From Hormoscilla sp. (GTDB taxonomy: Bacteria > Cyanobacteriota > Cyanobacteriia > Cyanobacteriales > Desertifilaceae): 33,625 nt of DNA. Within the stretch, counting starts at the first letter, position 1, and each line of letters opens with the position of its first letter. The stretch spans positions 1 to 33,625 of the forward strand of contig JBFRWI010000041.1 in NCBI GenBank assembly GCA_051439505.1. Direction: 5' to 3'. Under the pieces are notes generated by a model. That model was not told the origin of the DNA. It ran no database searches and saw only the letters and a list, made by a program, of their open reading frames with translations. This document shows positions 1-33,625 of the stretch, one piece after another. The translations under genes were made by a program, and so were the position numbers.

Positions 1-1
1 C

Positions 2-1108
2 GTTGTATGTGCCCGCATCCAGGCCAGTGAAGCTGTAGTTACCATTGGGCCCGGTGATGGTGGACCGTTCGTTGTTATCCAGGATGTTGTTGTTGTTGGC
101 ATCCAGGAAGATCGTGAAACCTTGCAGTCCTGGTTCCCCGCCATCGCGGATACCGTTCTCATTGCTATCTAGGAACTTGACACCGCTGATATTGACTGGC
201 AGTTCGGCGTTCCCGAAGTTCACTCCCGTCCGGTCTTGCCCTGCTGGCAGCACGATGGTCGGGTTGCTTGTGGTTTGTTGGAAACCTACTTGCTGCACTT
301 CCCGCACGTTGTAGGTGCCCGCATCCAGGCCGTCGAAGCGGTAGTTTCCATTGGGCCCGGTGATGGTGGACCGTTCGTTGTTATCCAGGATGTTGTTGTT
401 GTTGGCATCCAGGAAGATCGTCCAACCTCCCAGTCCTTGTTCTCCTCCATCGCGAATGCCATTTTCATTGGCATCTAGGAACTTGACACCACTGATGGAA
501 CTTACTGGCTCAATACAACCAAAGTTGACGTTCGTCCGACTTTGTCCGGGCGTCAGAGACACTGTCACCAGATCTGGACCAGTTGCTACGAAACCATCCG
601 TATGCACTGCCCGCACGTTGTATGTGCCCGCATCCAGGTTGGTGAAGCTGTAGCTGCCATTGGGCCCGGTGACTGCTGAGCGTTCGTTGTTATCCAGGAC
701 GCCATTGTTGTTGGCATCCAGGAAGATCGTGAAACCTTGCAGTCCTGGTTCCCCGCCATCGCGGATACCGTTCTCATTGCTATCTAGGAACTTGACACCG
801 CTGATATTGACTGGCAGTTCGGCGTTACCAATGTTTACAATGTTGGCGGTAATGACGATCGTCTCAGGGGGGGTAGTTTGCTCGAAACCTGGTTGTAGTA
901 TTTCTCTGACTGTATATCTGCCTGGATCGAGGTTGGAAAAGTCATAGTTCCCATTGGCATCAGTGATCGTCCTGAGTTCATCATTGTCAAGGATGCCATT
1001 GTCGTTCTCATCCAGGAAAATCGTCCAACCCTGAAGACCGGGTTCCCCTGGTTGTTGTATCCCGTCGCTATTATTGTCGAGAAATTTGATTCCTCTGATA
1101 TTTGACAT
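2..1108 (-). CDS. Large surface/secreted protein with tandem SdrD B-like (Ca-binding Ig-like) repeats; 5' part only, runs off the left edge
   Basis: Absent from the ORF track because it has no stop in the window. ATG at 1108 with GAGG upstream. Manual translation MSNIRGIKFLDNNSDGIQQPGEPGLQGWTIFLDENDNGILDNDELRTITDANGNYDFSNLDPGRYTVRE..., repeated about 4 times (~100 aa units with G.KFLD.N.NG..D.GE.GL.G.TIFLD.N.N and T..NGNY.F..L..G.Y.VRE). Confidence 0.9.
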   Translation of the reverse strand, partial: MSNIRGIKFLDNNSDGIQQPGEPGLQGWTIFLDENDNGILDNDELRTITDANGNYDFSNLDPGRYTVREILQPGFEQTTPPETIVITANIVNIGNAELPVNISGVKFLDSNENGIRDGGEPGLQGFTIFLDANNNGVLDNNERSAVTGPNGSYSFTNLDAGTYNVRAVHTDGFVATGPDLVTVSLTPGQSRTNVNFGCIEPVSSISGVKFLDANENGIRDGGEQGLGGWTIFLDANNNNILDNNERSTITGPNGNYRFDGLDAGTYNVREVQQVGFQQTTSNPTIVLPAGQDRTGVNFGNAELPVNISGVKFLDSNENGIRDGGEPGLQGFTIFLDANNNNILDNNERSTITGPNGNYSFTGLDAGTYN

Positions 1109-1441
1109 AGTGCCTCACACCTGTGTGACTATTTATTTATTTAAAGTATCGCCTGCTAGAGAATATCGTGCTCAACTTTGGCGATCGCCTGATGATTCCG
1201 TCAGTCTAGCAGCCATCTAGAGTCCTGGATCCATTTTGATGTTGCCAGAATATACCGGGATTCAAAATCGATCCTACTGATTTCGGATTATACTCCAGAT
1301 TTTTGCCACCATAAACTTAGATGCTCTCTGGCTTTTTGTCAAGGGGGGGGGAGCAAGAGCAAACAGCAAACAGCAAACGTAAAACCATATTTATTCATTC
1401 CAAGTACAATGAAGACAAATTGCTCAAACTCTCAGACCCTC

Positions 1442-2047
1442 ATGATTCCTACCGTTATCGAACAATCCGGTCGTGGCGAACGTGCTTTTGATATCTACTC
1501 CCGGTTGTTGCGGGAGCGCATTATCTTCCTGGGACAAGCGATCGACGCCGATGTGGCCAATCTCGTTGTGGCCCAACTGCTGTTTCTAGACGCCGAAGAC
1601 CCAGAGAAGGACATTTATCTCTATGTCAACTCACCGGGCGGCTCTGTCACAGCTGGTATGGGAATTTTCGACACCATAAATCAGATCCGTCCTCATGTTT
1701 GTACCATCTGCGTAGGATTAGCCGCTAGCATGGGTGCTTTTCTGCTGAGCGCCGGTGCCAAGGGAAAGCGCATGAGTCTGCCTCATTCCCGGATCATGAT
1801 CCATCAACCCCTAGGTGGTGCTCAGGGACAAGCGACTGACATTGAGATTCAGGCTAAGGAAATACTATATCATAAGCAACGACTGAATGAGTTGTTGGCT
1901 CAACATACTGGTCAACCGCTAACACGGATCGAGCAGGATACCGAACGGGATTTCTTCATGTCGGCAGCAGAAGCAAAGGACTATGGCCTCGTGGACCAAG
2001 TGATTAGCCGCCGGCCATCGGCGACTAAGCCGGTGGCCGCAAGTTAG
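1442..2047 (+). CDS. clpP: ATP-dependent Clp protease proteolytic subunit
   Basis: [47 protein letters not shown] (catalytic Ser), RIMIHQP (His), [12 protein letters not shown] 1442 fits the cyanobacterial ClpP N-terminus; the ORF track starts at 1409. Confidence 0.97.
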
Positions 2048-2067
2048 CGCGAACCGTTCCGGAGAAA

Positions 2068-2095
2068 TCGGGTGTAGTTCAGATCCTGCACCCGA
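2068..2095. terminator. Stem-loop between convergent clpP and the 2107..2979 gene
   Basis: TCGGGTGTAG-N8-CTGCACCCGA, 10-bp stem with one G-U pair; no clear U-tract. Confidence 0.5.
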
Positions 2096-2106
2096 CCGGT
2101 ATAATG

Positions 2107-2979
2107 TCAAAATAGGCCCTGGTTCGGTTGCGGTTGAGATTGCAGGTAATCCAGGAATTCCTGTAATTGCTGACAATTAAGAAGGAACCGCGATCGCTGG
2201 TTGTAGGTTTGTACTAGATATTCTCGCCCTTGCTCTTCAGTCCAGTCCAAACGCTTGAGTTCGAGGGTAGTTTGGGAGTAGGCTTGCAGGTAGTGCCAAA
2301 ATTCCAGCAACTGATCGTCGTTCAGGAGCGATCGCTCTGGTTGGCCATATATCCCGTCAAGATATTTTCTTTCTTTGTCAAGATCCCAACCCACCTGCTC
2401 TAGCTCAACTGTAATTTTATCGCTCACATCCAAGTAATCGAACGATGAAGGCGATGCCTGGGTAGTCTCATCCGACATCCCATCGGTTTGACTAGACTGA
2501 CGCTCGTAACCGGCAGACCAAATTTCGGCATCGTTAGGATCGCCGGTTGCATCTGTAGGTTCTGCGATCGCCCCTAATACATTGTCGATACTATTGGAAG
2601 AGTTGCTAGTAACATATACAGAGGCATCAGCAGCTACGGTCTTAGGGGTTGACCGGCGGTCAAAGGAACTGCTATGGGTACCGGTGGTAATAGGAGTTGT
2701 GGGCGGGTTGCTGGAAACAGATGTTTGCTTTATCTGGGAAACAGGGGTTTGAGGTTGGGTCGGTGCTGGTGGGTCCGACACTATTCCCAAAACTGCGATC
2801 GCTCTCGCACGTGCTTGGTCTTCTGCCTGTTCTATACTAGAGGCCCCTGCCATACCAGAAGCTAAGGTAACTCCCCCAACCTGAACCAGGACGCGAACTA
2901 TATAAGTCCCCCGTTCGACCAGCAGCAACTCAGAAATTAAACTACCAGTTGGATAATGGGCGCGGAATTGAGTACACAT
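2107..2979 (-). CDS. Hypothetical protein: N-terminal alpha/beta domain, Ser/Thr/Pro-rich linker, duplicated C-terminal helical motif
   Basis: 290-aa ORF with a modular composition and two copies of EL....W......YL...Y....R.LLN..QL.EF..YLQ. Confidence 0.85.
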   Translation of the reverse strand: MCTQFRAHYPTGSLISELLLVERGTYIVRVLVQVGGVTLASGMAGASSIEQAEDQARARAIAVLGIVSDPPAPTQPQTPVSQIKQTSVSSNPPTTPITTGTHSSSFDRRSTPKTVAADASVYVTSNSSNSIDNVLGAIAEPTDATGDPNDAEIWSAGYERQSSQTDGMSDETTQASPSSFDYLDVSDKITVELEQVGWDLDKERKYLDGIYGQPERSLLNDDQLLEFWHYLQAYSQTTLELKRLDWTEEQGREYLVQTYNQRSRFLLNCQQLQEFLDYLQSQPQPNQGLF

Positions 2980-3218
2980 AGGGTTATCAGATGTCTTGTG
3001 AATACGGCGCGCGCGATCGCAGCAACTCGTCGCCTAGCTGCTGCCAGGTAAATCAGGCTATCAAGTTCCGGCATGATTCACCATTATGTTACCATAACCC
3101 AAAAATGTCAAAAAGGGATCTATGATAAGTAGTCGTGCAAAATTATTTTTAGATTTGAACTTTTAGTCAACAAGGCTAGAACCCTTGATCTGTAATAATC
3201 TGAAGCTCTCTGGAGTCC

Positions 3219-3252
3219 AACTACGAACTACGAACTACGAACTACGAACTAC
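3219..3252 (+). repeat. Heptamer tandem repeat (AACTACG) x ~5
   Basis: aactacg aactacg aactacg aactacg aactac. Confidence 0.9.
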
Positions 3253-3309
3253 TTATCATACCCCCGAACCCTCAAAGACGATCGATCCTGAAAAGAGCCA
3301 TAGCGGACA

Positions 3310-3801
3310 ATGCTAAAAGATAATCCGGCCTTGATGAGTGACGCTAACCGCCTACTATTCCTCCAGAAAGTGCCAATTTTTAGAGAAATAAAGAGCGAAG
3401 TTTTCCTGGAGCAACTGGCGACCAACTTAGATGAGGTTGTATTTCCATCCGGTCACTGCATTTTTACTCAAGGGGAGGAAGGGCATTTACTTTACATTCT
3501 GGTAGAGGGCAAAATTAAGATTCATATTGAGGATTTACCCCTCGCCCAGTTAGAACCAGTAGCATATTTTGGCGAGATGGCTTTGCTGGCTTCTCAGCCC
3601 CGTTCGGCTTCCGCGATCGCGGTTTCGGACTCTAGGTGTTTAGTCTTAACTCAAGAACAAGTATATCAAGCGATCGAGTCAAGTCCATCAGTATCCATAA
3701 ACATAATTCGGGTACTATGTCAGCGAGTGAGAAAGCTAAATCGGATGTTTGGAGCATCGGAAGACAGATTTTACGAGATAGTTAAAAGGCAAGTATTATG
3801 A
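3310..3801 (+). CDS. Stand-alone cyclic nucleotide-binding (cNMP/Crp-type) domain protein, no HTH
   Basis: VPIF, IFTQGEEGHLLYILVEG, YFGEMALL..QPRSASA phosphate-binding cassette. Confidence 0.9.
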   Translation: MLKDNPALMSDANRLLFLQKVPIFREIKSEVFLEQLATNLDEVVFPSGHCIFTQGEEGHLLYILVEGKIKIHIEDLPLAQLEPVAYFGEMALLASQPRSASAIAVSDSRCLVLTQEQVYQAIESSPSVSINIIRVLCQRVRKLNRMFGASEDRFYEIVKRQVL

Positions 3802-4868
3802 TGCGGGTTCAATCAAACTTACAACTGCTGCAAGAAGTACCAATTTTTAGAGAAATAGAGCAGCCCAAATTCCTGTCACCAATCGCGGCAAACCTAGAAG
3901 AGGTTGAGTTTGCCGCTGGACACACGATTTTCAAACAAGGAGAATCAGGGTCATTACTTTACATTGTCGTGTCTGGTACGATTCAGGTTCACATTGGTGG
4001 TTTGCAGCTAGCAAAATTGGGGCCAGGAGACTATTTTGGTGAGATGTCTTTATTTGACTCAGAGCCCCATTCTGCTTCAGTAACGACGCTAGAAGTATCT
4101 AAATGTTTAGTATTAACCCAGCAGTTAATTTATCAAGTCATTAAGTCAAGCCCGGAGATTGGACTGAACGTAATTCGCATCCTCTGTCAGCGCGTCCGCA
4201 AACTGAACCTGCATATTAGCGCGTGGTTGCGAGGTCTGCTCACAGTTGCTTGGGCAGATAACGAATACAGTCAGGAAGAAAAAGATTTAATTCAGGGGCT
4301 GATTAAAGATGACCTCGGTCCCAATACGAATATCGGCGCTCTCAAGCCAATTGCGGCACCAGAGTTAGCCGTTGCTTTGGCGGGTGATTTCCCAGTAGCG
4401 GAGAATTTCTTGAGGACTGCTGTGATTGTGGCCTTAGCCAATGGGACTTATTCTGAAGCAGAAGACCGAGTATTGCGCGAATTCTGTACGGCATTAGGTC
4501 AAACAGAGGAAATTCTCGATACCCTGAGACTGCTCCTGATTGATAATGACATAGAAAAGCAAAAGCAGCACAAAGACTTAGTACATACTTTGCAGTCTAA
4601 GTTTCCCCATGGAGATGTCTTGCATCCAGTTCGCAAATGGTTGGATGAAATGGATATTAATACTCCTTATACGGCCAAATTTTTGTGCAAAATGATTCCC
4701 GCCCAATGTCCCTTTGAGCGGGATATTACCCTATTTGGTCACAAGGTTGTGCATATTCCTCCCATGTGTAAGATCAACCCTTTGTACGAGCAGTTAGTGG
4801 GCCTGCGGTTCCGGGCACTGTCCTATCTAGCCGATCAATGTGGAGAGGACATCTCTAGTTACATATAG
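3798..4868 (+). CDS. cNMP-binding domain fused to a TerB-like region and a Mo-dependent nitrogenase C-terminal (Mo-nitro_C)-like domain
   Basis: N-terminal cNMP motif FGEMSLFDSEPHSAS. Middle WLRGLLTVAWADNEYSQEE and FLRTAVIVALANGTYSEAE (TerB-like). C-terminal LCKMIPAQCPFERDITLFGHKVVHIPPMCKINPLYEQLVGLRFRAL. ATGA overlap with the upstream gene. Confidence 0.88.
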   Translation: MMRVQSNLQLLQEVPIFREIEQPKFLSPIAANLEEVEFAAGHTIFKQGESGSLLYIVVSGTIQVHIGGLQLAKLGPGDYFGEMSLFDSEPHSASVTTLEVSKCLVLTQQLIYQVIKSSPEIGLNVIRILCQRVRKLNLHISAWLRGLLTVAWADNEYSQEEKDLIQGLIKDDLGPNTNIGALKPIAAPELAVALAGDFPVAENFLRTAVIVALANGTYSEAEDRVLREFCTALGQTEEILDTLRLLLIDNDIEKQKQHKDLVHTLQSKFPHGDVLHPVRKWLDEMDINTPYTAKFLCKMIPAQCPFERDITLFGHKVVHIPPMCKINPLYEQLVGLRFRALSYLADQCGEDISSYI

Positions 4869-4877
4869 CAACAGTCA

Positions 4878-4905
4878 GGCTAATGGCTACAATTAGCCAT
4901 TAGCC
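4878..4905. terminator. Perfect 12-bp hairpin between convergent genes; probable bidirectional terminator or RNA stabiliser
   Basis: GGCTAATGGCTA-CAAT-TAGCCATTAGCC. Confidence 0.65.
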
Positions 4906-4916
4906 ACTCGTGAAGA

Positions 4917-5366
4917 TTACTCATGAATCCAAGACTTCAAGCTGGGTTCCCAACTGACGAGTTCTTCTTCTTTGAACCAGAGGTTAATTTCCCGCTGTGC
5001 GGTCTCTATGGCGTCTGACCCGTGGATGAGATTGCGACCAACATCAACGCCAAAGTCTCCACGAATGGTTCCGGGTTCAGCGGTGAGGGGGTTAGTGGCA
5101 CCGATGATTTTTCTGGCAGACGCCACGACGCCATCACCTTCCCAAACCATAGCAACGACGGGTCCAGAAGTGATGAACTCAATTAAACTGGAAAAAAAAG
5201 GTCTTTCTTTGTGGACCTCGTAATGCTTTTCCGCCAGTTCGCGGCTGACGTTCATTAGCTTCAAGCCCACTAGGGTAAAGCCTTTGGCCTCAAACCGGCG
5301 GATAATATCGCCTACGAGCGATCGCTGGACTCCATCAGGCTTAATGGCTAAAAAAGTTCGTTCCAT
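4917..5366 (-). CDS. ndk: Nucleoside-diphosphate kinase
   Basis: [36 protein letters not shown] catalytic His motif. Confidence 0.98.
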
Positions 5367-5662
5367 GGCAGTCTCCTCTTGGCATTATATGGGGTGGCGA
5401 TGTCTCCACCGGTGGAGACACCGCCCTAGTCGGCGATTTGGGATCATTTGAGCATGCTCATGATTCGATCGCGACAAATATTATATTATCAGAGTGCGGA
5501 GTTATTTTTTCCGATCTGTGGCACGGGCGTCCCCACTGTGGCGCGGGCGTCCCCGCCTGAGCGAGTGCCATAGATCGCACATTCGGTGTTTGGCCGCATA
5601 TTGATGACCAGTGGTAACGGGTAGAAGCAATTCCAGATTTAAGCCGTGAGGCGAAGACAAAA

Positions 5663-7645
5663 ATGGAGCTAGAGGTAGAAATGAATCAAACTTATCTTGA
5701 CTCAAAGGTTAAAGTTATTCCCAAGGAGGCGGCACTGGTAAAACAAGAAAAGACATCTGTGTGGACGATCGAGGCTTCTGAGGAATTATATCGGATTAAT
5801 GGCTGGGGAGAACCATATTTTTCGATTAACGCAGCGGGTCACGTGACGGTTTCGCCCAAAGGCGATCGGGGAGGTTCCCTAGACTTGTATGAACTGGTTG
5901 AGGCCCTCAAGCAGCGCCACCTGGAACTGCCGATATTAATTCGCTTTTCTGATATTTTAGCAGATCGGCTAGAACGGTTGCAAGCTTGTTTTGCTAAGGC
6001 GATCGAGCGTTACAAGTATCCAGGTATCTATCAGGGAGTGTTTCCAGTCAAATGCAATCAGCATCGCCAGCTAGTTGAGGATTTAGTAGCATTTGGCCAA
6101 CCGCATCAATTTGGTCTAGAAGCCGGTTCTAAGCCAGAATTGATGATTGCCTTAGCAACCTTAAATAGTCCGGAAGCCCTGCTCATCTGTAATGGCTACA
6201 AAGACCGGGAGTACATAGAAAAGGCAATTCTAGCTCAACGTTTGGGGAAAAAAATTATTATTGTTCTCGAACAGCTCTCGGAAGTCCAGATGGTCATTGC
6301 CGCATCGCGAGAACTAGGCATTAAGCCAATTGTGGGGATTCGTGCTAAACTGAGTACCCAAGGAATGGGCCGCTGGGGAAAATCAACGGGCGATCGGGCG
6401 AAGTTTGGCTTGACAATTCCTGAGATAATCGAGGCCGTAGAGCAGCTCCTCCGAGCAGAAATGCTGTCTTCATTACAGCTGTTACACTTTCATATAGGTT
6501 CTCAAATTCCTGCCATCATCGCGATCAAAGATGCCATTCGAGAAGCCAGCCAGATTTATGTAGAATTGGCGAAGCTGGGAGCTAAGATGAAATATCTGGA
6601 TGTCGGGGGTGGATTGGCAGTAGACTACGACGGGTCAAAAACAAATTTCTACGCCTCGAAAAACTACAATATGCAAAATTATGCCAATGATATTGTAGCA
6701 GAGGTGAAGGAAGCCTGTGCCGAGGCCCAAGTGGATGTGCCGGTATTAGTGACGGAAAGTGGCAGGGCGATCGCGGCCCATCAATCAGTGCTAATTTTTG
6801 ACATTTTGGGCACCAGTGATGTCCCCACAGAAACACCAGAACCAGCGACAGATAAAGAGCATCTGATTATCCGCAATCTGTGGGAAACTTACCAATCAAT
6901 CACCGTGGATAACTATCAGGAAAGCTACCATGATGCCCTCCAATTCAAAGAAGAAGCCATCAGTCTGTTTAACTTTGGCTATCTCAGCCTGCCTCAGCGA
7001 GCCAGGGCCGAGCGACTTTATTGGGCTTGTTGTACTAAAATTGGGGCGATCGCTCGCGAGCAGGAATACGTGCCAGATGATTTGGAAGACTTAGAAAAAA
7101 ACATGGCATCGATTTACTACATGAACATGTCGGTATTCCAGTCAGCACCAGACAGTTGGGCAATTAATCAGCTATTTCCCATTATGCCCATCCATCGACT
7201 GGATGAAGAACCCACGCGACGGGGGACATTAGCCGATCTGACCTGCGATAGCGACGGTAAGATTGACCAATTTATAGATTTGAGGGATGTTAAACATGTA
7301 TTAGAAATGCATCCTCTCAACCCAGGCGAACCCTATTATCTGGGACTGTTCCTTGGGGGTGCCTATCAGGAAATAATGGGCAATTTGCACAACCTGTTTG
7401 GCGACACAAATACAGTCCAAATTGCCTTGACTCCCAAAGGCTACCAGATCAAACAAGTTGTCAAGGGCGATCGGATCGCAGAAGTATTGGGTTATGTCCA
7501 GTACGATGCCGAAGATTTAGTCGAGAGTATCCGCCAGCAGGCAGAAACAGCACTGCAAGAAGGAAAAATTACAATCGCCGAATCTCAGATGTTACTGGAA
7601 AATTACGAGCGGAGTTTAAGCCGCTATACCTATTTATCGAGTTAG
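5663..7645 (+). CDS. speA: Biosynthetic arginine decarboxylase
   Basis: LYRINGWGEPYF, FPVKCNQ (PLP Lys), GLEAGSKPEL, HFHIGSQI, DVGGGLAVDYDG, DLTCDSDG, GAYQEIMGNLHNLFG. Confidence 0.97.
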   Translation: MELEVEMNQTYLDSKVKVIPKEAALVKQEKTSVWTIEASEELYRINGWGEPYFSINAAGHVTVSPKGDRGGSLDLYELVEALKQRHLELPILIRFSDILADRLERLQACFAKAIERYKYPGIYQGVFPVKCNQHRQLVEDLVAFGQPHQFGLEAGSKPELMIALATLNSPEALLICNGYKDREYIEKAILAQRLGKKIIIVLEQLSEVQMVIAASRELGIKPIVGIRAKLSTQGMGRWGKSTGDRAKFGLTIPEIIEAVEQLLRAEMLSSLQLLHFHIGSQIPAIIAIKDAIREASQIYVELAKLGAKMKYLDVGGGLAVDYDGSKTNFYASKNYNMQNYANDIVAEVKEACAEAQVDVPVLVTESGRAIAAHQSVLIFDILGTSDVPTETPEPATDKEHLIIRNLWETYQSITVDNYQESYHDALQFKEEAISLFNFGYLSLPQRARAERLYWACCTKIGAIAREQEYVPDDLEDLEKNMASIYYMNMSVFQSAPDSWAINQLFPIMPIHRLDEEPTRRGTLADLTCDSDGKIDQFIDLRDVKHVLEMHPLNPGEPYYLGLFLGGAYQEIMGNLHNLFGDTNTVQIALTPKGYQIKQVVKGDRIAEVLGYVQYDAEDLVESIRQQAETALQEGKITIAESQMLLENYERSLSRYTYLSS

Positions 7646-7652
7646 CATCATA

Positions 7653-7689
7653 GCTAATGGCTAACGATCGAAGACAATTAGCCATTAGC
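7653..7689. terminator. Hairpin between convergent speA and cugP; same sequence family as 4878..4905
   Basis: GCTAATGGCTAA-N13-TTAGCCATTAGC. Confidence 0.6.
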
Positions 7690-7697
7690 AGTAACTA

Positions 7698-8864
7698 TTA
7701 ACCTTCATTCGCTAGCAGATCGGCGATCGCCTGTCCTTCTGCGGGAGTATAAGGAGGTGGAACTTTACGGGCATCAGTAATCAGCCAATCTAGACCAGCT
7801 GAGTGCATATCAATAGAGGAACCGGTTTTATCCACACAATAACGCCCAAACACCAGCTTATCCACCAAGCGGATACCCTTACTCAAACGGGAATATTCAA
7901 AAATTATGCTATTTTCCACCACTGCGCCGCTACAGATATGACAATTGGGACCGATCATAGTTGGTCCGATAATCTTAGCGCCATCTTCAATGCGAGTCAT
8001 GCCACCAATGTATACCGGTCCTTTAATCTCAACTTTGTCCCAGTTGACCACCAGATTCAGACCCGTGTGGATCCCGGGTGCCACTTCAATACCGGGAATT
8101 GACACATTTTTGATCTTTCCTAGCAGAACATCCCGCACGGCCCGCCAATAGTCTGGTACTTTACCAATGTCCACCCATTGAAAGTCCATGGTAATCCCAT
8201 AAAAGGGCGCACCCATCTCTACCAGTTTAGGAAACAGTTCACTACCGATATCGTACTCTTGCCCTGAAGGGATGTATTCTAACACTTCTGGTTCAAAAAT
8301 ATAAATCCCAGTGTTAATGTTGGTACTGAGGGCTGCTTCGATGGAAGGCTTTTCCTGGAAGGCTTTAATCCGCCCTGTTTCATCGGTCACCACAACCCCG
8401 TAGCTGGACACTTCCTCTCTGGGTACAGATTTCATTACCACGGTGGCGATCGCCCCTTTTGATTTGTGCCAATTGACAGCGGCGGTTAAATCCAGGTCAA
8501 TCAGGGCGTCTCCACATAAGACCACAAAGGTATCGTCAAAGAAGGGGTTGTGGTCCTGAATGCGCCGCATACCACCGGCAGAACCCAGAGCCTCACCTAC
8601 CAATTTACCATCTTCTTCGATCTTACCTTCAAAGGAATAGGCGATCTGAACGCCAAACCGTTGACCGTCACGGAAGTAACTCTCAATTTGTTCGGCCAGG
8701 TGGCTGACATTGACCATGATTTGGTCAAAACCGTGCTGGCGCAAGAGTTCCAGTAAAAATTCCATCACTGGTTTTTGCAGGATAGGAATCATCGGTTTGG
8801 GAACGATATGAGTGATTGGCCGGACACGGGTTCCCTTTCCAGCCGCCAGAATCATGGCTTTCAT
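7698..8864 (-). CDS. cugP: NDP-sugar synthase; cyanobacterial UDP-glucose pyrophosphorylase CugP type (often annotated mannose-1-phosphate guanylyltransferase)
   Basis: MKAMILAAGKGTRVRPIT..PKPMIPILQKPVMEFL, GDALIDLDL, FQEKP, WVDIG, C-terminal hexapeptide repeats. Confidence 0.88.
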   Translation of the reverse strand: MKAMILAAGKGTRVRPITHIVPKPMIPILQKPVMEFLLELLRQHGFDQIMVNVSHLAEQIESYFRDGQRFGVQIAYSFEGKIEEDGKLVGEALGSAGGMRRIQDHNPFFDDTFVVLCGDALIDLDLTAAVNWHKSKGAIATVVMKSVPREEVSSYGVVVTDETGRIKAFQEKPSIEAALSTNINTGIYIFEPEVLEYIPSGQEYDIGSELFPKLVEMGAPFYGITMDFQWVDIGKVPDYWRAVRDVLLGKIKNVSIPGIEVAPGIHTGLNLVVNWDKVEIKGPVYIGGMTRIEDGAKIIGPTMIGPNCHICSGAVVENSIIFEYSRLSKGIRLVDKLVFGRYCVDKTGSSIDMHSAGLDWLITDARKVPPPYTPAEGQAIADLLANEG

Positions 8865-8940
8865 GAATTTTTATGTCTTAAATGAATATACTGCGGTCAA
8901 TTGACATCAATGTCCAAGCAAACTCTAGGGATCCTAGGTC

Positions 8941-8968
8941 ACAGGCTACAGGCTACAGGCTACAGGCT
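8941..8968 (+). repeat. Heptamer tandem repeat (ACAGGCT) x4
   Basis: acaggct x4, followed by a degenerate acgctac. Confidence 0.9.
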
Positions 8969-9340
8969 ACGCTACTGCCGATCGGCGCTGCCGTCACCCC
9001 AGCGTAACACGTATGCATTTAGTAGAGTAGCCTTCGCCCAGGAGGGGCGGGCCGTGCAATGCAAGCGATCGCACCCTCTCTGGATAATACCCTGAGATGA
9101 AGCAGATCGGGAGTAAATGGAGTGATAGTTGTCTTTATCTAATTAATGGGAACCGTTGGTGTCAACGCTCGTGCCCTGATTAGGATCCCCGGTGTTTCTG
9201 GACATAATACCCAAATCACTCTCTACGCATAATAGGATCATTTGCGTTTGCTATATAATTACTAATTAGTGATAATTTATATATTCTTTTTTTTATTTGC
9301 ACTTAAATATTTCCCTTCCCAAGGAGTTAAAAATTGTTAA

Positions 9341-10204
9341 TTAAAGAGTGCTGCGGATCTTCAAATCCTGATAGAATTCCTCTTGGGATAATTCAACCTT
9401 AGACTGAGCTGACAGCAACAGTAATGCCCAAAAAACACCAACTTTGTCCTGTTTTGGCTGCGATGCCAACAGATGTTCCAGGTCCAACCAATCAGATCCT
9501 TGAGTCATTTGAGACCAGTTTAAGCTGAGAAAATGTTCCAATTGCTCGGCAACTTCAGACAAATTTTCTTGGTGAGCCAGTTGGCTAATAGCACGAGCAG
9601 TTTCAGCTCGGTTGAGAGAACTTTTGCGTCGTGTGGGAATTCTTTGAGGCTGCTGTGCCATAGTTTTAGTCATCAGTTGCAACTGCTCGATCAATTCCTG
9701 TAATGTCACTCGACGTTGCTGAGGTGGTCTGGCGACGGCGCGACGTCGCAACTGGCGTTCTAGATGCAGGGGCAACTTTTGTTTGAGTGAAGCATCTGAT
9801 GGATCTTCGGACTCAAACTCCTCTGGGAACATTTCGGAATTTTCTGGAACTGGAGCAAGACTATCAGCTTTCAGCAGAACTAACATTGATGCATACAAAA
9901 AAATTTGCCCCGATTGGGATAACTCAGCTTCAACAGTTATAGTATCATCATTGCTATTGAGTGCCCTTAACTGACTCAACACCCGGTCAATCACATCAAT
10001 CACCTGTACGTCCCAGGGGTCGATTTCTCCTCGCTGGGCCATATCAATCAGCAAAGCAATGCCGATCTCCTCTGGACGATAGGAAATCTGGGAATCTTGC
10101 ATCTGTCCGATGCTATTGAAATTCCCAGAAGAGACCCTTTCATTAGTAATGCCGTAGTCCCGATCGAGGTTCTCGCTTATACCAGGTGATAGCTCAGAAT
10201 TCAT
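9341..10204 (-). CDS. scpA: Segregation/condensation protein A (kleisin)
   Basis: IALLIDMAQRGEIDPWDVQVIDVID, FLYASMLVLLKA, RRVTLQELI, VFWALLLLSAQSKVELSQEEFYQDL. Start uncertain: ATG 10204, ATG 10102 or track 10282. Confidence 0.92.
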   Translation of the reverse strand: MNSELSPGISENLDRDYGITNERVSSGNFNSIGQMQDSQISYRPEEIGIALLIDMAQRGEIDPWDVQVIDVIDRVLSQLRALNSNDDTITVEAELSQSGQIFLYASMLVLLKADSLAPVPENSEMFPEEFESEDPSDASLKQKLPLHLERQLRRRAVARPPQQRRVTLQELIEQLQLMTKTMAQQPQRIPTRRKSSLNRAETARAISQLAHQENLSEVAEQLEHFLSLNWSQMTQGSDWLDLEHLLASQPKQDKVGVFWALLLLSAQSKVELSQEEFYQDLKIRSTL

Positions 10205-10348
10205 TTGACTTCGATCCCAACAAAATAGACAGTTGCTAACATAATCCAGCTCGTTAGTATCACGCTTCACGCCAATCTCCAAATTCTCTGGGACTTTGTC
10301 AATGCAGAAGCCGTCATCTGAACAACAGTTGAGACTTTGTTATTGTGA

Positions 10349-10702
10349 TTATACCCGATCGCTCTCCTGGACAGCAGGTGGCAGCTTTGCTTGAAAATCT
10401 TGCAATTGTATTTTGTAGCTCTCAAGATCTTGCTCTAAGAGATCGATCTGCTTATCTCTTTCTCGAACTGCCTTGACACCTTGACGAGATACCATCATAT
10501 CTTGCAACCGGCTCCAGACACTAAAAATCCAAGCTAAAACTGCTCCTACTCCCATTGCCAGAATCAGTTCAACAGCAAGAGGAGCTTGTATTTGAACTCC
10601 TTCGACGAGTTTAACAGTGGCAGGTTCCGTATTTTGCAGGCTGAATATAATCAGGGCCAAGCCAAATACAAAAATGAGCAAAAAATTAATTTGTTGTCGC
10701 AT
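10349..10702 (-). CDS. LapA-family (lipopolysaccharide assembly protein A-like) membrane protein
   Basis: Two TM segments with the FSLQN motif and APLAVELILAMGVGAVLAW, then a C-terminal coiled coil. Confidence 0.8.
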   Translation of the reverse strand: MRQQINFLLIFVFGLALIIFSLQNTEPATVKLVEGVQIQAPLAVELILAMGVGAVLAWIFSVWSRLQDMMVSRQGVKAVRERDKQIDLLEQDLESYKIQLQDFQAKLPPAVQESDRV

Positions 10703-10932
10703 GGCGCTATTGGTGAAAAACTTCTCTTACAATTCTTGCAATTATAGCAAATGATAGCTATTTTAACATTGGATATGTAGTTTAAGAAAATCTCGCTCTT
10801 CTCAAAGCTCAAGCAAAATTCGTAAAAGTCAATGGTTCATGACTATTAAGCCATGAACCGCTAACCACAAACAATTGTACCAATATCCCGCTCGATTAAC
10901 TGCTACATTCTCGACATCGGCATGGTAAATTA

Positions 10933-12171
10933 TTACTGTTGATTGCGAAATTTTGACGCCAGTTGCAAAATTTTTTGCCAGTGCTTTTGTACTTGTTTGG
11001 GTTTACATTGGAGAGATGAGGCAATCTCAGTCTCGCTGACACCAGATTTTTTGAGCTGCAATATCTGTTGCTGTTCTGGGGAAAGTTTTTCTACAAAATT
11101 AGACCAATTAGCAGCTGTCATGCCCAGATTTTGCTCTAGATCGGCACCCAACCATTGATGCACTAGCTGCCATTGGTGAGAACGGGAGAACTTTTCTACA
11201 TGATACTTGAATCGCTGTTGCAGGTAATCCCGCTGACGCGGTGAAAGACCGAGGGCGCGATCGATCTCTGAAGCAGGGAAGTCTTGGAGTTTAAGATTGA
11301 GATAATCAATACATTCAAATTGTTTTTGAGATTCCAGGTATTGCATCAGTTCCGAGATCACCCGATCGCGCAATATGTCTTCAGATGGATCGACCACAGC
11401 AGCAACCATTTTCTCCCGGACCTGGGCAATGGCGGGGTTACGGCTGTGAATTTCAGCTTCTTCTCCCTTGCCAGATTCTACAGCCATTTCAATATCTAGG
11501 GACATTTCTGGGGGTTGGCGGCGAGCAAAATTCTGAGCCCGCAGTACGATCAACCTCTGGGTTATTCCCCGTGGCAAATTTATTTTCCGCTTGGCATAAT
11601 GCTCAGTAAAAGTCATATATTCTGCCAATTCCAGTCTGGTACGGGGGGTGTAATCTTCTGGTAGTTGATGTTCTCTCCGGAAGGCTTTCAGGGTTTCGAC
11701 GTAGAAGCTTTGCAGGAAATCTTCAATCAGATTGTACCGGGCATTGAAGCCTAACTGAGAACTGTTATTGGTTATATGGCTGTAAATCATTACGCTCAGG
11801 TTGCTGTGTAGTTCGCTGCGCCCTTGAAGAGAACCTAGTTGATAATATTCTAGACATTGAGCCAACCGATGTCGTGCTAATGTCAGCTGCCAGGAACTGA
11901 TAATGCCAGAGCGAGCGATGCGATCGCTCTTGTCACAAATCCGCTGCACTTCGGTAGCTATCCGAGTTATCACTGCACGAGCTGATTTACTGGTAGTTGT
12001 CCCGATCGCCGCCTGCAATTGAGTCCATAGTACCTCAACTAAGGCGATTGTGTCCATAGCTGTCTCGGTCGGGGTAAAAACAGGCTGACCTTGATAACTA
12101 GCAGAGTCTTTGACTGGCGGCAAATCTACAAGGGACTGGCTGCAAGGATTTACTTGTGTGGCGTTCATCAT
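10933..12171 (-). CDS. HetZ-related protein (putative DNA-binding regulator, C-terminal sigma-70 region 4-like HTH)
   Basis: LIEDFLQSFY, ELAEYMTFTEHYAKR, LIVLRAQ.F, RQRDYLQQRFKYH..KF...H.WQLVHQWLGADL motifs of the HetZ family. ATG 12171 has AGGAG upstream; the track starts at GTG 12240. Confidence 0.82.
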   Translation of the reverse strand: MMNATQVNPCSQSLVDLPPVKDSASYQGQPVFTPTETAMDTIALVEVLWTQLQAAIGTTTSKSARAVITRIATEVQRICDKSDRIARSGIISSWQLTLARHRLAQCLEYYQLGSLQGRSELHSNLSVMIYSHITNNSSQLGFNARYNLIEDFLQSFYVETLKAFRREHQLPEDYTPRTRLELAEYMTFTEHYAKRKINLPRGITQRLIVLRAQNFARRQPPEMSLDIEMAVESGKGEEAEIHSRNPAIAQVREKMVAAVVDPSEDILRDRVISELMQYLESQKQFECIDYLNLKLQDFPASEIDRALGLSPRQRDYLQQRFKYHVEKFSRSHQWQLVHQWLGADLEQNLGMTAANWSNFVEKLSPEQQQILQLKKSGVSETEIASSLQCKPKQVQKHWQKILQLASKFRNQQ

Positions 12172-12467
12172 CGCTTCTCCTCTGGGTGAGTAGTTTTTGT
12201 TGCTCTCTACAATTCGACTGTAGGCAACCATAACTCTCACTCTCTAGGAGCATGTACAGTTCCTGATAGGAACACAGGTTCTGGGAATATAGGACTATGA
12301 AGATCCAGGAAGTTCTGGTAGCTATAACCCTTGCCACTCCAAGACTAGAGGCTGTTTCCGCCAGCCCAGGGGGGGTGAGTCCCGGTAGCGTGACAATCGA
12401 GAAACTGTCCTGCCGTTCTTTTCCCGCAGAGGTCACCCATCAGGGGGAGCTTGGCTAAAGGAGGGGA

Positions 12468-13121
12468 CTAAATCCATGCTGCTGCTGCTTCCCAGCCCAG
12501 TCCTTGCCGGACGATCGCCAGCTCATTATTTGTAAAGTCCAGAATGGTGGAAACCTGATATGTCAGTTCGCAGGAGTCATCGACTATCACGTCTACCAAT
12601 TTTTCCAGACTGTCAAATAGTTCAGCTGTCGAGGTATAATCTGATGTCTTGGGTGCTGGTGCCATCTCTTCGGAACCCACTAAATGAGCTGAAGTCGAAA
12701 TAATGGGATTGCCTAATTCCTTGAGTAATTCCTGGCACACGGGATGAGCGGGAACGCGAATGCCGGTGGTTTTGCGTTTCGGTGCCATCACCAGTCGCGG
12801 CACCAATTTGGTGGCTGGCAAGAGGAAGGTGTAGGGCCCTGGAATCAGATGTCTCATAATCCGATAAGCCGAATCCCTGACGGTGGCATAACTGGCCACA
12901 TTAGACAGGCTGGAACATAAAAAGGTCAAGGGCTTATCGTTAGACAGCTGCTTGATGCGCCTGACTCGTTCTACTGCCGATTTCACGTTAAGATCGCAAC
13001 CGATCGCATAAACTGTGTCCGTGGGATATAACATCACGGCACCATCCCGAAGAGCATCCCTAATCTCTTCTATCAGGCGTCTTTGGGGTGTTTCGGGATG
13101 GACTATGTAGATGGTGGCCAT
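12468..13121 (-). CDS. Sua5/YciO/YrdC family protein (L-threonylcarbamoyladenylate synthase-like)
   Basis: YPTDTVYAIGC, KPLTFLC, PGPYTFLL, GIRVP, PIISTSA, STILD. YciO-like rather than certain TsaC. Confidence 0.92.
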   Translation of the reverse strand: MATIYIVHPETPQRRLIEEIRDALRDGAVMLYPTDTVYAIGCDLNVKSAVERVRRIKQLSNDKPLTFLCSSLSNVASYATVRDSAYRIMRHLIPGPYTFLLPATKLVPRLVMAPKRKTTGIRVPAHPVCQELLKELGNPIISTSAHLVGSEEMAPAPKTSDYTSTAELFDSLEKLVDVIVDDSCELTYQVSTILDFTNNELAIVRQGLGWEAAAAWI

Positions 13122-13147
13122 ATTGATATTGCTGATAATTATTAAGG

Positions 13148-14431
13148 ATGAACAAGTTAGCTTATCTGGAATGTCCTACTGGCATTGCCGGTGATATGTG
13201 CTTAGGGGCACTGGTGCATGCGGGTGTCCCCCTAGATTACCTGATTGATAAACTCTCGAACCTGGGAATTTCTGATGAATACCAGATGAGGGCAGAACTG
13301 GTCCAGCGTAATGGCCAGCAGGCAACTAAAGTCTATGTGGATCTATTGTCATCTGACCATTCCCATGATGAACAGGATCGCTCTCACGGGACAAACTCTG
13401 AAGAACTCCATTCCCATGCTCCGACACGCCATTTGCCAGAAATCGAACAGATGATTTATACTGCTGGCCTGCCAACCCAGGCAGAAACTTGGAGTTTGGC
13501 TGTGTTTCGGAAGTTGGCCTCCGCGGAAGGGGCCGTACATGGCATTCCTCCAGAACGGGTACATTTTCATGAGGTGGGTGCTACGGATGCGATCGTGGAT
13601 ATTGTCGGTACTTGTTTGGGGTTGGACTGGTTGGGCATTGACCGGCTCTATTGCTCGCCTCTACCGACTGGTGGTGGCACGGTGCGGGCGGCCCACGGTA
13701 AGTTGCCGGTGCCGGTGCCAGCGGTGCTGAAGCTATGGGAAATGGGCCAGGTTCCGGTTTATAGCAATGGCATAGAGCGGGAACTGGTGACTCCTACCGG
13801 AGCGGCGATCGCCACTACCCTTGCCACTAGGTTTGGTCCTCCACCTGCCATGACTATTCATAGCCTGGGGCTAGGTGCCGGTTCCCACTCACTGCCTCTT
13901 CCTAATATCCTCCGTTTGTGGATTGGATCGGACCGGCCTGGGGAAGAGGATGTGCCAGGCCCTAATTTAGAAACGATCGGGGTTTTAGAAACGCAAATTG
14001 ATGATTTGAGTCCCACCGGCGTAGCCTATGTATTTGACGCCCTGTTTGCTGCTGGTGCTGTGGACGTATTTACCCAGCCTATTGTCATGAAAAAGTCCCG
14101 ACTGGGGGTGCTGCTAACGGTAATTTCTCCTCCAGAAAAGTTGTCAGCTTGTGAAGCTATCCTCTTTCGCGAGACTACCACTTTAGGGATCAGGCGATCG
14201 CTCCAGCAGCGCTCTATTTTGCGGCGTGAAATTCAACCAGTGCAGACACGCTATGGTCCCGTGCGGGTGAAGATTGCTTGGACTGGTAATGATATCAGCA
14301 ATGTCCAGCCAGAATACGAAGATTGCGCCCAGTTAGCTAGAACACATAATCTCCCTTGGCGGCAAGTTCATCAACTGGCGCTGCAATGCTGGGAGCAAAT
14401 GAAGAGTGATTTGGGCCTCTTGGCTGACTAA
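13148..14431 (+). CDS. larC: Nickel pincer cofactor biosynthesis protein LarC (single full-length ORF)
   Basis: [11 protein letters not shown], His-rich loop, [55 protein letters not shown]. Confidence 0.95.
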
Positions 14432-14597
14432 TGCTGCTTCCTCAGAGTCCGACGTTAGATCTCAAACTTTACCGACAGGGATCCTGCAGAACTGACGACT
14501 CTGACTCTTCTGGAGACGGCGACTGATGCTGCTGCTTCGCCAAGCCAATGTTAGATCGGATCTCTTCGCTGTCTGCCCAAGGAGATCGAGGGGTGTG

Positions 14598-15908
14598 TTA
14601 TGCAATTACTTCTGGAAAATATTCTCGTTTTCTTACTTCATTGCTTTGAGAAAATACTCGATAATTATCTAAGTCAGCTAGAGATAAATCGGCCCGATTG
14701 GCATTATTCATTTCGATCAAATTGTATTTGACATTGTCGGCAGAAATTGTCAATGCTATATTCAATACTTCCATGAAATTTATCACCCATTGACATTCTG
14801 ATTCCGGATAATCTTGATAGCAATTGAGCAAGTCCGCTATCTTGGCTTCTAAATGTACTCTCGCTGGCTTACATATTAAAATTATTTTCATAATCACAAT
14901 TACCAGATGCAGTGAATTTCCTTGAGAGAGCAGAATAATGAATAAGCTAGAAGGCGATCGCCTATTTTCGGTTGTTAAATATTCTATGACGCGATTACAT
15001 GTTCGCAGCAGTAAAGCTTTTGTCAAGATTTGCTCGTGATAATCGTGATAAAGCTTTGCTAACTTGGGAGATAAATTCGCCTTCATCCTCTCGACAAAGA
15101 CGGGATTGTCTAACTCAAAAGCTAGATATTCTTGGAGACTTTGCTTAAATTCTTTGTAGCTAATTCCTTGAGTTTTTTGAATGAAAAAATCGGCTAGGTT
15201 ATTATAGCTATGCCGGCCCCGTTTGGATAAAATTATTTTAATTAAGCGCAGCACCCCATTCCCCAAGGTCGTCGGGTTTTTGGGGCTATCCTTTCTCGAC
15301 TCAGAACGAGCAGTATACATCGCTAGATCGAACTTGAACTGTTCTTTCAGTTCTAGCGATCGCGCCCTGGCAGCGTTCCTTTGTTCTACTGAGTTGTTGA
15401 AATTGACATATTGAGGCACTAATAGATAAGCTGCATAACGCTGACTCCAATCTTTCGACCGATCGTCCAGCTGTCCGTATTTAGCACAGAAGAGTTTTAA
15501 ATCTTGATATTCTTTGCCGTTGATGAATGCTTTTAGCCAGCTTCTCAGTCGCTTGATTGTGGGAGAGTAGCTATATTGTTCGATAATTGGGGCTGTAAAA
15601 ATTTCCACTAAACCCTGGATCGTTTCGTGCTGTCTGGACTCTTCCCAGTTATTCACTAAGATATAACAGCAACGCTTAATTGTATTAATAAATTCTGACT
15701 CGATGTTGGCAAGGATAATATTGTCTAGAGCTTGTTGCGCTTTTGTTTGTTTGGCGCGATCGCCTTCATGAATAAATAGCTGCTTAAATTCCGCTAATAC
15801 TTTTTCGGGAGGTTGCTGCTTGACAATCTCGATGAAAAAGCCATAGATAATTTCCTGAGACTCAGCAATCTTGAGCCTCAACTGACTTGACTTCATTTGC
15901 ACATCCAT
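14598..15908 (-). CDS. Hypothetical all-alpha cyanobacterial protein
   Basis: 436-aa ORF with helical composition (IKRCCYILVNNW, FKFDLAMY, LLLRTCNRVIEYLT); function not recognised. Confidence 0.85.
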   Translation of the reverse strand: MDVQMKSSQLRLKIAESQEIIYGFFIEIVKQQPPEKVLAEFKQLFIHEGDRAKQTKAQQALDNIILANIESEFINTIKRCCYILVNNWEESRQHETIQGLVEIFTAPIIEQYSYSPTIKRLRSWLKAFINGKEYQDLKLFCAKYGQLDDRSKDWSQRYAAYLLVPQYVNFNNSVEQRNAARARSLELKEQFKFDLAMYTARSESRKDSPKNPTTLGNGVLRLIKIILSKRGRHSYNNLADFFIQKTQGISYKEFKQSLQEYLAFELDNPVFVERMKANLSPKLAKLYHDYHEQILTKALLLRTCNRVIEYLTTENRRSPSSLFIILLSQGNSLHLVIVIMKIILICKPARVHLEAKIADLLNCYQDYPESECQWVINFMEVLNIALTISADNVKYNLIEMNNANRADLSLADLDNYRVFSQSNEVRKREYFPEVIA

Positions 15909-16034
15909 AAAAGAAACCTGGTTGCTCGACCTGAATCACCGGCTACCAGTCTATCGATACAGGGTAAAACTGCTACTGGAGAGAATTATAGGCCATAACT
16001 CTCTCCCTAATTAAAAATATCAGATATCTGAGAA

Positions 16035-16359
16035 TGGGGGCAGAGGGACTTGAACCCTCACGACCTTTGGGGTCAACGGATTTTCATCCTCCCGCAGCTT
16101 TCGCTGCTGCCATGACCGGCTTTGAGAATTGGACCCTCCCTTTACCCTCGACTTGACGTTAGGGTAGCTCCCGTCGGGCCTCTGCACCTTCCGATTTTGT
16201 CATCATTTGTCTATTGACAACTGTTTCGGCTTGGCTCAGGATTGCCTTGTCTGTTGCCAGATTTAGGTTTCCCTGAATTTGAGAGCTTCCACTTGGCCGA
16301 TTTCTCCACCAAGGCTCAGTTTTCTAAGTCCGTAGCGTCTACCATTCCGCCATGCCCCC
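16035..16359 (-). tRNA. trnL-UAA: tRNA-Leu(UAA) interrupted by a group I intron; exons 16326..16359 and 16035..16084
   Basis: 5' exon GGGGGCATGGCGGAATGGTAGACGCTACGGACTT. 3' exon AAAATCCGTTGACCCCAAAGGTCGTGAGGGTTCAAGTCCCTCTGCCCCCA. Acceptor stem GGGGGCA/TGCCCCC, long variable arm, anticodon U^AA. Confidence 0.96.
16085..16325 (-). ncRNA. Group I intron (IC3, cyanobacterial/plastid trnL type), 241 nt, no ORF
   Basis: Conserved blocks on the minus strand: GAGCCTTG, AAATTCAGGGAAACCT (P), AATCCTGAGC (Q), GTGCAGAGGCCCGACGG (R), AAAGGGAGGGTCC (S); ends in the terminal G. Confidence 0.94.
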
Positions 16360-16587
16360 TTGGCACGTAAGCTGGGTGGTTTATCTACACAACTTTTTTA
16401 TCATATCATCATTTATCACTCTGTGCAAGGGGATCTGAAAAAAAATTTTTTCCTCTATGTGCCGGCACCCTTCTATCTTACCCTAGCGGGGAAATTTTGG
16501 GGTAGCAAGGGGTAAAATGGTTGAGATAACTGGCATCTATCGCCAATGTGCGAGATTTTGCTTGACATTTGAGGAGCTTTATGGTAT

Positions 16588-16812
16588 ATGGACGATAATT
16601 CGCTGACTTTGCTGGTGTATGGGGGACTGGCGGGAGCTTACCTGCTGGTGGTGCCGTTGCTGCTGTTTTTCTACCTGAAGCTCCGGTGGTACTCATGCAG
16701 TTCCATTGAGCGCCTGTTGATGTACTCGGGGGTGTTCTTGTTTTTCCCAGGTCTTTTGCTGTTGGCCCCGTTGTTGAATTTGAGACCCAGACGACGTCCG
16801 ATCGCAGGATAA
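16588..16812 (+). CDS. ndhL: NAD(P)H-quinone oxidoreductase subunit L
   Basis: [10 protein letters not shown]...[32 protein letters not shown], in the ndhL-DUF3007-trpA order. Confidence 0.93.
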
Positions 16813-16831
16813 GCATTTGGAGGCCAAGATC

Positions 16832-17131
16832 GTGCGACGAATTGATGTGATTGGCATTGGTTTGGCAGTTTTTGCCGCTGGGGGGATAGTATATTTGCTC
16901 TTCCAGCTGGCGGGACTGGACGGGGTGTCGGCGGGTATCTGGAGTCAGGCGGTGCTGGTGGGTGGGTTGGTACTCTGGGTGCTGACTTACCTGTTCCGCG
17001 TTCTGACTCAGAAGATGACTTACAATCAACAGCTCAAAGATTATGAAACGGCTGTTTTGGAAAAACGCTGGGAATCTCTGACGCCGGAAGAAAAAGCTAA
17101 ATTTCAGGCGGAATTGGAACAGGAAAAGTAA
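16832..17131 (+). CDS. DUF3007 family membrane protein
   Basis: RRIDVIGIG..., [20 protein letters not shown]....MTY.QQLKDYE. GTG 16832 follows GGAGG; the track starts at 16817. Confidence 0.88.
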
Positions 17132-17922
17132 TGACTTCGATATCGGAATGCTTTGAAAATCTGCGATCGCGCCATATTCCGGCTCTCATTCCTTTTATAA
17201 CAGCTGGGGATCCGGATTTAGAAACGACTGCACAAGCGTTGCAGGTTTTAGACAAGAATGGTGCGGATATTATTGAGCTGGGAGTTCCTTATTCTGACCC
17301 CTTGGCAGATGGACCGACGATCCAGGCGGCGGCAACTAGGGCTTTGGCGAAGGGAACGAAGTTAGAACAGGTTTTGGATATGGTGGCACGGGTGAGTCCC
17401 ACCTTGACTTCCCCCCTGATCCTGTTTACCTACTATAACCCGATTTTGCATCGGGGCATAGAAGATTTCCTCGATCGCATTGCTGCTGCTGGGGTGCGGG
17501 GGTTGGTGGTCCCGGATCTGCCTTTGGAAGAGGCCCAGGTGGTGCTCGAACCTGCTTCTGAAAGGGGTATTGAAGTGGTTTTGTTGGTGGCACCGACTAG
17601 CCCTCAAGATCGAATAGAATCGATCGCCCTTCAGTCTCAAGGCTTTATCTATTTGGTGAGCGTGACGGGGGTCACGGGGATGCGATCGCAGTTGGGAACG
17701 CGAGTGGAAGATTTACTCGGACAATTGCGTTCCGTTACTGATAAACCTATTGGCGTGGGTTTTGGCATCTCTAAACCGGAACAGGCTCGTCAGGTGATCG
17801 CATGGGGGGCCGATGCGGCGATCGTTGGTAGCGCTATTGTCAGAATGTTGAACGAACAGGGACTTGAGGCGATCGGGCATTTTTGCCAGAGTCTTAAGGA
17901 TGGAATGCTGAACAAGACTTGA
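17131..17922 (+). CDS. trpA: Tryptophan synthase alpha chain
   Basis: [50 protein letters not shown]. Confidence 0.98.
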
Positions 17923-18028
17923 TCCCAGTAATTCTTTCTATTCGCTGTTAGAGCGCCGGGGAAAAGATGGAATGCTGAACAAGAGATGATCGGAGAAATT
18001 TACTCTCTTCGCTGTTAGCCCGCCGGGG
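17899..18028 (+). repeat. Imperfect 67-bp tandem duplication of the trpA 3' end and downstream DNA
   Basis: GATGGAATGCTGAACAAGA at 17899 and 17966, TTCGCTGTTAG at 17941 and 18008, CGCCGGGG at 17954 and 18021; all offsets are 67. Confidence 0.85.
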
Positions 18029-18074
18029 GTATCCCACCCCCGGCTAATAGCTAAAGTCGGTTGAAACCGACTGG
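18016..18074 (+). repeat. 59-bp two-hairpin dispersed repeat (second copy 24658..24716)
   Basis: TAGCCC-GCCGGGGGT ATCCC ACCCCCGGC-TAATAGCTAA-AGTCGGTT GA AACCGACT-GG. Confidence 0.8.
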
Positions 18075-18203
18075 GAATATAATAAAACAGATTACTGATT
18101 TCTAGCCAGAAGGATCGGGGTAAAAATGGGCGATCGCCTCTACAAAATCAACCCAGTTTATGGCCCCAGTACGTGCCCATAACTGTCCAGATCTGTTCTT
18201 ATC

Positions 18204-18590
18204 TCAACTAAACATACCACTGCTTAAATGAGAGCGATCGCCACTTTTTTCAGATTTGAGATTTTTTTCCTTTAAGGTATTCTGAAGGGAATAGCGAGTA
18301 ATAAATTCTTCAAACAGGTCAAAAAAATTATCTAGTGCTTTCCTCTCATCCTCGGAATAAAAAAGAATAATGTTAGCCCAAGATTGGCTAGTTTGCACAT
18401 TATATCTTTGGCGAATCCACTCAGGAAACTCCCGAAAATTACGTTCTTGTTCCGTTTCCTGTTCTCCTAAATCATATTTCGCAACACTGTAACCTGACAA
18501 AAAAGCCTGAAGGCAAATTATTGAATGTCTTCCCAAGTACATTGCTGGAGCTTTCTTTATTTTTTCGATTATCCCATACAAATCCTGCAT
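18204..18590 (-). CDS. Putative immunity protein of the upstream papain-fold toxin
   Basis: 128-aa ORF 25 bp downstream of the toxin gene, with IKKAPAMYLG..SI..LQAFL.GY ... F.EWI ... W.NII ... FF.LFEEF; function inferred from position. Confidence 0.65.
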   Translation of the reverse strand: MQDLYGIIEKIKKAPAMYLGRHSIICLQAFLSGYSVAKYDLGEQETEQERNFREFPEWIRQRYNVQTSQSWANIILFYSEDERKALDNFFDLFEEFITRYSLQNTLKEKNLKSEKSGDRSHLSSGMFS

Positions 18591-18615
18591 TTTACCTCAT
18601 CCGTTTCCTACTTAA

Positions 18616-18999
18616 TTAAAATTCCTCTTCTCTAATCTGAAAATTTCCCATCCCCATTTCTATGGTAGGAGATGTTAAATTTTGTAACCATTCCTGTCTC
18701 CTAACACCACTACCATCTATATTATCAAAAATGATTTCTTCTCCCTCAATGGTAATTGATATTCCTTCATGGTAGCCATTAGTAGCGATTTGCTGCTCTC
18801 CTTTGAGATCGTAAATCACGGACCAAGGTAAATCCCGTCTTCCTAAATCCAGCTTTACTTGCTTCCCTTTTACTTTTATGCTTATCAAGAATTCTTTAAT
18901 TGCTTGACTGCATTCAACACATCGAAAAACTCCATATTGACTGGCAATTGCCGCAATCTCCTTTCTAATGGCATTTAAATTATCCCGATCTAAACTCAA
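18616..18999 (-). CDS. Stand-alone papain-fold toxin (Tox-PL-2-like) domain protein
   Basis: C-H-D pattern FRCVEC..AI ... IATNGYHEGI ... IFDN ... G....EW. TTG start with GAGG upstream. Confidence 0.78.
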   Translation of the reverse strand: MSLDRDNLNAIRKEIAAIASQYGVFRCVECSQAIKEFLISIKVKGKQVKLDLGRRDLPWSVIYDLKGEQQIATNGYHEGISITIEGEEIIFDNIDGSGVRRQEWLQNLTSPTIEMGMGNFQIREEEF

Positions 19000-19206
19000 A
19001 TAAACACTTCCTCTAGAATTACGACATTACCGGTTTTTGGGAGTTATCTAGATCCCTCTATTAACTTTAACATAATTTCTGCTAATTTTTGCCTCTTTAA
19101 CAAATATTTACATCAGATTTTTCGTTTGCGATCGCATGGCGGGCACGGCGGGTAACGCCCATCATCCGGGATTGGAATGCGATCGCCCCTTTTTTCCTCA
19201 CAAACA

Positions 19207-19390
19207 AGAAACCGGGTTTCTCCTGAGAACTTTGGCATCGACACCAAGATGTTACTAAGAAACCCGGTTTCTCTCCCCCGCGAGGACACCCTCACGGGAC
19301 TTGACCAGAAACCGGGTTTCTTTGAGAATGTTGGCATCTCGACCAAGATGTTACTCAGAAACCCGGTTTCTCTCCCCCGCGAGTACACCC
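19207..19390. repeat. Two tandem ~100-bp units, each bounded by the palindrome AGAAACCSGGTTTCT (REPIN-like)
   Basis: Palindromes at 19207, 19258, 19307 and 19357; shared inner TTGGCATC..ACCAAGATGTTACT and tail CTCCCCCGCGAG.ACACCC. Further copies at 22408 and 22444. Confidence 0.85.
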
Positions 19391-19414
19391 GATCGCCCCT
19401 ACTATGGGATATCC

Positions 19415-21559
19415 TTACAAATCAAATGATTGCAGGTAGTTGATGATATCTGAGGCATTGCTACGGGTGGCACCATCGCCGATCGCACCTGAAATCAGAG
19501 CCTCACCTGTAGACCCGAACAGATACTTGAGAATCAACAACCCGTCTGTCAGAGCATCTGCACTACCATTCCCATCCACATCTAACATAGTCGATCGGGC
19601 TTCATCCAGGTAGGCTATTATCTCTGCTGCTGTAGTGCGTTGAGCATTAGGTCCGATGGAGTTATTAATCAGAGCAGCACCTGTGGAACCAAACAGATAT
19701 TTTAGTGCCAAAAGCCCGTCTGTCAAGGCATCCGTGTCGCCATTGCCGTCTATGTCAAGATTCACAGGGGGCGTCTCATTATCGATGATGTTGACAATGG
19801 CCGTGTTTTGGTTGCCGATCGTCCCTGAGGTGGCATTGACTAAGGTGAGATTGAGGTTTTCGGTGTCTTCTACTAAGTCGTCGTCGTTGATGGGAATGTT
19901 GATAACAGCACTGGTTTGGTCGGGAGCAAATTCTATGGGAATAGTCGTGTTATCGAAATCTATCCCATCTCCTGTCGCCGTGCCGTTACTTAACTCTACC
20001 TCTACATTAGATGTGCTGCTCGTATCCCCCGTGCGTGAGATAGTAATAGCGACTCCTTCGACGCTGCCATCTTCGGAGACTTGGTAGGTAGCTTGGGAGA
20101 ATTCTACAGTTGGTGCTGGGGGCGGCGGTTCAATTTCAGTAGTATTCAGCAGCACTGAGACATTGTTCGAGTTAAAGTTCGCAACTACCAAGTCTAGCTG
20201 ACCGTCTCCATCCAAGTCTCCCGCCGTTACAAATTCTGGCTCATCTCCTACCCTAAAGTTTGCAGAATTTGCAAAGCCTCCATCTCTAGAACCCAACAGC
20301 ACTGAGACATTGTCCGAGCCCCCGTTCGCTACCGCCAGGTCTAGTTGACCGTCTCCGTTTAAGTCTTCCACCGCTACTGATAACGGACCAGATCCTACCT
20401 GAAAGTTTGTAGCATTTGCAAAGTTTCCATCTCCAGAACCCAACAGCACTGAGACATTGTCCGACAATTGGTTCGCTACCGCCAGGTCTAACTGACCGTC
20501 CCCGTTCAAGTCTCCCACCGCTACCGACTGCGGAACATCTCCTACCGCAAAGTTGGTAGCCTCTCCAAAACTTCCATCTCCAGAGCCCAACAACACTGAT
20601 ACATTGTCGGAGTCTATGTTCGTCACCGCCAAGTCTAGCTGACCGTCGTCGTTCAAGTCTCCAACCGCTACCGATATCGGGCCAGACCCTACCTCAAAAT
20701 TGGTAGGATCTGCAAAGCTTCCATCTCCAGAACCCAAAAGCACTGAGACATTGCCCGAGAATCTGTTCGCCATCACCAAGTCTAGCTGAGCGTCTCCATC
20801 TATATCTGTCACCTTTACCGATCTCGGGCCATTTCCTACCTCCAAGTTTGTAGTCTCTCTAAAGCCTCCATTTCCAGAACCCAATAGCACTGAGATATTG
20901 TCTGAGAAGTAGTTTCCCACCACCAGGTCTAGCTGACCGTCTCCGTTCAAGTCTCCCACCGCTATAGATCTCGGAGTAGTTCCTACCCGATAGTTGACAG
21001 CATCCTCAAAGGAAACGAAAACCCCTGGATACTCCCGCACCACTGACGGCTCAAATGCTAGTCCACCCCTCATCTGACCGAGAATGTATTCAAGCAGCCA
21101 ACTTCCACCTTTTCCAGCATTACCTACCCGCTGTGCTGAGGCCGCGATATTAGCACCTGTCAGTTGGTGCAGGCGCAACAGAAATTCTTCATCGGCTGCT
21201 ACATTACAGGCATACAGTCCGATATCTGCAACTCCCCATTCCATCAGTTGCTGGCTGTATCGTGATAAATGCTCTCTATCCAGCGGCGTCTTGCCTAAAT
21301 ACAAGCAACCTGGTGCCCCGTGGCATACTACCTGTAAAGATTCTGTGGGATTATCTGCTAATGCCTGAGTGATTTGTTCGACTCCATCTGAGTTGTCGTC
21401 AAGGATGAGAACCTTTACTCCCTTACGCACTCCCCTTGCTAGCATTTGGTAGTCATCCACCCTGGGATCGATTACTACCAGAGTATTGCCTTGACTTTCT
21501 TCTAAGGTAATGGTATTGTTGCGTTCTGTGTTGTTGAGCTGATTTGTATCTGCGGCCAT
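19415..21559 (-). CDS. Putative secreted adhesin: DUF4347, six FG-GAP/VCBS repeats, Calx-beta, duplicated dockerin-like C-terminal motif
   Basis: LVVIDPRVDDYQ.L..GV...HGAPG.LYLG...YACNVA (DUF4347). Six 49-aa P.S.AVGDLNGDGQLDL.V.N..S.NVSVLLG.G.G.F repeats. VEFSQATYQVSE...DDDLVEDTE (Calx-beta). Two LD.DGNG..DALTDGLL.LKYLFG motifs. Confidence 0.9.
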   Translation of the reverse strand: MAADTNQLNNTERNNTITLEESQGNTLVVIDPRVDDYQMLARGVRKGVKVLILDDNSDGVEQITQALADNPTESLQVVCHGAPGCLYLGKTPLDREHLSRYSQQLMEWGVADIGLYACNVAADEEFLLRLHQLTGANIAASAQRVGNAGKGGSWLLEYILGQMRGGLAFEPSVVREYPGVFVSFEDAVNYRVGTTPRSIAVGDLNGDGQLDLVVGNYFSDNISVLLGSGNGGFRETTNLEVGNGPRSVKVTDIDGDAQLDLVMANRFSGNVSVLLGSGDGSFADPTNFEVGSGPISVAVGDLNDDGQLDLAVTNIDSDNVSVLLGSGDGSFGEATNFAVGDVPQSVAVGDLNGDGQLDLAVANQLSDNVSVLLGSGDGNFANATNFQVGSGPLSVAVEDLNGDGQLDLAVANGGSDNVSVLLGSRDGGFANSANFRVGDEPEFVTAGDLDGDGQLDLVVANFNSNNVSVLLNTTEIEPPPPAPTVEFSQATYQVSEDGSVEGVAITISRTGDTSSTSNVEVELSNGTATGDGIDFDNTTIPIEFAPDQTSAVINIPINDDDLVEDTENLNLTLVNATSGTIGNQNTAIVNIIDNETPPVNLDIDGNGDTDALTDGLLALKYLFGSTGAALINNSIGPNAQRTTAAEIIAYLDEARSTMLDVDGNGSADALTDGLLILKYLFGSTGEALISGAIGDGATRSNASDIINYLQSFDL

Positions 21560-21684
21560 ATCTCTCTCCTGAGATTGTTTTAATTTTTCCCTACAACAGA
21601 TCGTCCTATGGTGCCGCCATCTACCGGTAGGGTGACATCACCCACACAGCTAGCTTATTCCATCTGCTCAAAGCTGACCATCCC

Positions 21685-21793
21685 AAAAAGTTGGAAAAAG
21701 TTGGATATTTTTCCAATTACGGGAAAAAATCCGCAGGAGAAACCATAAAGTTGGAAAAAGTTGGAAAAAGTTGGAAAAATATGGTGGTAAGAT
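21685..21793 (+). promoter_or_regulatory. Phased 10-bp direct repeats (AAAAAGTTGG x5 plus one inverted copy) and an extended -10 box in a divergent promoter region
   Basis: Copies at 21685 and 21695, inverted at 21708-21718, three more at 21747-21779. TG-G-TAAGAT at 21785-21793, 30 bp before ATG 21824. Confidence 0.6.
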
Positions 21794-21823
21794 AGAGATC
21801 TCTATCGCACTTGCATACCCACT

Positions 21824-22327
21824 ATGGACATTCCTCAGATATTAGACTATGTGGATGAAGCTGTCTGGGCCAAGACTGGCGAACATCTCAATGACTTGCA
21901 GCGGAGAATTATCGCGGGCATCCTACAGCGGCAAACCTATGCTGAGGTGGCCCAAAATAATAGATATAGCGAAAAGCACGTTAAAAAAGCCAGTCACCAG
22001 CTTTTGCAAATGCTATCTGATGTGTTTGGCGAACACGTTAAGAAAAGTAATTTGGAATCTGTGCTAGAACGGCAGATAAATGTCAATATAACTTTTGGTA
22101 ATAAAAACAATCCTAAAAATATTATAAGTATAGGCAGCATCAATAATTGCCCGGATCCCTCCCCTGCTACCCCAGATAAAAGTCAGCCTGCAACTCCCGA
22201 CGGGCAGCAGGACAGCAATAACCATATTAATATTGAAACAATTGATAAATTACGGGGGTTTGGCTTGAGGGACGAACAAATTGCCGAGGCCCTCGGGCTG
22301 CCCTTGGAAGTGGTTGAGGAAATATGA
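21824..22327 (+). CDS. Small HTH protein resembling the N-terminal HTH of cyanobacterial NB-ARC/NACHT/AAA proteins, without the ATPase
   Basis: V..KTGEHLNDLQ..I..G.LQ.QTY.EVA....YSE.HVK...LL..LS..FGE.VKK.N. C-terminal GLRDEQIAEALGLPLEVVE helix-turn-helix-like tail. Confidence 0.75.
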   Translation: MDIPQILDYVDEAVWAKTGEHLNDLQRRIIAGILQRQTYAEVAQNNRYSEKHVKKASHQLLQMLSDVFGEHVKKSNLESVLERQINVNITFGNKNNPKNIISIGSINNCPDPSPATPDKSQPATPDGQQDSNNHINIETIDKLRGFGLRDEQIAEALGLPLEVVEEI

Positions 22328-22506
22328 GGCTTTGCCCGCTAACCACGGAGATTAATTCTCTAGTTTCCAGAGTCTTCTCGTTCCCAGTCCCTCTGACTAT
22401 CGCGGCCAGAAACCCGGTTTCTCTACTCCCGGCGAGTTGGCCCAGAAACCGGGTTTAATTCGTTACAAAGGTTACGGTAGGCGATGCCCACCCTACAGTA
22501 ACATTC

Positions 22507-22899
22507 TCACGATTCAAAAGTAATCAGTCCTGGATCCTGTTGAAAGCAAATCTTGAATCTATCAAAGATACCCATTTTTCCTAAGACATTAAAATCCACC
22601 CCCAGTTGCTGAGAAAATCCTAGGGGACAGGTAAATCGCTCCCTTCCTAATTGCACCTCCAACTCATGCAAATATATTAGGATAAAGCTACCATCTCCCA
22701 CTTGCAAACTTATTCTGTTTCCCGTGCGGTAATTGAACCCAACGATATCAGCAATTTCCGATCTGAGAATGCTATATTCAGATCCTGAATCTACATAAAA
22801 ATCAAATGGATACCACTTATTTTGCAGCTTCAACCCAATAGAAATTATTGGCTGTAAGCGGCCATTCACTTTTTGGTATTGAAATCGAATCTGTGTCAT
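22507..22899 (-). CDS. Single-domain retropepsin-like aspartyl protease
   Basis: FYVDSGSEYS catalytic DSG motif and NVLG.MGIFDRFKICF C-terminal motif. Confidence 0.82.
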   Translation of the reverse strand: MTQIRFQYQKVNGRLQPIISIGLKLQNKWYPFDFYVDSGSEYSILRSEIADIVGFNYRTGNRISLQVGDGSFILIYLHELEVQLGRERFTCPLGFSQQLGVDFNVLGKMGIFDRFKICFQQDPGLITFES

Positions 22900-22912
22900 G
22901 GCATTAATAGGG

Positions 22913-23164
22913 CTAGATCAGAAATCCATCAGCTAAATCATCTGGGTGCGGCACTTTTAAGACCAGCGGCATTACCGATCGTTCATCTTTCAAGAAAGGA
23001 CGGTATACCTCACCATAATCAATTCCTACCGCGATCACTTGACCATCCTCAATAGCTACCACTTTTCCTGGGTACTTTTCGATCAGTTCATCATAATGTT
23101 CTGCCATGAAATCATTATGCTTCTCCAATATCTCCGCTAATTCCTCTACTCCTACTTCACTCAT
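22913..23164 (-). CDS. DUF5678-like small protein
   Basis: HYDELIEKYPGKVVAIEDGQVIAVG.DY.EV pattern; ATG 23164 with GGAG upstream. Confidence 0.75.
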   Translation of the reverse strand: MSEVGVEELAEILEKHNDFMAEHYDELIEKYPGKVVAIEDGQVIAVGIDYGEVYRPFLKDERSVMPLVLKVPHPDDLADGFLI

Positions 23165-23408
23165 TGCTATTCTCCTGTTACAACTATTATCACCGGGTGC
23201 ATTCCTCCCAGGTACTTTCTCATTATACTGTATTTTTTATTATGTGGCAACTTTTTTCCTCCTACCGCCCATACGGTCAGGGACTCATCACCATCGTCTT
23301 AACACATCCCAATCTCTCAATTGCTCAATTCTCAATTTGCCAATACTGTAGCCGCTCCGAGCAAAAAAAGCTATCATAGATGAAGTCGTCAACAGCCACT
23401 GTAGCAAG

Positions 23409-24431
23409 ATGTCTAATTTAGTTGAACGCTTAAACGCTACGGCCCATCCTCGACTGGAAAGAACCCTAGGCTATCAAGCTAATAGTCGTTGGGTCGCTTG
23501 GCACTGGGAACCCCAACTCAACCAAGTTATGCACAATGATGGGGAAAATATTGGCACCGGTAATGGTGTCGCCTGGCAGATTTTCCTGCAACACCCCCAA
23601 GTCAGCCCCTCGGTGCAAGACTATAACCTGGGCGCAGCAGACCAATACTGGATGTTGTTAGACCGGTATAGCAGAAATCTCTATGTAGGTCTGGGGCCTG
23701 ACGTGCAAAGTCTGCTGGAAGCACCGGAAAGTTTGGCATTGTTGGCCTCTCTGGATGGCAGCAACAATTTCTTCAGTGAAACCGCTGATGCCCTCAAGGA
23801 TAGCTGGGAACGCTTGACTAACTCTGAGGGTGTCCGCAACCTGAGAAATTCTATCCCTCTCGGGGTCGGTGTCGCTTTACTCGCTGCCGTGGGTATCGGT
23901 GGTTGGTATTGGTTGAAGCCAATTATGGAACGGCAGCCAGCTGCAACAGAAACTCCTCTAGTTGCCTGCGGTACCGGTGGTTCGGGAGATTTTTCGGCCT
24001 ATTTTGCCCCCGCTATGGGTTCTCAAGAACTGCACGTGATTAGCGTCTATGAAGCCCGATCGGACCATCGTGCGGGATATCATCCCACGGGACTGGTGGA
24101 GGTGAAGGTCCAACGTCAAGAGAAACCCATTATTCTGGCTTTGTCTGCCTATGAACCGGTGCATTGGAATGTCACCCTGGAGCCGGGAGTGAAAGTCGAG
24201 TACATTATCCTCAATGGATATCACCAGCAAAGCATCTCAGGGGTTGACGGGGTTCCCGTTGACAAGTACATTCATAGAGGGATTCGGTCTCGTTCCGGTC
24301 ACTTCTCCTACAAATGGCTGAATAGCTTGGAATACAAGCCTTTGCTCGTTCAGAGACTGGAGCAGTACACTAGGACTAAACTGACTTCTTTTCAAGGATG
24401 CTACCGGGGTACTAGCTTCCAACTGAAATAA
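23409..24431 (+). CDS. Hypothetical single-pass membrane protein
   Basis: 340-aa ORF with TM segment IPLGVGVALLAAVGIGGWYWL and C-terminal domain ELHVISVYE...KPIILALSAYEPVHW...ILNGY...FQGCYRG. Confidence 0.82.
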   Translation: MSNLVERLNATAHPRLERTLGYQANSRWVAWHWEPQLNQVMHNDGENIGTGNGVAWQIFLQHPQVSPSVQDYNLGAADQYWMLLDRYSRNLYVGLGPDVQSLLEAPESLALLASLDGSNNFFSETADALKDSWERLTNSEGVRNLRNSIPLGVGVALLAAVGIGGWYWLKPIMERQPAATETPLVACGTGGSGDFSAYFAPAMGSQELHVISVYEARSDHRAGYHPTGLVEVKVQRQEKPIILALSAYEPVHWNVTLEPGVKVEYIILNGYHQQSISGVDGVPVDKYIHRGIRSRSGHFSYKWLNSLEYKPLLVQRLEQYTRTKLTSFQGCYRGTSFQLK

Positions 24432-24551
24432 TTGCAGTCGGTGGGCCCTGCCCACCCGATGGCCACAAATAGCCGAAATCTTAAATTTTTGTCAATCTCG
24501 ACCAAAAATTGTGGCAATCTTACCCTAGAGTGCTATAGTAGGAAAATGTTA

Positions 24552-24624
24552 GGGCACGTAGCTCAGTGGATAGAGCACCAGATTCCGGTTCTGGGTGTCG
24601 GGGGTTCAAATCCCTCCGTGCTCG
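24552..24624 (+). tRNA. trnR-CCG: tRNA-Arg(CCG)
   Basis: GGGCACG TAGCTCAGTGGATAGAGCA CCAGA TT CCG GT TCTGG GTGTC GGGGG TTCAAAT CCCTC CGTGCTC G; complete cloverleaf, CCA not encoded. Confidence 0.96.
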
Positions 24625-24657
24625 TTTGTAGTTGGCCGGTTGAGTCGATAAGCCTCC

Positions 24658-24716
24658 TAGCCCGCCGTGGGTTCAAACCCTAAGGCTTTCAGCTTAAGTG
24701 GGTTAAAACCCACTGG
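24658..24716 (+). repeat. Second copy of the 59-bp two-hairpin dispersed repeat
   Basis: TAGCCC-GCCGTGGGT TCAA ACCCTAAGGC-TTTCAGCTTA-AGTGGGTT AA AACCCACT-GG. Confidence 0.8.
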
Positions 24717-24764
24717 AACCCTTGTCGTTAACTCGATGAGCGCCCATTTTTGTGGACTTTTGCT

Positions 24765-24919
24765 CAACGTGAGTTCGACAGCCGCGATAACCCTGATTTC
24801 ACGTCGGGTTGAAAATGCCTCAAACCCGCATGATTGCGTTCGGGAGATCCCCAACTACGAACTACGAACCGCGCAGCGTTGCGAGGTACGAAGCAATCTC
24901 GAACTACGAACTCACGTTG
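24765..24919. mobile_element. Putative MITE or IS remnant with 13-bp perfect terminal inverted repeats
   Basis: CAACGTGAGTTCG (24765-24777) and CGAACTCACGTTG (24907-24919); no transposase ORF and no clear target-site duplication. Confidence 0.55.
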
Positions 24920-25093
24920 GTCGGATCGTCTCCCCGCCAACGGAGAACTCCGAACTCCGTTACGAAGTGCGCGCAGCGCTACTCCGAACTCCGAGGGCTG
25001 CTTACCTTGTGCTAGCCTGAGTTTGGCACCATAAAGCGTCATATCCACCGGCGTCTTGCCTGGTGTCTGCTCCGAATCCCTTGCTTGATATAC

Positions 25094-27142
25094 ATGTGGC
25101 AGCGCAGTGGACCCCATAGAGAAACGAAAAGTGGTTGGAGTTTAAGTGCTAAACTGACAGCAGCCTATTCACTCTTAATTTTATTGGCCGCTGGGGGCTT
25201 GACATCCAGTCTTTATCTACAATTGCGCCGGGCACAGCGTCAGGCAATTCGCTCCCGCCTACAGGATATTGTCAGTCTCGCGGCGCCGCAAATAGATAGG
25301 GACTATCACGCCCTGATCCTGACGAACGATGATGTAGACCGCCCCTATTATCGGATTATTGAGCAGCGCCTGAAAGAGATTCAAGCAAGCAGTGATGCGA
25401 TCGAGCGTATCTATACCCTGCGGCAGAAACCTGACGGGGATATTGTGGTAGTGATAAACTACGCGCCACCGCCCTACGAAAGGGTTGCTGTCGGCAAAAA
25501 ACTCGACTCGCTGACACCGCTACTTCAAGCTGGATTAAATAGCATCAAAGGGCCTGTAGTAGAAGAAAAACTGCGGCAAAACTCCGCTGGCAAACCCGTG
25601 GTCTACGGTTACGCGCCCATTATCACCTCCCTGGGCGTTCATGAGGGAGTGCTAGCAATACAACTAGATGCTTCTGCTGTCGTCAAGAGTGAAGTCCAAG
25701 CCAGAAATATCGCCCTGCTCAACTTTTTCGGAACCCTACCTGTTGCCCTAGCTGTGGGGTGGTGGTTGGCTAAACGCCTCACCTCGCCCGTGGCAAAACT
25801 GGTAGTCGCCGCCGAACAAATTGCTCTGGGAAAGTTGGATACTGTTGTATCGGTGCAGACGGCAGATGAGATCGGACTGCTTGCCGATAGCTTTAACCGC
25901 ATGAGTTCCGAATTGCAGATTCTCTACGGACGCTTGCAGGATCATTTAAGCATAGTGGTTGAACATGCTCCGATCGTGCTTTTTGCTCTCAACCGCCAAG
26001 GGGAGTATACTCTAGCAAAGGGGAAAGGTTTGTCAGCTTTAGGACGCCAGCCATCAGAAATTGTCGGACAGGCGATCGCAGATGTCTACTCTGAGGTGCC
26101 AGAGATTTCCGAGACGATCGGACGGGCATTGGCGGGGGAAAAGTTTACTTCCATTCTCGAAATGGCGGGGTTAACCTTTGAGGTTTGGCTATCTCCCTTG
26201 CAGGACCAGAACGGCGAAATAACTGGCGTCATCGGCGTTTCTCACGATATAACCGATCTCAAGCAGTCGGAAGCGAAGGAACGGGAGAAGTCCCAACAGC
26301 TTGCCCAGGCCGTGCAACAGTTACAACAAGCTCAAGCTCAGTTGGTTCACAGTGAGAAAATGTCTAGTCTGGGTCAATTGGTGGCAGGTATCGCCCATGA
26401 AATTAATAACCCGGTTAGCTTCATCTACGGCAATCTTTTCCATATAACTGATTATACTGATGATTTGCTGGAATTGTTGGCACTATACCAAGAAGCATTG
26501 CCCGAACCGACAGCAGAGATAGAATCGCAAATTGAGGATATGGATCTAGATTATATCACAGAAGATTTGCCGAAACTGATAAACTCCATTAAGACAGGAG
26601 CCGATCGGATCAAAGAAATTGTCCGATCGCTGCGGAATTTCTCTCGGTTGGACGAGACGGGCATTAAAACTGTAGACTTGCATACAGGTCTGGACAGCAC
26701 CCTGATGATTTTGCAGCACCGACTGAAACATATTTCTGTGGTGAAGGAATATGGAGAACTGCCCGATGTCAAGTGCGATCCCGGGCAGCTCAACCAGGTG
26801 TTTATGAATATCCTATCCAATGCGATCGATGCTTTAGAATTGGAAGTAGGAGAATTTTGCTCCTCGTCAAGTCCGACCATCTCTATTCGGACTACAATGC
26901 CGGACGACCAGCGGGTGAAAATCGCCTTTGTCGATAATGGCCCGGGCATGACTGAAGATGTGCGATCGCGCATGTTCGATCCGTTTTTCACCACCAAGAA
27001 AGTTGGTGCGGGGACGGGGATGGGAATGTCCATTAGCTATTCTATTGTCGTGGATCAACACAAAGGGAAACTTTATTGTATATCAGCGCCAGGAAAGGGG
27101 ACAGAGTTGGTCATGGAAATACCCATCTCGGGGAATTGCTAA
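25094..27142 (+). CDS. Membrane sensor histidine kinase (periplasmic sensor, HAMP, PAS, HisKA, HATPase_c)
   Basis: Two TM segments, DEIGLLADSFNRM (HAMP), PAS ending GVSHDIT, EKMSSLGQLVAGIAHEINNP (H box), QVFMNILSNAIDA, DNGPGM, FDPFFTTK, GTGMGMSISY. The track starts at TTG 25085. Confidence 0.95.
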   Translation: MWQRSGPHRETKSGWSLSAKLTAAYSLLILLAAGGLTSSLYLQLRRAQRQAIRSRLQDIVSLAAPQIDRDYHALILTNDDVDRPYYRIIEQRLKEIQASSDAIERIYTLRQKPDGDIVVVINYAPPPYERVAVGKKLDSLTPLLQAGLNSIKGPVVEEKLRQNSAGKPVVYGYAPIITSLGVHEGVLAIQLDASAVVKSEVQARNIALLNFFGTLPVALAVGWWLAKRLTSPVAKLVVAAEQIALGKLDTVVSVQTADEIGLLADSFNRMSSELQILYGRLQDHLSIVVEHAPIVLFALNRQGEYTLAKGKGLSALGRQPSEIVGQAIADVYSEVPEISETIGRALAGEKFTSILEMAGLTFEVWLSPLQDQNGEITGVIGVSHDITDLKQSEAKEREKSQQLAQAVQQLQQAQAQLVHSEKMSSLGQLVAGIAHEINNPVSFIYGNLFHITDYTDDLLELLALYQEALPEPTAEIESQIEDMDLDYITEDLPKLINSIKTGADRIKEIVRSLRNFSRLDETGIKTVDLHTGLDSTLMILQHRLKHISVVKEYGELPDVKCDPGQLNQVFMNILSNAIDALELEVGEFCSSSSPTISIRTTMPDDQRVKIAFVDNGPGMTEDVRSRMFDPFFTTKKVGAGTGMGMSISYSIVVDQHKGKLYCISAPGKGTELVMEIPISGNC

Positions 27143-27180
27143 TCGATAATCGATAATTGATAATTGATAATTAATAATTG
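27140..27180 (+). repeat. Heptamer tandem repeat (TAATYGA) x6, beginning at the kinase stop codon
   Basis: taatcga taatcga taattga taattga taattaa taattg. Confidence 0.85.
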
Positions 27181-27190
27181 TTAAATTTAT

Positions 27191-27955
27191 ATGAATTATT
27201 CTCAACTGCAACGGTTGGTTGTTGTACAAACGCAATTACAAGACGATCGGGTTTGCTTGACTGACCAGCAACAGCATTATCTGGGGCGAGTCTTGCGCTT
27301 GCAGGCGGGCGATCGCTTGATAGCGATGAACGGACAGGGGACTTGGTGGCTGTGCGAACTTCTCACAACAGAAACTGCTAAGATTATAGAATCCATTCCC
27401 GTACAAACAGAGTTGCCAGTAGCAGTAACCCTGATGGCTGCCTTGCCCAAAGGTAACGGTTTTGATGATGTGGTGCGCTGCTGTACCGAGTTGGGAGTCA
27501 GTTCCATTATCCCAGTGGTGAGCGATCGCACTTTACTCAAACCCAGTTCCCAAAAGCTTACCCGCTGGCGGCGCATTGCTGCGGAAGCTGCCGAACAGTC
27601 TGAACGTCAGATCCTGCCCAGAATCTTAGAACCAGTGGCATTTACTACAGCATTGTCATCTTTCACTGCTGCTGCGTCAGAAAATAATCTTTTGACAAAA
27701 GAAAGAAAATATATTTGCGTGGCGCGGGGCGACTCTCCCCATTTATTGGATAGCTTGCAGGACCGTTCGCAAGAGAAAATTGTCATTGCTACGGGACCGG
27801 AAGGGGGATGGACTGAAGCAGAAGTTGTAAGGGCGATCGACTCTGGTTTCCAACCGGTGTCCTTGGGACGCCGTATCCTCAGAGCCGTTACAGCCCCGAT
27901 CGTGGCATTATCCATAGTAGCAGCCGCCTGGGAATCGAAACTTGAGAATTGTTAA
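27191..27955 (+). CDS. rsmE: 16S rRNA (uracil1498-N3)-methyltransferase
   Basis: HYLGRVLRL, TELGV, EAAEQSER, GPEGGW...E, VSLGRRILRAVTA (SPOUT RsmE motifs). Confidence 0.96.
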   Translation: MNYSQLQRLVVVQTQLQDDRVCLTDQQQHYLGRVLRLQAGDRLIAMNGQGTWWLCELLTTETAKIIESIPVQTELPVAVTLMAALPKGNGFDDVVRCCTELGVSSIIPVVSDRTLLKPSSQKLTRWRRIAAEAAEQSERQILPRILEPVAFTTALSSFTAAASENNLLTKERKYICVARGDSPHLLDSLQDRSQEKIVIATGPEGGWTEAEVVRAIDSGFQPVSLGRRILRAVTAPIVALSIVAAAWESKLENC

Positions 27956-28043
27956 TTGAGTAAGCGAATGTGTGGGTTGATTTACTCACCACCTGGGCGG
28001 GCTACAACTATATTAATGGAATATTACGACTCTCACCAGTCCC

Positions 28044-29186
28044 ATGATCGAACAAATTGCTGACGCCTTTAAGGGCCAAGACTATCGCACAGCAGCTAGT
28101 TTACTCAAAAAACTACTCAAGCAAGAGCCAGATAATCCCTGGGGGCGGCTTTATTTAGGACGCCTCTACGAACAAACTGGTAAGCGAGACTTGGCAGAAA
28201 ATATATATCGACATCTGCTGCGTAATGCTATTAATTCCAAGATTGCTGCCCAAGCCCGATCGGGCCTTCAGCGCCTGGAAACACGAGAAAAGCAACGGCT
28301 CAAACAGGCGATCGCCCAGGCCAATAGCCAGCCAGAAAATGCCAAAAGCGCAGTTTTAATAATCGAGCCCGTCACCGGAGAAAACAGGCGTCAAATCGCC
28401 CAAAAGTTTGCTAAGATAGTGGGACTAGATCCCTACACTGCCCAGATGCAGCTACCCAGCCGCCACTGGCGTCTCCATCGTACTGGACCCCTGGGAGAAC
28501 TGCAAGTTTACGGACAGGAATTGCGCGAAGCTGGCATTCCCACTTTCTGGGCATCCCTAGAAGAAATAGAGCAGATCCATGTCTTCACAGTCAACTACTT
28601 TCAGGCAATTTCTCCCCAGCCCACAGTTATCTGTGAAAATGAATCAGGTGAACTTGGGACGATCGGCTTCCACTGGTCAGAAGTAGCCCAACGGGTAGAA
28701 GGGCGCTTACCCATCTTTGAATCAGTCGTAGTTCTCGACGCCCGTGGCAGACAGCAACGCCAAGAACAAATTCAGGACTATGTCCAGGTTTGCGACCTGC
28801 ACCTCCCTAACAGACAATGTTTGCTACGCTTATGTAACATTAACTATCAGTTTGACGAAGACCTTGCACTCACAGCAGACGTGAGGCAAGAACTGAGTAA
28901 CCGCCTCAAGTGGAATAACTTAATCGATCTGCTAAACACCCAGTTAAGAGAGACTCCCGTTTGGTCTGACTTCACCAACTTTGGCGAGATGGCGCTCCAG
29001 CAAGCCAAAATACTTGTAGACCCCACAGAATTGCTAGGAGGAATTACTTCCCACATCTACATCTCTCGCAGGGCTGAAACAGACTGGGATCCTGCCTTCC
29101 AGTTATACAGCGGTCTGGTCTTTCTCAAATCCTTAAGCAAGCGTAGGGTGGGCACCGCCCACCGTCGGACACTACAACATCCTTAA
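28044..29186 (+). CDS. Tetratricopeptide repeat-containing protein
   Basis: N-terminal TPR (DY..A..LL..LLK.EPDNPW..LYLGRLYE..GK...AE.IY), then a cyanobacterial domain ending WDPAFQLYSGLVFL. Confidence 0.85.
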   Translation: MIEQIADAFKGQDYRTAASLLKKLLKQEPDNPWGRLYLGRLYEQTGKRDLAENIYRHLLRNAINSKIAAQARSGLQRLETREKQRLKQAIAQANSQPENAKSAVLIIEPVTGENRRQIAQKFAKIVGLDPYTAQMQLPSRHWRLHRTGPLGELQVYGQELREAGIPTFWASLEEIEQIHVFTVNYFQAISPQPTVICENESGELGTIGFHWSEVAQRVEGRLPIFESVVVLDARGRQQRQEQIQDYVQVCDLHLPNRQCLLRLCNINYQFDEDLALTADVRQELSNRLKWNNLIDLLNTQLRETPVWSDFTNFGEMALQQAKILVDPTELLGGITSHIYISRRAETDWDPAFQLYSGLVFLKSLSKRRVGTAHRRTLQHP

Positions 29187-29362
29187 GCAAGCGTAGGGTG
29201 GGCACCGCCCACCGTCGGAGAGTAGGCAGATCCTTGAGAGCAAATGAGCTGCCTTCCTCAGGAAACTAAAGAAATACTGACCACTGACCACTGACCACTG
29301 ACCACTGACCACTGACATGGTGGGCAGTGCCCACCCTACCCACTGACCACTGACCACCGACC
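29129..29362. repeat. Composite repeat: 50-bp tandem duplication with GTAG-REP, (ACTGACC)n array, inverted REP
   Basis: ATCCTTAAGCAAGCGTAGGGTGGGCACCGCCCACCGTCGGA at 29129 and 29179. ACTGACC x6 at 29276-29316. GGTGGGCAGTGCCCACCCTAC at 29319-29339. Three more heptamers at 29342-29362. Confidence 0.9.
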
Positions 29363-29364
29363 AG

Positions 29365-29889
29365 TTATTTTTTAGCTTTGGGTGCCTTGGGTGTTACCTT
29401 GGGTACCTTCACCTGACGTGCCATGGTCATAAACGAGTTCATGCTGGGACCCGGGCGTCGGCGTCCGACATTCAGAGAGTTAGCAGGGTTTAAATATGTC
29501 GGAGCAAAATTAACGATCTCCGGTTCGGGAGCTTTCGCCGCCGTAGACGCAGCAGCAGTTGGCTGAGCTTTGCCTTTCTTGGCTGCGGCTTTTTCAGCCT
29601 TGATCGCCTCCTGTTTAGCTTTCTTCGCCTGGAGAGCCTCTGCTTTGGCTTTCTTCGCCGCCTCTGCTTTGGCTTTCTTCGCTTCCGCTTTGGATACTGG
29701 AGCTGGTGGCGTTGCTGGGGTTGTTTCTGCTGGCGCTGGCGCTGCGGCGGCTACTGGTGCTGGCGCTGGTGCTGGCGCTGCTGATTCGGCTGGCTTACCC
29801 TGTGCGGCGTCGTCGAATTTAACAGAGAACTTAGTGTCTTTACCTGATTTGGCCTTTTTTCCACCCAACAGATTTTTCAATGGTCCCAT
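29365..29889 (-). CDS. Ala/Lys/Pro-rich hypothetical protein with a conserved-looking C-terminus
   Basis: PA-rich linker, KAEA repeats, C-terminal FAPTYL...RRRPGPSMNSFMTMARQVK; ATG 29889 preceded by AGGAG. Confidence 0.8.
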   Translation of the reverse strand: MGPLKNLLGGKKAKSGKDTKFSVKFDDAAQGKPAESAAPAPAPAPVAAAAPAPAETTPATPPAPVSKAEAKKAKAEAAKKAKAEALQAKKAKQEAIKAEKAAAKKGKAQPTAAASTAAKAPEPEIVNFAPTYLNPANSLNVGRRRPGPSMNSFMTMARQVKVPKVTPKAPKAKK

Positions 29890-30231
29890 ATTACAAATGC
29901 TCCTATGGCTGTTTTCTCATCGGTGTCGGTGACTGCCCGCAGATGCTGCGGTGGCAGACATCATCAATTATCAAGTGCCACCGGGGACACAGACAAGAAA
30001 AGTTGATAATTCTTTATAAAACTTTACTGCGATCTCATCAAGAGTACAAATACTCAGGTCTCGGGTTCCAGGCTTCATGGGTTGTTTGTAGTGAGGACTT
30101 CAGTCCTCAATGGTCGGACACCAGTTAGACTTAGATCTGGCGCTAGAGGCAGGATCCTCTGGAACCTCGTTCCCAGGTAGCTCCTGAGAACGAGGATATG
30201 AGATGACACGAGAAAAACGGTAAACTCTTCT

Positions 30232-30837
30232 ATGAAGCGCAATCGAGTGTTGCTGATCCACGGCATAGACGACACCGTAGTGGTCTTCGATACAATGTCT
30301 GCATACCTGAAGCAGCGGGGTTGGGATGTCTACAGTCTGGACTTGATTCCCTGTAATGGTGATTGTGGTCTGGACCTGTTGGCACAGCAAGTGGCTGATT
30401 ATGTGACGAAAACTTTCCGGCCAGATGAGCCTTTTGACTTGGTTGGCTTTAGCATGGGAGGAATTATCAGTCGCTACTACGTCCAGCGCCTGGGAGGACT
30501 CTCACGGGTACAGCGCTTTATTACTATATCTTCTCCCCATCATGGCAGTTGGTTGGGCTATGCACGCCAAAACCCAGGTTGCCAGCAGTTGCGTCCCGAT
30601 AGTGATTTTCTCCAAGATTTGAATCGAGATGCGGCTATGTTGGCAAGGTTAAATTTCACTTCCATCTGGACGCCTTTTGATTTGATGATCTTGCCAGCTA
30701 ATAGTTCCTCTATGCCAGTAGGTAAGGAATTAACAGTGCCGATCTTGGTTCATTCCTGGATGGTGAGAGACTCCCAGAGTTTAAAGTTGGTAGCCCAGGC
30801 GTTGATGGAACCTTTAAGGAATAAACATGAAGCGTAA
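30232..30837 (+). CDS. Small alpha/beta-hydrolase lipase/esterase (copy 1)
   Basis: VLLIHGI, LVGFSMGG nucleophile elbow, SSPHHGS, WTPFDLMI (Asp), VHSWM (His). Confidence 0.92.
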   Translation: MKRNRVLLIHGIDDTVVVFDTMSAYLKQRGWDVYSLDLIPCNGDCGLDLLAQQVADYVTKTFRPDEPFDLVGFSMGGIISRYYVQRLGGLSRVQRFITISSPHHGSWLGYARQNPGCQQLRPDSDFLQDLNRDAAMLARLNFTSIWTPFDLMILPANSSSMPVGKELTVPILVHSWMVRDSQSLKLVAQALMEPLRNKHEA

Positions 30838-31435
30838 TCGAGTATTGTTGATTCACGGGATATTTAGAAAATTGGGCGTGTTTAACAAAATGGCAGCCCA
30901 TCTCACCGGGCGGGGTTGGCAGGTCCACCGCTTTAATCTGCAACCGAATAATGCTACCTTGGGATTAGATGAGTTGGCCCTTCAGGTGGCCGATTATGTG
31001 GATAGCAACTTTCCCCCAGATGAGAAGATAGATTTGGTAGGTTTGAGCATGGGGGGTTTGGTGACGCGCTATTACATGCAGCGCTTGGGAGGGATCGATC
31101 GCGTGGAGCGTTATATTACAATATCAGCACCCCATCATGGCACTTGGATGGCCTACTTGCTGCCTTGTCGGGGCTGCGTGCAGATGCGTCCGTCAAGTAC
31201 ATTCTTGCAGGATCTGAATGGGGATGTTGAGGTTTTGCAGCAGGTTAATTTTACTTCGATTTGGACTCCCTATGATTTTATCATTGTCCCGGGAAGGAGT
31301 TCGCAAATGCCCGTGGGCAAAAATATCAAGCTGCCTGTATTTGCTCATGCTATGATGGTGAGAGATGCTCGGGCTCTGGAAGCTGTGGTAGAGGCCCTGG
31401 AAGCACCCTTACAGTTACCAGTTACCCGTTCGTAG
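30827..31435 (+). CDS. Small alpha/beta-hydrolase lipase/esterase (copy 2, tandem paralog)
   Basis: VLLIHGI, LVGLSMGG, SAPHHGT, WTPYDFII, AHAMM. Confidence 0.92.
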   Translation: MKRNRVLLIHGIFRKLGVFNKMAAHLTGRGWQVHRFNLQPNNATLGLDELALQVADYVDSNFPPDEKIDLVGLSMGGLVTRYYMQRLGGIDRVERYITISAPHHGTWMAYLLPCRGCVQMRPSSTFLQDLNGDVEVLQQVNFTSIWTPYDFIIVPGRSSQMPVGKNIKLPVFAHAMMVRDARALEAVVEALEAPLQLPVTRS

Positions 31436-31510
31436 TAAGGACTTTAGTCCTTCCCCGTTTGTAGTAAGGACTTCAGTCCTTCCCCGTTTGTAGTAAGGAC
31501 TTCAGTCCTT
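31432..31510 (+). repeat. Three tandem 29-bp GTAG-REP-like units (related single copy at 30088..30109)
   Basis: GTAGTAAGGACTT(T/C)AGTCCTT-CCCCGTTT at 31432, 31461 and 31490; GTAGTGAGGACTTCAGTCCTCA at 30088. Confidence 0.9.
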
Positions 31511-31595
31511 TTTCTGTGGTAATGGTTTCACTCTTTGGCCCAGAAACCAGGTATATGGGAAAGATATGGTTTCTTAATGATTGCATTTCGGACCT

Positions 31596-32213
31596 TCAAC
31601 CATAAAAAGCGGCCTTCAATGCAGCTGATGCTTCAGTTAGGGACTCTCGCCCTTGGGGAAATATTTTTGCCATACAGGTAAATGCGTGGATCGCGCCCTG
31701 ATAGCGACTAATCTTAACTGGCACGCCTGCTTGCCGAAGGCGATCGCCATAGGCTTCCGCTTCATCTCGCAGGGGGTCCAACTCAGCAGTGATTATCAAT
31801 GCGGGGGGCAAGTTACTCAGATCAACTGCATGCAAGGGAGAGGCATAAGGATTTTTTCCCTCAAGGGGTGTAGGTAGATAGTGATTCCAGAACCAAACCA
31901 TCACATCCTTAGTACAAAGATAATCCTTACCATACTTTCGATAGGACTCGGTATCAAAGCCATACTGGGTGACTGGGTCGAACAGCAGTTGATAGACTAG
32001 AGAGGGACCGCCCCGATCGCGTGCCATGAGAGTCACGACTGCCGCTAAATTACCCCCTGCGCTTTCTCCGCCCACACCGATGCGCGTGCGATCGCCCTTA
32101 ATTTCAGCAGCATTTTCCGCCACCCATTGAGTAGCAGCGTAAGCATCTTCTGGGGCAGCGGGAAACTTATGTTCTGGTGCCAGACGATAGTCCACAGATA
32201 CCACGATGCAGCA
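31596..32213 (-). pseudogene. 3' fragment of an HSL-family (alpha/beta hydrolase_3) esterase split by the IscB element
   Basis: Begins abruptly at [33 protein letters not shown] and GAIHAF are retained; the N-terminal HGGG region is missing and the iscB 3' end lies directly upstream. Confidence 0.85.
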
Positions 32214-32241
32214 TACTAAAAAACTGGTAATTTCCGGAAAA

Positions 32242-33507
32242 TTATCCCCATTTATACGAATATCCATCTCTTCTGAAGACAGGTTTTAGGTCTATTGGCT
32301 TGACTGACTTCTGGGTTTTGTCAGGTTTGGTCAACACAAAACTACCCCGACTTCTAGGAGTAATTCTACCTATCCCATGTACTTTATGCTTGGCAATATC
32401 ACCAGTTTGCCATCCCTTGATGGGTTTTAATGGATTGTGACGGATTGGATATCCGTACTTGTTAAGAGCAGCTTTTTGACGACCTCCACGCCCCTTACAA
32501 GTAATTAGTAGTGGTTGCGTAGTTGAGATTTTCAACCTGGGGGTACTTTTACCCACACAAGCTGCATCTAACCAATGAGTTTTAGGTAGCCCTTGAAGAA
32601 TCCGGTTGTATTTTGTTAAACCTCCCGTGCCAGTTTCAATAGTTAATCCAGTTTCCTTAAGGCGGTTAAACAATGCCCATCGGGTAGAATTGACTGCCGC
32701 TGCATCTTTTAGAGGGGCCTTTGCTTGCGCTAACAAGCGCTTCAAAACTTCAGGCTTCTTTTTTAAGAATTGCTCGACAGGTTTATTTGCTTTTTTCTGG
32801 TTGCATTTATGGCAAGCGATAGCCAGATTGCTGACTCTATCAGAGCCTCCCTTACTCTTAGGATAAATATGCTCGATTTCCAACGGGACATCTTTGGCCC
32901 CGCAGTAAGCGCATTGATGTCGCCATTTGGTCAAGAGGTACTCTCTCAACTCGTATCCAAACAAGACTCCCTGTTGGTACTCAACTCCCGATATCTCAGG
33001 GTTTTGCAGCTTTTGTGTGTCAAACCGTACTAGCTCCATTGAAATGTCTGTTATCGGGCAATACTTCCGCAAGCGCTTAACCCAGGTCATAGTCGTTTCT
33101 ACTCGATGTTGCAGGCTAGGAGCTAGCCATCCTGACGGTCGCCTTCTATTATCAAACCTAGCTTGGCGGTAACGGGTTTTACGATTGCGACGTCGGGCGC
33201 GAACAGTACGACGATCTGCTAACTTTTGCCGTATCATGTCCCCTCTATGGGTTAATTCAGCGGCCCAGACAACTGTACCCGTTCTGTCGTTAACCAGTGC
33301 AATTCCCGTTACCTTAGCCCCCGGGTCTAATTTAATCCGATGAGGTTCATTGGCAGGCTCTCCAACAGTTTTTCTAAGGATAATCGTAAACGGATAAGTC
33401 CTAAACACTGCGGCCTTTCCCTGCTTCAAAAGCTTTCTCGCTCTGGCCGGATGAGTTGGACTGAGCGGTTGCTTATTGGCATCTAAAACGAAGACACTAT
33501 TTTGCAT
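32242..33507 (-). CDS. iscB: RNA-guided endonuclease IscB (RRXRR + split RuvC + HNH)
   Basis: VFVLD...PLSPT (PLMP-like), IKLDPG.K.TG (RuvC-I), Arg-rich bridge helix [30 protein letters not shown] (RuvC-II), CAYC...[23 protein letters not shown] (HNH), HWLDAACVG (RuvC-III). Confidence 0.95.
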
Positions 33508-33625
33508 TTAAGCAACTCCCTAAAAAGGGGTAAAGTTTGCCTCGGTCATGTTAAGAGAGCTTTTTACATCTAACTCACGCGGTCCTATAAAATCCATTCG
33601 TTCCGTTCCTTAAAGCTAGACGATA
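33508..33625 (-). ncRNA. 3' part of the omegaRNA (HEARO-type) upstream of iscB; truncated by the window edge
   Basis: Minus strand TCTAGCTT...GAGTTAGA stem, then AAAAAGCTCTCTTAACATGACCGAGGCAAACTTTACCCC-TTTTTAGGGAG just before the iscB ATG, the usual position and 3' motif of IscB omegaRNAs. Confidence 0.82.

Follow-up and report, generated by a model that had tools for sequence, protein, structure and literature searches.

An IscB-omegaRNA element of Hormoscilla sp. with IS607-like ends, probably moved in trans by a serine recombinase

The window, that is, the whole stretch of 33,625 nt analysed here, carries a real and, judging from its letters, apparently intact IscB-omegaRNA element, which splits an esterase gene. 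The element probably depends for its movement on an IS607 serine recombinase supplied in trans. Since it lacks TnpA and no autonomous version was found in 236 loci, we class it, as the likeliest reading, as a non-autonomous IS607 derivative and not as a canonical member of the family. The window equals contig C41 of an assembly of 6.47 Mb in 232 contigs (genome G000). The features of the element and of the interrupted gene, two of which lie on contig C193, are as follows.

31596..32210, minus strand: esterase 3' half, 204 aa, hormone-sensitive-lipase family, with GESAGG, DPLRD, and HAF kept
32209..32211, plus strand: target motif CAG (CTG, the predicted TAM, on the iscB strand); AG at 32210-32211 is common to both junctions
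32212..32247, plus strand: iscB-3'-side end, the IS607-type left end in the proposed model, with the dyad GGTAATTTCCGGAAAATTATC 14 nt from the core; it overlaps the iscB stop codon
33507-32242, minus strand: iscB, 421 aa, with RuvC-I/II/III, bridge helix, and HNH intact
33508..33625, minus strand: omegaRNA (HEARO) 3' part and ribosome-binding site, 113/118 nt identical to the copy on contig C2
C193:444-127: esterase 5' half, 106 aa, with HGGG, found by a family search of the genome
C193:127-1: 5' 127 nt of the omegaRNA including the omega-side end, with about 7 nt unassembled before C41

The iscB product scored 489 bits with the NCBIfam model guided_IscB (cut-off 175) and contained the Pfam domains RRXRR and HNH. 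Its motifs PLSP (PLMP-like, at 14), IKLDPG (RuvC-I D61), and ISMELVRFD (RuvC-II E158), followed on the C-terminal side by EIEHI (HNH H213), two CxxC, and THWLDA (RuvC-III H311/D314), aligned with those of solved IscBs, in agreement with the initial annotation, which had described a 421-aa IscB with all catalytic motifs. The search for sibling copies that it proposed yielded a second, complete copy on C2. These are the only two iscB genes in the genome, and they were 88% identical in nucleotides (1239/1414) and 91% in amino acids. Among named records, the nearest IscB relatives came from Hormoscilla MAGs, at 87-93% identity, and from Arthrospira platensis, at 80-81%.

An omegaRNA 3' part had also been proposed upstream of iscB, and indeed 96 nt at this place matched positions 125-211 of the Rfam HEARO model (26.4 bits, E 0.0012), the 5' side being cut by the contig end. 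Since the window is the whole contig, the omegaRNA was cut by the assembly, and truncation in the cell is not implied. The C2 sibling matched the entire model with 74.7 bits (E 4.5e-15), below the gathering score of 83. The omegaRNA upstream of the iscB ORF begins at the element end. A single-sequence fold was no better than shuffles (z -0.66) and the alignment held few compensatory pairs (3/57); hence, the omegaRNA call rests on Rfam. The RNA run X15 covered relatives of iscB and of the omega region but not the esterase; contigs of this kind give neither strand nor level.

The initial annotation had placed the missing esterase 5' half, with HGGG, just beyond the window, where it was indeed found. 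It reads MPIDPE...HGGGW...LAKQAD and then passes directly into the omega-side element end. Rejoined and aligned as had been suggested, the two halves (106 + 204 aa), both open, tiled the orthologs with zero gap, and the catalytic HGGG, GESAGG, D, and H were intact across them. The 3' half matched positions 29-209 of the Pfam model Abhydrolase_3; it resumes mid-domain as first described, at 32210 and not at about 32213. C193 stops 127 nt into the omegaRNA, and comparison with C2 indicated that about 7 nt are absent before the start of C41. C193, these 7 nt, and C41 together give an element of 1548 nt, the length of the C2 copy. In the genome G002, the upstream genes of C193 and the downstream genes of C41 lie in collinear order on either side of what is left of a decayed esterase gene, which supports the join as correct. 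C119, the first 127 nt of which are identical to those of C193, was considered as the partner contig, but esterase continuity and the G002 synteny favour C193.

At the DNA level, no empty esterase allele was found: G002 has the decayed 3' fragment only, and nothing matched in G001, G003, and G004. The element region is covered by three DNA runs from a single study. In two of them (X1 and X3), the esterase-element junction is bridged, with no other letters, by one of the contigs listed, and the loose ends listed for the three runs included no empty allele. As for the proposed recency of the insertion, the undecayed esterase halves speak for it, whereas the sole other iscB copy, just 88% identical, speaks against it.

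The junctions were then defined with other copies. In the genome, 23 omega-side and 18 other-side ends were counted. When the copies of six relatives were included, every omega-side junction consisted of variable bases followed by CT (28/28), and every iscB-3'-side junction of CTG followed by variable bases (24/24). Only three positions were fixed across the 24 junctions, as against the 4-5 nt of an IS200/IS605-type target motif. Empty alleles were sought for 14 copies, namely eight of G000 with both flanks and six of relatives. Informative empty sites were obtained for five of the 14, all rejoined cleanly, four with CTG, one with TTG, and none with ATG. Flank-CTG-flank was observed for C2, for C180, for C43 in three genomes, and for C39, there on the left side and in the first bases only; flank-TTG-flank was observed at the L072 site in G000. 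L072 was the only one of the relatives' six copies with a full empty site, and no usable one was found for C113, C153, C166, and C203. Thus, the empty sites indicate insertion or loss at N-CTG on the iscB strand without duplication or deletion, apart from a 2-nt ambiguity. The element runs CTCTTG...AGTATG within N|CTG, the ambiguity concerning CT, so that the same dinucleotide, AG on the plus strand, stands at both junctions. The subterminal palindrome GGTAATTTCCGGAAAATTATC begins at 32226, as had been noted before.

These data overturned one proposal of the initial annotation, a cut TTTTTTAGT/ATGCTGC with an ATG-type TAM. The sibling empty alleles carry CTG without ATG, and copies of Arthrospira type end ATA-CTG; for these reasons ATGCTG was rejected and CTG is the predicted TAM, ATG being part of the element. 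A TAM ATGCTG would keep the reading frame with one residue extra (QAECCIVV versus the ortholog QADCIVV). An IscB TAM read from a single junction can therefore err by several bases. In the CboIStron (10.1101/2023.11.20.567912, as far as the available part of the source describes it), the terminal dinucleotide forms part of the scaffold, and the core part of the TAM. By analogy, the guide is predicted to end ...AAGCAAGCAGA; if the scaffold started one base later, the TAM would be TG. The esterase 5' half adjoins the omega-side end and so would supply the guide, as the earlier prediction of a guide from the flanking DNA on this side had it. Across 301 genomes of the order, the left-end pattern was confined to the genus except for one match with three mismatches, and the omega-end pattern was absent from the viral contigs searched. 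A plasmid search returned relatives only, up to about 60% identity.

The probable origin of the ends was indicated by an IS607 family in the same genome.

G000:C213:26563-28367 (L242), with further copies on C1 and C147 and five in G002: IS607 family, tnpA overlapping tnpB, TG core

The omega-side end matched the right end of the IS607 element at C213 with a score of 41, which was equalled by none of 20,000 random genome windows and none of 10,000 shuffles, and the two are collinear to the last base on the plus strand of the window. End-anchored ungapped identity was 22-27/40 in all 16 pairs, from two genera, and fell to 4-18 when the sequences were slid by 1-3 nt. In an unanchored scan of 51 IS607 and four Y1/RAYT loci, the top three matches were the terminal 46 nt of the C213 family. 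Against the IS607 reading, random 3.5-kb loci also reached 41 in the unanchored scan, and genome-wide BLAST of the element end found the IS607 end at E 0.15 only. The right end contains direct motifs at -37, -28, and -18, a dyad lies 14 nt from the core at both ends, and the same CCGG(A/T/C)AAT motifs occur in the C213 family and in the IscB element. On the left, ATTTCCGGAAAATT has a 14-nt identity with the IS607 left end, 18 versus 17 nt from the core. This match is weak, being equalled by 87/20,000 random windows, and the unanchored scan showed no preference for it. The opposite orientation, with the iscB 3' end as the IS607 right end, is less favoured (25 + 29 versus 21 + 41), although the near-palindromic motif leaves room for it.

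Chen et al. (PMC6188088) describe, in the available part of the paper, an IS607 signature in which termini and target share one dinucleotide, the target is not duplicated, and the ends have short direct motifs and, close by, an imperfect inverted repeat; all of these were found in the IscB element. The element lacks the serine-recombinase TnpA, and it has an AG core and a CAG target in place of a GG core and a G-rich target. The C213 family has the target (G/C)TG with TG at both ends, and its three empty sites are GTG; its core TG differs from the AG of the IscB element, and its purine-rich upstream preference is absent from the latter. By eye, many cyanobacterial IS607 left ends are preceded by ..GAG. 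A changed donor dinucleotide partly reprograms IS607 TnpA (Zedaveinyte et al., in the available part), so that a TG-core enzyme may accept a passenger with an AG core; it is equally likely that the mover is a related TnpA missing from the assembly.

The five IS607 copies in G002 are 99.5% identical and intact, and the family also occurs in G001, G004, G301, and G324. In G000, which like G001, G002, and G004 has the matching IS607, the matching tnpA copies are broken, by an in-frame TAG at C213 and a frameshift at C1. G003 (570 contigs) has the IscB family, and no clear copy of the matching IS607 was seen there. Among 81 genomes sampled from the Arthrospira family, both genomes with multiple omega ends (G301 and G324) were among the five with the IS607 right end; these two are probably kin, and the co-occurrence is then not independent. 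None of the 236 loci held an autonomous element with iscB and a serine tnpA. The two adjacent cases were an IS607 nested in a broken iscB (L304) and a divergent pair (L318/L462).

The IS200/IS605 framework (Y1, hairpin) implied by the initial annotation became doubtful, as the ends match an IS607 element. We consider it unlikely that the element is an ordinary ISC or IS200/IS605 element transferred as single-stranded DNA by a Y1 (HUH) TnpA in trans, with the dyads as hairpins, and likewise unlikely that the shared dinucleotide is no more than a resemblance between the cleavage tetranucleotides of the two ends, such as that seen in the GT|GG class. Both putative cleavage motifs carry A at -2, as do those of IS608 and ISDra2. 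The element ends are foldable into hairpins, but the same dyad motif also lies within IS607 ends; iscB is antisense to the left-to-right direction as in ISC, and an open 148-aa IS200 TnpA is encoded on C60 (NF033573, 88.9 bits versus 55). Furthermore, all IscB elements described in the available parts of PMC4810608 and 10.1101/2023.03.14.532601 are of IS605 type, and Y1-moved ISC elements can show ambiguous dinucleotide junctions (Kapitonov et al., PMC4810608, available part). However, the four Y1/RAYT loci scored at background against both ends (27-32; random mean 29.5-31.6), and a genome-wide search of the assembly, which is 93% complete, found no IS605-type element with these ends. The target has 3 nt only and is not AT-rich, the GTCA start is absent, and the right end is collinear with that of IS607.

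Another explanation is a MITE-like element that moves by cut and paste through a DDE transposase and has terminal inverted repeats of 24 bp, imperfect in sequence. If CT is taken as its 2-bp target duplication, an imperfect inverted repeat with GGTAATTTCC 14 nt in can be seen by eye on both sides, and gene-less miniatures have multiplied. This explanation is very improbable: CT is followed by a fixed G on one side but not on the other, it is an IS607 end to which the homology in register points, and the genome-wide search gave no DDE element bearing such ends. IS607 elements, too, are described as having an imperfect inverted repeat close to their ends (PMC6188088, available part). A third explanation overlaps the preferred one in origin and differs only in present activity, namely that the ends derive from IS607 and the element is now stranded, with no compatible TnpA left and IscB homing only maintaining copies. 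In its favour, neither matching tnpA copy of the assembly is intact, the iscB copies share just 88% identity, and the loose ends listed for the three DNA runs included no empty esterase allele. We nevertheless find such stranding rather doubtful, because about 20 miniatures occupy sites empty in congeners, and the family has thus moved in this lineage. In addition, the 93% complete assembly breaks at repeats, and further open IS607 tnpA genes are present at C151, C170, C194, and C125.

The boundaries, target, precise empty sites, intact nuclease, and shared right end are evident in the sequence; for a non-autonomous element served by an IS607 recombinase, the following steps are proposed beyond them. 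The 1.55-kb element (omegaRNA and iscB, no transposase) would have taken its ends from an IS607-family transposon, giving on the plus strand of the window the order target C-AG | left end, iscB (antisense), omegaRNA (antisense), and right end ending AG. A serine-recombinase TnpA acting in trans would bind the CCGG(A/T/C)AAT repeats about 10 bp apart, the likeliest supplier being the IS607 family at G000:C213 or a close relative. Excision as a double-stranded circle would involve a crossover in the shared AG, and integration would occur at CAG. Transcription from the host flank, the esterase gene on the same strand, may yield guide and omegaRNA together; a same-strand upstream host gene is a bias reported in the available part of Meers et al. 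(10.1101/2023.03.14.532601). By analogy with the same work, IscB would cleave the rejoined, element-free allele (guide ...AAGCAAGCAGA, TAM CTG), and recombination would restore the element. The omegaRNA-only miniatures with the same ends may give extra guides in trans. If a serine recombinase moves the IscB element, the homing partnership of a nuclease with a scarless transposase would have been rebuilt for the Cas9 ancestor on an unrelated, double-stranded mechanism, and the co-evolution of TAM and target would be testable with one plasmid set.

Most copies of the element are in fact gene-less omegaRNA miniatures with the same ends, eight of which were fully assembled (354-446 nt).

G000: C39, C43, C93, C113, C153, C166, C180, and C203, plus about a dozen contig ends: omegaRNA-only miniatures

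They have an added terminator-like hairpin after the scaffold (scored for C113), and none were seen in the four congeners searched. In run X1, the depth over the ends was about 50 times the esterase depth, a ratio that is not a copy number. When 24 guides were searched for self-targets (12-nt seed with at most one mismatch, then CTG), seven weak matches for five guides and no perfect target were obtained in the assembly. For practical purposes, the family offers a 421-aa IscB for which the predicted TAM, CTG, is short, together with the complete scaffold of the sibling and some two dozen guides of natural origin.

We compared the element with known systems as described in the available parts of the respective sources. 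ISC (PMC4810608) and the ISGst IscB of Geobacillus (10.1101/2023.03.14.532601) are alike in carrying iscB only, with HEARO upstream at the right end and no transposase, and likewise in the lack of target duplication, a TAM that is the reverse complement of the target motif, a same-strand host gene upstream, and PATE-like miniatures. Their targets, in contrast, are GT|GG, GT|RA, N|ATGA, or TTCAT and not N|CTG, and they share Y1-read hairpins with IS605 elements, whereas here the ends are shared with IS607 and one dinucleotide stands at both junctions. In the available portion of Meers et al. (10.1101/2023.03.14.532601), a serine resolvase is found with TnpB and not with iscB. Members of the IS607 family (IS607 and IS1535, PMC6188088; CboIStron, 10.1101/2023.11.20.567912; ISXfa1, 10.1101/2023.08.09.552727) resemble the element in several respects: termini and target agree over 2 bp without duplication, direct motifs recur at a spacing of about 10 bp, an imperfect inverted repeat lies close to the ends, a guide-RNA stem-loop contains the TnpA repeats, and the predicted TAM includes the core dinucleotide. 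They differ in carrying TnpB, usually tnpA, and a GG core, against an antisense IscB, no tnpA, and an AG core here. Standalone trans-acting omegaRNAs (PMC10691335) are similar as gene-less omegaRNA copies in the genome of the effector, but those described here are mobile miniatures of 354-446 nt with IS607-type ends and the added hairpin. None of the papers listed in full-text searches of the literature described IscB within IS607 ends in its title or abstract opening.

A FastTree phylogeny of 65 IscB rows, from which loci with fewer than 300 aligned residues were left out, placed the Hormoscilla and Arthrospira copies in one clade (support 1.0), with two Brasilonema copies with unusual ends as sister. 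Most distant relatives have an IS605-type start, by a crude pattern (35/56 scoreable) and also by eye, and the Hormoscilla/Arthrospira clade lacks it; the end labels on the tree come from the crude pattern, and some rows are mislabelled, e.g. L082. A separate lineage (L085, L090, L082, and L086; support 0.96) showed GA at both junctions, then G, and direct repeats.

L085, L090, L112, L082, L086, L092, L299, L302, and L303: second IscB lineage, with GA at each junction, a G always following the 3' one, and direct repeats of 10-11 nt

Its predicted TAM is GAG, and at its 3' end L082 has a weak similarity (E 0.15) to an IS607 left end from the same genome. The GA-junction lineage hints at repeated capture of IscB by IS607 ends. 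More broadly, and with somewhat less than even confidence, we suggest that cyanobacterial IscB-omegaRNA was captured more than once by such ends (Hormoscilla/Arthrospira, AG core and TAM CTG; Prochloron-type, GA junctions and N|GAG). This would constitute a second, serine-recombinase-driven class of IscB, with the omegaRNA 5' stem rebuilt from TnpA repeats, the target at the overlap of recombinase core and TAM preference, and dozens of miniatures that serve one or two nuclease genes as a library of mobile guides.

Several loci are recorded here as separate observations. At L462:3003-5070 (G308:C59), a serine tnpA without tnpB stands head to head with iscB, with an IS605-type hairpin between them and AGGCA-like repeats in both the tnpA and iscB regions; this could be an autonomous arrangement or two neighbours. 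At L304/L461 (G306), the IS607 with tnpA and tnpB lies inside the 3' half of the broken iscB, and such nesting is a route by which IS607 ends can come to border iscB. At L060 (G004:C29:76113-76302), a decayed IS607-family right end directly adjoins a 40-nt stub of the IscB omega end. The Arthrospira copy of the matching IS607 at L443 (G301:C56) is interrupted at the left end and in tnpB; the left-end insert has a terminal sequence like domain V of a group II intron. By eye, the TnpB of the C213 family has a DPG RuvC-I motif like that of the pro-Fanzor group.

Elsewhere in the window, a tRNA gene at 16070-16360 (minus strand) is split by a group I intron (16117-16335 by Rfam). Two tandem overlapping paralogous genes at 30232-31435 (plus strand) encode small thioesterase/lipase-like alpha/beta hydrolases of 201 and 202 aa. 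Judging by its sequence, the intron is presumably the usual cyanobacterial tRNA-Leu(UAA) intron. Three 29-nt repeats of the TTCGTAGTAAGGACTTTAGTCC type at 31422-31510 are members of a short repeat family that all four congeners carry in dozens of copies.
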